Source of the DNA: Oscillospiraceae bacterium
Lineage (GTDB): Bacteria; Bacillota; Clostridia; Oscillospirales; JAAYXM01
Length of the DNA stretch: 64,000 nucleotides
Assembly (NCBI GenBank): GCA_015068085.1
Contig: SVLF01000004.1
Coordinates: forward strand, 12,821 to 76,820
Direction of reading: 5' to 3'
The position numbers and the translations under genes were made by a program. Of this stretch, positions 1 to 64,000 are shown piece by piece. Numbering within the stretch: position 1 is the first letter of the stretch; each line of letters opens with the position of its first letter. The notes beneath the pieces were generated by a model that ran no database searches, was not told the origin of the DNA, and saw only the letters and a program-made list of their open reading frames with translations.

Positions 1-3000
1 GGGGCTTGCGGCGATAGTTGTCGGCAAGCAACCCGAGACGAATGACATTCTCAACTGGGTTTATGCAACGGATGCAGGAAACGGAAAAACAAAAATAACC
101 GGCGGAAATCTTGAAAGCACGCTGATAAACCGGGTTGACCGTGACGGAATGGGCGATGAAGCATCTCCTCGGTACAACACCTCGTGGGTATCAAACTTAA
201 GCACCTTCGCGGATGCAACGGCAATGTACACCGGAGAAGGAGACTATCAGCCGTATAATGTGCCTAAGTTTATCAAGATGTACACTCCGCAGATTGATAT
301 ACTGCTTACCAATTCAAAGCATCCGAATGTCGGCGATGCCGGAAGTGTTGCATCAGTTACGCTAAACGGCGGTACGGCTGCATGGCTTCAGGCGTTTGCA
401 CGCACGGATAATGAGGAGTATAAAAAGAAGATCGCAAACTATATCTATACTGTAAACGGAAACAAAACCACAGGCTACAGATACGATATCTTTACAAAGG
501 ATCCCGAAAGCCTTGAGGAGGATATCTTAAAGTATATTGATCCGGACCAAAAGACGGAGAGCACAATCCTTACCGGCTACGGTATTGCAATCCTCCGCGA
601 CGGTGCAAAGTATGATTCTGCAAGCGCGGCTACTGCAAAGAACACAATGCGTGATATCTGGGTAACATTCGGAAGATCGGCTTCGCACGCTCATACAGAT
701 ACACTTAATCTCGGTATGGATGCATACGGGCTGGATGTAGCTCCTGACCTCGGATATCCGGAGGATACGAGCTATACGCCAAACCGTCTCCAGTGGGTTG
801 ATCCAACCATATCGCACAACACGGTTACTGTAAACGAAGCAAACCACGACAAAACAATAAAGCACGGCTATCCGCTTCACTTTGACGATACGGAAACAGT
901 TAAGCTTATAGACGTTGATGCAAGCAATGTAAACTCAAACACGGAGAAATACCGCAGAAGCGTTGTTATGATAAAGGCAAACGATGACGTTTCCTACGCT
1001 GTTGACTTCTTCCGTGTAACGGGTGGTAATACGCATACCTACAGCTTCCATAGCCAGGCTGAGAATGCATATCCGGTAAGCGGAATTGAGCTTACGAAGC
1101 AGGTCGATGAAAACGGGGAATACATCGGAACGTATGCAGGTGTTGACGGTAAGGACCCCGAAACGGGCGAGTGGATAGAATACGGTCCCGACCCGTGGAC
1201 AAAGGACGAATACGGATATCCGACAAAATACAACCGCGGATATACGTGGATGAACAAAATCCGCCGTGATAAGGAGCCGGAGCAGAATATTTCGGTAGAA
1301 TTTGATGTTCAGGACTATAACAAGATACTTACAGACGGAAAGAACATAAAGCTTCGCCTTACTCAGATGAACAACTTCACACCCGATGAGGTGGCAATAG
1401 TCGGAGGATATGTTCCGATAAAGAGCGAAACCGAGAAGCTTCCGAGAACACTTGATTATCTCCTTGTCCATAACAGGGGTGAAAACCTCGACAGCCTGTT
1501 TACAACCGTGCTCGAGCCGTATAAGGGCGAACGCTATGTAAGCGATATCAAAACGGTTGATATTTCCGTCAAGACAGGCACCGAAATCGCAGGCGAGGAT
1601 ATGGCGCGCGCCGTAAAGGTAGCTCACACAAACGGAAGAGTTGATTATGTCGTTTATGCAACGAACAATGATGTTGTATATACAGTAACCGATACGTTCG
1701 TAAAAGCAGATGGCACCGAAATGCCGATAAGCTTTGATTTCTCGGGCTTTGTAGGCGTGTACACCGTAAACGAAAACGGCGCATGCATTTACCGCTATGT
1801 AAATGACGGCACGGTTATCGGTGAAGAAACTGAAAAAACAGCTGCGTATACCGGTACGGTAACGGGCTTCCAGAAGGGCTATGAGATTGAGAACTACATT
1901 GATGTGGAAATGCAGTGTGATGACCTTTCGGACCTTGCCGGGAAAGTTATCTATGTTGATAACGACCGCGTTGAAAACGGTGCGTACAGAATTCTTTCGG
2001 CATCAAGAGAAGGCGAAGGGCTTAAAGAAGGAAGCATCCGCCTTGATATCGGCACGGTAACGCTTATCCGCAGCCATATCGACAAATTCGATTTTGATAA
2101 GGGCTATGTTTACAACATCAAGGAAGAGCAGACGTTCACTATCCCGACATCGTTTGAGGATGAAAGTCTGCCGGAGTTTGAGCCGGTTAGTGATACATTA
2201 AGCACATCTGCCGGAAGCTCGATAAGTGTAACGGTAAAGGCAACAAGCCCGATAGAGACAGACACACCGACGATAACATATATCGGCGCAACGCTTCCGC
2301 GCGGCGCAAGCCTCAATTCCGAGACCGGTGTATTTACATGGAAGCCAACGGACTCTCAGGTCGGTGATAACCACGTTGCAATAACCGCGCGTGACAGCGA
2401 CGGACGAGAGACCACAATTCATTTTGATATATCGGTTTACGGTAACACAACAGGCTCCGGTAACAAAACGGAAGAAAATTCCGGAACCTCCACAGAAAAC
2501 GCAGGAACTGCCGGCGGCGGTGGTGGAGGAGGCGGTGGCGGCGGTGCCGCACCGACCGACAAGCCGGATGATGAAACCAAGACCGATGAAAACGACAATG
2601 GTGAAGCTTCCGGCGACACCGAAACCGGAACCGGAGAGACCGCACCCGACGCGTCGGGTGAAACGGATAGCATCCGTTTCACAGACCTTTCTAACCACAC
2701 ATGGGCAGCGGACGCGATAAACACACTCGCGGACGATGGAATAATAAGAGGAACAGCATCTGACACGTACTCCCCGGCAAACAATATAACCCGTGCAGAC
2801 TTCGCGTCCCTGCTCATTCGTGCATTCAAGCTCGAGTCTGATAACGCAGAGAATTTTGCAGACGTCACGGCAAGCGATTATTTCGCATCCGAGCTTGCAA
2901 TCGCACGCAACACGGGAATAGTTAACGGCATCGGCGATAATAAGTTTGCACCGAGAAACACCATCACCCGCCAGGATATGATGGTAATCGTCCACCGCGC

Positions 3001-3220
3001 ATTGCAGAAACAGAATGTAGGATTCGGCGATTCCAATGAGCCGAACTACTCAGATTTCACCACCGTTGCAGACTACGCAAAGGAAGCGGTTTCTGCCCTC
3101 ATCGGTGCAGGTATTGTCAACGGGAAATCGGGACGCATCGCACCGGCGGACTACACAACAAGAGCAGAAGTGGCAGTGCTTATCAAACGCATTTTAGATT
3201 ATAAAGCCTCCCTTGCCTAA
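1..3220 (+). CDS. C-terminal ~1070 aa of a large SLH-anchored heparinase II/III-like (polysaccharide-lyase-like) surface protein; 5' end lies outside the window
   Basis: Frame 2 is open from nt 2, with no stop before the first listed Met at 149. Translated nt 2-148 aligns with the interior of the 2958-aa paralog (..INRVDRDGMGDEASPRYN.. vs ..MKRVDSDGMADEASGGYN..). Heparinase II/III C-terminal signature HAHTDTLNLGMDAYGLDVAPDLGYP...SHNTVTV. Ig-like segment PRGASLNSETGVFTWKP..VAITARD. G11 run (2513-2545) plus P/T/E-rich linker. Three SLH-type repeats (FTDLSNHTWAADAINTL.., FADVTASDYFASELAIA.., FTTVADYAKEAVSAL..). Confidence 0.85.
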   Translation, partial: GLAAIVVGKQPETNDILNWVYATDAGNGKTKITGGNLESTLINRVDRDGMGDEASPRYNTSWVSNLSTFADATAMYTGEGDYQPYNVPKFIKMYTPQIDILLTNSKHPNVGDAGSVASVTLNGGTAAWLQAFARTDNEEYKKKIANYIYTVNGNKTTGYRYDIFTKDPESLEEDILKYIDPDQKTESTILTGYGIAILRDGAKYDSASAATAKNTMRDIWVTFGRSASHAHTDTLNLGMDAYGLDVAPDLGYPEDTSYTPNRLQWVDPTISHNTVTVNEANHDKTIKHGYPLHFDDTETVKLIDVDASNVNSNTEKYRRSVVMIKANDDVSYAVDFFRVTGGNTHTYSFHSQAENAYPVSGIELTKQVDENGEYIGTYAGVDGKDPETGEWIEYGPDPWTKDEYGYPTKYNRGYTWMNKIRRDKEPEQNISVEFDVQDYNKILTDGKNIKLRLTQMNNFTPDEVAIVGGYVPIKSETEKLPRTLDYLLVHNRGENLDSLFTTVLEPYKGERYVSDIKTVDISVKTGTEIAGEDMARAVKVAHTNGRVDYVVYATNNDVVYTVTDTFVKADGTEMPISFDFSGFVGVYTVNENGACIYRYVNDGTVIGEETEKTAAYTGTVTGFQKGYEIENYIDVEMQCDDLSDLAGKVIYVDNDRVENGAYRILSASREGEGLKEGSIRLDIGTVTLIRSHIDKFDFDKGYVYNIKEEQTFTIPTSFEDESLPEFEPVSDTLSTSAGSSISVTVKATSPIETDTPTITYIGATLPRGASLNSETGVFTWKPTDSQVGDNHVAITARDSDGRETTIHFDISVYGNTTGSGNKTEENSGTSTENAGTAGGGGGGGGGGGAAPTDKPDDETKTDENDNGEASGDTETGTGETAPDASGETDSIRFTDLSNHTWAADAINTLADDGIIRGTASDTYSPANNITRADFASLLIRAFKLESDNAENFADVTASDYFASELAIARNTGIVNGIGDNKFAPRNTITRQDMMVIVHRALQKQNVGFGDSNEPNYSDFTTVADYAKEAVSALIGAGIVNGKSGRIAPADYTTRAEVAVLIKRILDYKASLA

Positions 3221-3660
3221 AGGTTATTCCCCTGCGGGGGAAATGTCGCTGAAAGCGACAAAAGGGGGGAGCTACGGGGGACCGCCGGATGGCGGTGGAG
3301 GGATACATTCTTCGCTTTTCGGCAAATTCCCGAAGGGGTTCTTACTTTCTTGTTTCGCCAAGAAAGTAAGCAAAGAACGCGAAAAAGGGGAGAACTCGCG
3401 CGCCCACAGAAATAGGGTTCCCGCAAAGCCCGCTTTGTGGGAAAGAGGAGAGACCGCCAATAAAGCGAAGCTTCTTGCGAAAAGCAAGAACGAGCAAAAA
3501 GGCGAGGCTTGACGAGGCGCAAAGGAAACCTCCCCTTTTAACCCCTCCGCACGCAACGACGGAAAGCAGTACGTGGAATAGGGCGTGTGGGGGCTGCATA
3601 CCCCCCGGGAAGCTTAAAACGTTTTTGTTCAGCAATGTCGAAGAAAGAAAGGAAACAGCT
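3221..3660. repeat. 440-nt non-coding tract packed with short GC-rich stem-loops (unclassified structured element)
   Basis: Stem-loops read directly: ttcccc-tgcg-ggggaa 3227-3242; tgtcgc-tgaaa-gcgaca 3244-3260; accgcc-ggat-ggcggt 3281-3296; 11-bp stem cttactttctt/aagaaagtaag 3341-3370; ttcttgc-gaaaa-gcaagaa 3472-3490; ggggg-ctgcata-ccccc 3589-3605. The only ORFs here are low-complexity on both strands. The next gene has an RBS and ATG at 3661. Confidence 0.6.
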
Positions 3661-5562
3661 ATGATTGAACGAGATATAGTAAAGCACGGTGTGAAAATAG
3701 GCGAATATGCACCATTTTGTCCTGAAAAAGTTATCGATATGATAAATGAAAAGTGCATAGCGCGCGGAATGAACTATATAAACCTCGCTCCGGCGCAGTA
3801 CAGCACAGCCGATGCTTCAGGAAATGAGAACGTGCCGGCAAGTGAAAAGGTTCTTCCCGAGCACTTTTTATATGAGTGGGCAAAGCATTGCGCGGATAAC
3901 AAGATATACTTTGCGTTTAACGGCGGAGGCGATAGACCAACGGGAGGTATAGATGCGGAAAAGCTTAAGAAAATTAAGGAAATAGCCGGTGAATATTTTC
4001 TTTCTTACAATCTGAGCGAGCTTGGTTCCGTTTATGCAAACAAGGGCTCGGGGTATGGTTGTCCGTATAAAGAGCCGTGGAAGGATTTGCAGCAGCCGAA
4101 GGATAACTTCATAAATATCGTTCGCAAATTCGGCGAAGAAAACAGCGGTGGCGGTGTAGTTGAGACAAGTCTTCTTGAGTCCGGAGCTCATATGAGCTTT
4201 GAGTGCGAGGCGGGGCTTTCGTTCCCCACTTTTGAGTCACTTGCAGGTGACACCGAAATCGGAACAGCCTTTGCAAGAGGTACGCAAAGGGCTTACAACT
4301 GCGAGAGATTCGGTCTGTATATTCCGCATAACTGGTACGGCGGTCAGCGTAACGAGGATCCGCTCAAAATAAAGCGGTTTATGCTTTCCTACTACCATGG
4401 CTATCTTTCGGGCTGCGGAGTTTTTGTTCTCGAAAGCGCAGACGAAAAGATAAACACCCACGGCACCGATTTGGGATATGACAACCCGATTTCCGCATAT
4501 TACAGGAAATGCATGGAGGACTTTGCAAAGTTCACAAAAGCGGATTTCAGACCTGCCGGCGGGCCGAAAGTCAAGGTTGCGTTCGTTCGCGGAAACCTTG
4601 ATGGTTACAGCTTCCGCCATACAGGCTCATCCCTTTGGCGCGGACATATGCAAGAGGAGTTTGGCTATGCTGCGCCCGAATACACTTGGAGAGTGCTGGA
4701 TGTAATAAAGCATAAGAAAACATGGGCAGAAACACACAATTACGGAGAGGTTGATCTCTCGGGCGCTCCGGCATATGGACTTTATGATGTCATTCCGGCA
4801 AATGTCGGTGTTGAGATTTTCTCAAAGTATGATTATCTCATCTTTGTCGGCTGGAACACTATGACCGACGAGATTTATGAAAATCTGAAGGCTTACGTCA
4901 AACAGGGCGGGCGTCTGTTTATGACTGCGGCACATCTGAATACTACAAACAAGCGCACGGGCGAGATGTCGCTAATACGGAACGGTGATGTCAGTGATTT
5001 GTTCGGGTGTAAGCTGGATGCAGAAAACGCGATACATACAGAGGACGGAAGTAAGTTTACCGAGAGCATAGTTCCTGAATTTAAATGGTGCAAGGCATTG
5101 GTGGATATGTCTGATCCGTTCTTTGCGGACGGTTATGCGGATTACGCAAAGGTCGAGCTTACGACAGGTGTGATAACGGCAAGGCTTGCAAATGCGTTCA
5201 GAATAAAGAATCCCGATGCATTGCCCGCATCCTTGGTTGAAAACAAGGTCGGAGACGGATATGCGGTTCTTATGACGAGCCTGGATTATCCGTCCGGGGC
5301 GAATTTTGCAATGTATTGTACGCTTGTCCGCGAAATATTGACGGCAAGCCACAGGCAGGCACATATAAAGGTATACGGTGCCGATTCGCTTCGCTTTTCC
5401 GTTTACGAGGGAGATAAGGTATATCTCCTTAACACGGATTTTGACAACAAGATTTTTGCGACCGTCGATTACGGAACGGAAAAGAAGGAATTCGTATTAA
5501 ATCCGGGCGAGTTAAAGCCAGTTGAAAGGGAAGAATGTTATGAAAGAATCTTTAATTCTTAA
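3661..5562 (+). CDS. Hypothetical ~633-aa enzyme, first of two tandem paralogs; possibly a glycoside-hydrolase-like protein (family not recognised)
   Basis: The listed ORF 3475-5562 is trimmed to the ATG at 3661 (AGGA 7 nt upstream); the part upstream of 3661 is the hairpin tract. Collinear similarity to the next ORF over the full length (e.g. YDYLIFVGWNTMTDEIYENLKAYVKQGGRLFMTAAHLNT vs YDYLIFLGWNTMTEENMEKLTEYVRRGGHLLMTAAHLNT; LRFSVYEGDKVYLLNTDFD vs LRYSVYEGNKVYLLNTDYD). Confidence 0.8.
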   Translation: MIERDIVKHGVKIGEYAPFCPEKVIDMINEKCIARGMNYINLAPAQYSTADASGNENVPASEKVLPEHFLYEWAKHCADNKIYFAFNGGGDRPTGGIDAEKLKKIKEIAGEYFLSYNLSELGSVYANKGSGYGCPYKEPWKDLQQPKDNFINIVRKFGEENSGGGVVETSLLESGAHMSFECEAGLSFPTFESLAGDTEIGTAFARGTQRAYNCERFGLYIPHNWYGGQRNEDPLKIKRFMLSYYHGYLSGCGVFVLESADEKINTHGTDLGYDNPISAYYRKCMEDFAKFTKADFRPAGGPKVKVAFVRGNLDGYSFRHTGSSLWRGHMQEEFGYAAPEYTWRVLDVIKHKKTWAETHNYGEVDLSGAPAYGLYDVIPANVGVEIFSKYDYLIFVGWNTMTDEIYENLKAYVKQGGRLFMTAAHLNTTNKRTGEMSLIRNGDVSDLFGCKLDAENAIHTEDGSKFTESIVPEFKWCKALVDMSDPFFADGYADYAKVELTTGVITARLANAFRIKNPDALPASLVENKVGDGYAVLMTSLDYPSGANFAMYCTLVREILTASHRQAHIKVYGADSLRFSVYEGDKVYLLNTDFDNKIFATVDYGTEKKEFVLNPGELKPVEREECYERIFNS

Positions 5563-7420
5563 CGGGGTACACATTGGTGAGCACGGCTTTGATCCCGACA
5601 AAATAATTGATGATATAAAAGAGCGCGCGATAGATGCCGGTTTCAATTATGTTATTTTGCGTCCGGGAAAAAGAAAAATTTTTGAGCAGAAATATTTTAT
5701 AGAGTGGGCAAAGTATCTTGCGGAAAACCAAATATATTTTGCTATTCTTTATAACGTGCAGTATCCGCCGGAGGGCAAGGAAAGCTGGCTTGAGCCGGAA
5801 ACTGTTGCGAAAATGAAGGAAATTGCCGGCGGGTATTTCCTTGGCGAAACCATTGGTGAGCCGGGAAGTATGTATGCCTGCAAGGCTCCTGATTATTATA
5901 TAAACGGGGATACTACCGAGTGGCGCAAGGATCAGAGAAACTACAGGCTGAGATTTGATTATGAAAATCTTTCTGAAACACACGAGGAGTATGTGAAAAC
6001 AGTTTCAAAGTTTGTGGATATAAACAAACGCAGCGGTATGCCGAATGTAATGTCCGTCGATGCCACCGGGTTTGCGAGATATAATATAGAGGCGGGGATT
6101 GATATTCCCATCCTTGAAGCGATACCGGGAAATCCGGATATTCTTATCCCCAATGTGCGCGGAGTGGCGAAGGCAAGCAAGGCAAAGATATGGGGAACAT
6201 ATTTTGCCCATGAGTGGTACGGCGGTGTGCGTCACACCGATGTCCTGAAAATGAAGCGCCTTGAGCTTGCATATAAGCACGCTTATCTTTGCGGGTCAAG
6301 TATGTTTGTGCTTGAAAGCGGCGACGAAAAGGTTTCTGCATATATGCCGAAAGAAGAAATGTTCGGACCGGATCATTTTGTATGCCAAAACTACCGCAGA
6401 GTTCTCCGTCAGATGCAGGATATTCTGAATACCGACTGTCGCCCTGCCGACGGACCTAAGGTAAAGGTTGCTTTTGTTTCCGGACTTCACGACGGATGGG
6501 CAGGAAAATGGGGCAGAAGCTCTGTGTTTAATCAGTTTTATCGCGAGGAATGGGGCTATAATTCAGCAGAGCATTCATGGATGATGCTTGATGAGCTTGG
6601 AACAAAGCGCACGTGGGATGACGTTGCAAACTACGGTGACAACGACACCTCGGGAGCCCCTGCCTACGGTCAGTACGATATCATACCGATTGAGGCGTCT
6701 GTTGATGTGCTTTCCGCTTATGATTATCTTATTTTCCTTGGCTGGAACACAATGACCGAAGAGAATATGGAAAAGCTTACCGAATATGTACGCCGCGGCG
6801 GGCATCTGCTTATGACGGCGGCGCACTTGAATACCTCGGATGTAAGAGGCGGAAAGTTCAAATGCGTGTCTGGAGAGAGTGTTGAAGCGCTGTTTGGCTG
6901 CCGCTTTACCGGAGAATACAGAAAGACCAACGGCGGCGTAAACTTCAAATATAATTCGCTTGATGAAAAGGTTCTTTATCCGACATACAATACCGGCGGT
7001 TGTGACCCGCTTTTCTCAGCCGGATATACGGAGTATATGCGCTTCGGAACAACAACCGGAAAGGCTATTGCGTTTGAAAGCAACGGATTTCAGGCGAGAA
7101 ACAGCGATCTTCCTGTTTTGATTGAAAACAAGGTGGGAGAAGGCGTTGCAACGCTTATCACAAGCACGAGCTACCCGGGAGACAGAGCAATATACCTGTT
7201 CTATCGCGCAGTAGTGCGCGAAATGATATCGGCAAGTGCAAGAAACTGCGACATAAAGGTTATAGGAAGCGACAGACTTCGTTATTCTGTATACGAAGGA
7301 AATAAAGTATATCTTCTTAATACAGATTATGATTTGCCGATTGAGGTAAAGATTATTTACGCAGGAAAAGAGCAGACCGTAAGGCTGCAGTCACTTGAGC
7401 TTAAAAGCATTGAATTGTAA
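5540..7420 (+). CDS. Hypothetical ~626-aa enzyme, second tandem paralog of 3661-5562
   Basis: ATG at 5540 (MKESLILNG..) preceded by AGGGA. Overlaps the upstream stop by 23 nt. Full-length similarity to the upstream paralog. Confidence 0.8.
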   Translation: MKESLILNGVHIGEHGFDPDKIIDDIKERAIDAGFNYVILRPGKRKIFEQKYFIEWAKYLAENQIYFAILYNVQYPPEGKESWLEPETVAKMKEIAGGYFLGETIGEPGSMYACKAPDYYINGDTTEWRKDQRNYRLRFDYENLSETHEEYVKTVSKFVDINKRSGMPNVMSVDATGFARYNIEAGIDIPILEAIPGNPDILIPNVRGVAKASKAKIWGTYFAHEWYGGVRHTDVLKMKRLELAYKHAYLCGSSMFVLESGDEKVSAYMPKEEMFGPDHFVCQNYRRVLRQMQDILNTDCRPADGPKVKVAFVSGLHDGWAGKWGRSSVFNQFYREEWGYNSAEHSWMMLDELGTKRTWDDVANYGDNDTSGAPAYGQYDIIPIEASVDVLSAYDYLIFLGWNTMTEENMEKLTEYVRRGGHLLMTAAHLNTSDVRGGKFKCVSGESVEALFGCRFTGEYRKTNGGVNFKYNSLDEKVLYPTYNTGGCDPLFSAGYTEYMRFGTTTGKAIAFESNGFQARNSDLPVLIENKVGEGVATLITSTSYPGDRAIYLFYRAVVREMISASARNCDIKVIGSDRLRYSVYEGNKVYLLNTDYDLPIEVKIIYAGKEQTVRLQSLELKSIEL

Positions 7421-7432
7421 AAAGGAGAAGCT

Positions 7433-8608
7433 ATGATACATAAATTCTATAACGGCAAGGTTATTCTCGGGAATACATTTGCGCCCGAGGGCACGGCGGT
7501 GTACACAGATGGAGAAAGAATTAAGGCTGTGACGAAAGAAACGCTTCCGTTTGATGTTGCGCACGATGCACAGGGAAAATATATTTCTCCGGGCTTTATT
7601 GATATGCACGTCCACGGCGGCAACGGATATGATCTTCGAAAGGGCGAGCTTGAGGCATTCATTGAGGTATCAAAGCTTCACGCATCACACGGTACAACCG
7701 TTATGCTTCCGTCAGGCTCCTCCGGCTCGGTTGAATCATATATCAAAATGTTCAATACGCTGGATGAATACAACCGCATAAATTCAGAAAAGGCAATAGG
7801 CGCGCATATGCCGGGCGTGCATCTTGAAGGACCGTATTTTTCTCCGGTTCAGGCAGGTGCGCAGATGGCAAAATATATGACGCCGCCGATCCCCGAGGAT
7901 TATATGTATATCCTCGAAAACTACGGAGATAAGCTTATCCGTTGGAGCTCAGCGCCCGAGCTTCCGGGGACGGAAGAGTTTGCAAAGGCACTTCGTGAGC
8001 ACGGCATTGTTGCGTCAATAGGTCATTCCGATGCAGATTACGATTGCGTTATGCGTGCGTATGACCTTGGCTACGGTCTTATAACCCATTTCTATTCCGG
8101 GTGCAGCACCGTTCACCGCAAGAATGCCTACCGCTATGCGGGTATAGTTGAAGCCGCGTATATGATAGATGGAATGGACGTTGAGATAATAGCCGACGGA
8201 CGGCACCTTCCGCCCTCGCTCTTAAAGTTTATAGTGAAGTTCAAGGGTGTTGACAGAATTGCGCTTGTTACCGATGCAATTCCGTGTGCGGGACTTCCGG
8301 ACGGCTCGGAAAAGCTTTTTGAAAATCCGAACTTCATAATAGAGGACGGCGTTGCAAAGCTTCCCGATCGCTCGGCGTTTGCAGGAAGTGTGTGTACAAC
8401 GAATAAGCTTGTGCGCAATATGATTGAGCTTGCGGATGTTTCGCTTCTTGATGCGGTAAGAATGGCATCGGCAAACCCCGCACGTATGGCAAGGCTGCGT
8501 GACCGCGGGCATATCCGCGAGGGCGGGTATGCGGATATACTTATATTCGACGAAAATATTGATGTTTCGCTTACTATGGTAAACGGAAACGTGGTTTTTG
8601 AAAAGTAA
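7433..8608 (+). CDS. nagA: N-acetylglucosamine-6-phosphate deacetylase-like amidohydrolase
   Basis: AAGGAG RBS at 7422-7427. NagA-type motifs GFIDMHVHGG, HLEGPYFS, SIGHSDA. ~390 aa. Confidence 0.8.
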   Translation: MIHKFYNGKVILGNTFAPEGTAVYTDGERIKAVTKETLPFDVAHDAQGKYISPGFIDMHVHGGNGYDLRKGELEAFIEVSKLHASHGTTVMLPSGSSGSVESYIKMFNTLDEYNRINSEKAIGAHMPGVHLEGPYFSPVQAGAQMAKYMTPPIPEDYMYILENYGDKLIRWSSAPELPGTEEFAKALREHGIVASIGHSDADYDCVMRAYDLGYGLITHFYSGCSTVHRKNAYRYAGIVEAAYMIDGMDVEIIADGRHLPPSLLKFIVKFKGVDRIALVTDAIPCAGLPDGSEKLFENPNFIIEDGVAKLPDRSAFAGSVCTTNKLVRNMIELADVSLLDAVRMASANPARMARLRDRGHIREGGYADILIFDENIDVSLTMVNGNVVFEK

Positions 8609-8623
8609 AAGGAGTTTTCCGAT

Positions 8624-9685
8624 ATGGAATTTATAAAAAACGGTGCGGAATTTATTCAGCAGCAGATAGATAATGCAGAATACAGTGTTGTTATAAGCGG
8701 GAATTATGAGATAGAAAAAACGGTTGTAATTCCTTCAAATTTTCATCTTGTGCTGGAAAACTGCCGGTTGAGAATGGCGGATAACACCTTCTGCAATATG
8801 TTCACAAACAAAAATAGCCACACGGAAGGTGTGTGGGATGAGAACATAGTGATTGAAGGGCGAGGAAATGTTGTTCTCGATGGCGGCAATTATAACGGAC
8901 TGTCGGAGAAAAATCAGAATACGGACGGCAGACCTCCGATATATGTGAACAACCTGATTTTCTTTGCTAAGGTTCGCGGCTTCCGTGTGACTAACCTTCG
9001 CTTGCGTAATCAGCGCTGGTGGGCAACGAACTTTATTTATTGTACAGACGGGTATATCGTGAATCTTGATTTCTGTGCAAACTCGTCTTACATAGACGAA
9101 AACGGTGAAATAAAAAACGGAAATCTCAGCTTTGATATATATGATTCCATCTGCGTTAAGAATGCAGACGGAATAGATATTCGTTGCGGATGCAGAGACA
9201 TAATAATAGAAAACATCACCGGCTTTCTTGAGGATGATGCAATAGCGGTAACGGCGCTTCCCGGCAAGTTGGAGAAGCTGTTCGGCGATGAGCGCGAATT
9301 TTCCGATATCTGCAACATAATAATCCGCAATGTAATGGCGTGTTCGCTTTGTTCGCAGGTACGGCTTCTGGCTCAGGGTGGGAAAAGCATATACAACGTG
9401 CTTGTTGACGGCGTTGTTGATACATCTCAAAACCGTCCGGAGCTCAGACAGGGCGTAAACGGCGTTAAGATAGGCGATCTGAGGCTGTATGGCGGTGTGG
9501 CACCGGAGCGCGAAAATATACACAACATAACGGTGAAAAACGTTATGTCACGTGCAGAAAACGCCGTAACGCTTATCGGGCCTATCGGTGAAAATGTAAA
9601 AATAAGCAATGTCAGCAGATTTGATACCGACGGAAAGGTTATAAAACAAGCGGGGGATATTGAGCTTGTGAAGCTTGATTTGTAA
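8624..9685 (+). CDS. Right-handed beta-helix protein, GH28-like (polygalacturonase-fold) glycosidase candidate
   Basis: Repetitive beta-helix-like sequence with NADGIDI and EDDAIAV segments, resembling the NTDG.. / ..DD.. catalytic motifs of GH28. Family assignment is an inference. Confidence 0.55.
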   Translation: MEFIKNGAEFIQQQIDNAEYSVVISGNYEIEKTVVIPSNFHLVLENCRLRMADNTFCNMFTNKNSHTEGVWDENIVIEGRGNVVLDGGNYNGLSEKNQNTDGRPPIYVNNLIFFAKVRGFRVTNLRLRNQRWWATNFIYCTDGYIVNLDFCANSSYIDENGEIKNGNLSFDIYDSICVKNADGIDIRCGCRDIIIENITGFLEDDAIAVTALPGKLEKLFGDEREFSDICNIIIRNVMACSLCSQVRLLAQGGKSIYNVLVDGVVDTSQNRPELRQGVNGVKIGDLRLYGGVAPERENIHNITVKNVMSRAENAVTLIGPIGENVKISNVSRFDTDGKVIKQAGDIELVKLDL

Positions 9686-9712
9686 TGCGCGATACAGAAT
9701 AAGGTGATATCA

Positions 9713-10798
9713 ATGGATTGTAAGAAAGTGTTGTTCGATGAGCTTTTGCCTTTCTGGACAGAAAGGTTAACAGATCAAGAATGCGGCGGGGTTTTTACGT
9801 GCATCAATGGGAATGGTGACGTAAACGCCGAGAAAAAACATATCTGGCTTGTTTCGAGAACGCTTTGGACATATTCTTCTGTCTGCAATATGTACGGAAA
9901 GGAAGAAAAATATCTTGAAATATGCGGGCAGGCGTTTGAGTTTCTGAAAACCTGCACATTGCAAGACGGAAAACTGCCTTTTATCGTGGACAGAAGAGGT
10001 CGGGCGATAAAAACGGCAGATAACCTACATTCAGAAGCCTATGCGGCAATGGCATGTGCGGCTTATTATAAGGTGTCCGGCAAAGACGAGGTTATGCAAT
10101 GTGCCTGCTTGTATTTTGACTGTGCTATGCGGCACTATATGAAGGTGCTTAACAGCCCGGAATACGCATCTCAAAACACCTTTGCAGTGCATTGTCTGGT
10201 TCATTATACTGCGCGTTTTATGCAGGAAATCAATGAAGAATACAGATATTATTCCGAGATGAGCCTTGAAAATATGCTTTCCGGAGATTATCCGCGTAAT
10301 AAATACGGGATGCTGCTTGAACATAAGGAAAGGCGTGAGAATACGTGTTGTCCCGGCGATGTTTTTTTTGCGGCATGGATGCTGTTGTCTGAAAATGTAC
10401 AGCGGAAAGATGCGCGTATTGAACTTTTTGTGAGAAAAAATCTGGACAGCATGAAAAGGTTTTATTCAGAAAGGGAGTTTGGACTTATCCCGTTATCATA
10501 TCGGCCGGAAGTAGACGAGCAAGCGGAAGTATACCGTTTCTGGCCGCATTGGGAGGCGCTGGTAGCATACACACTTGCGGCAAAAGTATTTAAAGATGAC
10601 AAGTATAAGCGCTATGCTAAGCTTATGGAACGGACGATTTTTAAGTATTTCGCTGATGAGCCGAAAAAGCTGTTTTATTGCAACATTGATGCAACCGGCA
10701 AACCGCTGGATTTCAGTGGGCACGGAGATTTATTTCATATCCCACGTGCGCTGATGGTGCTCGATAGCGTTAAAACGTTTTTTTGCAATAAGCCATAA
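9713..10798 (+). CDS. N-acylglucosamine 2-epimerase (AGE) superfamily / six-hairpin protein
   Basis: ATG at 9713 lies 5-6 nt after AAGGTGA (the listed GTG at 9704 is less likely). HIWLVSRTLWTYSSV and other W/Y-rich helical repeats typical of AGE-fold proteins. Assignment from memory of the family. Confidence 0.5.
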   Translation: MDCKKVLFDELLPFWTERLTDQECGGVFTCINGNGDVNAEKKHIWLVSRTLWTYSSVCNMYGKEEKYLEICGQAFEFLKTCTLQDGKLPFIVDRRGRAIKTADNLHSEAYAAMACAAYYKVSGKDEVMQCACLYFDCAMRHYMKVLNSPEYASQNTFAVHCLVHYTARFMQEINEEYRYYSEMSLENMLSGDYPRNKYGMLLEHKERRENTCCPGDVFFAAWMLLSENVQRKDARIELFVRKNLDSMKRFYSEREFGLIPLSYRPEVDEQAEVYRFWPHWEALVAYTLAAKVFKDDKYKRYAKLMERTIFKYFADEPKKLFYCNIDATGKPLDFSGHGDLFHIPRALMVLDSVKTFFCNKP

Positions 10799-10891
10799 AA
10801 ATAACAAATGTACTCTCCGTGGATTAGCGATGGATGATTCACTTACGAATGGAGTTTTCGGAGACATTAACCCGTAAAAATAAGAAAATGC

Positions 10892-10920
10892 TTGTATTAT
10901 GGCAGAGAATATGGTAGAAT
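10892..10920 (+). promoter_or_regulatory. Sigma-A-type promoter for the NSS transporter gene
   Basis: TTGTAT (10892-10897), 17 nt spacer, TAGAAT (10915-10920) with a TGg extended -10. Confidence 0.45.
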
Positions 10921-10947
10921 ATAGTATCATATTACAGAAAAGGATAG

Positions 10948-12312
10948 ATGAGTATGTCAAACGAAAACAGAAGCAGCTTTACCGGCAAGATAGGCTTTGT
11001 TCTTGCTGCTGCGGGCTCGGCAGTCGGGCTTGGTAATATATGGAGGTTCCCGTATCTCGCTGCGAAGTACGGCGGGGGAATATTTCTGCTTGTATATATT
11101 CTTCTTGCGATTACCTTTGGTTTTGCACTGATGACGGCAGAAATTGCAATCGGAAGAAAAACGGGGCTTTCAGCAATCGGCGCATACCGTGCGCTTAACA
11201 AAAAGTATTCATTCATCGGATACATTGCGGCGATTATTCCGGCGATTATCCTGCCGTATTATTCCGTAATCGGAGGTTGGGTAACGAAGTATCTTTACGC
11301 GTTTGTAAGCGGCGGTGCCGGTGCAGCAGCGGGTGATTCTTATTTTACCGGATTTATCTCACAGACCGGTGAGCCGATCTTCTGGTTCCTTGCTTTCATC
11401 GGAATAACCGCTCTTGTTGTTCTCTGCGGTGTTGAAAAGGGTATAGAAAAGGTATCAAAGGTTATGATGCCGATTCTGGTCGTACTCTCGGTTGTTATCG
11501 CGGTTTACTCGGTATGTATGCCGGGCGCACTGGAAGGCGTTAAGTACTATCTCCTTCCCGATTTTTCAAAGTTCTCTGCAACAACGGTTCTTGCCGCGAT
11601 GGGTCAGCTTTTCTACTCAATGTCTCTCGCGATGGGAATTATGATAACCTACGGCTCGTATATGAAGAAAGATGTCAACCTCGAATCCTCTGTTTCCCAG
11701 ATAGAGATTTTCGATACGGGCATCGCGTTCCTTGCAGGCCTTATGATTATCCCGGCTGTGTTCGTTTTCTCAGGCGGAACCCCCGAAGCTCTTGGCAAGG
11801 GTCCGAGCCTTATGTTCGTAACACTTCCGAAGGTCTTTGAGACAATGCCTGCCGGAACAGTTGTCGGTGTTGCGTTCTTCCTTCTCGTTCTTTTTGCGGC
11901 GCTTACATCGTCCATTTCGCTGTTTGAGACGGTTGTTTCCATTGTTTGCGATAAGACAAAGCTCTCGCGCAGGCTTTCATGCCTTGTCGTATTTGTCTTC
12001 TCCGTTGCGCTCGGGCTTCTTTCCTCTCTCGGTTACGGTCCGCTCGGGAATGTCACGATTATCGGTCTTCAGTTCCTTGACTTCTTCGATTTTATCAGCA
12101 ACAGCGTGCTTATGCCGATAGTTGCTTTCCTCACCTGCATCTTCGTAGGATATGTAATTAAGCCGAAAACAGTTATTGAAGAGGTTGAGCTTAATGCCAA
12201 GTTCAAGAAGAAGAGACTTTTTGAGGTAATTATAAAGTACGTTGCACCTATATGCATCGTCCTCATCCTTGTATCGTCTGTTCTTGACGCATTCGGAATA
12301 TTTAAGATATAA
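10948..12312 (+). CDS. Neurotransmitter:sodium symporter (NSS/SNF) family transporter
   Basis: N-terminal hallmark AGSAVGLGNIWRFPYLAAKYGGG. Multi-pass hydrophobic protein, 454 aa. An alternative ATG at 10954 has better RBS spacing. Confidence 0.9.
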   Translation: MSMSNENRSSFTGKIGFVLAAAGSAVGLGNIWRFPYLAAKYGGGIFLLVYILLAITFGFALMTAEIAIGRKTGLSAIGAYRALNKKYSFIGYIAAIIPAIILPYYSVIGGWVTKYLYAFVSGGAGAAAGDSYFTGFISQTGEPIFWFLAFIGITALVVLCGVEKGIEKVSKVMMPILVVLSVVIAVYSVCMPGALEGVKYYLLPDFSKFSATTVLAAMGQLFYSMSLAMGIMITYGSYMKKDVNLESSVSQIEIFDTGIAFLAGLMIIPAVFVFSGGTPEALGKGPSLMFVTLPKVFETMPAGTVVGVAFFLLVLFAALTSSISLFETVVSIVCDKTKLSRRLSCLVVFVFSVALGLLSSLGYGPLGNVTIIGLQFLDFFDFISNSVLMPIVAFLTCIFVGYVIKPKTVIEEVELNAKFKKKRLFEVIIKYVAPICIVLILVSSVLDAFGIFKI

Positions 12313-12339
12313 GAATAACAGTAAAATAATGCAAAATCC

Positions 12340-12414
12340 TGCCGCAAGGCACACATTATTCGCAAAGCGAACATCATTGGCAACGCCAACATCATTTGCC
12401 GCAGGCAAACAACA
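12340..12414. repeat. Array of four mini-hairpins with variable stems separated by a constant CATCA-type spacer (18-nt period)
   Basis: tgcc-gcaa-ggca 12340-12351; ttcgc-aaa-gcgaa 12359-12371; CATCA; ttggc-aac-gccaa 12377-12389; CATCA; tttgcc-gca-ggcaaa 12395-12409; CAACA. Stem sequences differ but pairing is kept. Confidence 0.7.
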
Positions 12415-12417
12415 TTT

Positions 12418-12460
12418 AAAAAAGTCACCTTTGTCTTGATAGACAAAAGTGACTTTTTTG
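12418..12460 (+). terminator. Rho-independent terminator of the NSS gene (usable from both strands)
   Basis: aaagtcac(c)tttgtct / agacaaaagtgacttt stem with tgat loop, followed by a T-run (12454-12459). A-run on the 5' side. Confidence 0.75.
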
Positions 12461-12461
12461 T

Positions 12462-12475
12462 TGGCGGAGAAGGAG
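12462..12475. repeat. Direct repeat of the tRNA-Ser 3' end (att-like scar)
   Basis: tggcggagaagg (12462-12473) is identical to 13501-13512, which is the complement of the 3' acceptor end plus CCA of tRNA-Ser. 13 of 14 nt match when extended. Same orientation. Confidence 0.65.
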
Positions 12476-12500
12476 CGTTGCCACGAGTGTGTACAATAAT

Positions 12501-12530
12501 ATAAAAACACCCCTGCGATTTTCGCAGGGG
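12501..12530 (-). terminator. Rho-independent terminator of the minus-strand 143-aa gene
   Basis: cccctgcg-atttt-cgcagggg (12510-12530). On the minus strand it is followed by GTGTTTTTATATT. Lies 52 nt downstream of the stop at 12582. Confidence 0.7.
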
Positions 12531-12581
12531 TAAAGCAAACGAATGTGAGTTTAGATTAGATTAAGTTGTTTGGAGGATTTT

Positions 12582-13013
12582 TCATTGGTAATATTTGCAC
12601 ATAGTGTCGTATTCATATGAATTGCCACTTATCCTGGTTGCACTTCCAATTCCGTCCATCATACTGTCAGAACCGTCGTTAACAAACATAATTCCCCATT
12701 CATCATCAACAGCCCCGGCTGTGATAAAATAAACGATGTCATCGTCTTTATGTGCTCCTATGAACTTTATACTTTCATCATATTCCTCAAAGGGAATTTC
12801 GCATATCGGCTCATATTTATTGTTATAAAGTATAATTTCACCGTCTTTTGCCTTGACTGAATGAAATTCCAAGTCCTTGATAATTTCATTTATTTTTCTG
12901 AAATACTGTTCTTGTTCATTAACGTTCTTATTATTTATGTTAGTGCCTACGAATTGAAAAAGTATTGCAACAATTAAAATGCATAAAGGCAAATAAAAAA
13001 TAACTTTTTTCAC
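12582..13013 (-). CDS. Small exported or membrane-anchored hypothetical protein (143 aa)
   Basis: GTG start with GGAG 8 nt upstream. N-terminal hydrophobic segment MKKVIFYLPLCILIVAILFQFV. AT-rich relative to flanks. No recognisable motif. Confidence 0.6.
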   Translation of the reverse strand: MKKVIFYLPLCILIVAILFQFVGTNINNKNVNEQEQYFRKINEIIKDLEFHSVKAKDGEIILYNNKYEPICEIPFEEYDESIKFIGAHKDDDIVYFITAGAVDDEWGIMFVNDGSDSMMDGIGSATRISGNSYEYDTMCKYYQ

Positions 13014-13144
13014 AAAGATCGCTCCATTAATTTAATATTTTATTTTATTACCATATAGATAGTAATAAAGTGGCAATTTATTGTTCTTTTCATAATAATA
13101 TCTTACTCCTGCCCAACGCGCTCTTCGATCCCATTCCTCATCCA

Positions 13145-13464
13145 ATCGCGCATGGCGCGATGAAATTAAATCCGTCCTACTCCCGACGAAGTCGGACTTC
13201 AATACGCAAGTGATTTCATCCCACGACAGCGGGATTTATCCCGTCCGGAAGGACGGATTTAGTTAATTTTACTGTCATTAGTTTTAATGAAATATCTCGC
13301 TTTGCTCGATGTGAAATAATTTCTTACAGAAATTGTGAAATTTGATGCTAAAGCATCAAGTGAAAGAAAATAAATCCTTATATCACACGCCGTCAGGCGT
13401 ATTTCACATTGCGAAGCAATATTTCATAGCAAAGCTATTTCACAAATCCGAAGGATTTATTTCA
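13145..13464. repeat. Non-coding tract of about 12 short variable stem-loops punctuated by the hexamer TGAAAT (left half) and its complement ATTTCA (right half)
   Basis: Hairpins: atcgcgc-atg-gcgcgat 13145-13161; ccgac-gaa-gtcgg 13183-13195; ccgtcc-ggaa-ggacgg 13241-13256; aatttct-tac-agaaatt 13318-13334; ttgatgc-taaa-gcatcaa 13342-13359; acgcc-gtca-ggcgt 13387-13400; attgc-gaa-gcaat 13408-13420; atagc-aaa-gctat 13426-13438; aaatcc-gaa-ggattt 13444-13458. TGAAAT at 13161, 13288, 13312, 13336 (TGAAAG at 13361). ATTTCA at 13401, 13421, 13437, 13459. Confidence 0.7.
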
Positions 13465-13467
13465 TTG

Positions 13468-13499
13468 AAAAACGATACAGTAAAAACTGTATCGTTTTT
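13468..13499 (-). terminator. Terminator hairpin immediately downstream of tRNA-Ser
   Basis: 13-bp stem aaaaacgatacag / ctgtatcgttttt with a 6-nt loop. It abuts the tRNA 3' end at 13501. On the minus strand the stem ends in a U-run. Confidence 0.7.
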
Positions 13500-13500
13500 C

Positions 13501-13592
13501 TGGCGGAGAAGGGGAGATTCGAACTCCCGCACCGCTTTCGCGACCTACGCCCTTAGCAGGGGCGCCTCTTCGACCAGCTTGAGTACTTCTCC
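13501..13592 (-). tRNA. tRNA-Ser (anticodon GCU), CCA encoded
   Basis: Reverse complement folds as a cloverleaf: acceptor GGAGAAG/CTTCTCC; anticodon stem CGCCC/GGGCG with loop CTGCTAA; long variable arm; T-arm GGGAG-TTCGAAT-CTCCC; discriminator G plus CCA. 92 nt. Confidence 0.93.
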
Positions 13593-13714
13593 AAGTCGAA
13601 AATAAAGTCATCGGTATTCGGTTTTGTGTAAGCCGAATACCGACCTACTTGATATATTATAAATGAAAAATGCGTTTACGTCAAGCCTTTTTTTTGCAAA
13701 AGTTCAAATAAAAT

Positions 13715-14494
13715 TTAAATAAGCTTTACGGTGTAATACACACCGGTAAGAACGATGTATGCAATGAGCGCGAAAACAAAGTACATTGCAAGGTCCGGAG
13801 CAAGGAATGCCGCGGCAAGAAGCATGAGAACCAACAGGCAGGTGAGGTAGATGATCCCGTAACGTGCATCCGCTTTAAAAACCGCAAGCTCACGTCCGAA
13901 AAGCTTTATCTTCCCTTTGCCAAGTTGCGCACACAGTGCAAAGCCTGCAGTGAGAACAACCAGTGCAGCGGCGCCTGCAATTGCGAAAACATCTTTAGTG
14001 TTCACAAGGTCAGAACCCAAAAGCCAGATTCCGATACCGCCGACGATACAGGAAAGGGCGATAAGGAAAAATTCGCGCTGATATGAATAGTAGATGATAT
14101 ACAAAACAACAACTGCAGGAACGAAGATGTAAAGAAGCATAAGCATACTCTGCGAGAAGACGAGGGAAAGGGCGATAGCGCAGATTGCAACGAACAAAGC
14201 TGCAACCGTCACGTTCTTGCCCGAGAGAAGCCGGTAGCTCATATCCTTCTTTTTAGAATGCTCAGTAATTATCATAACGATTCCTGCGGCAACGAGCACC
14301 ACGGCGGCAACTGCAACAACCTTAACCACGGTATACGCGGTCATAAACGTTGCTGTGCTCTTCATCATACGCCCTACGTTCATAAGCAAAAGCAAAAGCG
14401 CAAATGCAAGCGTGAAAACAAGAAGGAGCTTGTTAGTCACATAATCTTTTTTTCTGTACATTGCCGCGTCCTTCGGCGATTTATTCTCTTTCAA
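13715..14494 (-). CDS. Multi-pass integral membrane protein, function unknown
   Basis: 259 aa with about 7 hydrophobic segments. Same strand as prmA and tRNA-Ser. Confidence 0.7.
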   Translation of the reverse strand: MKENKSPKDAAMYRKKDYVTNKLLLVFTLAFALLLLLMNVGRMMKSTATFMTAYTVVKVVAVAAVVLVAAGIVMIITEHSKKKDMSYRLLSGKNVTVAALFVAICAIALSLVFSQSMLMLLYIFVPAVVVLYIIYYSYQREFFLIALSCIVGGIGIWLLGSDLVNTKDVFAIAGAAALVVLTAGFALCAQLGKGKIKLFGRELAVFKADARYGIIYLTCLLVLMLLAAAFLAPDLAMYFVFALIAYIVLTGVYYTVKLI

Positions 14495-14619
14495 AACGGT
14501 TCACTCCCAAATAACTCATAAGGCAACACATATGCCATACGTTATATTTTACCAAAAAAATTGCCGTTTGTCCAGTACTGTTTTATTAAGTTTGCCCGAT
14601 ATCAGGAAAAATATTTTCC

Positions 14620-15579
14620 TCAAACCGTTGCAATTACAGACGCCCAGCCGTTTTTATCACAAATTTTAATAATTTTAAAACTTTTTTCAAGATGCGACAG
14701 AACCTCGTCAAGGCGCTCTGTTATTATGCCGGAGGCGATAAATATTCCGCCGGGCTTTACAAACCCCGATGCAAACGGACTGATGCCGATAATAACATCC
14801 GCAACGATATTTGCCGCAACGATATCATATTTTTCATTTTCAAAACGGCGACGCAAAGCTTCGTTATCCAGAATATTTCCGGCAAGAGCCTCAAATTTAT
14901 CCTGACTTACGCCGTTGAGCTCTGCGTTTCTTACTGCTATATCCACAGCGTTTTTGTCAATATCACATGCAACTGCGCTTTTTGCGCCGAGAAGGCATGC
15001 GGTAATCGAGAGAATACCGCTTCCGCAACCGAGGTCAAGAATGGTGTCGCCGTCTTTTGTGTATTCCTCAATCGCTTCAAGGCACAGCTGGGTGGTGGCG
15101 TGCGAGCCTGTGCCGAAGCTCATACCCGGGTTTATGGTAAACACCACTCTGCCGTCGGTATCATCACATTCCTCCCACTCGGGGCGGACAAGAACGCGCT
15201 TTCCTATTTTCAAAGGATGGAAAAACTGTTTCCAGTTTTCGGACCAATCCTCTTCGTTCATTGTTTCAAACGAAAGCTCAAGGCTTCCGAAAGAGTTATC
15301 GGATGAAAGGGATGAGAGCAGCTCACGCACGGCGGCAAGCTGTTCGTGCCCTGCGGCGTTCGCGCTGACATAAATTTTCACTTTCACGCTTTCTTCCGTT
15401 TTTTCTTTCACAAGGTCATCGTCCACATAGTCGCGGTACGGAAATTCTGCCTGCATAAACTCACAGAAATCTGCCGGATCTTCAATTTCAAAACCGCGGA
15501 TGCCGATATCCTCAAGAGCTGAGGTCAGCGCCTCGATGCCCTCGTGAGCTGTAGATATACTTACCTGAATCCACTCCAC
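14620..15579 (-). CDS. prmA: Ribosomal protein L11 methyltransferase
   Basis: N-terminal PrmA domain (MEWIQVSISTAHEGIEALTSALEDIGIRGFEIED), SAM-binding DLGCGSGILSI, 319 aa. Confidence 0.9.
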   Translation of the reverse strand: MEWIQVSISTAHEGIEALTSALEDIGIRGFEIEDPADFCEFMQAEFPYRDYVDDDLVKEKTEESVKVKIYVSANAAGHEQLAAVRELLSSLSSDNSFGSLELSFETMNEEDWSENWKQFFHPLKIGKRVLVRPEWEECDDTDGRVVFTINPGMSFGTGSHATTQLCLEAIEEYTKDGDTILDLGCGSGILSITACLLGAKSAVACDIDKNAVDIAVRNAELNGVSQDKFEALAGNILDNEALRRRFENEKYDIVAANIVADVIIGISPFASGFVKPGGIFIASGIITERLDEVLSHLEKSFKIIKICDKNGWASVIATV

Positions 15580-15609
15580 AAAAAAACCTCCAAATATTTG
15601 CTACTGTAT

Positions 15610-15638
15610 ATTGTACCAAAAATCCCCATATTTTGCAA
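15610..15638 (-). promoter_or_regulatory. Sigma-A-type promoter for prmA
   Basis: On the minus strand: TTGCAA (15638-15633), 17 nt spacer, TACAAT (15615-15610) with a TGg extended -10. Confidence 0.45.
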
Positions 15639-15841
15639 GATGTTTTAATTTGCAATAAACGCAATAAGGACGGTACTTGCGTACCGTCCTTATTGTGCAT
15701 GGTATATATAGGGGGATTAGAAGGTGAACTATATTAAGAAAGGTGTGTAAAAGACGAGGACAAATTCAAAACTCATCGATTACATTTTATATTTTATCAT
15801 TGACTTTTGTGTTTGTAAAATATATAATTGTTATAGACGGT

Positions 15842-15856
15842 ATAACTTAAAGTTAT
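15842..15856. promoter_or_regulatory. Perfect 15-nt palindrome fitting the LysR T-N11-A box, upstream of the LysR gene
   Basis: ATAACTT-A-AAGTTAT, 30 nt upstream of the ATG at 15886. Contains T-N11-A (15843-15855). Confidence 0.5.
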
Positions 15857-15885
15857 GACGATTGTCGGGAGGTTTAAACACAAAT

Positions 15886-16797
15886 ATGAACACTACACAG
15901 ATGAAATATGCACTGGAAATAGCGCAAACGGGCTCTATAACGGCAGCCGCGCAAAACCTGTTCTTAAGCCAGCCGAACTTGAGCAAAGCGATAAAAGAGC
16001 TTGAGGAAGAAATCGGAATTAAAATTTTCGTACGCAGCACAAAAGGAGTCAAGCCGACGCGTGAAGGAGAGGAATTTCTTGCAAACGCACGTGTGATATA
16101 TGAGCAGATAGTTAATTTTGATTCTATGTACACATCGGATAAAAGCAATAAAACCAATCTGACTTTCTGCGGTCCGCGTGCTACATACATAAGCCTTGCG
16201 TTTACGGATTTTCTGAACACATTGCATGACCGCAAGCAGATTTTTGTAAATATACGTGAGCTTGGCACAAAGAGCACAATTGAGCACGTGATTGGCGGAG
16301 AAGCGCACATAGGGGTTGTCAGATACGTAGATGTTTCAGAGAACTATATGATGACGATTTTACGCGAAAGAGGTCTCGAATATGTACCGCTGCTTGAATT
16401 TGAGCCGGTGCTTGTTATGTCCGAGAAGCACCCGCTTGCCGTGAAAGAAGAAATATGTGAGAGTGATCTTGAGGAATACATAGAGCTTGTTCACGGCGAT
16501 ATGCAGGAGCGGACATCGGGAGGAAGACATCTGCTGCGAAGAAATGCGCAAAAGCGTATATATCTTTATGAGCGCGGAACCCAGGGCGACATACTTTCCA
16601 ACGTTCATACAACATATATGTGGATGTCGCGGATTCCGGAGAATGTGCGGCGTGCGGGCGGGCTTGTAACAAGAAAATGCGTCGACAGAAAAGAGGTAAA
16701 CCGTGATGTTCTTATATACAGAAAAGGTCATATTTTCAGTGAGGATGAGAAGGCGCTTATCGAATGTATCAGACAGAGGATTGAAGGAATAAAATAA
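15886..16797 (+). CDS. LysR-family transcriptional regulator
   Basis: N-terminal wHTH MNTTQMKYALEIAQTGSITAAAQNLFLSQPNLSKAIKELEEEIG. ~300 aa. The ATG at 15886 is preferred over the listed TTG at 15862. Confidence 0.88.
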   Translation: MNTTQMKYALEIAQTGSITAAAQNLFLSQPNLSKAIKELEEEIGIKIFVRSTKGVKPTREGEEFLANARVIYEQIVNFDSMYTSDKSNKTNLTFCGPRATYISLAFTDFLNTLHDRKQIFVNIRELGTKSTIEHVIGGEAHIGVVRYVDVSENYMMTILRERGLEYVPLLEFEPVLVMSEKHPLAVKEEICESDLEEYIELVHGDMQERTSGGRHLLRRNAQKRIYLYERGTQGDILSNVHTTYMWMSRIPENVRRAGGLVTRKCVDRKEVNRDVLIYRKGHIFSEDEKALIECIRQRIEGIK

Positions 16798-16811
16798 AGC
16801 GGAGGTGTGCT

Positions 16812-17897
16812 ATGGCAAATTGTTTTGATTACTTAATGTGGCGCGGGGATATTCCTTTTTCGGTAAGCCCGTTAAATGAAGTGGACGGAATGCTTCTTTC
16901 GCGCCTTTCGTATGCACCGCTTGAGCTTGTGGGGCAGCCTCGTGCCGCCACGGTGGAGGCTGTGTGCAGTGCTCTTCTGAAAATAGAGAATATCGAAGAA
17001 AAGCTTCTTATGAAAAGCGATAAAAGGCTTTTAGAGCTTATGGCAGGAAGCGAACGGTTCCGCAAGCTTGTTCTTTTTGAATATGTAAACCGCGTGGATG
17101 AGGAAACGGAAACTCAGTTCAGTGCAGTGACGTTCCAGCTATCCCGCGGAGCGTTTTACGTGGCATTCCGCGGAACGGATGACAACCTTATCGGCTGGAA
17201 AGAGGATTTTAATATGAGCTTTACCACGCCGGTGCCTGCGCAGAAAATGGCGGTGGAATATTATGAGCGAATTGCGCGTCGCGTGCGCGGAAGATTTATT
17301 CTCGGAGGACACTCAAAGGGCGGGAATCTTGCAGTATATGCGGCGGCTTTTTCCAAACCTGTGTTGTCACGCAAGATTGATATTGCACAGAATTTCGACG
17401 GTCCCGGTTTTGACGAAAAGGTTCTCACTTCTCAGGGATATCTTGCGGTACGGGAACGCGTGAATACTTACATTCCGCAGTCGTCCGTTGTAGGGCTTCT
17501 TTTAAACCACGAGGAAGAATATACGATTGTGAAAAGCACACAGAGCGGGCTGTGGCAACACGACACATACTCCTGGGAGGTAGAGCGGGATCATTTTGTA
17601 TATCTTGAAAAGGTTACGGATGCAAGCCGGTTTATAGACAGAACTCTCAAGGAATGGATAGCGGAGATGCCGCCGGAAAAGAGGGAGCTTCTCGTAGATA
17701 CTTTGTACTCCGTGCTTATGGAAACGAATGCGAAAACCGTGCGAGAGCTGGGAGAAAATTGGGTCGGGAACACCGTTTCGGTACTGAAAACGCTCCGGAC
17801 GCTTGATGACGAAACCCGAAAGATACTTATTGAAGCCATCCGCGCGCTTGCCAAAGGCGCCGGAAAGGTTGTAGCGGAGAACTTTAAAAGCAGATGA
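16812..17897 (+). CDS. DUF2974 (Mbeg1-like) alpha/beta-hydrolase, lipase-like
   Basis: Nucleophile elbow GGHSKGGNLA and the N-terminal segment YLMWRGDIPF..LNEVDGMLLSRLSY, typical of this family as I recall it. Confidence 0.6.
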   Translation: MANCFDYLMWRGDIPFSVSPLNEVDGMLLSRLSYAPLELVGQPRAATVEAVCSALLKIENIEEKLLMKSDKRLLELMAGSERFRKLVLFEYVNRVDEETETQFSAVTFQLSRGAFYVAFRGTDDNLIGWKEDFNMSFTTPVPAQKMAVEYYERIARRVRGRFILGGHSKGGNLAVYAAAFSKPVLSRKIDIAQNFDGPGFDEKVLTSQGYLAVRERVNTYIPQSSVVGLLLNHEEEYTIVKSTQSGLWQHDTYSWEVERDHFVYLEKVTDASRFIDRTLKEWIAEMPPEKRELLVDTLYSVLMETNAKTVRELGENWVGNTVSVLKTLRTLDDETRKILIEAIRALAKGAGKVVAENFKSR

Positions 17898-17952
17898 TGA
17901 GGAATGGAGCAATGTTTTTTAAAAAATTCAAAATAGAAGTAAAAAAAAAAAG

Positions 17953-17992
17953 TTGATATTTCGTAGAAAAAAGTATATAATATTTTCTACGA
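17953..17992 (+). promoter_or_regulatory. Near-consensus promoter with a 10-bp inverted-repeat operator bracketing the -10 box
   Basis: TTGATA (17953-17958), 17 nt spacer, TATAAT (17976-17981). Inverted repeat tcgtagaaaa (17961-17970) / ttttctacga (17983-17992). GAGGTG RBS, then ATG at 18002. Confidence 0.6.
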
Positions 17993-18001
17993 GGTGATTG
18001 T

Positions 18002-18631
18002 ATGGGCAGACCAAACTATTTGAGTGAAATAAAGCAGAATATTTTGAATGCAGAATATGGAACGGTTTTTGTTGCTGTTGACTTCGTAAATGTAACTGAC
18101 AAAAAAACTGTCAATATGGCATTGTTGCGATTGGAAGAGGAAGGTATTATACTTCGCATCATCCGGGGTGTATATTACAAAGCCGAATACAGTGACTTTT
18201 TGCAAGAGTATATTGTCCCTGACCCTGATAAGGTTGCGCACGCATTGGCGCGTAACTACGGATGGACCATTGTTCCATGCGGCGATACTGCACTGAATGT
18301 TCTCGGGCTTTCAACTCAAGTTCCTGCCACTTGGTCATATGTAAGTGATGGAACCTACAAAGAATACATCTACGATAATACAACAATAAAATTCAAGAGA
18401 ACAACAAATAAAGAAATTTCAAAACTATCATATAAAACGGCATTGATTGTTCAGGCTCTCAAAGCTTTTGGCAAAGACAACATTGACGATGTTATCATAA
18501 ATAAACTTAAAAATGACCTGACCGATGAAGAAAAATCTAATGCCCTGCTTGAAGCAAAAGCGGCAACCTCGTGGATATATGAGGCTATAAAAGAAATTTG
18601 CAAAGGTGATGAAAATCATGAACAGAATTGA
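18002..18631 (+). CDS. AbiEi-like (type IV TA antitoxin-type, DUF6088-like) wHTH protein
   Basis: N-terminal ..VDFVNVTDKKTVNMALLRLEEEGIILRIIRGVYYKAEY.. resembles the AbiEi N-terminal domain (..L.RL.k.G.l.ri.rG.Y..). AT-rich gene. Assignment from memory, unverified. Confidence 0.5.
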   Translation: MGRPNYLSEIKQNILNAEYGTVFVAVDFVNVTDKKTVNMALLRLEEEGIILRIIRGVYYKAEYSDFLQEYIVPDPDKVAHALARNYGWTIVPCGDTALNVLGLSTQVPATWSYVSDGTYKEYIYDNTTIKFKRTTNKEISKLSYKTALIVQALKAFGKDNIDDVIINKLKNDLTDEEKSNALLEAKAATSWIYEAIKEICKGDENHEQN

Positions 18632-19247
18632 ACACAGAGAAGACAAGTGGATATTTCCGTTTGTGGAGTATTCCAATATACCGAGCGATAAAAAACTGCC
18701 GTTGATAATTCAGTTGCACGGTGCGGGAGAACGCGGACTTGGAAAAGACGATTTACACAAAGTGGATGTGCACGGGTTCTCGAAGGTTATAAAGGATAAA
18801 GCGCTTGATTGCATAATAATAATGCCGCAATGCCCGCCCGATACATTCTGGGCGGCAAGAGTTGAGTCAATTGTAAAGTTTATAGAACAGTTGATTCAGG
18901 AATATAATGTTGACGAAGACAGAGTTTGCCTTACAGGACTCAGTATGGGCGGTTACGGGACTTGGTTTACGGCGATGGCAAGGCCTGATTTATTTGCCGC
19001 AATCGCTCCGGTATGCGGAGGCGGTATGGCATGGAATGCAGGGGCTTTAAAAATGCCGATATGGACGTTTCACGGATCGGAAGATGATGTCGTAAGCCCT
19101 TATCAGACGGATGAAATGGTTAAAAAGCTTAAAGAACTGGATGCCGACGTTACATACACAAGAATTGACGGAGTAGGACATAACGTCTGGGAAAACGCAT
19201 ACGACGAAAGGCTTCTTGAGTGGTTATTGAGTAAGAAAAGAAAATAA
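18618..19247 (+). CDS. Alpha/beta-hydrolase, carboxylesterase / prolyl-oligopeptidase-type serine hydrolase
   Basis: LPLIIQLHGAGERG, nucleophile elbow GLSMGGYG, C-terminal ..HGSEDDVV.. and ..GVGHNVW... The ATG at 18618 has AAGGTGA 8 nt upstream. Overlaps the AbiEi-like stop by 14 nt. Confidence 0.75.
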   Translation: MNRIEHREDKWIFPFVEYSNIPSDKKLPLIIQLHGAGERGLGKDDLHKVDVHGFSKVIKDKALDCIIIMPQCPPDTFWAARVESIVKFIEQLIQEYNVDEDRVCLTGLSMGGYGTWFTAMARPDLFAAIAPVCGGGMAWNAGALKMPIWTFHGSEDDVVSPYQTDEMVKKLKELDADVTYTRIDGVGHNVWENAYDERLLEWLLSKKRK

Positions 19248-19256
19248 TGTTAGAAT

Positions 19257-19299
19257 AGGCGGTGGATGTTCGTTTTGAATATCCACCGCCTGTTTTTTT
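19257..19299 (+). terminator. Rho-independent terminator after the esterase gene
   Basis: aggcggtggat / atccaccgcct 11-bp stem followed by T7 (19293-19299). Confidence 0.8.
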
Positions 19300-19361
19300 A
19301 AATCAAGTAAAATATTACCGGTTTACAAATCGGTATAGCGAATGAGACAATATAAAGAGAG

Positions 19362-20270
19362 CTAAAACTCAACGCCCTTATCGCGATATTTCTTTACATA
19401 CTGCAGGGGAGTCATCCCGGTTTGTTTTTTAAACTCAAGGATAAAATACGAGGTACTGTTGTAGCCGACAGCAGAGCCTACCTCGCTTATGGAAGCTTTT
19501 GAATTTATAAGCTTGCTTTTTGCGTGCTTTATTCTTGTTTTGTTCAGGTATGATTTAAATCCCTCTCCGGTTGCACGTGAAAAGCAATCAAGAAAATATT
19601 TATAGCTTATATTCAAGCTGTTTGCAAAATCCTCAGCGCTGATATCGGCGGCGTAATTTGCATTTATGTATTCGTAGGCTTTATGCACATATGAAATTGA
19701 ATATGTTCCGATTTTCACCTTATCAAACGCTTCGGCAGTTCTTTTTTGCGGATTACGGATAATCGCAAGAAGAAGCCTGAATAAGCTCAGCTTTTGTGAG
19801 GCTGCGGAAAAATAATCATATGAATCGTATTCTTTGATTATATCCTGTATCAAAAGCATAAACCCGCTTTCTTCAAGATCGTTTTTTCGCCATATAAGGT
19901 TTGCGACCACGTTATCGAGAGAAAAGAAGAACTGAAATGAATCTTCTTTTTCGGGTTCCACAATGTCTTTGATTATTGTGGGATGAACCTGAAAAACGTA
20001 ATAAGAACCACCGGTATCGGAAAGAGCTGTTGCCGAGTGTATGGAATGTTTTGGAAAAAGAATAAGATCGCCTTCGTGGAGAAGAAAGCTTTCTTCATTA
20101 ATTGTTACTTTGAATTCCCCACGTGTGAAGTATAAAAATTCAATGGAGCTGTGGATGTGCGCAATCGCAGTTATTTTTGGACATTGGCTTTCGATAAAAG
20201 CTACATTTATACCATTTTGAGATTGGATAAGACTCTCCGGCTCAATTGCATAATTACGCAAGGTTAACAT
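19362..20270 (-). CDS. AraC-family transcriptional regulator (cupin sensor plus HTH)
   Basis: C-terminal AraC HTH (ISEVGSAVGYNSTSYFILEFKKQTGMTPLQY). N-terminal cupin-like region. Divergent from the 20378 operon. Confidence 0.88.
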   Translation of the reverse strand: MLTLRNYAIEPESLIQSQNGINVAFIESQCPKITAIAHIHSSIEFLYFTRGEFKVTINEESFLLHEGDLILFPKHSIHSATALSDTGGSYYVFQVHPTIIKDIVEPEKEDSFQFFFSLDNVVANLIWRKNDLEESGFMLLIQDIIKEYDSYDYFSAASQKLSLFRLLLAIIRNPQKRTAEAFDKVKIGTYSISYVHKAYEYINANYAADISAEDFANSLNISYKYFLDCFSRATGEGFKSYLNKTRIKHAKSKLINSKASISEVGSAVGYNSTSYFILEFKKQTGMTPLQYVKKYRDKGVEF

Positions 20271-20377
20271 CTCCTTAATATATGGAATTTTTTATATTTT
20301 TGCTTGAACTTATTATATCATCTTTCTTGCAAAAATGCTATACTAAATTTGAAAGAAGTATTTAAGGTGAAAAAAAC

Positions 20378-21640
20378 ATGAAAACACTTGATGTTATTTT
20401 AATAGGCGCAGGAAGCCGAGGGCGTATTTACACTGATTTTATGACAGATTCTCGTTTCAATGTTGTTGCGGTTGCAGAGCCCATAAAGGAATGCCGCGAT
20501 TACATAAAAAAGAAGCACAATATCGCTGATGCTATGTGCTTTGAGGATTGGAAGGATTTATTGTCTGTTCCTAAATTTGCAGATGTTGCAGTTATTGCCA
20601 CGAGTGACAGCATGCACTATGCTCCGGCAATGCGGGCGATAGAGCTTGGGTATAACCTTTTGCTTGAAAAGCCGGTTGCTCCGACATATCGTGAATGCAA
20701 GGATATAGCCGAGGCTGCGAAGAAAAAAGGCGTAAAGGTGCTTGTGTGCCACGTGCTTCGTTATACTGCGTTCTTCCGTAAGATAAAAGACCTCATAAAC
20801 GACGGTGCTCTCGGCGAGGTTGTTTCAATTCATCACAGTGAATGTGTTGGAAATGCCCACCAGAGCCACAGCTATGTTCGCGGCAACTGGAGAAACACTG
20901 CAGAAAGCTCGAATATGCTTCTTGCAAAGTCGTGCCATGATATAGATATTATGCAATGGCTTGTCGGAAGCACAGCAAAGTCGGTTTCCTCTTTTGGCTC
21001 GCTCTCATATTTCAAGAGAGAAAACGCACCTGAGGACGCACCGGAGTATTGCATACAAGGCTGTCCTTACGGCGAAGAGTGCTACTATAACGCGATTAAG
21101 TTGTACATTGAGGACGAAACAAACGACTGGTTCCGTAATGCGGCGGCAAGAAAGGTTAATCCGACAAACGAAGAGCTTGCAGAGGTGCTTCGCACAACGC
21201 AGTACGGCAGATGTGTATTCAAGTGCGACAACGACGTTGTTGACCATCAGGTTGTAAACATCGAATACGAAAACGGCGCGGTTGCATCATTTAATATGTG
21301 TGCATTCAACAAGGGTGGAAGATATATCCGCGTTATGGGTACAGACGGCGAGCTTTACGGTGATATGGAAGAAAACACCATCGATTATTTTAGCTTCAAA
21401 ACGCGTGAGCATACCGTCATCAATCCACTTGATGAAAAACTTAGCGGAGATATAACCGGCGGTCACGGCGGCGGAGATGAGGGCATCGTTAACACACTGT
21501 ATAAATATATTGCAGAAGATTATTGCGGTGATATGCTCAGCGAAATCGGAGTTTCGGTTCAAAATCACGCAACGGTATTTGCCGCCGAAAAGGCAAGACT
21601 TGAAAAACAAGTTATTGATATGAAACAATTTATCGGTTAA
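20378..21640 (+). CDS. Gfo/Idh/MocA-family NAD(P)-dependent oxidoreductase
   Basis: N-terminal Rossmann VILIGAGSRG and the conserved LLLEKPVA (EKP) motif. 420 aa. Confidence 0.8.
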   Translation: MKTLDVILIGAGSRGRIYTDFMTDSRFNVVAVAEPIKECRDYIKKKHNIADAMCFEDWKDLLSVPKFADVAVIATSDSMHYAPAMRAIELGYNLLLEKPVAPTYRECKDIAEAAKKKGVKVLVCHVLRYTAFFRKIKDLINDGALGEVVSIHHSECVGNAHQSHSYVRGNWRNTAESSNMLLAKSCHDIDIMQWLVGSTAKSVSSFGSLSYFKRENAPEDAPEYCIQGCPYGEECYYNAIKLYIEDETNDWFRNAAARKVNPTNEELAEVLRTTQYGRCVFKCDNDVVDHQVVNIEYENGAVASFNMCAFNKGGRYIRVMGTDGELYGDMEENTIDYFSFKTREHTVINPLDEKLSGDITGGHGGGDEGIVNTLYKYIAEDYCGDMLSEIGVSVQNHATVFAAEKARLEKQVIDMKQFIG

Positions 21641-21650
21641 GGAAAAACTT

Positions 21651-23954
21651 ATGAAAATAGTTTATTCAGATAAAGCTTCCGGAATAATTGAAAGGCTCTG
21701 CTTTGATGGCTTTGAAATACCGTTTGCTAAAGGTCTCGGTCCGTCGTTGAGAATAACAGAGCATGAAAAAGCTGCAAATATAAAATTCCGGCTTTCGGGA
21801 GAAAAATATTCTGCAATGTACAACGGTCTTATGATTGAAGCAGAGTATGCACCGAATGATGAGAGCTTCGTACTGAAAATCCGTGTTACAAACACTTCTG
21901 ATACAGATTTTACCCCCGGTTCTCTTGATTTAATTTTAGGCATTGATACATATATGACCGGTGCAGCAGAGGATAACAGCAAATTTTTCCCGACTATGCT
22001 TCGCTGTGAAAAAACACATTTTCACGGATATTTTATGAGCCCGAGTGGAAATGCTTTCGCAGTTGCATCTCCCGATAAAATAGCTTCATATACGCTTGAA
22101 TACGGCCGTACAACGACCGAGGGCGAAAATGAAGCAGAATACGGTCATCGGATACACACCGCTTCGCTCAGTCTGCTCCACAAAGAGCCGCTTCCCAAGC
22201 GACATCCCAAAGGTGTCGACAGCTTAAAGAGCGGTGAGAGCAGAGACTTCAATGTTTGTTTTATTCCGCTGAGCTCTGTCGACGAATACGCAGTGCGGGT
22301 TTCCGATATATGCGGTATTCCCGTTATTACGGCAGATTTGTACACATATCCGAAAAACAGCAATATTCAGCTTAAAGTTCATTCAAAAGAAAGATACAGC
22401 ATCACATACATTGCTCCTGACGGCAGAGTGATGACCTCTCCTCAAATTACCGAATGCGGAGTTTACACTGTAAGGGTGACCACCGAATCGGGAAAGGTTT
22501 CTGAGGCAAAGTTCTATTGCAGAAAGCCGTGGGAGTGGTATTTAAAGCAAGCAAGGCTTGAGGCAATGCAAAAGCCACAGAAGGCTACAACTCACGCGGA
22601 AAGCTGGTACGGCTTTTTCTCTGCGTTTCTTGCGGCAAAGCATTATCCGGAAGCGGAGCTTGACGCAGCTCTGTCATCCCATTTCGACGAAGTTATTCCA
22701 CTTATGTTTGATTTGGACAAAGCAAAACCCATTGTCGCACCGGAGCGCATACAAAATACATCTACACTTATAAGCGTTCTTACAGATAAATATGAAGTAA
22801 GTCCGGAAGAAAACAAGAAATATCTGCATCTTGCATCGGCGTTTGGCGACTGGCTTATGACAAGGCAAAAAGACGACGGAGGCTATTATAAAAACAATAC
22901 GCTATACACCTGCGTTATTTACATTGCAAAATCAATGCTCGAGCTTTGCGAGGCAGAAAAGAAAGCCGGAATGCATGAGGAATATACACGTCATTATCTT
23001 TCGGCTTCCCGTGCAACAGAACAGCTTGCAGAGAAGCTTGAGGATATTCAGACCGAGGGGGAACAGACGTTTGAAGACGGAATGATATCCTGTTCTGCGT
23101 TGCAGCTTGGAATGTATGCTCTGACATTGCCCGAAAACAAACGCAAAAGCTTTGTAGATGCGGCGATTTATATGGATAAGCTTCATGCGTGCCTTGAACA
23201 AAAGCTTGTCCCCGATTGCCGCGTAAACGGTGCGAGCATCCGCTTCTGGGAAGCCCAGTATGACATTATGTTCAACAAAAATTTTGTATGCAGTCCCCAT
23301 GGCTGGAGCGCATGGACAGCCTATGCAAAATATTATCTTTATCTTCTTACAGGAAAAGAAGCATACTTAAAAGAGCTGTTTAATATACTCGGAGCTTGCG
23401 TTCAGCTCATGTCGCTTGATGGCAATCTCCGTTGGGCATTTGCAAACGACCCGTATATAAAAGGTGAACGGTTAGTACCTGATACAAAAAGCTCCATAAA
23501 AGACGGTTATGCCTCGGTAAAGCTTGAAAATTCAGCTTATCGCGGAAGATATACCGAGACGGTTGTCGGAGAAGAATATATGGATATGGTTTCCGGATGG
23601 TATCGTACCGGAGAGCAAAGGCTCACCGGTGGATATATCGGATGTCCGCTCATTTTCCCGGATAGACTTGATTACAGCGCAGATGTTCAGGGCGGCGCAT
23701 GCGATAATGATGTTCATGAGATATTCAAATGCCTTGAAGAAACAGTGCTGAAAAAGGCCTTTGTTGTCGAACGTGAAGACGGAGAAGTTGTGGCGTATAA
23801 CTGTGATGCAGCTTTAAACAACAACGTGCTTGAAATAAGTTTTTATGAAGAAACGGAATATCTGCATACAAACTTTAAAACTACACGCATAGTTAAGGTC
23901 GGGGAATATACATACGAAGCAAAAAAAGGAAATTGTATGACAAAAATAAAATAA
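21651..23954 (+). CDS. Large hypothetical cytoplasmic protein (767 aa), no family recognised
   Basis: Long uninterrupted ORF 10 nt after the upstream stop. No signal peptide. W/Y-rich helical C-terminal half suggests a toroid-type glycan-active enzyme, but this is only an inference. Confidence 0.6.
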   Translation: MKIVYSDKASGIIERLCFDGFEIPFAKGLGPSLRITEHEKAANIKFRLSGEKYSAMYNGLMIEAEYAPNDESFVLKIRVTNTSDTDFTPGSLDLILGIDTYMTGAAEDNSKFFPTMLRCEKTHFHGYFMSPSGNAFAVASPDKIASYTLEYGRTTTEGENEAEYGHRIHTASLSLLHKEPLPKRHPKGVDSLKSGESRDFNVCFIPLSSVDEYAVRVSDICGIPVITADLYTYPKNSNIQLKVHSKERYSITYIAPDGRVMTSPQITECGVYTVRVTTESGKVSEAKFYCRKPWEWYLKQARLEAMQKPQKATTHAESWYGFFSAFLAAKHYPEAELDAALSSHFDEVIPLMFDLDKAKPIVAPERIQNTSTLISVLTDKYEVSPEENKKYLHLASAFGDWLMTRQKDDGGYYKNNTLYTCVIYIAKSMLELCEAEKKAGMHEEYTRHYLSASRATEQLAEKLEDIQTEGEQTFEDGMISCSALQLGMYALTLPENKRKSFVDAAIYMDKLHACLEQKLVPDCRVNGASIRFWEAQYDIMFNKNFVCSPHGWSAWTAYAKYYLYLLTGKEAYLKELFNILGACVQLMSLDGNLRWAFANDPYIKGERLVPDTKSSIKDGYASVKLENSAYRGRYTETVVGEEYMDMVSGWYRTGEQRLTGGYIGCPLIFPDRLDYSADVQGGACDNDVHEIFKCLEETVLKKAFVVEREDGEVVAYNCDAALNNNVLEISFYEETEYLHTNFKTTRIVKVGEYTYEAKKGNCMTKIK

Positions 23955-24009
23955 CTACTTTTAAAAATGCTACAATAAAATCAGAAATTTACCCTTGTGA
24001 GGAAAAGCA

Positions 24010-25755
24010 ATGAAGAAAGAGATACTCTTAGTATTTAAAACGCACCTTGATATTGGATATACAGACTATGCCGAAAGCGTTGTGCGAAGCTATCTTGATG
24101 TCTTTATCCCGAATGCCATAAAGGTCGGATACAAGCTTCGTGACACAAAAACTCCGTTTGTGTGGACGGTCGGCTCGTGGCTCATATGGAAAGCGCTGAA
24201 GGAGGATGCGGACGGTAACGTCGAGCAGGCGATACGCGACGGAATAATCACCTGGCACGCGCTCCCGTTTACCTCCCATACAGAGCTTATGAATAAAGAG
24301 TTGTTTGAATACGGCCTTGAAATTTCAAAAGAGCTTGATAAAAAATTCGGCAGAAAGACAATCGGCTCGAAGATGACAGATGTTCCGGGGCATACAATCG
24401 GTATGGTGCCATTGCTTAAAAAAGCAGGAATTGAATTTCTGCACATCGGCGTAAATCCGGCAACGCCCAACCCCGATGTGCCACCGGTGTTCAGATGGAG
24501 ATGCGGAGAGGATGAAATCATCGTCGCATATGAAGATAGCTACGGCGCGTGCTCCGACTACGGCGACTTTGCGGTATATTTCGCTCACACCAATGACAAC
24601 ATCGGGCCGCAGTCCGAGCAGGATGTTCTAAATGTCTATAAAATGCTTTCGGAAAAATATCCCGATTGCACTGTCCGCGCCGCAACGCTCAACGATGTTG
24701 CGGAAAGAATGATGAAGCTCCCGAACCTCCCTGTTATTGAACATGAAATAGGAGATACGTGGATTCACGGAGCGGGGACAGATCCGAAGAAGGTGGGTAT
24801 GTACCGCGAGCTTTTGCGGCATATCGAAACACATGGAATAAGCGCAGACCTTAAAGAAAGCCTTCTCCTTGTTCCCGAGCATACGTGGGGACTGTGCCTG
24901 CAAAGATATTTTGACAACAAGACGGACTGGTTTCAAAATGAGCTTGAAAACACAACCGATATGGAGAGAAAAAAGCGTTTTGAAGCCTCGTGGGAGGAAC
25001 AACGAGAGTACATAAAGCACGCTGAAAAAGAACTTGGAATAAACGTTGATTACACATTATCCGAGCCGGATTTATCAGGCTTTGAAAAATGTGAATATGC
25101 GCCGGATATCGAAATAAGCTGGCAGCTTTTTGATAACAGCGATTATGTAAGATATAAAGAAAAGTATCTTACGTTAACGCCTGAAAACGCAGAATGGGCA
25201 ATGTGGGATGATACAAAGCCGGGGCTTCCGGACTATCTCGGCGGAATATATCCGGCAGTTGCGACGGAGAGCTATAAAAAAGACGGAGAGTATCTTACAA
25301 GGCTTGAATTTGAAAAAGACATCTCCGACAAATACGGTCTTCCGCACTTTTGGCTACGAGAAGACGGCAGGAATGTTTCAATAGAATGGTTCGGCAAAAA
25401 GGCAAACCGACTTCCACAGGCATTCTGGCTAAAGTTTCACGGCTTTGATGAAGCATGGGAAATAGAAAAGCTCGGTCAGTGGATATCTCCCGAGAAGATA
25501 ATCGGAAGTCCATTGATAACAGCAACGGGCAAGGGAGTAAGAAACGGAGAGGTGGAGATTACGCCGCTTGATGCTTGCCTTGTCGCTCCGTTCGGACGAC
25601 GGCTTCTTGATTTTGAAAAACACCCCCGTGGACAGGATATGTATTTTAATTTATACAACAATATCTGGAACACGAATTTTCCGATGTGGTATTCGGATGA
25701 TACGCGCTTCCGGTTTGTAATAGATAAAATCACAAGTGGGATATCCCACTTGTAG
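24010..25755 (+). CDS. GH38 N-terminal-like (DUF5054-type) protein, putative glycosidase
   Basis: N-terminus LLVFKTHLDIGYTDYAESV.. and ..TWHALPFTSHTEL.. / ..DVPGHT.. resemble the metal-binding N-domain of GH38-like proteins. Assignment from memory. Confidence 0.45.
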   Translation: MKKEILLVFKTHLDIGYTDYAESVVRSYLDVFIPNAIKVGYKLRDTKTPFVWTVGSWLIWKALKEDADGNVEQAIRDGIITWHALPFTSHTELMNKELFEYGLEISKELDKKFGRKTIGSKMTDVPGHTIGMVPLLKKAGIEFLHIGVNPATPNPDVPPVFRWRCGEDEIIVAYEDSYGACSDYGDFAVYFAHTNDNIGPQSEQDVLNVYKMLSEKYPDCTVRAATLNDVAERMMKLPNLPVIEHEIGDTWIHGAGTDPKKVGMYRELLRHIETHGISADLKESLLLVPEHTWGLCLQRYFDNKTDWFQNELENTTDMERKKRFEASWEEQREYIKHAEKELGINVDYTLSEPDLSGFEKCEYAPDIEISWQLFDNSDYVRYKEKYLTLTPENAEWAMWDDTKPGLPDYLGGIYPAVATESYKKDGEYLTRLEFEKDISDKYGLPHFWLREDGRNVSIEWFGKKANRLPQAFWLKFHGFDEAWEIEKLGQWISPEKIIGSPLITATGKGVRNGEVEITPLDACLVAPFGRRLLDFEKHPRGQDMYFNLYNNIWNTNFPMWYSDDTRFRFVIDKITSGISHL

Positions 25756-25842
25756 TGTGGTACCACACTACAAAAAATGCTAAAAGCGTAAAAAACGTTG
25801 CGTAAGCAGCGAAATTTAAATTTAAAAGGAGAGAAAAACAAA

Positions 25843-28800
25843 ATGAAAAGATTTTTATCTATTTTATTGGCAATCGCAATGTGCATCGCAATGCTTCCTA
25901 CGGCATTTGCAGGCGAAGCGGACACACGCGAGACAATAACGCTTAACCTGCACAGAGATAATCTCAGAGAGGATAATGGTGACGGTACAGTAAGCCAATT
26001 AGTTCACAATGATACTGAGGCTAACAGCCTTAACCTACCTAAAAACAGTTCGGCAAAGATTGCAGACCTTATTGTTCAAGACAAAAAGTATGAGTGGGTT
26101 ACTGATAAGAGCGTAACCCATGATATTAATACTATTGGCAATTACAGCACCGGCGGTTACGGTAGACGCATGCAATATTATACTCAGATGACAGCAGACT
26201 GGGTTGTATGGCCTGAGTATACCGAAGCAAAGGAAAGGATGTTTACCGTCAAGACAAACATCGGCTCGGACGCTGCAGGATATTATAATGTGAAGATAAC
26301 TGGAATGGCTGATAAAACAGGCGGAGAGTTTGCAGTATATGTAAATGGTAAATATGTAGGTGATTTTAATAACTTTTCCAGCTCATCTAATACTGCTGAT
26401 GTGTCCTGGACTCTCGACAATGCGATTAAGCTTACAGAAGGTCCCGCTGAAATTTCTCTTCGCGCAAGAAAGTATTATCGCAGCGACAAAGCTGTAACTG
26501 ATTGGAACAATGCAAGCCTTTATCTTGGATTGATTCAGCTTATCCCGACAAGTGAGCCGACAATCTCAGAAGTTGAAAGCACAATCCCCGAAACTATTGA
26601 GAAAGACAGCACAGCCGAGCTTTCTGCAAAGGTCAAGATGGCTGACAACACATACAGAAGCTTTGGATATACCGATGCAGGTGTTGTTCCGACAACGGAT
26701 GATGTTGTAACGGTAACATCATCTGACCCGGCAGTTATCGGGGTAACAGAGGTTGTAAACGTTCAGGTAAACGACCCCAAGAATCGAGACCAGATACTTG
26801 ACCCGACAACAGTTACTTATAAGCTCACTGCATTAAAAGGCGGCAAATCCGATATTACAGTAACGGCGTTTGTTGACGGACAGACAAAGACATTAACCAA
26901 GACTGTCACCGTCCCAACTCCGCGCGAAACAATAACACTTGACTTGCATCAAAACAATTTGTCAGAGAAAGATGTGGGTGCATTCATTCATCAAAATGAT
27001 CTGAAAGACGGCGAAACTGTGAACAGCACAGCATACATCAAAGATCTTGTTGTTGCTGATGACGCATACGAATGGGTCGCTGATAAGAGCGTTGCAGATG
27101 ACGTGGTCAGCATTGCAAACAATGTATATAATTCCCTCCGCGGCAGACGTATGCAGTATAAGACGTCATCAAAATATGGAAACCAGTGGGATATGACATG
27201 GGAGGCATGGCCATTCTTCCAAAAGCCACAGAATGTAATGTTCACCATAAAAACAAAAATTCCCGAAGGTGCGGCAGGTTATTATAATGTAAAGATAACC
27301 GGTGCGGCATATAACTGCGGTGGTGAGTATGCAGTATATGTAAACAGAGAATATGCAGGAGACATTAACAGTTACGCCTCCACTTCCAGCTACGAAGCGA
27401 AGGAATGGTCTCTTAACAATGCGGTTAATCTTCCCGCAGGAGAGGTTGAAATCTCTCTCCGTGCAGTAAAATTTTACCGTGCAAGAACATTTGGCAGCCA
27501 GGACAACAATGCAAGCATCTATCTTGGATTCATTGAACTCATTCCGACAGATGCACCTTCAATCTCCGCAGTTGAAAGTACAATCCCGACAGGGCTTTCA
27601 GAAGGCGATATGCGTGATCTTTCTGTAAAAGTAAAGATGAGTGACGGAATATACAGAAGCTTTGGTTATACCGATGAAGGTGAGCTTCCGGAAGCGGATG
27701 AAACAGTTAAGGTAACATCAAGCGACCCGACTGTTGTTGAGGTAAAAGATGTTGTGGTCGTAGAGAGAAATATTGCAAACGATCTCACCCAAGAACTCGA
27801 CCCGACAACAGTTACCTACAAGCTTGCAGCGAAAAAGGCAGGTACTGCAAAAATCACTGTTACTGCATACGTTGACGGAAAAACAGAGATAAAGGAAGAA
27901 ACAATAACTGTTACAGGTCTCGGTGCAGATGCGGTAGCCGATGCAGGAACCGTAACGCTTGGTATTCTCACAAATTATTCAGATGCAGAAAGCGGCATTA
28001 CAACGAACTATAATGTGAACGGCTCCAATCAGGTTTCGGTCGGCACAGCAGTCACAGCAGAGGCAGAAGATGTCGGAGATTACAAGTTTATGTACTGGAA
28101 GGTCGGCGGCACGACAACAAAGGGCGGTACTTTCATCACAGCAGATTCAAAGCTTGAAAACTACGTTGTAAACACAAACACCTCGCTCATTGCGGTATAT
28201 GAGGATACTACGGACGTCTCAAAGACAGTTGAGTTCTGGACTGCTAACGAGCGTTTCATAGAAAAGCTTGCGGCAAAGGCTGACGGCACACCGAACTTCC
28301 CGACAGCATATGCTCCGGTAACAGGCTTTGGCACAACCGGCAAGTGGCTTGTCGCAGTTGGGAAATACCTTGAAAGCACAGAAATTCTTCCCGACGGAAC
28401 AACACGTGCAGTCGAGGAGAGAAACGATACAGGTAATGCAATCACAGGTTCAATTACGGTAAACGGTGAAGCTGTTTCTGAAGCTCTTACCTATGACAAC
28501 AAGATAGAGCGCACGGTAGAAGGTGCAAAATACTGGACACGTGACGGTAAGGTTGTTTTCTACGGCGAAACTTACACATATCATATGTGGGATGCAACGG
28601 CGATTGAGTCTCACACAGACGATATCGTAGCTGTTCCGACAGTTGTTCTCGATGACCCTGCAAACGGTGCGTATATGATTGAATACTGCGTACCGGAAGG
28701 CTACAAAAAGCTTGAGGCAGGTATTCTCTTTGCAAAAGGCGGAAGCCCGAATATAGGCACCTTCAGCTCAAAGGCAGCATCGCAGAGCGACAGCTGCCAC

Positions 28801-28920
28801 GGTCAGTTCACAGCGCAGTCAGACGATGGTGAAACTGTAGCTCGCGGATATCTCGTATATGAGGATAAGCTCGGAAACAAAAAGGTTATTTACGCAGAAT
28901 TGCCCTCAGCAGAAGAATAA
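25843..28920 (+). CDS. Secreted ~1025-aa protein with two tandem copies of a ~330-aa module (CBM-like beta-sandwich plus Ig-like domain) and a unique C-terminal region
   Basis: Start at ATG 25843 (MKRFLSILLAIAMCIAMLPTAFAGEA signal peptide) preceded by AAAGGAG. Module 1 is 25927-26922 (RETITLNLH...), module 2 is 26923-~27915 (RETITLDLH...). The modules are homologous to three modules in the next gene. Confidence 0.85.
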   Translation: MKRFLSILLAIAMCIAMLPTAFAGEADTRETITLNLHRDNLREDNGDGTVSQLVHNDTEANSLNLPKNSSAKIADLIVQDKKYEWVTDKSVTHDINTIGNYSTGGYGRRMQYYTQMTADWVVWPEYTEAKERMFTVKTNIGSDAAGYYNVKITGMADKTGGEFAVYVNGKYVGDFNNFSSSSNTADVSWTLDNAIKLTEGPAEISLRARKYYRSDKAVTDWNNASLYLGLIQLIPTSEPTISEVESTIPETIEKDSTAELSAKVKMADNTYRSFGYTDAGVVPTTDDVVTVTSSDPAVIGVTEVVNVQVNDPKNRDQILDPTTVTYKLTALKGGKSDITVTAFVDGQTKTLTKTVTVPTPRETITLDLHQNNLSEKDVGAFIHQNDLKDGETVNSTAYIKDLVVADDAYEWVADKSVADDVVSIANNVYNSLRGRRMQYKTSSKYGNQWDMTWEAWPFFQKPQNVMFTIKTKIPEGAAGYYNVKITGAAYNCGGEYAVYVNREYAGDINSYASTSSYEAKEWSLNNAVNLPAGEVEISLRAVKFYRARTFGSQDNNASIYLGFIELIPTDAPSISAVESTIPTGLSEGDMRDLSVKVKMSDGIYRSFGYTDEGELPEADETVKVTSSDPTVVEVKDVVVVERNIANDLTQELDPTTVTYKLAAKKAGTAKITVTAYVDGKTEIKEETITVTGLGADAVADAGTVTLGILTNYSDAESGITTNYNVNGSNQVSVGTAVTAEAEDVGDYKFMYWKVGGTTTKGGTFITADSKLENYVVNTNTSLIAVYEDTTDVSKTVEFWTANERFIEKLAAKADGTPNFPTAYAPVTGFGTTGKWLVAVGKYLESTEILPDGTTRAVEERNDTGNAITGSITVNGEAVSEALTYDNKIERTVEGAKYWTRDGKVVFYGETYTYHMWDATAIESHTDDIVAVPTVVLDDPANGAYMIEYCVPEGYKKLEAGILFAKGGSPNIGTFSSKAASQSDSCHGQFTAQSDDGETVARGYLVYEDKLGNKKVIYAELPSAEE
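27151..27549 (+). repeat. 399-nt gap-free DNA repeat shared with 29281-29679
   Basis: Hand alignment at constant offset 2130: 49 mismatches in 399 nt (~88%). Includes a 62-nt identical run, 27250-27311 = 29380-29441. Confidence 0.85.
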
Positions 28921-28927
28921 AGCATCA

Positions 28928-28960
28928 AAGTATGGCAGGGGCAAATACCCTGCCATACTT
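28928..28960 (+). terminator. 13-bp hairpin between the two surface-protein genes (partial terminator or processing site)
   Basis: aagtatggcaggg / ccctgccatactt with a 7-nt loop. Only a short T stretch follows, so probably leaky. Confidence 0.4.
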
Positions 28961-28980
28961 TATAACAGAAAGGACTAAAA

Positions 28981-31900
28981 ATGAAGAAAACAAAAAGACT
29001 GATTTCGCTTTTTCTCGCTTTAGTGATGATTATGTCGCTTCTGCCGACGATTTCACTTGCAAGCGGAGATTCGCGCAAGACAATAACACTTGACTTGCAT
29101 ATGCAAAATCTCGGCGAAAAAGGAACAGATGGAAGTGCGACCCCGCTTGTTCATGGAAATTCTCCGTATATTAAAGACCTCGCTGTAACGGACGGAACAT
29201 ATGAATGGATTGCGGATAAGAGTGTCGCAGATGACAAAGTTTATACTGCAAGTAATTCTTATGGTAGCTATGGACGACGCATGCAGTATAAGACGGCTTC
29301 CAAATATGGAACACAGTGGGACAAGACATGGGAGGCATGGCCGTTCTTCCAAAATCCGCAGAATGTAATGTTCACAGTGAAAACAAAAATTCCCGAAGGT
29401 GCGGCAGGTTATTATAATGTAAAGATAACCGGTGCGGCATACAGCGCCGGCGGGGAATTTGCAGTATATGTAAACGGAGAATATGCAGGAGACATTAACA
29501 GCTACGCATCCACTTCCAGCTACGAAGCAAAGGAATGGTCTCTCAACAATGCGATAGAGCTTCCGGAAGGCGATGTTGAAATTTCCCTCCGTGCAGTAAA
29601 GTTTTATCGTGCAAGGACTTTTGGCAGCCAGGACAACAATGCAAGCATTTACCTCGGACTGATTCAGCTTATCCCGACAAGTGAGCCGACAATCTCTGCA
29701 GTTGAAAGTGCTTTGCCGGAAACTATACAGATAACGGAAAGCTTGAATTTTGCAGCACAGATCAAGATGAGCGACGGAGCCTACCGTGCGTTCGGTTACA
29801 CTGATAAAGGTGAGCTTCCGACAACAGATAATATTGTAAAGATTGAGTCATCAAATCCGGAGATTATTGAAGTTACGGATGTTGTTTGCGTGGAAAGAAA
29901 CGAAGCAAGCAATCGCGAACAGATTCTTGATCCGACAACGACAACATTTGTGCTGAACGGCAAAACGGTCGGCAGTGCAGATGTAACGGTAACAGCCGTT
30001 GTTAACGGCGAAACAAAAGAGCTTAAGAAAACGATTCAAGTTGTCAAGCCGCGCGTGCTTGAAACAGTTGAGGTCTCGTTTGAGAAGTCTCCTGTTCCGG
30101 CAACGCGAAGCACAAAGGCAATGCTGCAGCTTATCGGCGACGACGGAGAGGAATATACAAACGAGCATTCGGTTGTATACAAAAGCTCCGATACAGAGAT
30201 TGCCGAGATTGATGCACAGGGCAACATAACAACACACAAAAAAGGAACAACGGATATTACCGCAGAGGTAACGACTGATAAAGGAACAGTGTCGGGAAGC
30301 GCGACACTTACAGTCGGTGATGCACCTGTTCTCGATTCGTTTGCGCTCAAAGCCGCAAAGAAGGTTATTATCGGCGACACAACACATATTTCCGTAATAT
30401 CGGCAATGATGAACGATGAGCTTGAGGGAGATGCTTCAGACTATACCTTCACGTTCAAAGGCTCAGATGATGCTATTGCAACGGTTACGGAAGACGGCGC
30501 GGTTACCGGTGTTTCAAAGGGTAAGGTAAAGATTACGGCAACTGCTCTTAATGAAAACGGCAAAGAGATTACAGCTGAGGCTGAGATTGAGGTTATAGCA
30601 GAGCGTGAGACGATAACCTTTGACCTTCACGTTGCAAATCTCGGTAAAAGAAATCCCGATGGAAGCGCAACTCCGCTTGTTCACGGAAACTCACCGCTTA
30701 TTTCAGACCTCGTTGTGCTTGATGAGGGGTATGAGTGGGTTGCAGATAAGAGCGTTACGCAAGCGATAGCAACGGGTAACAACTCAAGCGGCAAGGGACG
30801 CCGTATGCAGTATGTAACAAGGCTCGTTGATTCATGGGAGGTATGGCCTGATTGTGAAAACGGTCAGGAGCAGATGTTCACCGTAAAACGCGAAATAAGC
30901 GCAGGTGAGGCAGGATATTACAGCGTACAGATAGACGGTTCTATCAGCAATGTCGGCGGTGTTTTCTCGGTGTATGCAGACGGTCAGTATGCCGGTGATT
31001 TCAACAGCTATGCTGATGTAAGCTCGGCTCAGGCAAAAAGCCAGACACTGAATACCGTATATATATCCGAAGGAGAAGCGGAGATTTCCTTCCGCGCACG
31101 CAAGCTATACCGTAGCAACAGACTGGAAACACAGAGCAACAACGCAAGCTTCTATCTCGGTGATATAAAGCTTGTTCCTATGGAAAAGCCCGCTATCAGC
31201 TCGCTTGAAAGTATTATCCCCGAAAAACTTCCGAACGGTGAGATAGTTGAGCTTTCGGCAGAAGTCAGAATGGATGACGGCACATACCGTCACTTTGGTT
31301 ATACCGACAGCGGTGAGGTTCCGACGGAGGATAACTTAATAACCGTTACATCGTCAGACCCGGAAGCAGTTGAGGTTGTTGCGGTTGAGGTTGCAGAAAA
31401 AAGCGACCCGAAAAACCGCGAACAGGTGGTTGATTCTGCATCTGTTGTATATAAGCTTCGCGCGAAGAAGCTTGATGCAACAGCTGATATCACAGTGAAG
31501 GCTATTGTTGACGGAGAAACGAAAGAGCTTAAAACTACGGTAAAAACAGTTGTTCCTCCTGTGCTCGAAACGGTAGAGATATCGTTTGGCAAAAGCCCTG
31601 TTCCGGCAACGAGAAGTACGACAACCGCACTTTCTTTTATCCGCGACGACGGTTCGGAGTATAAAGGAGAATATTTTGTTGAGTATGCAAGCTCCGATAA
31701 ATCTGTTGCCGAGATTGATGAGAACGGAAATATAATAACTCATAAAAAGGGAACAACGGAGATTTCCGCAACCGTTACAACAGTTGCAACCGAGGCAGTT
31801 GCCTCTGTTACGGTAACAGGCAAAAAGACCCTTGTTGTTTCGGATGTTCCGGCGCTTGGTTCACTTACATTGAGCTCAAAGAAAAAGCAGCTTCTCATAG

Positions 31901-34900
31901 GAGAGGTCACCACCGCCTACGCGGTCGGCGCAACTATGGATGACGGCATTGAAGGTGTTCTTTCCGATTACGAGGAAGGCATTACCTATTCAAGTGCAGA
32001 CGAAAACATAATCAAGGTCACGCCTGACGGCTCAGTTACAGCTGTTGCAAAGGGCAAGGCTGATGTTATTGCAACGGTCAAAAACGAAAACGGAAAGGAC
32101 GTGAACGGTCGTGTCACCATTGAAGTTCACGAAGTGATTCCTTCTTTTACCGTTGATTTCACACAGACTGTTCATAATCCGGATTATAAAGCATATCCGC
32201 ATTCAACTCCCGGATATACAATAATTCAGGAGCTGTCAAATTCAAGCACATACAGAAAATACCTGTACAACGATACAATGAGAGAGCTTCTTCATGTTAA
32301 CGCAGGAAGCCCGACAAAGCTGTGGCCTGCGGATACAAGCAAAACGACTGCATTTGCAATTTCCGTAGATGTTCCGTTTGAGAGCGATTACAGCATCTCT
32401 CTTGTCGGCGGAAAGTCGTATATAGGTGCAGTGTATTCGGTGTTTGTTGATGGTGAGTATATCGGTGACCACAGCTTCTGGAGCGGCTCGTATGAGGCGG
32501 ACACACGCTATACGGGAGCGCCTAATGTGCTCAACACAGTTCACCTTACAGAGGCGGCACATATGATAGAGTTCAAAGCAAGAGCGACATATTATGAGTC
32601 AACCTGGCTCACTCTTGACAGCCTTATATTCACGCCTCTGTCCGAAAAAGCTGAGCTTTCATATATAGAGGCAGAGATACCCACTGCGCTTGCAGTAGGC
32701 GAAACTTTTGACAGTGAGGTAACAGCTTATATGTCCGACGGCACGGTGCGCCGATTCGGACCTGATAAAACAGGCGTGATTGATACTGTAACAAGCCTTG
32801 TTCCAAGCTCATCCTCCGAGGCTGTTGAGGTTTCGGGATATTCGCAGTACATCCTCGCAGGCAACGGAACTCATCCGTTTACCCTTAAAGGTATAAGCGA
32901 AGGTATAAGCAATGTCGGATTTACGGCAACGGTAAATGGTAAGAGCGTGGAAAAGATTGTCGCCGTAAACGTAATGGAAGACCCGATCGTTTCAACAACT
33001 GCAAAAACTGAGGCACCGGAGCTTTTTGCAAACGACAAGACCCGTCTTATCGCCCAGCCGAAGCTTAAAAGCGGCAGAGTGACAACAACCTCTGCGATAA
33101 CGACGGTGTACGAATCGGAAACTCCCAAGATTGCAACCGTTGAAGGGAATATGCTTTCAACTCACGCAGAGGGAACGGCAAGAATTAAGGTAACATCTAC
33201 CTTTAATGACGATACGGTTATAGGATATATGGATGTAACCGTTTTGCCTGAAGGTATGACCGACATAACTGTATCTGCCGGTGGAAGCAAGTATATCAGA
33301 ACAACAGGAATTGAAGGTGACACAGTTCCGCTTTATGCGCAGTCAATCAGCAATCTCGGTCGCGAGCTTGATATGGAGGGTGCAATCATAACAGCAAAAG
33401 CACTTACTCCGGAAATTGCGGATATTGATTCAAAACTCAATATCATCCCGGTATACGCTGACCCGGAAAATACGAGCGAAGCACGCTTTGAGGTAACCGT
33501 CGAAATGCCCGACGGTCGAATCAGAACAAAAGAAGTTTCGCTCACGGCGATTTATCCGAAGAGTAAGGCAACATATTATACCGCGGAAACAGTTAAAAAC
33601 GCACGTGATAATTATAAAAAGTATGACTGGGCAAAGGATGAGGTACAGAGCAGTCATTTAGACTATGCAGACCAGTGGATAGACAAGCTTGACTTCCTTT
33701 ATGATATGATTCCGTCGGAAGGGATTCCGCGCTCAATATATGTCGGCACCCCCTCTGACCCTGATGTTCCGCTTTGCCGCTACTGCGGAAAGGATATTCG
33801 CGCAGGCTACGGCACCTATCCGTGGAAGTATAATATTGTAGCTCGTCCGTGGAAAATTCAGTGTCCCGACTGTAAGCGTCTTTTCCCGTCAAACGATTTC
33901 GGAAGCTTCTATGAGCTCGGTCTTAACGAATACCGCGAGTTTGACCGTTCTCGTGCACTTGCACGTCACCACAGCATGCTGCATCACGGAGATGCAAATG
34001 CTGTCTGTGAATGTGTTGTCCCTGAGAAGGAAGGCTCTGCGGAATGGAATGAATACTATGGCTATGGAAATCCTGAGGGATACTTATACAATGAGCTGTA
34101 TGATGAGGTCGCAGGCGTAAAAACATTAAACGGCGGTAAAGGACTTCGCAAAGGAGAGAGTGTTGCAACCTGGGGCGTTGACGACGGTTATGGATATATC
34201 CCGAGAGATGAGAACGGAGAGCCCTACACAGACCCGACAGGAGTGCCTGAACGCCACACATATATTGCATATTATACTCATTGGCCTGTGTTCCGCTATA
34301 CAACGCGATATGTAATCCGCAATTTCTCGAATGCGTATCTCTATACAGGTGATGTTAAATACGGAAGAGCGGCAGCTATTCTCCTTGACAGAATTGCAGA
34401 TTTCTATCCGGACTATAACTTCAAGTGGGGATCCGATATGCTCGGCAGAAAGGTCGAAGGTAAAACGGTTGACTATATCTGGGAAACAGAGCATGTTTGG
34501 ACCTATGCGGAGGCGTATGATATAGTCTTTGATTTGTATGAAGACCCGTATGTGTTGGATTATATAAAGGAAAAATCAAAGACCATAAAGATGAAATACG
34601 CAAAGGACACTCCTTCGCAGCTCAGAACTCACATTGAGGACGGACTTCTCCGCAATGCGTTTGAATCCGAAATGCTCGGGCGCCTTAACGGAAACTTCGG
34701 ATACGACCAGAAAGCCATTGCAACAGCGGCGGTAGTTCTCGATACAATGCCGGAAACAAAGAAGTGGATTGAGTATAACTTCCTGCCCGGCTGGAGACTG
34801 TATAACCCGACAGGTGGAGGAATCTATGAGATAATTATGAAACGAGTAGACTCCGACGGTATGGCGGATGAAGCTTCCGGCGGATATAATCCGGATTGGC

Positions 34901-37857
34901 TTAAAAACCTTATAGGTGTCCAAACGGTTCTTGAAAAGTATGACCGTTATAAAGCTGCAAGCATATATAATATTCCAAAGTACACTCAGATGTTCTATGC
35001 GCTTCTGCCCGTTATATGCACAGATTACAGTGCACATATTGGTGATACTTATGATTGCTGTGAGGAAACGCATTGGATAACGCAGGTACAGGCGCTTGAA
35101 GGCTTCCAACACTTTAAGGATCCTGTTTTTGCACAGGTTCTGTATATGCTCAACGGAAATTCATCGGAAGGACTGCACTATGCGGCAACCGAAAAAGATC
35201 CCGAGCGGCTTGAAGATGAGGTTCAGGCTGTTATTGATGAATACGGTGTGCTGAATCTTGATTCTGACATGATGCCAAACTTCGGTTATTCAATACTTCG
35301 CGACGGTGGTGATTATACAAACAGTACGTCAACAACGCAGGATGATACGCGCAGAAATGCGTGGATGTATTTTGGAAGCAACAACGGCCATGGTCACCGC
35401 GATACATTGAACCTCGGTATGTCTGCATTCGGCCTCAATATCATGCCCGACCTCGGCTATCCTGCGCAGACGGGAACTCCGCCGGTACGTATGCAGTGGA
35501 TAGAGGCAACGCTTTCTCACAATACTGTTTCAGTAGATGAGAAGTGGCAGGACCTTAATGAAAAGACACGCGGTAAGGCAAAGCACTTTGACGATGCCGG
35601 TATGGTACAGCTTATGGATGTTTCCACCCCGTATGTATACAGCAATGTCGATGAATACCGCAGAAGTGTTGTTATGATAAAAGTGGATGATACGAATTCG
35701 TATTACGTTGACTTCTTCCGCGTGCTCGGTGGAAAGATTCACGAATACAGCATTCACGCATCAAGCGATGAAATCGCAGGAACTGAAGGGCTTTCACTTG
35801 TGCCGCAGATGGAAGACGGAAAATACAAAGGTACATATGCCGGAATAAATGTCCCGTTTGGTGCTGACCCGAATTCGCCTGACGCATGGGAATATGATAC
35901 TGTATATCCCCGAGGATATACCTGGCTTGAGAATGTTGACCGTGCCGAAGAGCCTGAAAGCAAGTTTGAGGTTGATTTTGCAATAAAGGACTTTAAGAAG
36001 GCTATAGCAAACAGCAAAGGGCTTCATCTCAGAATGACGGTGCTCAATGGCGGAAACATTAAAAACGGTGTGGACACGTCCGTTGCAATCGCAGACGGAT
36101 ATCCGCCGCAGAAGGCAAGTAATAAAAGCATACCAAAGCTCAAATATGTTCTCTTAAAGCATACGGGCAAGAACCTTGATACAACGTTTACCACCGTGTT
36201 TGAACCGTATCGTGACAATAAGTTCATAAAGAGCGCAGACGAGCTTGATGCAGAAATCTACAGCGGATATGAAAAGGCCGGTGATGCACACCGCGCGCTT
36301 CGTATTGAGCATACCTCCGGCAGAGTGGATTATGTCTTCTATTCAACGAACCGTGATGTTACCTACAAGATAAGCGTTGACGGACGCGAGATATTCTTCC
36401 GCGGATTTGTCGGTGTTTATACGATTCAGAATGGTGAAAACACATACAAGTACGTAAACGACGGTGACATCATCGGCGAAGCTGATGAGATAACAGTTGA
36501 ACGGAGTGTTATATCCGGAACTGTTGAAGGCTTCACAAAGGATTATGTGTTTGACAATGAGATTATCATAAAGCCTGAACCGGCAGTTTCGGAAGAAGCA
36601 GTCAAGGCTCTTTCGGGAAGATTCGTCCATATTGATAACGGAACAGAACGAAGCGGCACGTTTAAAATTGAAGGGGCGGCTCTCGCAGAGGACGGAAGCG
36701 GAAATATTGTTCTTGATGTCGGCGGAGTTACACCGATAAGAAACTATATTGACGCTAACAATATGGACAAAGGTTTTACGTATATGATAACCGAAGGTCA
36801 GTCTGCACGTATTCCGCTTTCCTACAGTGAAAATTTTGCTCCGGAATTTGCACCGGTAAGCAGTAATCTCACAACAAGTGCAGGAAGCTCAATAAGCGTC
36901 ACAGTCCATGCAACAAGTCCAAAGAATCTGGGAATTACTTATGAAGCAGAAATGCTTCCGAGAGGGGCAAGCCTGGATTCCGTAACCGGAGAAATTTCGT
37001 GGAAGCCGGATGCTTCACAGGTTGGTAAAAACAACTTCGCCGTCACAGCACGCGATGCTTATGGACGTGAAAGCACTGTCTGGTTTGTTGTTGAGGTTTA
37101 CGGCTCGACAACCGGAGGTTCATCATCGAATAAAACGGAAACGCCTGAGACAGGAACGACCGATACGCCCGCTGGCGGCGGAGGTGGAGGAGGCGGTGGC
37201 GGCGGTGCCGCACCGACCGACAAGCCTGAAACAGGTGATGATAAGACCGACGTTCCGCCTGATGAGAAGTTGGGCGATACAGAGAATACTGTACCCGACG
37301 CGTCGGGTGAAACGGAGAAGCTCCGTTTCACAGACATCGGCTCCCATGCCTGGGCAGCAGATGCAATAAACGAGCTTGCGACAGATGGAATAATAAAGGG
37401 CACGTCTGCAAGTACGTTTAGCCCCGCTTCAAACATCACCCGTGCAGACTTTGCATTGCTTCTTGTCCGTGCATTTAAGCTTGAAAGTGCGAATGCAGAG
37501 AACTTCGCGGATGTTTCGGCAGGTGATTACTTCGCAACTGAGCTTGCAATAGCACGCAACAACGGAATCACATCCGGCATCGGTGATAACAAGTTTGCAC
37601 CGCGCAACTCCATTACGCGTCAGGATATGATGGTGATAGTCTACCGCGCACTTACCAAACTTGGTGTAGAGCTTGAAAGTGCAGATGTTTCTTATGCAGA
37701 CTTTACAAATGTAGCAGACTATGCAAAGAGTGCAGTCAAAGCACTCATCACAAGCGGTCTTGTAAACGGAAAGAGTGGCAAAATTGCCCCGACCGACTAT
37801 ACAACAAGAGCAGAAGTCGCAGTCCTCATCAAGCGTATACTGGATTATATGAAGTGA
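28981..37857 (+). CDS. Giant (2958-aa) SLH-anchored multidomain surface protein with a heparinase II/III-like lyase core
   Basis: Signal peptide MKKTKRLISLFLALVMIMSLLPTISLASG. CBM-like/Ig modules start at 29074, 30604 and (divergent) ~32140, each followed by Big_2-like repeats (..AEIDAQGNITTHKKGTTDITA..). Cys4 ribbon at 33775-33873. Heparinase II/III signature HGHRDTLNLGMSAFGLNIMPDLGYP...SHNTVSVD at 35389-35538. Ig-like PRGASLDSVTGEISWKP. G11 at 37174-37206. Three SLH repeats from ~37321. The C-terminal ~1070 aa are collinear with the partial ORF at 1-3220. Confidence 0.9.
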   Translation: MKKTKRLISLFLALVMIMSLLPTISLASGDSRKTITLDLHMQNLGEKGTDGSATPLVHGNSPYIKDLAVTDGTYEWIADKSVADDKVYTASNSYGSYGRRMQYKTASKYGTQWDKTWEAWPFFQNPQNVMFTVKTKIPEGAAGYYNVKITGAAYSAGGEFAVYVNGEYAGDINSYASTSSYEAKEWSLNNAIELPEGDVEISLRAVKFYRARTFGSQDNNASIYLGLIQLIPTSEPTISAVESALPETIQITESLNFAAQIKMSDGAYRAFGYTDKGELPTTDNIVKIESSNPEIIEVTDVVCVERNEASNREQILDPTTTTFVLNGKTVGSADVTVTAVVNGETKELKKTIQVVKPRVLETVEVSFEKSPVPATRSTKAMLQLIGDDGEEYTNEHSVVYKSSDTEIAEIDAQGNITTHKKGTTDITAEVTTDKGTVSGSATLTVGDAPVLDSFALKAAKKVIIGDTTHISVISAMMNDELEGDASDYTFTFKGSDDAIATVTEDGAVTGVSKGKVKITATALNENGKEITAEAEIEVIAERETITFDLHVANLGKRNPDGSATPLVHGNSPLISDLVVLDEGYEWVADKSVTQAIATGNNSSGKGRRMQYVTRLVDSWEVWPDCENGQEQMFTVKREISAGEAGYYSVQIDGSISNVGGVFSVYADGQYAGDFNSYADVSSAQAKSQTLNTVYISEGEAEISFRARKLYRSNRLETQSNNASFYLGDIKLVPMEKPAISSLESIIPEKLPNGEIVELSAEVRMDDGTYRHFGYTDSGEVPTEDNLITVTSSDPEAVEVVAVEVAEKSDPKNREQVVDSASVVYKLRAKKLDATADITVKAIVDGETKELKTTVKTVVPPVLETVEISFGKSPVPATRSTTTALSFIRDDGSEYKGEYFVEYASSDKSVAEIDENGNIITHKKGTTEISATVTTVATEAVASVTVTGKKTLVVSDVPALGSLTLSSKKKQLLIGEVTTAYAVGATMDDGIEGVLSDYEEGITYSSADENIIKVTPDGSVTAVAKGKADVIATVKNENGKDVNGRVTIEVHEVIPSFTVDFTQTVHNPDYKAYPHSTPGYTIIQELSNSSTYRKYLYNDTMRELLHVNAGSPTKLWPADTSKTTAFAISVDVPFESDYSISLVGGKSYIGAVYSVFVDGEYIGDHSFWSGSYEADTRYTGAPNVLNTVHLTEAAHMIEFKARATYYESTWLTLDSLIFTPLSEKAELSYIEAEIPTALAVGETFDSEVTAYMSDGTVRRFGPDKTGVIDTVTSLVPSSSSEAVEVSGYSQYILAGNGTHPFTLKGISEGISNVGFTATVNGKSVEKIVAVNVMEDPIVSTTAKTEAPELFANDKTRLIAQPKLKSGRVTTTSAITTVYESETPKIATVEGNMLSTHAEGTARIKVTSTFNDDTVIGYMDVTVLPEGMTDITVSAGGSKYIRTTGIEGDTVPLYAQSISNLGRELDMEGAIITAKALTPEIADIDSKLNIIPVYADPENTSEARFEVTVEMPDGRIRTKEVSLTAIYPKSKATYYTAETVKNARDNYKKYDWAKDEVQSSHLDYADQWIDKLDFLYDMIPSEGIPRSIYVGTPSDPDVPLCRYCGKDIRAGYGTYPWKYNIVARPWKIQCPDCKRLFPSNDFGSFYELGLNEYREFDRSRALARHHSMLHHGDANAVCECVVPEKEGSAEWNEYYGYGNPEGYLYNELYDEVAGVKTLNGGKGLRKGESVATWGVDDGYGYIPRDENGEPYTDPTGVPERHTYIAYYTHWPVFRYTTRYVIRNFSNAYLYTGDVKYGRAAAILLDRIADFYPDYNFKWGSDMLGRKVEGKTVDYIWETEHVWTYAEAYDIVFDLYEDPYVLDYIKEKSKTIKMKYAKDTPSQLRTHIEDGLLRNAFESEMLGRLNGNFGYDQKAIATAAVVLDTMPETKKWIEYNFLPGWRLYNPTGGGIYEIIMKRVDSDGMADEASGGYNPDWLKNLIGVQTVLEKYDRYKAASIYNIPKYTQMFYALLPVICTDYSAHIGDTYDCCEETHWITQVQALEGFQHFKDPVFAQVLYMLNGNSSEGLHYAATEKDPERLEDEVQAVIDEYGVLNLDSDMMPNFGYSILRDGGDYTNSTSTTQDDTRRNAWMYFGSNNGHGHRDTLNLGMSAFGLNIMPDLGYPAQTGTPPVRMQWIEATLSHNTVSVDEKWQDLNEKTRGKAKHFDDAGMVQLMDVSTPYVYSNVDEYRRSVVMIKVDDTNSYYVDFFRVLGGKIHEYSIHASSDEIAGTEGLSLVPQMEDGKYKGTYAGINVPFGADPNSPDAWEYDTVYPRGYTWLENVDRAEEPESKFEVDFAIKDFKKAIANSKGLHLRMTVLNGGNIKNGVDTSVAIADGYPPQKASNKSIPKLKYVLLKHTGKNLDTTFTTVFEPYRDNKFIKSADELDAEIYSGYEKAGDAHRALRIEHTSGRVDYVFYSTNRDVTYKISVDGREIFFRGFVGVYTIQNGENTYKYVNDGDIIGEADEITVERSVISGTVEGFTKDYVFDNEIIIKPEPAVSEEAVKALSGRFVHIDNGTERSGTFKIEGAALAEDGSGNIVLDVGGVTPIRNYIDANNMDKGFTYMITEGQSARIPLSYSENFAPEFAPVSSNLTTSAGSSISVTVHATSPKNLGITYEAEMLPRGASLDSVTGEISWKPDASQVGKNNFAVTARDAYGRESTVWFVVEVYGSTTGGSSSNKTETPETGTTDTPAGGGGGGGGGGGAAPTDKPETGDDKTDVPPDEKLGDTENTVPDASGETEKLRFTDIGSHAWAADAINELATDGIIKGTSASTFSPASNITRADFALLLVRAFKLESANAENFADVSAGDYFATELAIARNNGITSGIGDNKFAPRNSITRQDMMVIVYRALTKLGVELESADVSYADFTNVADYAKSAVKALITSGLVNGKSGKIAPTDYTTRAEVAVLIKRILDYMK
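29281..29679 (+). repeat. Partner of the 27151-27549 repeat. Switches to module-1-like sequence at its 3' end
   Basis: See 27151-27549. In addition, 29660-29696 is identical (37/37) to 26531-26567 of module 1 of the upstream gene. Confidence 0.85.
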
Positions 37858-37868
37858 TTTAATTAATT

Positions 37869-37897
37869 CCACAGGGTGATAATTCATCACCCTGTGG
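37869..37897 (+). terminator. 12-bp hairpin 12 nt after the giant gene stop (terminator/attenuator, no clear U-run)
   Basis: ccacagggtgat-aattc-atcaccctgtgg. Confidence 0.4.
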
Positions 37898-37916
37898 AGA
37901 GGTCGAAAGGAAAAAT

Positions 37917-38873
37917 ATGATAAAAGTAGTTTTAATCGGTTGCGGTTCAATAAGCATGGCGCACATTTCTGCATTTGAAAAAACAAGCGGAGCGAAGATT
38001 GTGGCAGTATGCGACATATCGGAAGAAAAAGTGAATGCGGCAATACAAAAAACGGGAGCACAGGGTTTTTCTGATTATAAGCAGATGATAACGGAAACAA
38101 ATCCTGATCTTGCCGTAATAACGCTTCCACATGCGCTTCATTGCGAGGCCGTCTGCTTCTGTGCTGAGCATGGGACTGATGTTTTTGTTGAAAAGCCTAT
38201 GGGTATAAGCTCCGAAGATTGCGAAAAAATGATCGAATGCTGCAAAAAGAGCAAAGTTATGCTTTGGGTGGGAAATCTGCAAAGATATATGCCGGCTAAT
38301 GTAATTGCCAAGCAACTTGTTGATTCGGGAGAATACGGGAAACTGATAAGCATTACCGAGGTTCGGAACGGAGAATATTTTACGGAAAGACGTCCGAAAT
38401 GGTTCTCCCAAAAAGCATTATCCGGCGGCGGAATTGCAATGAATCTCGGTGCTCACGCACTCGATAAAATGAAATATTTTACGAACGGTGCGAGGATTAA
38501 GGATATTTGCGGAAGCATTCATCTGCCGGAAGGTTCAGAGTGCGAGGACGGTTTTTCTGCACTCGTAACAATGGACAACGGAGTGGTGGGTACATTAAAT
38601 ATCATAGGATATACAAGTGCATGCAAATATGAAACAGTTCTGTATCTCACAAACGGAGAAATCCGAATGCAGCTCGAAGACAATGGCTATATTGAACATT
38701 GCAAGCGTGGTGAGGATTTTGTCCGCACTCCTTGCGGTAATGTGAGTGCCATGGATATGCAGATTGCTGAGCTGGTGGACAGACTGAACAACGGAAACCG
38801 CGCACCGGTTGTCGATGGAGAGTATGGAAAAGATATAGTACACGCTATAAAGCGCTTGTATTCCGAGGAATAA
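37917..38873 (+). CDS. Gfo/Idh/MocA-family oxidoreductase
   Basis: MIKVVLIGCGSIS Rossmann start and VFVEKPMG (EKP) motif. 318 aa. Confidence 0.8.
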   Translation: MIKVVLIGCGSISMAHISAFEKTSGAKIVAVCDISEEKVNAAIQKTGAQGFSDYKQMITETNPDLAVITLPHALHCEAVCFCAEHGTDVFVEKPMGISSEDCEKMIECCKKSKVMLWVGNLQRYMPANVIAKQLVDSGEYGKLISITEVRNGEYFTERRPKWFSQKALSGGGIAMNLGAHALDKMKYFTNGARIKDICGSIHLPEGSECEDGFSALVTMDNGVVGTLNIIGYTSACKYETVLYLTNGEIRMQLEDNGYIEHCKRGEDFVRTPCGNVSAMDMQIAELVDRLNNGNRAPVVDGEYGKDIVHAIKRLYSEE

Positions 38874-38968
38874 AAATTATCCCGAATAAAAGCCTGATAT
38901 ATTTATCAGATGCCAAAAAGTAATTAACCTGCATAAGGTTGATATAAAACAAAAGGAGGAATTTTAAA

Positions 38969-40528
38969 ATGAAAAAACTTATCGCTCTAACCCTTGCAGC
39001 AATTATGCTGTTCGCACTCTGCGCATGCGGAGGTAGCGGTGGCACAACAACAGGTGATGTCTCTTATGACATTCCGGAAGGTAAACAACTCCCCGATGAT
39101 GCCGTCGTCAACGTTACTGTCGCAAGCCATGAATCATGGCCGTACAACGAAAACTGGAAGATATGGGAATACATCCGCGAAGCGATGGGCGGAACGATTA
39201 ATTACAATGCTATTCCGTCTTCTGATTTCGCAACAAAGTTCCCGCTTATCATGGCAAGCCCGGATTCCTTCCCGGACGTAATCGGTTTCCAGGGTAAACC
39301 TGCCGGCTTTGCTGATTTTGCACAGCAAGGTGCATTCCTTGCACTTGACGATTATGAGGAGTTTTTGCCGGATTACAATGAGTTCTGGAGCTCTCTGCCT
39401 GAGGATGAGCAGTGGATGAGAAATACCCGTCGTGCATCAGACGGTAAGGTTTACTATGCACCCATTTATGGTATGGAGAGATCAACCAACGTCCGCAGCT
39501 GGCTCTACCGCAAGGACATCTTTGATAAGCACGGTCTTGAGTCTCCCGAGACGATTGATGACCTTTACACCGTTTCAAAAAAGCTTAAAGAGCTGTATCC
39601 GGATTCATATCCGCTTTGCATGAGATCAGGGCTTACGAACATAAATGTTATCGGTTCATCCTTCAAGCCGAACTTCCACTATGATGTATATTATGATTTT
39701 GAAAATGAGAAGTGGAGCTATGGCGCAACCGAGAGCGAGGTTATGCTCGAAATGGTAGAGCTTTTCAAAAAAATGGTTGATGAAAAGCTCATTCCGGCAG
39801 ACTTTTTCACAATCAATGCTGCTTCATGGGAAGAGCTTGTATCAACCGACCGCGGATTTATGATGCCGGAATATCAGGTGCGTATTGACTTCTTTAATTC
39901 CATTGTACGCGCAAAGAATCCGGAGTATACTCTTGCAGCAATGGTTCCGCCGAAATCCACGAACGGAACAGGTATCGCAATGGTCAATAAATTCAACAAT
40001 GACCCGATGGGCTTTGGCGTTCTCAACACAGGTGATAAGGGTCGAATTGCAAACGCCATGAGATACGTCAACTGGTTCTACTCCGATGAAGGTGCAGAGA
40101 TAATCAGCTGGGGTAAAGAAGGGGAAACGTATGAGGTTGTAGACGGCAAGCGCAGGTTTATACTCGGCGAGGATGAGAATGCAAATGCAAAATATGGATT
40201 TAAGACAATTGGCACATATCTCCGCGTAGATCCGGCTGTAATCGATGCTTCCATCTCTGAAGAACAGGCGGCGACAACTGATTTTATGCTTGAGCATACT
40301 TATCCGCATCTTGATCCCAAAATGTATATGGAAATTTCGGCTGAAGACAGTGCGCTTGTTGCAGATTATGAGACATCTCTTAAGACCGTTGTTGAGGAAA
40401 ATATTATGAAGTTTGTTATCGGTCAGCGCCCGCTTACCGAATGGGATGCTTTTCAGAAAGAGATTTCTGAGCTTCCTGTCTCTGAGCTTCTTGCAATCTA
40501 CGAAAAAGAATATAACAAGATAAAGTAA
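38969..40528 (+). CDS. Extracellular solute-binding lipoprotein (large family-1 ABC substrate-binding protein type)
   Basis: Lipobox LFALCACGG. ~520 aa. Paralog of 42036-43583. Confidence 0.75.
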   Translation: MKKLIALTLAAIMLFALCACGGSGGTTTGDVSYDIPEGKQLPDDAVVNVTVASHESWPYNENWKIWEYIREAMGGTINYNAIPSSDFATKFPLIMASPDSFPDVIGFQGKPAGFADFAQQGAFLALDDYEEFLPDYNEFWSSLPEDEQWMRNTRRASDGKVYYAPIYGMERSTNVRSWLYRKDIFDKHGLESPETIDDLYTVSKKLKELYPDSYPLCMRSGLTNINVIGSSFKPNFHYDVYYDFENEKWSYGATESEVMLEMVELFKKMVDEKLIPADFFTINAASWEELVSTDRGFMMPEYQVRIDFFNSIVRAKNPEYTLAAMVPPKSTNGTGIAMVNKFNNDPMGFGVLNTGDKGRIANAMRYVNWFYSDEGAEIISWGKEGETYEVVDGKRRFILGEDENANAKYGFKTIGTYLRVDPAVIDASISEEQAATTDFMLEHTYPHLDPKMYMEISAEDSALVADYETSLKTVVEENIMKFVIGQRPLTEWDAFQKEISELPVSELLAIYEKEYNKIK

Positions 40529-40583
40529 GTTAAGATTTTAAATAGAAGCGGTGGTTCATTACCGCTTCTATTTAAAAGAAAGA

Positions 40584-41870
40584 GGGGCTTATATGAAGTT
40601 TGGTGTCTCAAAAGATATAATTACGCCAATTTTACCAACGCGCCTTGCGTGTCCGCAGTACGACCGTGATAAGGTTTTTGCGGATGTTCACGATGATATA
40701 TTTGTGCGTACACTTGTACTTGATGACGGTAGTGAAAAAACAGTGTTAATGTCATTTGATTTGCTCTTCCATGACCGTGTTCTCAATCAAAAGATAGAGG
40801 CTTACGCTATGAAAAAATATGGCGTTAACCCTGCATCAGTGATAATTTCATACACTCATGCTCACACAGCTCCTGCTGTAATCGGTTACAATCCGGGATT
40901 TCACAGTGACGAATACGAAGAGTTTTTGCTGACTCGCGCAAAAAACTGCCTTGACCGTGCAATGTGTACGATGATTGAAGGAACGCTCGAGTACGGCACA
41001 TTCGATGCTGATTTTAATATCAGTCGCCGTGGTAAGGTAAATGGTGAATTCAAAAATATACCAAATGTTGATTATCCTCATGATACTGAGTTTTCGGTGA
41101 TGTGCGTGCGCGATATGGAGAATAACATCCGCGCGATTATGATGAACTATGCTTGCCATCCGGTGTTTTATCCGACAAGCAGGGCAGTCAGCGGCGAATT
41201 TCCCGCACGCTTGTGCCAGTATATTGATTTGATGCACTATGGTTGTGTTTCAATGTTTTTTCAGTCAGCAGGCGGAGATGTTCGTCCAAGCGCAAGCGCG
41301 GATTTGGAAAATATGCGCTGGAAGAGTCCGATGACATTTGCGGATATTGATGCATTTGCACGGGATATCGCAGATGCTGTGAGTGATTTCATCCGGAAAG
41401 GCAGTTGTAAAAAACAAGCGTTATCCATTGCATCGGATAGTTTTGAAATTGAACTTCCAATGGAGCCTGAGCCGATTGAATATTTTAAAAACTATCTTCG
41501 CGATTACGGCGACGATATGACGAATCCAAACTGCGTAAATGCTGATATCATTGTAAACAGCGGTTATGCAAAACTTTCCCAAAGCGTTACACTGCATTGT
41601 CAGACTGTACGCATCAGCGATGATTTATATATCGCTGCAATGGGCGGCGAGCCGTGCTTCGGTGTAAAGCAGGCTGTTAAAGCTGCATTCGGAGGAAAGT
41701 CGGTGCTGTTTATCGGATACACAGACTCGTGTGCATATATAGTGGATGATAGAATCTTATCTGAGGGCGGATATGAACCGACATGCCATCTTGAATACGG
41801 GCTTATCGGTCCATTCAAACCGGGGCTTGATAGGTTATATTACGAAGCTTTCAGGTCTTGTCAACGGTAA
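40584..41870 (+). CDS. Neutral/alkaline ceramidase N-terminal-domain-like hydrolase; 3' end is chimeric
   Basis: ATG at 40584 (MKFGVSKDIITPILPTRLA...VHDDIFVRTLVLDDGSEKTVLMSFDLL) matches the N-terminal pattern of this family as I recall it. The last ~6 codons and the stop (41868-41870) lie inside the SLH-gene remnant, read out of frame. Confidence 0.5.
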   Translation, partial: GAYMKFGVSKDIITPILPTRLACPQYDRDKVFADVHDDIFVRTLVLDDGSEKTVLMSFDLLFHDRVLNQKIEAYAMKKYGVNPASVIISYTHAHTAPAVIGYNPGFHSDEYEEFLLTRAKNCLDRAMCTMIEGTLEYGTFDADFNISRRGKVNGEFKNIPNVDYPHDTEFSVMCVRDMENNIRAIMMNYACHPVFYPTSRAVSGEFPARLCQYIDLMHYGCVSMFFQSAGGDVRPSASADLENMRWKSPMTFADIDAFARDIADAVSDFIRKGSCKKQALSIASDSFEIELPMEPEPIEYFKNYLRDYGDDMTNPNCVNADIIVNSGYAKLSQSVTLHCQTVRISDDLYIAAMGGEPCFGVKQAVKAAFGGKSVLFIGYTDSCAYIVDDRILSEGGYEPTCHLEYGLIGPFKPGLDRLYYEAFRSCQR

Positions 41871-41958
41871 GAACGGACGTATTACTCCGACAGATTACAC
41901 AACACGCGCAGAGGTAGCAGTACTTATCAAGAGAATATTGGATTATATAAAGCAGTAA
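41848..41958 (+). pseudogene. 3'-terminal remnant (~37 codons) of a third SLH-anchored surface-protein gene
   Basis: Translates as ..SGLVNGKNGRITPTDYTTRAEVAVLIKRILDYIKQ*. Compare ..SGLVNGKSGKIAPTDYTTRAEVAVLIKRILDYMK* (end of 28981-37857) and ..GIVNGKSGRIAPADYTTRAEVAVLIKRILDYKASLA* (end of 1-3220). No upstream SLH or lyase sequence precedes it. Confidence 0.8.
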
Positions 41959-42035
41959 ATATATTATACCATATCCCCTCCGCTCAGGATGACACGGGGA
42001 AGAAATGAAAAAACAAAAAAGGAGAATTCAACAAA

Positions 42036-43583
42036 ATGAAAAAACTTATCGCTCTAACCCTTGCAACCGTTATGCTCTTTGCGCTCTGCGCGTGCGGCGG
42101 CAACAACGGACAAACTTCACTTGACGGGCAGGACCCGACAGAGCCGCTTACAAAAGACGATGTGATCAAATATATGGTGGTGTCCAGTGCAAGTTGGCCG
42201 TTTCGAGAGGACTGGAAACTGTGGGAGTATATGCAGGAGGGCTCGGGTGCAACGCTCGATATGATTTCCATACCGGCAAAAGATTCAGGGTCGAAATTCC
42301 CGCTTCTATTTGCTGCTCGCGATGAGCTTCCGGATCTTATGGCATTTGAAACAATGGGACAACATACCAACTTTGCAGGTGAAGGGCTTATCGCATTTGA
42401 AGATTTAGAGGCATATATGCCAAATTACAACGCATGGCTTGATTCTCTTTCACAGGAAGAGTATGACGTCGTTGTTAAAAACCGCAAACGTGCTGACGGC
42501 AAGATTTACTACACTCCGGGAACCGGACGTGAGGGAAGAACACGTATGCGTGCATGGCTTTACCGTGAGGATATTTTCAAAAAGCATAATCTTTCGGCAC
42601 CTACTACATATGATGAACTCTATGAGGTATGTAAAACATTAAAGGAGCTTTATCCGGAATCTTATCCTTATAGTACAAGAAGCTTCAATTATGTGTTCGA
42701 TCTGCCAGGCTCATCATTTGATAAGTGGTGGCAATATGGTGCATATTACGATTTTGACGATGAAGAGTGGCATTGGGGTGCAACTGAGGATACCGCACTT
42801 GAGGTTGTAACGTTCTATAAAAAAATGATAGACGAAAAGCTTATGCCTGCCGATTGTGTAACTATGAACGGCTCTGCGTTTGATGAGCTTGTTCTTACAG
42901 ACAGAACGTTTATTATGCCGCATCTTCAGTTAAGAATCGATCACTATAATAATCTTGCACAAAAGAATAATCCCGAATTCAAAATTCAGGCATTTGTGCC
43001 TCCTGTTGCAAATGCAGAAAAAGGCGTTTCCATGATGGAGCGCGGCGACATTGAGATGGTAGGTATTTCAATTCCGGATACAGGAAGAGCGGAAGGCATT
43101 GCAAATGCAGCAAAATTCCTTGACTGGATGTATACCGATGAGGCAATGGAACTTGTTTCATGGGGCAAAGAAGGAGAAACTTACGAAGTTGTTGATGGGA
43201 AGAAAAAGTTCATAACAGATGATGTGGGTACACTGCCTAATATTATGTACGGATTCCAGCTTTATGGCTCATTCTGCCGCTTAGATCCCGAGGCGGCAAA
43301 GGCTATGCAGTCTGAAACAACAATCGAGAGTGAAGCGATCGTAGCACAGCATCAGCTGCCGCATTATCCGGTTACATTATGGCTTGACTTCAACGACGAA
43401 GAGCAAGCAACGATTGATATGTATTATACAGGATTACATACTAATTCTGAGGAAATGCTTGTTAAGTTTATGCTCGGTCAGGAACCGCTTTCAAACTTTG
43501 ACAAGTTTGTTGAGACGCTCAAAGAAATGGGTGTTGAAGAAGTTCTCGCTGCATATGAATCTGCATACAACCGTGTAAAGTAA
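42036..43583 (+). CDS. Extracellular solute-binding lipoprotein, paralog of 38969-40528
   Basis: Lipobox LFALCACGG. The 33 nt around the start (42033-42065) are identical to 38966-38998. The mature parts are clearly diverged but collinear (..WLYREDIFKKHNL..LKELYPESYPY.. vs ..WLYRKDIFDKHGL..LKELYPDSYPL..). Confidence 0.75.
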   Translation: MKKLIALTLATVMLFALCACGGNNGQTSLDGQDPTEPLTKDDVIKYMVVSSASWPFREDWKLWEYMQEGSGATLDMISIPAKDSGSKFPLLFAARDELPDLMAFETMGQHTNFAGEGLIAFEDLEAYMPNYNAWLDSLSQEEYDVVVKNRKRADGKIYYTPGTGREGRTRMRAWLYREDIFKKHNLSAPTTYDELYEVCKTLKELYPESYPYSTRSFNYVFDLPGSSFDKWWQYGAYYDFDDEEWHWGATEDTALEVVTFYKKMIDEKLMPADCVTMNGSAFDELVLTDRTFIMPHLQLRIDHYNNLAQKNNPEFKIQAFVPPVANAEKGVSMMERGDIEMVGISIPDTGRAEGIANAAKFLDWMYTDEAMELVSWGKEGETYEVVDGKKKFITDDVGTLPNIMYGFQLYGSFCRLDPEAAKAMQSETTIESEAIVAQHQLPHYPVTLWLDFNDEEQATIDMYYTGLHTNSEEMLVKFMLGQEPLSNFDKFVETLKEMGVEEVLAAYESAYNRVK

Positions 43584-43621
43584 TTCACAAACCCGCTAAT
43601 ACATACAGGGCGGAAAATTAC

Positions 43622-43658
43622 AGCCCCCCGAAAAAGCCATCGGCTTTTTCGGGGGGCT
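43622..43658. terminator. Bidirectional terminator between the convergent SBP gene and glnA
   Basis: Perfect 17-bp stem agccccccgaaaaagcc / ggctttttcggggggct with a 3-nt loop. Confidence 0.75.
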
Positions 43659-43672
43659 CTCCATATTGATGT

Positions 43673-45097
43673 TTACAGATTATAATACTGCTCAAATTCT
43701 GCGGGGTGGGGGATGGCAGCCATACGGCGGCATTCCTCACGCTTTGTTTTAATGAAGTTTGAAATAAGCTCCTTCGGGAAAACGCCGCCTGCGGTGAGGT
43801 AGTCGTTATCAGATTCAAGAGCATCAAGTGCTTCATCAAGTGATGTCGGAAGGCTACTCAGCTTTGCCTTTTCCTCTTCGGGGAGAGTGTAGAGGTTTAC
43901 GTCATACGGTCCCCAGCCGTTTGCGTGCGGGTCGATTTTGTTCTTTATTCCGTCAAGACCTGCCATAAGGATAGCCGCATAGCAGAAATACGGGTTGCAG
44001 GTTGCATCAGGATTGCGGATTTCAAAGCGGCGGAGATTCGGCGTTTTTGCGTATGCCGGGATGCGGATAACCGCACTGCGGTTGGAGGTTGCGTATCCTA
44101 CCGTTACCGGTGCTTCAAAGCCCGGGACAAGGCGCTTGAAGGAATTTGTGCTCGGGTTTGTTATCGCGCAGAGTGATGCGATATGTTTGAGGAGTCCACC
44201 AATGAAGTAATGCGCGGTTTCGCTGAGGTTTGAATAGCCGTTATCATCGGAGAATACCGGTTCACCATCCTTCATAAGGAGAATATGAACGTGCATACCG
44301 TTGCCTGCCTCGCCGTATACGGGCTTGGGCATAAGCGTTGCGGAAAGCCCGTGTTTGAGAGCGGTGTTGCGGATGATGTATTTAATCATCATTGTGGCAT
44401 CTGCCATCTTTGACATTTCGCCGAGCTGTGGCTCGATTTCAAACTGACCTGCCGCACCAACCTCGGGGTGATGATATTTAATCGTGATGCCTGCATCCTG
44501 CATGAGCATACACATCTCACTGCGGCATTCGTATGTCGGGTCAAACGGCTTTGCAATGTGGTAGTTCTTCTGCTTTGCAACTACCGTACCCTTGCCGTCG
44601 GTTCCGCTGTTCCAGTATGCCTGATTTGCATCAAGCGTCATACCGATGCTGTTGGGAGCAACGTTCCACGCAACATCGTCAAAAAGGTAAAACTCAAATT
44701 CCGGGAGAATGAGCATTGTATCTGCAATTCCGCTGTCGCGCATATATTTCTCTGCCGCGAGGACGATGTTACGCGGATACTGAGCGAGCGGGCGGTTTTC
44801 GGGATTGTCGATAATCATTGCGTTACCGGTCATCGAAAGCGTCGGAATTTCACAGAATGGGTCAATCGATGCGGTATCGGGATCGGGAATGAATACCATA
44901 TCGCTTTTTTCAACAACGGCGTAGCCGTAGTTTGAAGCGTCAAAGCCGATTCCGTTTTTCATTGTTTCTTCGGAGAAGTTCTGTGCGGGAATGGTTACGT
45001 GGCGGTACTGACCGTTGATGTCAACCATCTTAAAGTCTACCATTTTGATATCATTGTCGCGGATAAGCTTTATGATATCTTTTACTGTTTTTGCCAT
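43673..45097 (-). CDS. glnA: Glutamine synthetase, type I
   Basis: 474 aa. N-terminal beta-grasp (DIKMVDFKMVDINGQYRHVTIP) and catalytic-domain motifs (..NGMHVHILL.., ..SNRSAVIRIP..). Confidence 0.92.
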   Translation of the reverse strand: MAKTVKDIIKLIRDNDIKMVDFKMVDINGQYRHVTIPAQNFSEETMKNGIGFDASNYGYAVVEKSDMVFIPDPDTASIDPFCEIPTLSMTGNAMIIDNPENRPLAQYPRNIVLAAEKYMRDSGIADTMLILPEFEFYLFDDVAWNVAPNSIGMTLDANQAYWNSGTDGKGTVVAKQKNYHIAKPFDPTYECRSEMCMLMQDAGITIKYHHPEVGAAGQFEIEPQLGEMSKMADATMMIKYIIRNTALKHGLSATLMPKPVYGEAGNGMHVHILLMKDGEPVFSDDNGYSNLSETAHYFIGGLLKHIASLCAITNPSTNSFKRLVPGFEAPVTVGYATSNRSAVIRIPAYAKTPNLRRFEIRNPDATCNPYFCYAAILMAGLDGIKNKIDPHANGWGPYDVNLYTLPEEEKAKLSSLPTSLDEALDALESDNDYLTAGGVFPKELISNFIKTKREECRRMAAIPHPAEFEQYYNL

Positions 45098-45147
45098 AGA
45101 TAAAACACTCCTGTCTTTTTATATCTCTGCCACACTGCAGCAGTTTT

Positions 45148-46239
45148 TTATTGCGCGGGTACCGTTTCCGGAGACTCTCCCGTTACGGTTACGGAGGCAT
45201 CAAGCGGGACAATTGCAACGTAGTTATCGCCGGGAACGACCTCAAGCTCACTTCCGTCTGCGGTGTAGAACTTAAAGGGAGCGGAGGAGCTTGCCCTTTT
45301 CCATGTAATATCCGTTGCGGTGCCGTTTACAAAGTACGTACCCTTTCCGCTTCCGACTGAATCAAAGCGGAGCCTGCCGGCAGTGTCGCCCTTTATCACA
45401 TATGAGTTCATACGGAGAATGAATATGTTCTTGAATGCAATCTGCACACCGGAGAGAGCGTCAACGTGCGATGTGCCGTACTGACCGATGCGATAAAGTC
45501 CGTTTTCTTTATCATATGTATATGTGCCGGTTTTATATGATGAGAACACTGCGGTGATTTTGGTTGCATCCGTACCTTCATATTCTGCGTCGTCAGAGAA
45601 ATTGAATGCCTTTCCGTAGGAAGAACTGCGCGTCATACGCACGCCGTCAGCTTCAATGCGTTCCATAATGCGGTCACCGGAGGTGAAAACGCTGTGCTCA
45701 TAGCCGCTTTGGCGGATTCTGTCCTTATCGCGCCAGTACATTGCGTTGTAGCGGCCTTCGATGAGGTCGTAGGAGTCCATACCGCGGCTTTTAATCTGGC
45801 TGTATGCTTCGGGGCTTCCGCCGATATGTACATAGACGGCATCGACGCTCTGTGCAAAATCGAGATAATACGGACGTGCAGAGCGGATTGTTCCGATCTG
45901 CGAAATATCGGAAATATCATCAAACACGGCAAGAAGCCTTGTTATACCGCCCTCGGCAAGTGCCTCAAAAACAATTCCGGCTTTCGATATACCGTATTGC
46001 GGAAGTGCCTTTTTGATGTTGTTGATCATAACGGCAACGGGGCGGCGGCTCTGTGCCTCCTCATCCTCGACCGGAAGACCGGTAAGCGCACTTTTGTAAA
46101 ACACGGGAGGTTCGGCTTTTATTTCTTCAAGAGGTTGAACGGGCGTAACGGTATTGTCGTCACTGTTACCGCCGCAGGAACAGAGCAAAAGCAAAAGTGC
46201 AAGAGTGAGGGAAAGAGCGGATAAAAGTTTGTGTTTCAT
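45148..46239 (-). CDS. DUF3048 (YerB-like) lipoprotein
   Basis: Start at 46239 (MKHKLLSALSLTLALLLLLCSCGG lipobox) with AAAGGTGA upstream. RPVAVMINNIKKALPQYGISKAGIVFEALAEGGITRLLAVF is typical of DUF3048. Confidence 0.7.
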   Translation of the reverse strand: MKHKLLSALSLTLALLLLLCSCGGNSDDNTVTPVQPLEEIKAEPPVFYKSALTGLPVEDEEAQSRRPVAVMINNIKKALPQYGISKAGIVFEALAEGGITRLLAVFDDISDISQIGTIRSARPYYLDFAQSVDAVYVHIGGSPEAYSQIKSRGMDSYDLIEGRYNAMYWRDKDRIRQSGYEHSVFTSGDRIMERIEADGVRMTRSSSYGKAFNFSDDAEYEGTDATKITAVFSSYKTGTYTYDKENGLYRIGQYGTSHVDALSGVQIAFKNIFILRMNSYVIKGDTAGRLRFDSVGSGKGTYFVNGTATDITWKRASSSAPFKFYTADGSELEVVPGDNYVAIVPLDASVTVTGESPETVPAQ

Positions 46240-46321
46240 ATCGGGAGTCACCTTTCTTTTATAATAATGTAAGTATAACATAAAAGCACGCCGCTTACAA
46301 GGGAAAAGGTTCTGTTTTCTG

Positions 46322-46732
46322 TTATGCGTTTATAATATCAAAAAGCTCGTTTAGGCGGTCGTAGCTTCCGGTAAGATAGAGATAACCCCAAAGCGCTTCA
46401 AATGCAGTTGCGGTGTGATATGTTTCCGGAGTCGCGTGCTTTGGAAGCGTATTCACTTTTGCGTTTCTTCCGCGCAAAAAGATGTCTCTCTCTTCGTCTG
46501 TGAGAAGAGGTATAATTTTTTCTGTGGCTTTTTCCTGTGCCGAGGCAGAAACCGAGAGAACAGTGTTTTTATGAAGCTCTTTTGCCTTTCTTTTTCCGTT
46601 TTTGCACAGATTTCCGCGTACCATCAGCTCAAAAACCGCATCGCCTATGTGTGCAAGAGCGGTTGAACCCATTTCGAACATTTCATTTTTATCGAGAGTG
46701 GTGTGTAAATAATCGCGCATAAGCTCCTCCAA
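46322..46732 (-). CDS. mrnC: Mini-ribonuclease 3 (Mini-III)
   Basis: 136 aa. ALAHIGDAVFELMVR RNase III-like signature and ..AFEALWGYLYL... Confidence 0.85.
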   Translation of the reverse strand: MEELMRDYLHTTLDKNEMFEMGSTALAHIGDAVFELMVRGNLCKNGKRKAKELHKNTVLSVSASAQEKATEKIIPLLTDEERDIFLRGRNAKVNTLPKHATPETYHTATAFEALWGYLYLTGSYDRLNELFDIINA

Positions 46733-46852
46733 GGTTGTTTTCTATTATTGTAATGCAGAACGGGGAAAAAGTCAAACTATATATCGGAGGATACCGATTA
46801 TACAAAACGGACAAAATCTTAAAAACAATTTGAAAATTATCTGTTAAAAGAA

Positions 46853-46881
46853 TTGATAATTTGTGCAAAATGTGGTAAAAT
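46853..46881 (+). promoter_or_regulatory. Sigma-A-type promoter of the V-ATPase operon
   Basis: TTGATA (46853-46858), 17 nt spacer, TAAAAT (46876-46881) with a TGg extended -10. Confidence 0.5.
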
Positions 46882-46920
46882 AACAAAAATGTATTTTCAG
46901 AAAACAAGGCGGTGAGATTT

Positions 46921-47234
46921 ATGGCACGAGATGCCGTCAATAAAATAGTTGATGCAGAGGCTGATGCGGCTGCCGCGATATCCGAGGCGCGTGAACGCGC
47001 AAGAAGGATTGTGGCGGATGCCGAAAAGGAATGCCGCGTTTCTCTTTCGGATGCAGAAAAAGCCGCAGAGCAAGAGGCTGCGTCTCTTATCGCAAAGGCA
47101 GAGGAGAGTGCGCGTGCAAATGCGGAAAAGATACTTTCTTCTTTTTCCAATGAACACGAAAAGCTTTCTGCGCTTGCTGCTTCGCGAATGGATAAGGCAG
47201 CTGCAGTCATAGCGGAAAGGGTTGTGAACGGATA

Positions 47235-47235
<1 letters not shown>
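46921..47235 (+). CDS. V/A-type ATPase small peripheral-stalk subunit (subunit G/H-like; E. hirae NtpF position)
   Basis: 104-aa A/E/R-rich coiled-coil protein at the first position of the operon. ATG at 46921 lies 6 nt after GGTGA. Confidence 0.65.
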
Positions 47236-49632
<2,397 letters not shown>

Positions 49633-49647
49633 GGCGGTTTTCACGAT

Positions 49648-50223
49648 ATGAACGGGATTGACAATATCACAAAGCGAATAGCAGATGAAGGCGAGAACAC
49701 CGCACGTGAGATTATCGCGGCGGCAGAGGCGGAGGCAAGAGCTTTGCGCGCTGAATATGCAAAAAAAGCAGAGGGCGTGCGTGAAAAAATTCTTGTCCGC
49801 GCGGAAAAGGATGCCGAGGATGCGGCTTTCCGTATTGAAAGCTCAGCATCATCGGATGCCCGGCGCTGTTCTCTTGCAAAAAAGCAGGAGCTTATCTCCG
49901 AAGCGTTTGTCAAGGCAGAAGAAAAGCTTTCTTCTCTTTCGGGAGACGAGCTTGTTTCAGCGCTTGCATCCCTTGCACTTCGCGCGGCGGATGGAGAGAG
50001 CGGTGAGCTTGTTCTTGCGGAAAAGGATGCTTCGCTAAAAGAAAAAATCCTTGCAAAATGCTCGGCAAACAAGGGAATAACTGTTTCAGAGGAGACTCAT
50101 TCTCTCGGCGGCGGGTTTATTTTCAAGCGTGGGAATACGGAGATAAACTGCACATTCTCCCGTCTTGCCCACGAGCTTCGCGACGAGCTCCAGCTTGAGA
50201 TTGCCGGGATTCTTTTTGGTTAA
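49648..50223 (+). CDS. ntpE: V-type ATPase subunit E
   Basis: 191-aa A/E/K-rich stalk protein in the canonical operon position. Confidence 0.8.
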   Translation: MNGIDNITKRIADEGENTAREIIAAAEAEARALRAEYAKKAEGVREKILVRAEKDAEDAAFRIESSASSDARRCSLAKKQELISEAFVKAEEKLSSLSGDELVSALASLALRAADGESGELVLAEKDASLKEKILAKCSANKGITVSEETHSLGGGFIFKRGNTEINCTFSRLAHELRDELQLEIAGILFG

Positions 50224-50260
50224 ATTATTTACTGTTATAATGCAGAAGTCGGAGGTTCCG

Positions 50261-51235
50261 ATGAAAATAAAAGATACAGATTATTTATACGCGACCATGC
50301 GCGTGCGCGCAAATGAGAAAAATCTTCTCACCGAGCGCGATGTTTCGCGTATGTGTGATGCAAAAACCGCATCTGAGGCGGCAAAAATTCTTTCAGATGC
50401 AGGATACGGTGATGTCGCGGGGGGCAGCTTTTCCGATGTAAGCGCCGCAATTGTACGGATGCGTGAAAAGACCGGAAAGCTTATCGATGAAATCTGCGAA
50501 AACCGTGCTATTTTTGATGTTTTTGCACTGAAATACGACTTTCACAACATAAAAACCGTTATAAAAGCATCTCTTTCGGGCACCGATGCAGAGAGACTTC
50601 TTTCCGATTCCGGAACGGTTTCAAAAGAAGACATAATTTCGGCATACCGCACGGGGGATGTAAGCGCGCTTCCCGAAAAAATGGGCAAAGCGTTCCTTGA
50701 GGCGCGTGACATTCTCTCCCGCACGGGGGATGCGTGCCTTGCGGATATCGCACTTGACCGTGCGTATTTTGAGATGCTTATTACGGCGGCGGAAAGCTCG
50801 GGAAGTGAGTTTTTGCGCGGATATGTGTCGCTTCTTGCGGATATTGCAAATTTGCGCACCGCTGTACGTGCGGCACGGCAGGGGCGTGATGACGATATAC
50901 TGCGCCGTGCGCTTGTGCCGGGCGGGAAACTGCGTACCGATGCACTTCTCGTGCGTGATTTTATCGGCGCGTGTGCTTCATCACCGCTTCTTGGCGCGGC
51001 TGAGCTTGGAGAGATTGCGGCAAAGAATAACGGTACGCTTTTAGAGTTTGAGCGCGCGCTTGACCTTGCGGGAATTGAATATATGAAAGCGGCGCGGTAT
51101 GTTGCATTTGATGAGCGTCCGATTATTGCATACATTGCAGCCCGCGAGGCAGAAGAAATGACGGTAAGAATCATTATGGCGGGAAAGGCAGAAGGCCTTT
51201 CTGCGGATGAAATTAAAAGCAGATTGAGGGTGTAA
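50261..51235 (+). CDS. ntpC: V-type ATPase subunit C (d-subunit homolog)
   Basis: ATG at 50261 lies 5 nt after GGAGG. ~324-aa helical protein at the canonical position. Confidence 0.8.
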   Translation: MKIKDTDYLYATMRVRANEKNLLTERDVSRMCDAKTASEAAKILSDAGYGDVAGGSFSDVSAAIVRMREKTGKLIDEICENRAIFDVFALKYDFHNIKTVIKASLSGTDAERLLSDSGTVSKEDIISAYRTGDVSALPEKMGKAFLEARDILSRTGDACLADIALDRAYFEMLITAAESSGSEFLRGYVSLLADIANLRTAVRAARQGRDDDILRRALVPGGKLRTDALLVRDFIGACASSPLLGAAELGEIAAKNNGTLLEFERALDLAGIEYMKAARYVAFDERPIIAYIAAREAEEMTVRIIMAGKAEGLSADEIKSRLRV

Positions 51236-51555
51236 TGGCCATGGGATATAAGCTTGCAGTTTTAGGTGACAGGATGAGCGTCCTCGGCTATCGCACGCTC
51301 GGCTTTACCGTGAAGGCTTGTGAAACTGCGGATGAGGCAAAGAAAAGCCTTCATTCTCTTGCGAAGGAAGGCTTCGCGGTAATATATATAACAGAACAGC
51401 TTGCGGAAAAGATACCGGAGGAAATTGCAAAGTATAAAGACAGCCCCCTGCCTGCGGTTATTCTCGTTCCGGGCAAGGGCGGAAGCCTCGGTATCGGAAT
51501 GAAGAACGTGCACGATGCTGTTGAACGCGCAGTCGGCGCGGATATTCTGGCATAG
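51235..51555 (+). CDS. V-type ATPase subunit F (E. hirae NtpG position)
   Basis: 106 aa, (M)[32 protein letters not shown].. typical F subunit. TAATG overlap with subunit C. Confidence 0.85.
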
Positions 51556-51571
51556 GAAGGAAGATAAATCT

Positions 51572-53344
51572 ATGACAAGCGGAAAGATTATAAAGGTCTC
51601 CGGTCCGCTTATAGTAGCGGAGGGGCTTTCCCACGCGAATATGTTCGACGTTGTTCGCGTCGGACAGGATAAGCTTATCGGAGAAATTATCGAAATGCGC
51701 GGTGACCGCGCTTCAATTCAGGTTTATGAGGAAACGGCGGGAATCGGCTACGGTGACGAGGTTGTCACTACGGGTGCGCCGCTTTCCGTAGAGCTCGCAC
51801 CGGGACTTATCGAGAATATTTATGACGGTATTCAGCGTCCTCTTGAGAAAATCCGTGAGCTTTCGGGAAGCAACATAAAGCGCGGTATAGACGTTGCGAG
51901 CGTCGACCGTGATCGCGTGTGGGAATTTACAGCTACGCGCAAGGCAGGCGAGCGCGTGCAGGCGGGTGACATTATCGGTACGGTCAATGAGACTGTTATT
52001 GTAGAGCATCGCATTATGGTTCCGCACGGCGTTTCAGGCGAGATTACTGAGATAAACAGCGGGTCCTTTAAGGTTGAGGATACCGTTTGCAAAATAAAGA
52101 CAGACAGCGGAGAAATAAAAGAAGTTTCAATGCTTCAGAAGTGGCCGGTTCGCGTGGGGCGTCCATACAAAGAAAAAATGCCTCCGGATGTTCCGATGAT
52201 TACCGGTCAGCGCGTTATCGATACAATGTTCCCGATTGCAAAGGGCGGTGCTGCGGCAGTTCCCGGCCCGTTCGGAAGCGGAAAGACCGTTGTTCAGCAT
52301 CAGCTTGCAAAGTGGTCCGACGTTGATATAGTTGTATACATCGGCTGCGGCGAGCGCGGAAACGAAATGACGGATGTTCTGCGCGAATTTCCGGAGCTTT
52401 CTGACCCGAAGACGGGAGAGTCGCTTATGAAGCGCACCGTGCTTATTGCCAATACATCAGATATGCCTGTTGCGGCGCGTGAGGCGTCTATCTATACGGG
52501 TATAACGATCGCGGAATATTACAGAGATATGGGCTACGACGTTGCGGTTATCGCAGACTCCACCTCCCGCTGGGCAGAGGCTTTGCGTGAGATGTCCGGT
52601 CGTCTTGAAGAAATGCCGGGTGAGGAAGGCTATCCTGCATACCTTTCATCCCGTCTTGCGCAGTTCTATGAGCGTGCCGGCAGAATAGTTGCCGTATCCG
52701 GTGAGGAAAGACGCGGTTCCCTTACCGCAATCGGCGCGGTATCACCTCCGGGCGGTGACATCTCCGAGCCTGTTTCGCAGGCAACACTGCGAATTGTAAA
52801 GGTTTTCTGGGGGCTTGATTCTTCCCTTGCATACCGTCGCCACTTCCCGGCAATTAACTGGCTTAATTCATATTCGCTCTATCTCGATCGTCTTGGCGCG
52901 TGGTTTGATGAAAACGTATCGCGCGAGTTTATGAAAAACAGAAGCCGTGCAATGGGACTTCTGCAGCTTGAGGCAGAGCTTCAGGAAATTGTCCGCCTTG
53001 TCGGTATTGATGCACTTTCGGCAGAGGACCGCCTGACTCTTGAGGTTGCGCAGATTGTCCGTGAGGACTTCCTCCAGCAGAATGCATTCTCCGACACAGA
53101 CAGCTACACTCCGCTTGCAAAGCAGGCGCACCTTATGCAGCTTGTTCTAAAGTATCACGATCTCGGTAAAAAGGCTATCTCTGCAGGGGCAGACCCGAAT
53201 AAGGTGTTTGCAATGCAGGCACGTGAAAAGCTCGGACGTGCAAAGGATGCTCCGAACGACACATACAATAAGGTTTATGATGAAATAGAAGCTCTCATGG
53301 AAAGTGAAGCAGAGAGCCTTATCTCGGCAAAGGAGGAAGAGTAA
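51572..53344 (+). CDS. ntpA: V-type ATPase catalytic subunit A
   Basis: ATG at 51572 ([18 protein letters not shown]). Walker [10 protein letters not shown]. ~590 aa. Confidence 0.95.
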
Positions 53345-54723
53345 TGCTTAAGGAATATCGTACTATCCAAGAGGTTACAGGTCCTCTTATGCTTGTAAAG
53401 GATGTAACGGGCGTTGCATATGACGAGCTCGGCGAGGTTGAGCTTCCGAACGGTGAGCGCCGCCGTTGCAAGGTTCTTGAGGTCAATGGCTCGGACGTTT
53501 TGGTTCAGCTTTTTGAAAGCAGTGCGGGAATTAACCTTGCCGCAAGCTCCGTGCGTTTTCTCGGTCACGGAATAGAGCTTGGTGTTTCCGAGGATATGCT
53601 CGGCCGCGTTTTTGACGGAATGGGCAGACCGCGTGACGGCGGTCCGGAAATTCTTCCGGAGGAGCGCCGCAATATAAACGGTACCCCGATGAATCCCGCA
53701 TCGCGCAACTACCCGGATGAGTTTATCCAGACCGGTATTTCGACAATCGACGGTCTTAACACCCTTGTCCGCGGTCAGAAGCTTCCTATCTTCTCAGGCT
53801 CCGGTCTTCCGCACGCACAGCTTGCCGCACAGATTGCGCGTCAGGCAAAGGTTTTGCGTGCTGATGCAAAGTTTGCCGTTGTGTTTGCCGCTATCGGTAT
53901 CACATTTGAGGAAGCAGATTTCTTTATCTCGGACTTTAAGCGCACAGGTGCAATTGACCGCACGGTGCTCTTTGTAAACCTCGCAAACGACCCTGCGATT
54001 GAGCGTATTTCCACCCCGCGTATGGCACTTACGGCGGCAGAATATCTTGCATTTGAGAAGGATATGCACGTACTCGTCATTATGACGGATATCACGAACT
54101 ACGCCGAGGCTCTTCGTGAGGTTTCGGCGGCGCGTAAGGAGGTTCCGGGACGCCGCGGATATCCGGGTTATCTCTACACCGACCTTGCAACGATGTATGA
54201 GCGTGCGGGCAGAAACCTCGACAGTGAGGGATCCATAACGATGATTCCGATTCTTTCAATGCCCGAGGATGACAAGACACATCCTATCCCCGACCTTACG
54301 GGATATATCACTGAGGGGCAGATTATCCTCTCGCGTGAGCTTTATCGAAAGAATGTTCTGCCTCCGGTAGACGTTCTTCCGTCGCTTTCACGTCTCAAGG
54401 ACAAGGGAATCGGTGACGGAAAAACGCGTGAGGACCACGCCGGAACGATGAACCAGCTCTTTGCGGCGTATGCACGCGGAAAAGAAGCGAAGGAGCTTAT
54501 GACAATTCTCGGTGAAGCGGCGCTTTCTGATATTGATAAGCTGTACGCCAAGTTCTCCGAGCAGTTTGAGCTTCGCTATGTAAGCCAGGGCTATGACGAG
54601 AACCGCTCGATTGAGGAGACATTGAATCTCGGCTGGGAGCTGCTTTCCATTCTTCCTAAGTCAGAGCTTAAGCGTATAAAGCCTGAGCTTATTGAAAAAT
54701 ATCTGCCGGAAAATAAGGCTTAA
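53344..54723 (+). CDS. ntpB: V-type ATPase subunit B
   Basis: 459 aa, typical B-subunit sequence (..[26 protein letters not shown]..). TAATG overlap with subunit A. Confidence 0.95.
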
Positions 54724-54735
54724 GGAGTTTTTCCT

Positions 54736-55383
54736 ATGGCAACAATGAATGTTAACCCGACGCGTATGGAGTTAAAGCGGCTTAAAAACCGTCTTACCAC
54801 AGCGCGCCGAGGTCATAAGCTTTTAAAAGATAAGCGGGACGAGCTGATGAAGCGCTTTCTTGACATTATCCGCGAGAACAAAGAGCTTCGCGCTGAGGTG
54901 GAGCGCGAAATCTCCGAGGCGAACCGTGGCTTTGCCGTTGCAGGTGCCGTGATGTCTCCCGAGATGATGGAGCAGTCGCTTATGTGTCCGACAAAGTCCG
55001 TAGAGCTTGACATATCATACAAAAATATAATGAGCGTTGATGTTCCCGAGTTTTCGTTTTCGGCAAGTGACGGGAAATCCGTATATCCTTACGGCTATGC
55101 AATGACCTCCGGTGAGCTTGACGATGCGGTGGACGGTCTTGCACGTCTTTTACCTAAGCTTCTGCGCCTTGCCGAGGTAGAAAAATCTGCCCAGCTTCTT
55201 GCACAGGAGATTGAAAAAACGCGCAGACGCGTAAATGCGCTTGAGTATGTTATGATACCGCAGCTTGCGGAAACGATACGCATGATAACGATGAAGCTTG
55301 ACGAAAATGAGCGTGGAAACCTTACCCGCCTTATGAAGGTCAAGGATATGATGATAAAAGAACAATTACAAAAGAACAAGTAA
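54736..55383 (+). CDS. ntpD: V-type ATPase subunit D
   Basis: 215 aa, MNVNPTRMELKRLKNRLTTARRGHKLLKDKRDEL is the canonical D-subunit N-terminus. Confidence 0.92.
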   Translation: MATMNVNPTRMELKRLKNRLTTARRGHKLLKDKRDELMKRFLDIIRENKELRAEVEREISEANRGFAVAGAVMSPEMMEQSLMCPTKSVELDISYKNIMSVDVPEFSFSASDGKSVYPYGYAMTSGELDDAVDGLARLLPKLLRLAEVEKSAQLLAQEIEKTRRRVNALEYVMIPQLAETIRMITMKLDENERGNLTRLMKVKDMMIKEQLQKNK

Positions 55384-55390
55384 AAAAGCA

Positions 55391-55428
55391 GGGACGTACC
55401 TGAAGAAAATGACTTTCAGGTACGTCCT
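55391..55428. terminator. Shared terminator hairpin between the V-ATPase operon and the convergent zinc-ribbon gene
   Basis: 13-bp stem ggacgtacctgaa / ttcaggtacgtcc. A-run on the 5' side gives a U-run for the minus-strand transcript. Confidence 0.7.
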
Positions 55429-55433
55429 GTATC

Positions 55434-55847
55434 TTATGTCTTTTTAATTATTTTACTTCTGCATTTGGGGCAGGTTATTTCAATTTTGCCCTTGCCGCGC
55501 GGCACGCGCATAACCGTCCTGCAAAGCTTACAGCGGTAGTAGCGGTGGTTTTTGTCTTTCATTTTGCTTTTCCAGAAAGCTAATTTATCGCGCACGCGGG
55601 ATCGGATTCTCCAATATTTTGCAAGCTCACTCTGCCGCTTTGCAAAGTTTTTTGAAAATATACGAACGTATGACCAGATAAAGATAGCAAGTGCCGGGAT
55701 ACTTAACCAGAAAAACAGGCGGAACAAAGAAAGAAAAGCCAGCACCATGCCTGTTATGAGCAAAAATGAGCCGAACTCGTCAACTCCGTAGCGTCCGTAC
55801 ATAAAACGCTGAACAGTGTTATTGAATCTTTGAAAAAAACCGCGCAT
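55434..55847 (-). CDS. Small membrane protein with a C-terminal Cys4 zinc ribbon
   Basis: Two hydrophobic segments, then CKLCRTVMRVPRGKGKIEITCPKCRSK. Confidence 0.65.
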   Translation of the reverse strand: MRGFFQRFNNTVQRFMYGRYGVDEFGSFLLITGMVLAFLSLFRLFFWLSIPALAIFIWSYVRIFSKNFAKRQSELAKYWRIRSRVRDKLAFWKSKMKDKNHRYYRCKLCRTVMRVPRGKGKIEITCPKCRSKIIKKT

Positions 55848-55981
55848 AAGAATTCCTCCGGATATATAGTGATTACATTTTACTACAATTATTCCCCGCT
55901 TTCAAGGTGATTAGATATGATGTTACAGATTGTTTAAAAAGAAAGGGACTTGAGATTTCTCTCAAGTCCTTCTTGATGCCG

Positions 55982-56058
55982 TGGCGCGCTGCGGAGAATT
56001 CGAATCCCCGACCTTCTGGTCCGTAGCCAGACGCTCTATCCAGCTGAGCTAGCAGCGC
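55982..56058 (-). tRNA. tRNA-Arg (anticodon ACG), CCA encoded
   Basis: Reverse complement: acceptor GCGCTGC/GCAGCGC; D-arm GCTC-AGCTGGATA-GAGC; anticodon stem TCTGG/CCAGA with loop CTACGGA; T-arm GGGGA-TTCGAAT-TCTCC; then G plus CCA. 77 nt. Confidence 0.93.
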
Positions 56059-56287
56059 ATATCTTTCCAAACAGCTTAACTATAATAACACATCGCGAGG
56101 AAAAAATCAAGTCTTTTTTTCAAATTTTCCAAATTTTTTTGTGAAAGTAAATTTGCGGACGATCATATTCTGAAAAATATTGAAAAACATATGTGATTGA
56201 AGTATAATGATTGTAGGGTTCGGCGGTTGCCGACGAACCGGAAATGTGACAGAAAAAACGGTTATGGCAATAAGGAGGAGTAAGAAA

Positions 56288-57466
56288 ATGCAATACCGCA
56301 AGGATAAATACGAAAATGACATATCGGCTTTGGCTTTTGGCTGTATGCGATTTAAAAAGAAAATGGGCAAGTTTGATTTTGCTGAGGCAGAGCGTGAAAT
56401 TCTGGCGGCGTACAGAATGGGCGTGAACTATTTTGATACGGCGTATATCTATCCCGGAAACGAAGTCTTAGTCGGAGAGATTTTTGAGAAAAACAATCTC
56501 CGTGAAAAAATAAATATTGCGACGAAGCTTCCGCATTATCTTATCAAAACCCGCGAGGATCTTGACCGCTTGTTTAATGAGCAACTTTCACGTCTCCGCA
56601 CGGACTATATTGATTATTATCTTATGCATATGCTTACGGACACCGCCACATGGGAACGCCTTTGCGGACTTGGTATAAAGGAGTGGATTGCAGAGAAAAA
56701 GGCGAGCGGAAAAATCCGTCAGATAGGTTTTTCATACCACGGCAATTCAGAGATGTTCTGCTCTCTTGTTGATGTGTATGACTGGGATTTCTGTATGATT
56801 CAATATAATTATATGGATGAGCACACCCAGGCGGGACGCACCGGGCTTTTGCACGCAAACAAAAAAGGACTTCCCGTTATGATTATGGAGCCGCTGCGCG
56901 GAGGAAAGCTTGTGAACCGTCTGCCGGAGGAGGCAATGCGTATTTTCAGGGAGCATACACCAAAATACACTCCGGCCGAGTGGTCTTTCCGCTGGCTGTG
57001 GAATCAGCCCGAGGTAACAACGGTTCTCTCGGGGATGAACTCAATGGAAATGCTGGAGGAAAATTGCCGCGTGGCGGACTCGGCGCGCATCGGAGAGCTT
57101 ACGGCTGCGGATGAAGAGATGCTGGCAGGCGTGGTAAAGGCGATAAACGCAGGGATGAAGGTGCCGTGCACCGGATGCCGCTACTGTGTGCCGTGTCCGA
57201 AGGGCGTGGATATCCCGGGCGTGTTTGCGGCATACAACAGAGTGTATTCTGACAGCAAGTTTGCCGGAATGAGAGATTATTTTATGTGTACCGCAATGAG
57301 AAAAAACTCCACAGCCGCGTCAAACTGCATTGGCTGTGGGAAATGCGAACAGCATTGTCCGCAGAATATTGATATAAGAGGAAAGCTTCGCGATGCCGGA
57401 AAAGAATTGGAAAATCCGCTGTACAGAGCATTCCGGAAAATTGCGTCATGGGTGATAAGGTTTTAA
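56288..57466 (+). CDS. Aldo/keto reductase with a C-terminal 4Fe-4S ferredoxin-type domain
   Basis: ATG at 56288 after AGGAGG. AKR N-terminus (..ALAFGCMRF..VNYFDTAYIY..). Cys clusters CTGCRYCVPCPKG and CIGCGKCEQHCPQ. Confidence 0.8.
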   Translation: MQYRKDKYENDISALAFGCMRFKKKMGKFDFAEAEREILAAYRMGVNYFDTAYIYPGNEVLVGEIFEKNNLREKINIATKLPHYLIKTREDLDRLFNEQLSRLRTDYIDYYLMHMLTDTATWERLCGLGIKEWIAEKKASGKIRQIGFSYHGNSEMFCSLVDVYDWDFCMIQYNYMDEHTQAGRTGLLHANKKGLPVMIMEPLRGGKLVNRLPEEAMRIFREHTPKYTPAEWSFRWLWNQPEVTTVLSGMNSMEMLEENCRVADSARIGELTAADEEMLAGVVKAINAGMKVPCTGCRYCVPCPKGVDIPGVFAAYNRVYSDSKFAGMRDYFMCTAMRKNSTAASNCIGCGKCEQHCPQNIDIRGKLRDAGKELENPLYRAFRKIASWVIRF

Positions 57467-58386
57467 TTCTTTTTATAATTAAGCAAAAGTATTCCCGTGC
57501 AGATTAAAACGAGTGTGATTACGAGGTTTATCGGTGAAACGTTGCTCTGCTCGGAGAGAAGAAGCGAGGACAGAAGTACTCCGAAAACGGGGATCATAAA
57601 GCTGAAAACCGTCACCTTCGAAACGGAGTTGAACTTCAAGAGCACGCCCCAGAGGGAATATGCAATTGCCGAAAGAAATGCGAGATAAATAAGCACACCG
57701 ATTGCCGCGCCACCGCTAAGCTCAATCACACCGCCGAATAAAAGTCCGCCGATCGCCATGAGAAGTCCGCCGATGGCAAACTGATACCCGCTGATGATAA
57801 CCGGGTCCTCATCCTTGGAATAAATTTTGATAAGCGTGGAGGACATTCCGTAGCACACGGTGGAGAAGAATACAAACCCGTCACCGAAGAAGTTCATATT
57901 AAAATCAAGACCGTTCATATTGATAAGGATAATCCCTGCAAAGCCAACGATGCAGGCGATTATTTTTTTTGCCGTAAGCTTTTCCTGACGGAAGAGAAGG
58001 CTTGCGATGAGGATTGAACAGAAAACGTTGCATCCGCTGATTACCGTACCCTTAACACCGGAGGTATTGGCGAGACCGATGTAGAAGAATATGTACTGCA
58101 GAATGGTCTGGAATGCGCTGACGGTCAGCACCTTATTCCAATTGCGTTTTTGTGGGAGAAGGAACTTCTTGCGTGCAATGCTGTAAATGAGAATTGTGAG
58201 AATACCGGCAAGGAAGAAGCGGACGCCGGCAAAGAGAATGGTTGACGGGACATTGCGCACGGGGAGGATAAGCTCATATCCTATTTTGATAAACGGAGTG
58301 GCACTGCCCCAGAGCGCACAGCACAGAAGTGCCGCGAAGGTGACGAAATACGGATTGGTGAATAGTTTGTTTGTTTTGCTTTGCAA
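57463..58386 (-). CDS. DMT-superfamily (EamA-like) transporter
   Basis: 307 aa, ~10 TM segments, duplicated EamA-like halves. Its stop overlaps the convergent AKR stop by 4 nt. Confidence 0.75.
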   Translation of the reverse strand: MQSKTNKLFTNPYFVTFAALLCCALWGSATPFIKIGYELILPVRNVPSTILFAGVRFFLAGILTILIYSIARKKFLLPQKRNWNKVLTVSAFQTILQYIFFYIGLANTSGVKGTVISGCNVFCSILIASLLFRQEKLTAKKIIACIVGFAGIILINMNGLDFNMNFFGDGFVFFSTVCYGMSSTLIKIYSKDEDPVIISGYQFAIGGLLMAIGGLLFGGVIELSGGAAIGVLIYLAFLSAIAYSLWGVLLKFNSVSKVTVFSFMIPVFGVLLSSLLLSEQSNVSPINLVITLVLICTGILLLNYKKN

Positions 58387-58577
58387 TTTAAGGACCTCTT
58401 TTCATTATGTTCCCATGTATTGTACCGCAAATCGCCCGAAAAATCAAGTGCTATTGCCGCATCATTTCCTGTTTGTTTCGAATAATCAAAATGGGTCTAT
58501 AAATTTTTTGCGAAAAACAGTTGCATTATGACATAAAGTGTGTTATTATATATATAATTGAATATTGCCCGATGAAA

Positions 58578-58690
58578 CTTTCAGAATCGGAAGAGACTGA
58601 AAGCGGAGGGGGCTCCGGAGAATCTCTTAAATGAGTGCCGAAGGTGTAAGGCAGAGAATTCTGCTGAATCTCTCAGGCAAAAGAACGGAG
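58578..58690 (+). promoter_or_regulatory. Glycine riboswitch (single aptamer 58613-58690 preceded by a 7-bp hairpin 58578-58603)
   Basis: CTCCGGAGAAtctctt..GAGTGCCGAAGGTGTAAGg..AATCTCTCAGGCAAAAGAACGGAG matches the conserved glycine-aptamer blocks (GGAGA.., ..gCCGAAGG.G.AA.., ..CUCUCAGGCAAAAG.AC.G) with P1 ctccg/cggag. Lies upstream of an AGCS (alanine/glycine:cation symporter) gene, a known association. Confidence 0.65.
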
Positions 58691-58718
58691 AAAACACATA
58701 CGAATCCCACATCCTTGT

Positions 58719-58788
58719 ATGCGTTTTTCGGAGTTGCTGCATTATTGCGGCATTTTTTATTGTGCCGGAAAACGCATTTTCTGTTTTT
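58719..58788 (+). terminator. Riboswitch expression-platform terminator
   Basis: atgcgtttttcgg (58719-58731) pairs with ccggaaaacgcat (58765-58777), followed by TTTCTGTTTTT. The aptamer 3' tail gagaaaacacat could pair alternatively with the 5' arm. Confidence 0.5.
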
Positions 58789-58822
58789 CGGTCCAAAATA
58801 TAATTTTCAGGAGGAACAAATC

Positions 58823-60232
58823 ATGCAGGCATTTCTTGACTCACTCTTGGCAATGGTCCAGAAGGCAAACGGCTTTCTTGCGGACTACATTCTCATCATT
58901 CTGCTCGTGGGAGCAGGTCTCTTCTTTACGGTCAAAACTCGTTTCGTGCAGGTTCGCTGCTTTGGCGAAGGTATGGAAAAGGTTTTCGGCAACATCAAGC
59001 TTTTCGGCAACAAAGACGGCAGTGGCCTCACCTCGTTCCAGGCACTTGCAACGGCAATTGCGGCACAGGTAGGAACAGGTAACATCGTCGGTGCATCGGG
59101 TGCGATACTCGTCGGAGGTCCCGGTGCTATCTTCTGGATGTGGATTATCGCATTTTTGGGTATGGCTACCATTTATGCAGAAGCGGTTCTTGCTCAGGAA
59201 ACCCGTGTTTCTGATGCAAACGGTGAAATTCACGGCGGTCCGGTTTACTACATAAAGAAAGCGTTTCCCAACGGCTTCGGCACATTTCTTGCGGTTTTCT
59301 TTGCGGTAGCAATCACGGTTGCTCTCGGCTTCTTTGGCTCAATGGTACAGTCAAACTCCATCGCAGAGTCATGCTACACAGCATTCCGTATTGACGGATG
59401 GATTATCGGTATCATAGTTGCCGCAGTATCTGCGTTTATTTTCATCGGCGGAGTAAAGAGACTCGCATCCGTTACGGAAAAGCTTGTTCCGATAATGGCT
59501 TGTCTCTTCCTTCTCGGAGGTCTCGTAGTGCTTGTTGCGCGCATTAAGTATATTCCTGAAACCTTTGGCGCGATATTCAAGTATGCGTTTACGCCTGATG
59601 CGCTCATCGGCGGCGGAATCGGTTATGCTCTCAAAACGGCAATCAGCCAGGGCGCAAAGCGCGGTCTTTTCTCGAACGAGGCAGGTATGGGTTCAACTCC
59701 GCATGCACACGCAATGGCAGATGTCGAGAAACCGCATGACCAGGGCTGTGTTGCAATGGTGGGTGTATTTATCGATACATTTGTTGTTCTTACAATGACT
59801 GCTCTTGTTGTTATATCAACCCTCTATGTAGGAGAGGGCGGGCTTCTTGCAAGCGGAGATTACGTTGCGGCAATTGAAGCCCAGGGTATTATGAAAACGA
59901 ATGCAATGCAGATGGCTGTCGGCAGTGTGTTCGGAACAAGCTTCGGTAATATGTTTATTGCGATATGCCTTCTCTTCTTTGCGTATTCAACTATTATCGG
60001 CTGGAACTTTTTCGGAAAAATCAACGTTCAGTATCTCACAAAGAACAGCAAGACGGCGGTTGTAATTTATTCCGTTATTGCAATAGTATTCATTTTTCTC
60101 GGCACGCTTCTCTCAAATGATCTCGTGTGGGAGCTTACGGATTTCTTCAACTACCTTATGGTTATCCCGAACGTAATTGCACTTATTGCGCTTTGGAAGG
60201 TTGTTGCAGCATCTGCGCGTGGAAAGAAATAA
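58823..60232 (+). CDS. Alanine/glycine:cation symporter (AGCS, sodium:alanine symporter family)
   Basis: ATG at 58823 after AGGAGGA (the listed start 58631 would run through the riboswitch). GGPGAIFWMW and ..GLFSNEAGMGS.. family motifs. Confidence 0.88.
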   Translation: MQAFLDSLLAMVQKANGFLADYILIILLVGAGLFFTVKTRFVQVRCFGEGMEKVFGNIKLFGNKDGSGLTSFQALATAIAAQVGTGNIVGASGAILVGGPGAIFWMWIIAFLGMATIYAEAVLAQETRVSDANGEIHGGPVYYIKKAFPNGFGTFLAVFFAVAITVALGFFGSMVQSNSIAESCYTAFRIDGWIIGIIVAAVSAFIFIGGVKRLASVTEKLVPIMACLFLLGGLVVLVARIKYIPETFGAIFKYAFTPDALIGGGIGYALKTAISQGAKRGLFSNEAGMGSTPHAHAMADVEKPHDQGCVAMVGVFIDTFVVLTMTALVVISTLYVGEGGLLASGDYVAAIEAQGIMKTNAMQMAVGSVFGTSFGNMFIAICLLFFAYSTIIGWNFFGKINVQYLTKNSKTAVVIYSVIAIVFIFLGTLLSNDLVWELTDFFNYLMVIPNVIALIALWKVVAASARGKK

Positions 60233-60245
60233 CAGCATTAAAAAA

Positions 60246-60283
60246 TCCGGACACCGGGTTTCGGCGTCCGGAGAAGTTTTTTT
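60246..60283 (+). terminator. Rho-independent terminator after the AGCS gene
   Basis: tccggacaccg / cggcgtccgga (one mismatch), followed by T7 at 60277-60283. Confidence 0.7.
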
Positions 60284-60294
60284 CAAGTAAAGTA

Positions 60295-60323
60295 TTGGCA
60301 AATTAAACATTTTATGGTATACT
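60295..60323 (+). promoter_or_regulatory. Sigma-A-type promoter for putP
   Basis: TTGGCA (60295-60300), 17 nt spacer, TATACT (60318-60323). Confidence 0.45.
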
Positions 60324-60356
60324 TATGCATATTAACTTTTAAAGGAGAATAGGAAA

Positions 60357-61814
60357 ATGACAGAAATTATTGTTTTTTCAATTTACCTTCTCTGTATGCT
60401 CGGAATAGGCGTGTATTTCTTCTTCCGTGACCGTAACGGCGGAGAAAAGAGCTTCTTCCTCGGCGGCAGACAGATGGGTCCGTGGGTTTCGGCACTTTCA
60501 GCCGGAGCTTCGGATATGAGCGCATGGGTGCTTATGGGACTTCCTACGGCAATTTATGCTGCAGGTCTCGGTCAGGTATGGGTTTCGGTAGGTCTCGCGG
60601 TTGGCTACACGATTTCATGGCTTGTTCAGGCACCTCGCCTTCGCAAGTTCTCAATCGTGGCGAATGACTCTATCACGATTCCTCAATACCTTACAAACCG
60701 CTTTCTTTCAAAATCACGTGCATTGCAGATTCTTTGTGCAATAGTTTTCCTTATTGCATATACGGTTTACTGTGCATCAAGCATCAAGGCGTGTGGAACA
60801 CTTTTCAATACAGTTTTAGGTATTGATGCGCAGGTCGCAATGTACATAGCTGCATTTATCATTATAGGATATACGTTCCTCGGCGGTTTCTCCGCAGTTT
60901 GCTGGACGGACTTTTTCCAGGGACTTCTCATTCTCGGCTCGATGTTTATAGCCCCGATTTTTGCGGCGTTCGTTCTTGATGCACCGACAATGGCAGGTAA
61001 TATGGCAACGCTTGAGCCGAATTTCTGGAACCCGATTGCAAGCTGGAAGGAAATAGTTTCCGGTCTTGCATGGGGTCTTGGTTACTTCGGTATGCCACAT
61101 ATCATAATTCGCTATATGTCGCTCCGCTCACAAAGGGAGCTTAAAAAGTCGGCGAAAATCGGCATCACATGGACTGCGCTCATAGTTCTCTTTGCTGCAA
61201 TTATCGGTATTGTTGGACGTCTTTTCCTCGGATATGATGAAACAATTAATGCAAATGAGCTTGTGTTCATTGAAATGGTGCGTAAGATATTCCCGCCGCT
61301 TCTTTCCGGTGTGCTTCTCTCGGCTATTCTTGCCGCATCTATGAGTACTGCGGACAGTCAGCTTCTTGCGGCTTCTTCTGCGTTTGCAAGTGATGTTTAC
61401 AAGCCGGTTATCCGCAAGAATAAAGCAAGTGATAAGGAGCTTCTTTGGGTTGGACGCTTTGTTGTTCTTGCTGTTGCGGTCATTGCACTTTTAATTGCGG
61501 CAAATCCGGCGTCTGCATCCATTATGGGGCTTGTTTCCAATGCGTGGGGTGTGTTCGGTGCCGCGTTCGGTCCGACGATTATGCTTTCCCTCTTCTGGAA
61601 ACGCTTTAATTTCAAGGGTGCTGTTGCAGGTATTCTCACCGGCGCGGTAGTTGACATTTGCTGGCTTGCGTTCCTTAGCAGCACGGGAATATATGAAATT
61701 CTTCCGGGAAGTGTTGCAAGCCTCATTGTTGCAGTTGCGGTTACACTTGTAACCAAGAAGCCGTCGGAAGAGGTTGAAAAGCTCTTTGACGATGCAGTGG
61801 CTTATGACGAATAA
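60357..61814 (+). CDS. putP: Sodium/proline symporter (SSS family)
   Basis: 485 aa. FFLGGRQMGPWVSALSAGASDMSAWVLMGLP is the PutP/SSS signature region. Confidence 0.85.
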   Translation: MTEIIVFSIYLLCMLGIGVYFFFRDRNGGEKSFFLGGRQMGPWVSALSAGASDMSAWVLMGLPTAIYAAGLGQVWVSVGLAVGYTISWLVQAPRLRKFSIVANDSITIPQYLTNRFLSKSRALQILCAIVFLIAYTVYCASSIKACGTLFNTVLGIDAQVAMYIAAFIIIGYTFLGGFSAVCWTDFFQGLLILGSMFIAPIFAAFVLDAPTMAGNMATLEPNFWNPIASWKEIVSGLAWGLGYFGMPHIIIRYMSLRSQRELKKSAKIGITWTALIVLFAAIIGIVGRLFLGYDETINANELVFIEMVRKIFPPLLSGVLLSAILAASMSTADSQLLAASSAFASDVYKPVIRKNKASDKELLWVGRFVVLAVAVIALLIAANPASASIMGLVSNAWGVFGAAFGPTIMLSLFWKRFNFKGAVAGILTGAVVDICWLAFLSSTGIYEILPGSVASLIVAVAVTLVTKKPSEEVEKLFDDAVAYDE

Positions 61815-61916
61815 AATATAAATAAACATGAAAAACACCCGCCGCATTAGGTGGGTAGTGATAAGGAAGTATTAAGAATATCACTATCTACCGACAAGCA
61901 GGGTGTAAAAGAGAGT

Positions 61917-61952
61917 CAAGCATGTCGCTTTTTACGGCGATATGCTTGTTTT
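61917..61952 (+). terminator. Probable putP terminator
   Basis: caagcatgtcgc / gcgatatgcttg (one mismatch), followed by TTTT. Confidence 0.4.
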
Positions 61953-62168
61953 CGTTAATATGGGGTAAAATGTAACGCAATAGAGGGTAAAAATCGCCCT
62001 ATTTCAGCGGTTTTTAAAGCCTGAAACTTATAAGGTAATGGTTTTATATTCAAAACCTCAAAAATGACTTCTATCGTTCCACAAAAATCTAGAAACGAAC
62101 ACTTTATGAAAAAAGGGATTTAAGTCCGTTTTTGGCTTAAATCCCCTTAACTGACATACTACAAAAAA

Positions 62169-62225
62169 AGACATGCAAGTCAAGGGCGAGCATGGCTCGT
62201 GCATTTACCCTTGACTTGCATGTCT
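62169..62225 (-). terminator. Strong terminator of the minus-strand GHKL/nuclease gene
   Basis: Perfect 18-bp stem agacatgcaagtcaaggg (62169-62186) / cccttgacttgcatgtct (62208-62225). The A7 run on the plus strand at 62163-62169 gives a U-run after the hairpin on the minus strand. Lies 16 nt downstream of the stop at 62241. Confidence 0.8.
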
Positions 62226-62240
62226 TTTGTGCGTTTAAAA

Positions 62241-64000
62241 TTAACTTATTTTTACTTCAGGTGGCATTGCGGAAGAAAGAGTTGCTTGTTCCTCCACGAT
62301 TTCATTTGCTGTTTTGTTTTTAGATTCTGCAAGTGCATTTTGCTGCAACTGTAATTTGTCAAGTAAAAAACTGTTGTTTATTTCAAACTCAGTTATTATA
62401 TCACTCCATCTTTTTACATATATTTTACATTTTTTAACTTTGAAAACAAGATACTTTTCTCCATAAGAAGAAGCGTTTTCATACTCATTTTCAATGTCTG
62501 TATTGATATTATTACCAACAAGATAAAATTCCCACTCAATATTATCCGCATTAAACCTGTCTTCTGATTGAATTGTTTTAAAATAAGTTTTTACTTGAGT
62601 TAATTCCTTATTTCCTAAAGTTACACTAGGTCTTTTGAGTTCTACAACAATGCACTTTTTTATATCTCCTTGCTTCGATTGCCGTACAGCAAAAATATCC
62701 ATCTCCTTATTTTTGTCAGGACTATCAATTTTGCTTTCCTCTTTTGTAAGTTTTTCGCCATTAAGAATATAACGAAAACGACGTAAGGCCTCTTCGAAAT
62801 CTGGCTCTTCTGCGGTAACAAGATGATATTGCTCACCGAAAATCCAATAATTGTTTTCGATAAATGGCTGTATGTGCTTTACCTCGGTTATACTCTCTGA
62901 TTTATCAAAAACTAAAGACTTTAATTGTTCAATAACTATAGCTCTATCTTTTAATAGGTTAATTGTTTTAGTGATATTGGACATTGTTGTATATTCTAGT
63001 ATTTCAGACAATCCTTTTCTTTCATCATCACTCATATCAACAATATCGCCTATTATATCAAACAAACTATCAAGTTCGTTAGATTGTAGTATTAAGTCAA
63101 ACAATCTTACCAATGTTTTTTGTTGAGTAATGTTCAGTTTTGAAAAAATTTTAGGTTCAGCATAGTAAATATTAGAAATCATTGCATCCAATGCATCTTT
63201 TCTATAGGCATCAAATGGTGTATCTTGATATTTGGGATAGGCGCCATTTTTCTTTAATTCAATTAAGTATGTTTTTGTGTACTCTTTGATAAATGGATTC
63301 CTTTTTTCTCGCAACAACTTGTCAACTTCGTGTTTTATAAACCTATACTCTACGGAATCCTTGGTTTTTCCAAAAAGAACTTCTTGGCCTTCGGGATTTT
63401 CAAAAGAAAAGTCATCAAATAACGAACTTTTTATATATACACTGTGGAAAAATTTATCACCTTTATTATTTAATGTTGTGTTTTCTTTGAATTTTTCAAT
63501 TCCATCCGCATTTATATAATAATACTTGGAAAATTCTTTATTTAACTTTCTTTTCCAACGGCAAAAAGTAACATCATATGATATATTCTCATAAGTATAT
63601 TTATGTTCAGAGCGTTCCTCAATCACCTCGGTATTATCTATATCTTTATTGTCAATATACAACTTACATCCTTGCTGTCTTTTAAGCTCAATGTACCAAG
63701 AAAATTCGGTCTGAATATAATCATTCAATTCATCAACGGAAAATTTTTCGTCAACATTATTCAGAGTAACTGTCGTACCTGTTTCTGCAGAAGTTTCTTG
63801 TTTTTCCGAATGAGAAAATTCTTCTAAAGTACTTGCGTTAATAGTTATATTGTAAGTATATTTTATGTTGTCTTTTTCATATGTTGTTTCCCACTCAGCC
63901 TCTTGTGCAAATGTGAAAAATGTTAGTCTTCCAACACCATTTTTACCATGATATGTAGAAATGGTGTTTTTATTTATTGTAATCGCTTTTTCCGATTCAA
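62241..64000 (-). CDS. GHKL-type ATPase fused to a Shedu-like (DUF4263-type) PD-(D/E)xK nuclease domain; 5' end lies outside the window
   Basis: The listed ORF starts at a TTG (63728), but the frame stays open to nt 64000. Extra codons read ..AITINKNTISTYHGKNGVGRLTFFTFAQEAEW.. (G-rich ATP-lid-like, 63927-63950). C-terminal part: HIQPFIENNYWIFGEQY...EMDIFAVRQ..CIVVELKRP..LTQVKTYF (core ~62628-62702). Very AT-rich. Confidence 0.6.
   Translation of the reverse strand, partial: ESEKAITINKNTISTYHGKNGVGRLTFFTFAQEAEWETTYEKDNIKYTYNITINASTLEEFSHSEKQETSAETGTTVTLNNVDEKFSVDELNDYIQTEFSWYIELKRQQGCKLYIDNKDIDNTEVIEERSEHKYTYENISYDVTFCRWKRKLNKEFSKYYYINADGIEKFKENTTLNNKGDKFFHSVYIKSSLFDDFSFENPEGQEVLFGKTKDSVEYRFIKHEVDKLLREKRNPFIKEYTKTYLIELKKNGAYPKYQDTPFDAYRKDALDAMISNIYYAEPKIFSKLNITQQKTLVRLFDLILQSNELDSLFDIIGDIVDMSDDERKGLSEILEYTTMSNITKTINLLKDRAIVIEQLKSLVFDKSESITEVKHIQPFIENNYWIFGEQYHLVTAEEPDFEEALRRFRYILNGEKLTKEESKIDSPDKNKEMDIFAVRQSKQGDIKKCIVVELKRPSVTLGNKELTQVKTYFKTIQSEDRFNADNIEWEFYLVGNNINTDIENEYENASSYGEKYLVFKVKKCKIYVKRWSDIITEFEINNSFLLDKLQLQQNALAESKNKTANEIVEEQATLSSAMPPEVKIS

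What the first reader, a model, noticed from the sequence alone, without database searches (positions are those of the whole stretch)
62241..64000. GHKL-type ATPase fused to a Shedu-like PD-(D/E)xK nuclease in an AT-rich terminal segment: candidate single-gene defence system, cut by the window edge
The tabulated 495-aa ORF begins at a TTG, but the same frame stays open through nt 64000, so the gene is longer than listed. The extra ~90 codons read ...KNTISTYHGKNGVGRLTFFTFAQEAEW..., which resembles the glycine-rich ATP-lid segment of GHKL/MORC-type (HATPase_c_3-like) ATPases. The C-terminal third carries HIQPFIENNYWIFGEQY ... EMDIFAVRQ-x12-CIVVELKRP ... LTQVKTYF. That is an acidic residue followed about 20 aa later by E-x-K, in the context I associate with the DUF4263/Shedu (SduA) nuclease core. 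About 300 aa between the two have no motif I recognise. From ~61.85 kb the DNA is visibly far more AT-rich than the adjacent putP. It is separated from putP by ~400 nt of hairpin-rich non-coding DNA, as expected for acquired DNA. Shedu nucleases are known to carry variable N-terminal sensor domains. I do not know of a characterised GHKL-Shedu fusion.
Basis: partly seen in the sequence, partly recalled or inferred. Interest (0 to 1): 0.7.

Follow-up and report, generated by a model that had tools for sequence, protein, structure and literature searches.

The report
GHKL ATPase fused to restriction-type nuclease
The gene cut by the window edge encodes a 663-residue protein that joins a MutL/Hsp90-type ATPase to a restriction-enzyme-type nuclease; this protein architecture was first described in 2008 and one example was shown in 2025 to protect bacteria from phages, so the find is a sound but ordinary new member.

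Summary
The minus-strand frame ending at 62241 stays open to the window edge. Contigs 100% identical to the last 12 kb of the window complete the gene to 663 aa; 78 residues lie outside the window.

The protein has four parts:
- a GHKL ATPase with all four motifs intact;
- a MutL/Hsp90-like transducer domain;
- a helical region;
- a PD-(D/E)xK nuclease (E467, D512, E531-x-K533, Q546..Y550).

The DNA has 30% GC against 46% for the rest of the window. The gene sits on a mobilisable island as the last gene after a complete type II restriction-modification system.

The family is large (at least 783 clusters at 50% identity) and spread patchily across phyla, plasmids and two phages. It has no conserved partner gene.

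The architecture matches paraMORC3 (Iyer 2008). It also matches the GHKL class of "type I-D Shedu", of which VcSduA was validated in 2025.

The Shedu label itself is not confirmed:
- Pfam places the nuclease nearest HSDR_N_2.
- SduA_C gives only sub-threshold hits.
- Solved SduA ranks 26th in the fold search.

Verdict: new member of a known kind, most likely a standalone ATP-gated defence nuclease. Low to moderate interest.

The parts
62241..64000 (-). 3' 1758 nt of the gene plus the TAA stop (62241-62243). Encodes residues 79-663 of a 663-aa GHKL ATPase-nuclease protein. The start codon lies 232 nt beyond the window edge.
63753..63998 (-). C-terminal half of the GHKL (Bergerat) ATPase domain, residues 79-160. 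Contains the ATP-lid motif III G96-x-x-G99-x-G101 (63930-63947) and motif IV G152-T153 (63774-63779). Motifs I (E28, N32, D35) and II (D60-x-G-x-G64) lie outside the window.
   Evidence: Pfam HATPase_c_3 63.6 bits on the 98%-identical P0001; 52/53 and 70/70 members; conservation; coordinates
63363..63740 (-). Transducer (S5-fold-like) middle domain, residues ~165-290. W226 is invariant; K249, K257 and H263 are invariant among the 53 closest relatives.
   Evidence: The full-length model aligns over 320-410 columns with MutL LN40, TRAP1/Hsp90 and GyrB43, E ~1e-10. The MORC-specific S5 motif is absent in 0/70 members.
62907..63353 (-). All-helical region, residues 294-442 (five long helices). Probably a dimerisation or clamp arm.
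   Evidence: secondary structure of both models; the function is inferred
62313..62885 (-). PD-(D/E)xK nuclease domain, residues 450-640. Motif I E467 (62832-62834), motif II D512 (62697-62699), motif III E531 and K533 (62634-62642), motif IV Q546..Y550 (62583-62597).
   Evidence: Pfam HSDR_N_2 23.5 bits on the window fragment, 25.3 on P0001; 51/53 and 58/70 members. All fold-search hits are PD-(D/E)xK nucleases; NucS prob 0.99, rmsd 3.9. Conservation.
62166..62228 (-). Intrinsic terminator of the gene: perfect 21-bp stem, 21-nt loop region, then U7. It ends 13 nt after the stop codon.
61815..62240 (.). 426-nt spacer between the convergent putP and the nuclease gene. GC falls here. The junction between host and acquired DNA lies somewhere inside and could not be placed.

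Best explanation
The gene encodes a paraMORC3-type protein with four parts: a GHKL ATPase, a transducer domain, a helical arm and a PD-(D/E)xK nuclease. It most likely acts on its own as an ATP-gated nuclease that defends the cell, or the mobile element carrying it, against phages or plasmids.

Proposed mechanism, by analogy with MutL, GyrB, Hsp90 and MORC and with the validated VcSduA:
1. The protein is a dimer.
2. ATP binding closes the two N-terminal GHKL domains.
3. The middle and helical domains then form a clamp around DNA.
4. This conformational cycle licenses the C-terminal nuclease to cut foreign DNA.
5. The host survives, i.e. the defence is not abortive infection.

Shown here: domain composition, intact catalytic motifs, acquired and mobile context, lack of a conserved partner gene, patchy cross-phylum distribution.

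Inferred: the defence function, dimerisation, ATP gating, the DNA target and the trigger.
For: Architecture:
- HATPase_c_3 at E 2.6e-17 in the 98%-identical full-length protein.
- GHKL motifs I-IV invariant or >=90% conserved and present in the completed window protein.
- The full model matches MutL LN40, TRAP1 and GyrB across both the ATPase and transducer domains.
- E467-D512-E531xK533-Q546 are conserved, and the fold search returns only PD-(D/E)xK nucleases.

Acquired and mobile context:
- 30% GC against 46% for the rest of the window.
- NikA-like and TnpW genes lie beyond the cluster.
- None of 80 putP loci in other species carries the gene.
- Homologues occur on 43 plasmids and in 2 phages.

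Standalone gene:
- No neighbour family occurs in more than 9 of 80 loci.
- The closest relatives sit beside different systems: an unnamed type II R-M at 98% identity, NgoPII R-M at 89%, MamI R-M plus an integrase at 83%. More distant ones sit in type I R-M operons or beside Drt2.
- R-M homologues occur in 12/80 family loci against 1/80 controls. Recombinases occur in 15/80 against 1/80.

Literature:
- paraMORC3 is defined as GHKL + S5 + RE-fold domain with E-D-ExK, often standalone and laterally mobile (PMC2292703).
- GHKL + middle domain + nuclease is listed as type 1D Shedu (10.1101/2023.08.10.552793).
- VcSduA alone protects E. coli and V. cholerae. It needs E27 (ATPase) and K557 (nuclease), is non-abortive and is modelled as a dimer (PMC12137116).
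Against: - No functional test exists for this protein or for any close relative.
- No direct comparison with VcSduA or with a named paraMORC3 was possible, because no sequence was obtainable. The Glu-to-Lys spacing is 530 residues in VcSduA against 503-511 in this family, so they may be different lineages with the same architecture.
- PADLOC, NCBIfam and the Pfam Shedu model do not recognise the protein.
- In this genome and in L089 the gene follows an R-M system within 7-48 nt on the same strand, so co-operation with that system cannot be excluded.
- All 22-23 contigs of this population carry the island, so no empty site was seen.
Confidence: 0.72

Rival explanations
1. The protein is not autonomous. 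It is an accessory or second nuclease of the adjoining restriction-modification system, as Iyer et al. proposed for most MORC/paraMORC proteins. In that view the methyltransferase protects host DNA from it, or it processes DNA already cut by the restriction enzyme.
For: - It is the last gene of a tight co-directional cluster: C-protein, fused C5+N6 methyltransferase (PADLOC 6e-274), type II REase (1e-132), a 168-aa ORF, then this gene. Gaps are 10-48 nt.
- In L089 it starts 7 nt after an NgoPII-system methylase gene.
- Bacteroidota relatives sit between hsdR and hsdS.
- R-M homologues are enriched 12/80 against 1/80.
- Gu et al. count 602 of 5,499 Shedu genes inside R-M systems.
Against: - The partner R-M differs in type and family between relatives only 83-98% identical.
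- Most loci show no R-M near the gene.
- Iyer et al. single out the nuclease-bearing paraMORC3 as standalone.
- VcSduA works alone in E. coli.
Confidence: 0.13
2. It is a bona fide Shedu (SduA) protein: its nuclease is a divergent DUF4263 domain and it works as Shedu does, through a nuclease-domain tetramer released from autoinhibition by the N-terminal sensor.
For: - Sub-threshold SduA hits recur in several members. Pfam SduA_C hits 5/53, best E 0.0054. PADLOC SduA gives E 3e-4 to 0.013 in 3 of 10 proteins. The hits are registered on the segment just before and including motif I.
- The motif I to motif II spacing is 45 residues both here (E467..D512) and in B. cereus SduA (E204..D249).
- Both resemble NucS/EndoMS.
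- The literature files this architecture under type I-D Shedu.
Against: - No member reaches the Pfam cut-off, and SduA_C is not among the 25 most-matched families of 70 divergent members.
- HSDR_N_2 scores better throughout.
- The nuclease-domain profile finds no PDB sequence even at E <= 10.
- SduA 8ps5 is rank 26, E 0.23, rmsd 15.5.
- The motif III to IV spacing differs: 13 residues here against 29.
- A tetramer model was not supported even for VcSduA.
Confidence: 0.35
3. It is a housekeeping DNA-repair or recombination factor. Some database records name relatives "DNA mismatch repair protein".
For: The N-terminal 300 residues resemble MutL LN40 in sequence (Mlh1 E 1e-4) and in fold.
Against: - No MutL C-terminal domain is present.
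- The gene is absent from 80 putP loci of related species.
- GC is far below the host's.
- It lies on a mobile island, and relatives occur on plasmids and phages.
- It is found in only a small fraction of species: 495 stretches among 185,579 species genomes.
Confidence: 0.03

Closest known systems
paraMORC3 family of prokaryotic GHKL ATPases (Iyer, Abhiman & Aravind 2008, PMC2292703)
   Same: - N-terminal GHKL domain with all ATP motifs.
- S5/transducer domain lacking the MORC-specific motif.
- Extra conserved C-terminal restriction-endonuclease-fold domain with E-D-ExK (and QxxxY).
- Patchy cross-phylum distribution.
- Often standalone, sometimes inside R-M loci.
   Different: - No named paraMORC3 sequence was available, so identity of the family rests on the published definition, not on an alignment.
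- The 2008 survey found the family mainly in Proteobacteria and Bacteroidetes. This member comes from a Clostridia-type gut or rumen bacterium.
VcSduA of Vibrio cholerae WASA lineage, the GHKL class of type I-D Shedu (Adams et al. 2025, PMC12137116; Gu et al. 2025)
   Same: - Single polypeptide: GHKL ATPase, clamp-like middle domain, C-terminal PD-(D/E)xK nuclease.
- The catalytic Glu of motif I is at nearly the same position (27 against 28).
- Located on a genomic island beside restriction systems.
- Not recognised by PADLOC or DefenseFinder.
   Different: - VcSduA is reported to carry DUF4263; this family does not reach that model's threshold.
- The Glu-to-Lys distance is about 20-25 residues longer in VcSduA.
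- Homology was not tested directly.
- No phage assay exists for this protein.
Canonical Shedu SduA (B. cereus; E. coli, PDB 8ps5)
   Same: - Single-gene nuclease defence.
- PD-(D/E)xK motifs I-IV.
- A 45-residue motif I-II spacing.
- NucS/EndoMS-like core.
- Frequent location inside R-M loci and mobile elements.
   Different: - Different N-terminal sensor: whirly/NRF folds rather than an ATPase.
- Tetramer/octamer regulation rather than an ATP cycle.
- The Pfam and PADLOC Shedu models are not met.
- Weak structural match.
MutL / MORC / GyrB-type GHKL clamps
   Same: ATPase plus transducer fold; an ATP-driven N-terminal dimerisation cycle coupled to a nuclease is the family theme.
   Different: No MutL C-terminal domain, no MORC S5 motif, no TOPRIM. 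The nuclease here is of the restriction-endonuclease fold and is fused in cis.

Membership tests
GHKL (Bergerat-fold) ATPase superfamily, Pfam HATPase_c_3 | Profile match above the curated cut-off (25 bits) | tested here: met
   63.6 bits, E 2.6e-17 on P0001, which is 98% identical. 52/53 and 70/70 family members match. The window fragment alone, which lacks residues 1-78, gives no hit.
GHKL (Bergerat-fold) ATPase superfamily, Pfam HATPase_c_3 | Motifs I (ExxxNxxD), II (DxGxG), III (GxxGxG ATP lid) and IV (GT) intact | tested here: met
   E28/N32/D35, D60-G62-G64, G96-G99-G101 and G152-T153 are conserved at >=90%. All are present in the completed protein.
GHKL (Bergerat-fold) ATPase superfamily, Pfam HATPase_c_3 | ATP binding and hydrolysis | not testable with these tools
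   needs biochemistry
paraMORC3 (Iyer 2008) | GHKL domain followed by an S5-fold (transducer) domain | tested here: met
   The model aligns with MutL LN40 over 322 of 328 residues, and with TRAP1 and GyrB43, at E ~1e-10.
paraMORC3 (Iyer 2008) | Lacks the MORC-specific GhXhhpXXRhl motif | tested here: met
   The motif is absent from the window protein and from 0/70 members.
paraMORC3 (Iyer 2008) | Additional conserved C-terminal RE-fold domain with E-D-ExK | tested here: met
   E467, D512 and E531-x-K533 are conserved (K533 invariant). All fold-search hits are PD-(D/E)xK nucleases.
paraMORC3 (Iyer 2008) | Wide but sporadic distribution; standalone without conserved neighbours | tested here: met
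   Firmicutes, Bacteroidota, Cyanobacteria, Chloroflexota, Acidobacteriota, Pseudomonadota and an archaeon. No neighbour family occurs in more than 9/80 loci.
paraMORC3 (Iyer 2008) | Sequence homology to a named paraMORC3 member | not tested
Shedu (SduA, DUF4263 / Pfam PF14082 SduA_C) | PF14082 match above the curated cut-off (27 bits) | tested here: not met
   No hit for the window protein or P0001. Hits in 5/53 members, best E 0.0054, about 15 bits. Not among the 25 most-matched families of 70 divergent members, and absent from 4 proteobacterial and phage relatives. PF14082 never appears in the precomputed Pfam column of about 330 listed relatives.
Shedu (SduA, DUF4263 / Pfam PF14082 SduA_C) | PADLOC SduA model match | tested here: not met
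   None for the window protein. E 3e-4 to 0.013 in 3 of 10 relatives.
Shedu (SduA, DUF4263 / Pfam PF14082 SduA_C) | Structural similarity of the nuclease domain to solved SduA above other PD-(D/E)xK nucleases | tested here: inconclusive
   8ps5_A is rank 26, E 0.23, TM 0.26. EcoO109I, MspJI, NucS and Cap4 rank higher, and no hit has E <= 0.001. The model's mean pLDDT is 78.5.
Shedu (SduA, DUF4263 / Pfam PF14082 SduA_C) | Homology to VcSduA, the validated GHKL-Shedu | not tested
   Supplementary Table 7 of PMC12137116 is truncated in the held copy. V. cholerae was absent from three homologue lists.
Shedu (SduA, DUF4263 / Pfam PF14082 SduA_C) | Anti-phage activity dependent on nuclease residues | not testable with these tools
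   needs experiments
Type I restriction enzyme HsdR (source of Pfam HSDR_N_2) | PD-(D/E)xK N-terminal nuclease joined to an SF2 helicase motor | tested here: not met
   HSDR_N_2 matches at about the cut-off (23.5-25.3 bits). No ResIII/helicase domain is present, and the nuclease is C-terminal.
MutL mismatch-repair protein | C-terminal MutL dimerisation/endonuclease domain; core-genome gene | tested here: not met
   Only the N-terminal ATPase resembles MutL. There is no MutL_C hit. The gene is island-borne.

The most novel reading that the evidence does not exclude
This large family (at least 783 clusters at 50% identity) may not be a Shedu at all. It could be a separate lineage: a GHKL-clamp nuclease whose restriction-type domain is nearer to HsdR-N/NucS than to DUF4263. 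Such a lineage would be missed by current defence-finding tools. It may have been repeatedly recruited to the 3' end of unrelated R-M operons, where it would act as an ATP-dependent second line that co-operates with restriction.
Probability: 0.25. Interest if true: 0.45.

Novelty: new member of a known kind. Interest (0 to 1): 0.25.

Why it matters
The case shows that a widespread single-gene candidate defence nuclease still escapes PADLOC, NCBIfam and the Pfam Shedu model. The family is present in hundreds of species across phyla, on plasmids and in phages.

Only one protein of this architecture, from Vibrio, has been tested. A Firmicutes member that sits directly behind a complete type II R-M system would be a convenient second test case. 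It could answer two questions:
- how an ATP-driven GHKL clamp gates a nuclease;
- whether such proteins work alone or together with restriction systems.

It does not open a new category.

Tried and rejected
Linking the nuclease domain to Shedu by sequence or structure:
- A profile of the whole family against PDB sequences gave only weak GHKL hits (MutL/Mlh1) and no nuclease.
- A profile of the nuclease domain alone against PDB gave nothing even at E <= 10.
- The fold search with the 369-residue C-terminal model gave no hit below E 0.001.
- I had no canonical Shedu alignment, so no profile-profile comparison could be run.

Obtaining the VcSduA sequence:
- The supplementary table is truncated.
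- The supplements of the two Shedu papers are not held.
- Two further homologue searches seeded with proteobacterial and Vibrio members listed several Vibrio species but not V. cholerae.

Looking for an empty site:
- An exact 26-mer scan of metagenome contigs found nothing.
- All contigs sharing the identical putP or V-ATPase D protein carry the island.

Other checks:
- Rfam found nothing credible in the spacer.
- MutL, HsdR and histidine-kinase readings were rejected for lack of their defining second domains.
Full report
**Observation**

The ORF table lists a 495-aa minus-strand ORF at 62241..63728 starting at TTG.

An exact look-up of the window's putP protein returned 22 contigs. L174, L175 and L176 are 100% identical to window 52001-64000 and continue past the edge. 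In them the gene is 663 aa. It begins METNKIQLQSQGIKK... at an ATG 7 nt downstream of GGAGA, which is 232 nt beyond the window. The window therefore holds residues 79-663.

The gene has 30.3% GC. Window 1-61814 has 45.9%, and no 1760-nt stretch elsewhere in the window falls below 38%.

The spacer to the convergent putP is 426 nt. It contains several hairpins. The most striking is a perfect 21-bp stem at 62166-62186/62208-62228. It folds at -40.9 kcal/mol (z -7.3) and is followed by U7 on the gene's strand, so it is the gene's terminator. Rfam finds nothing credible there.

**What the protein is**

The word-indexed search found 1068 relatives. Nearly all are 650-690 aa, and the closest (P0001) is 98% identical.

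- ATPase. On full-length members Pfam gives HATPase_c_3 at residues 21-135 (63.6 bits, E 2.6e-17). It matches in 52/53 and 70/70 members. The four GHKL motifs are at least 90% conserved and intact in the completed window protein: E28/N32/D35, D60xGxG64, G96xxGxG101 and G152-T153.
- Transducer domain. An AlphaFold model (mean pLDDT 78.9) matches TRAP1/Hsp90, MutL LN40 and GyrB43 at E about 1e-10. The alignments span 320-410 columns, covering both the ATPase and the transducer (S5-fold) domain, roughly residues 165-290. The MORC-specific S5 motif is absent from all 70 members checked.
- Helical region. Residues 294-442 are long helices.
- Nuclease. Residues 450-640 carry E467, D512, E531-x-K533 and Q546..Y550. 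K533 and Y550 are invariant in 115 sequences that fall to 21% identity. Pfam's best nuclease match is HSDR_N_2: 23.5 bits on the window fragment, 25.3 on P0001, matching 51/53 and 58/70 members. A model of the C-terminal 369 residues (pLDDT 78.5) hits only PD-(D/E)xK nucleases: EcoO109I, MspJI, NucS (prob 0.99, rmsd 3.9), AspBHI, Cap4, FokI and McrC. None has E below 0.001.

**Is the nuclease a Shedu (DUF4263) domain?**

Evidence against:
- Pfam SduA_C gives no hit for the window protein. It gives sub-threshold hits (best E 0.0054) in 5/53 close members. It is not among the 25 most-matched families of 70 divergent members, and it is absent from four proteobacterial and phage relatives.
- PADLOC's SduA models give E 3e-4 to 0.013 in three of ten relatives and nothing for this protein. 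NCBIfam gives nothing.
- Profiles of the whole family and of the nuclease domain find no Shedu chain in PDB.
- E. coli SduA (8ps5) is rank 26 in the fold search (E 0.23).

Evidence in favour:
- The weak SduA hits all register on the segment leading into motif I.
- The motif I to II spacing (45 residues) equals that of B. cereus SduA (E204, D249).
- Both proteins resemble NucS/EndoMS.

I score Shedu membership as not met by the curated models and otherwise unresolved.

**Context**

Beyond the window edge, the identical contigs show a tight co-directional cluster:
1. an HTH_26 controller (72 aa);
2. a fused C5+N6 DNA methyltransferase (862 aa; PADLOC MTase_II 6e-274);
3. a type II restriction enzyme (407 aa; PADLOC REase_II 1e-132);
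4. an unassigned 168-aa ORF;
5. this gene.

NikA-like and TnpW genes of a mobilisable element follow. The whole cluster has 30-37% GC.

The next relatives sit beside different systems:
- L089 (89% identity): NgoPII REase plus a C5 methylase, with only 7 nt between the methylase and this gene.
- L002 (83%): MamI REase, an N6 methylase and a phage integrase.
- L008: serine recombinase fragments.
- L003-L007: AAA_14/DUF4143 genes.
- Five Bacteroidota loci: between hsdR and hsdS of type I systems.
- A Psychrobacter plasmid: next to Drt2 and a LlaMI R-M.

Across 80 species genomes no neighbour family recurs in more than 9 loci. Homologues of a small set of R-M and recombinase proteins occur in 12 and 15 of the 80 loci, against 1 and 1 in 80 control putP loci.

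None of those 80 putP loci of other species carries the gene. In this population, however, every contig does, so no empty site was seen.

Relatives occur in many phyla, on 43 plasmids and in two Pasteurella phages. An exhaustive profile search counts 783 clusters at 50% identity with E <= 1e-30.

**Comparison with what is known**

- Iyer, Abhiman and Aravind (2008) defined paraMORC3 as a GHKL + S5 protein with an extra C-terminal RE-fold domain bearing E-D-ExK. They described it as sporadically distributed and laterally mobile, with the nuclease-bearing members typically standalone. Every one of those features was tested here and met.
- Gu et al. list GHKL (HATPase_c_3) plus an Hsp90/MORC-like middle domain among type 1D Shedu. 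They note 602 of 5,499 Shedu genes inside R-M systems.
- Adams et al. (2025) showed that VcSduA, a GHKL-nuclease protein of this architecture on a V. cholerae island, protects on its own. It needs E27 and K557, is not abortive, and models as a dimer rather than a tetramer. PADLOC and DefenseFinder had not flagged it.

I could not obtain VcSduA's sequence. Its Glu-to-Lys spacing (530) is 20-25 residues longer than in this family. Common descent of the whole protein is therefore likely but unproven.

**Mechanism and verdict**

The best-supported reading (confidence about 0.7) is a standalone, ATP-gated defence nuclease. ATP-driven dimerisation of the GHKL domains, as in MutL, GyrB and MORC, would close a clamp formed by the transducer and helical regions on DNA. 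That would license the C-terminal PD-(D/E)xK site to cut invading DNA. Domain composition, intact motifs and context are shown. Defence, gating, target and trigger are inferred.

The main rival is functional coupling to the adjacent R-M system (about 0.13). A housekeeping repair role is very unlikely.

The find is a new member of a known kind. The only mildly novel possibility is that this large family is a lineage distinct from DUF4263 Shedu that current defence finders miss and that is habitually attached to R-M operons.

Noticed in passing
beyond the window edge; L173 14443-18496 (minus strand), 100% identical overlap with the window: A complete type II R-M system lies immediately upstream on the same strand. 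It consists of an HTH_26 controller protein, a fused C5 + Eco57I-type N6 methyltransferase (862 aa) and a 407-aa restriction enzyme (PADLOC REase_II 1e-132) that has no Pfam or PDB match.
   Followed up: partly
L173 13924-14430 (minus strand): A 168-aa ORF lies between the restriction enzyme and the GHKL-nuclease gene. It has no Pfam, PADLOC or PDB match. It is present in L001 too but not in other relatives, and its role is unknown.
   Followed up: partly
L173 18845-21127: NikA-like and TnpW-like genes and a cut 511-aa ORF follow the cluster. This suggests the island is an integrative mobilisable element. Its far border and attachment site were not reached.
   Followed up: no
window 62166-62228: A perfect 21-bp inverted repeat (-40.9 kcal/mol) with an A7 run before it and a T-rich stretch after it on the + strand. 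It could terminate transcription from both directions between the convergent putP and the nuclease gene.
   Followed up: yes
window 61917-61948 and 62112-62148: Two further hairpins lie in the spacer. One is terminator-like on the + strand, 100 nt after putP. They were not examined beyond the scans.
   Followed up: no
L142, L143, L144, L147, L152 (Bacteroidota and Ignavibacteria): Here the homologue sits inside type I R-M operons, in the order hsdR, GHKL-nuclease, hsdS, a Schlafen AlbA_2/HATPase_c_4 gene, hsdM.
   Followed up: partly
L003-L007, 8707-12809: The homologue is flanked by a 407-aa AAA_14/DUF4143 gene upstream and a 125-164-aa DUF4143 fragment downstream. It looks as if it was inserted into or next to a duplicated gene. 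The arrangement is identical in gut metagenomes from several cohorts.
   Followed up: no
L172 (Pasteurella phage Pmp14) 4932-6890; also phage Pmp3: A 24%-identical full-length homologue is carried by two Pasteurella phages. It lies between tail genes, a moron-like position.
   Followed up: no
L171 (Psychrobacter plasmid pP62BP1): The homologue lies next to an antiviral reverse transcriptase Drt2 and a dcm/LlaMI R-M pair, forming a small plasmid-borne defence island.
   Followed up: no
window 58631-60232: The Na+/alanine symporter ORF is called with two different starts in identical contigs (533 or 469 aa). The longer form adds an N-terminal extension that may not be real.
   Followed up: no
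tool coverage: An exact 26-mer present in JGI contigs L173, L175 and L176 was not found by the metagenome-contig scan. That collection therefore does not cover those records, and a negative scan there says little.
   Followed up: yes
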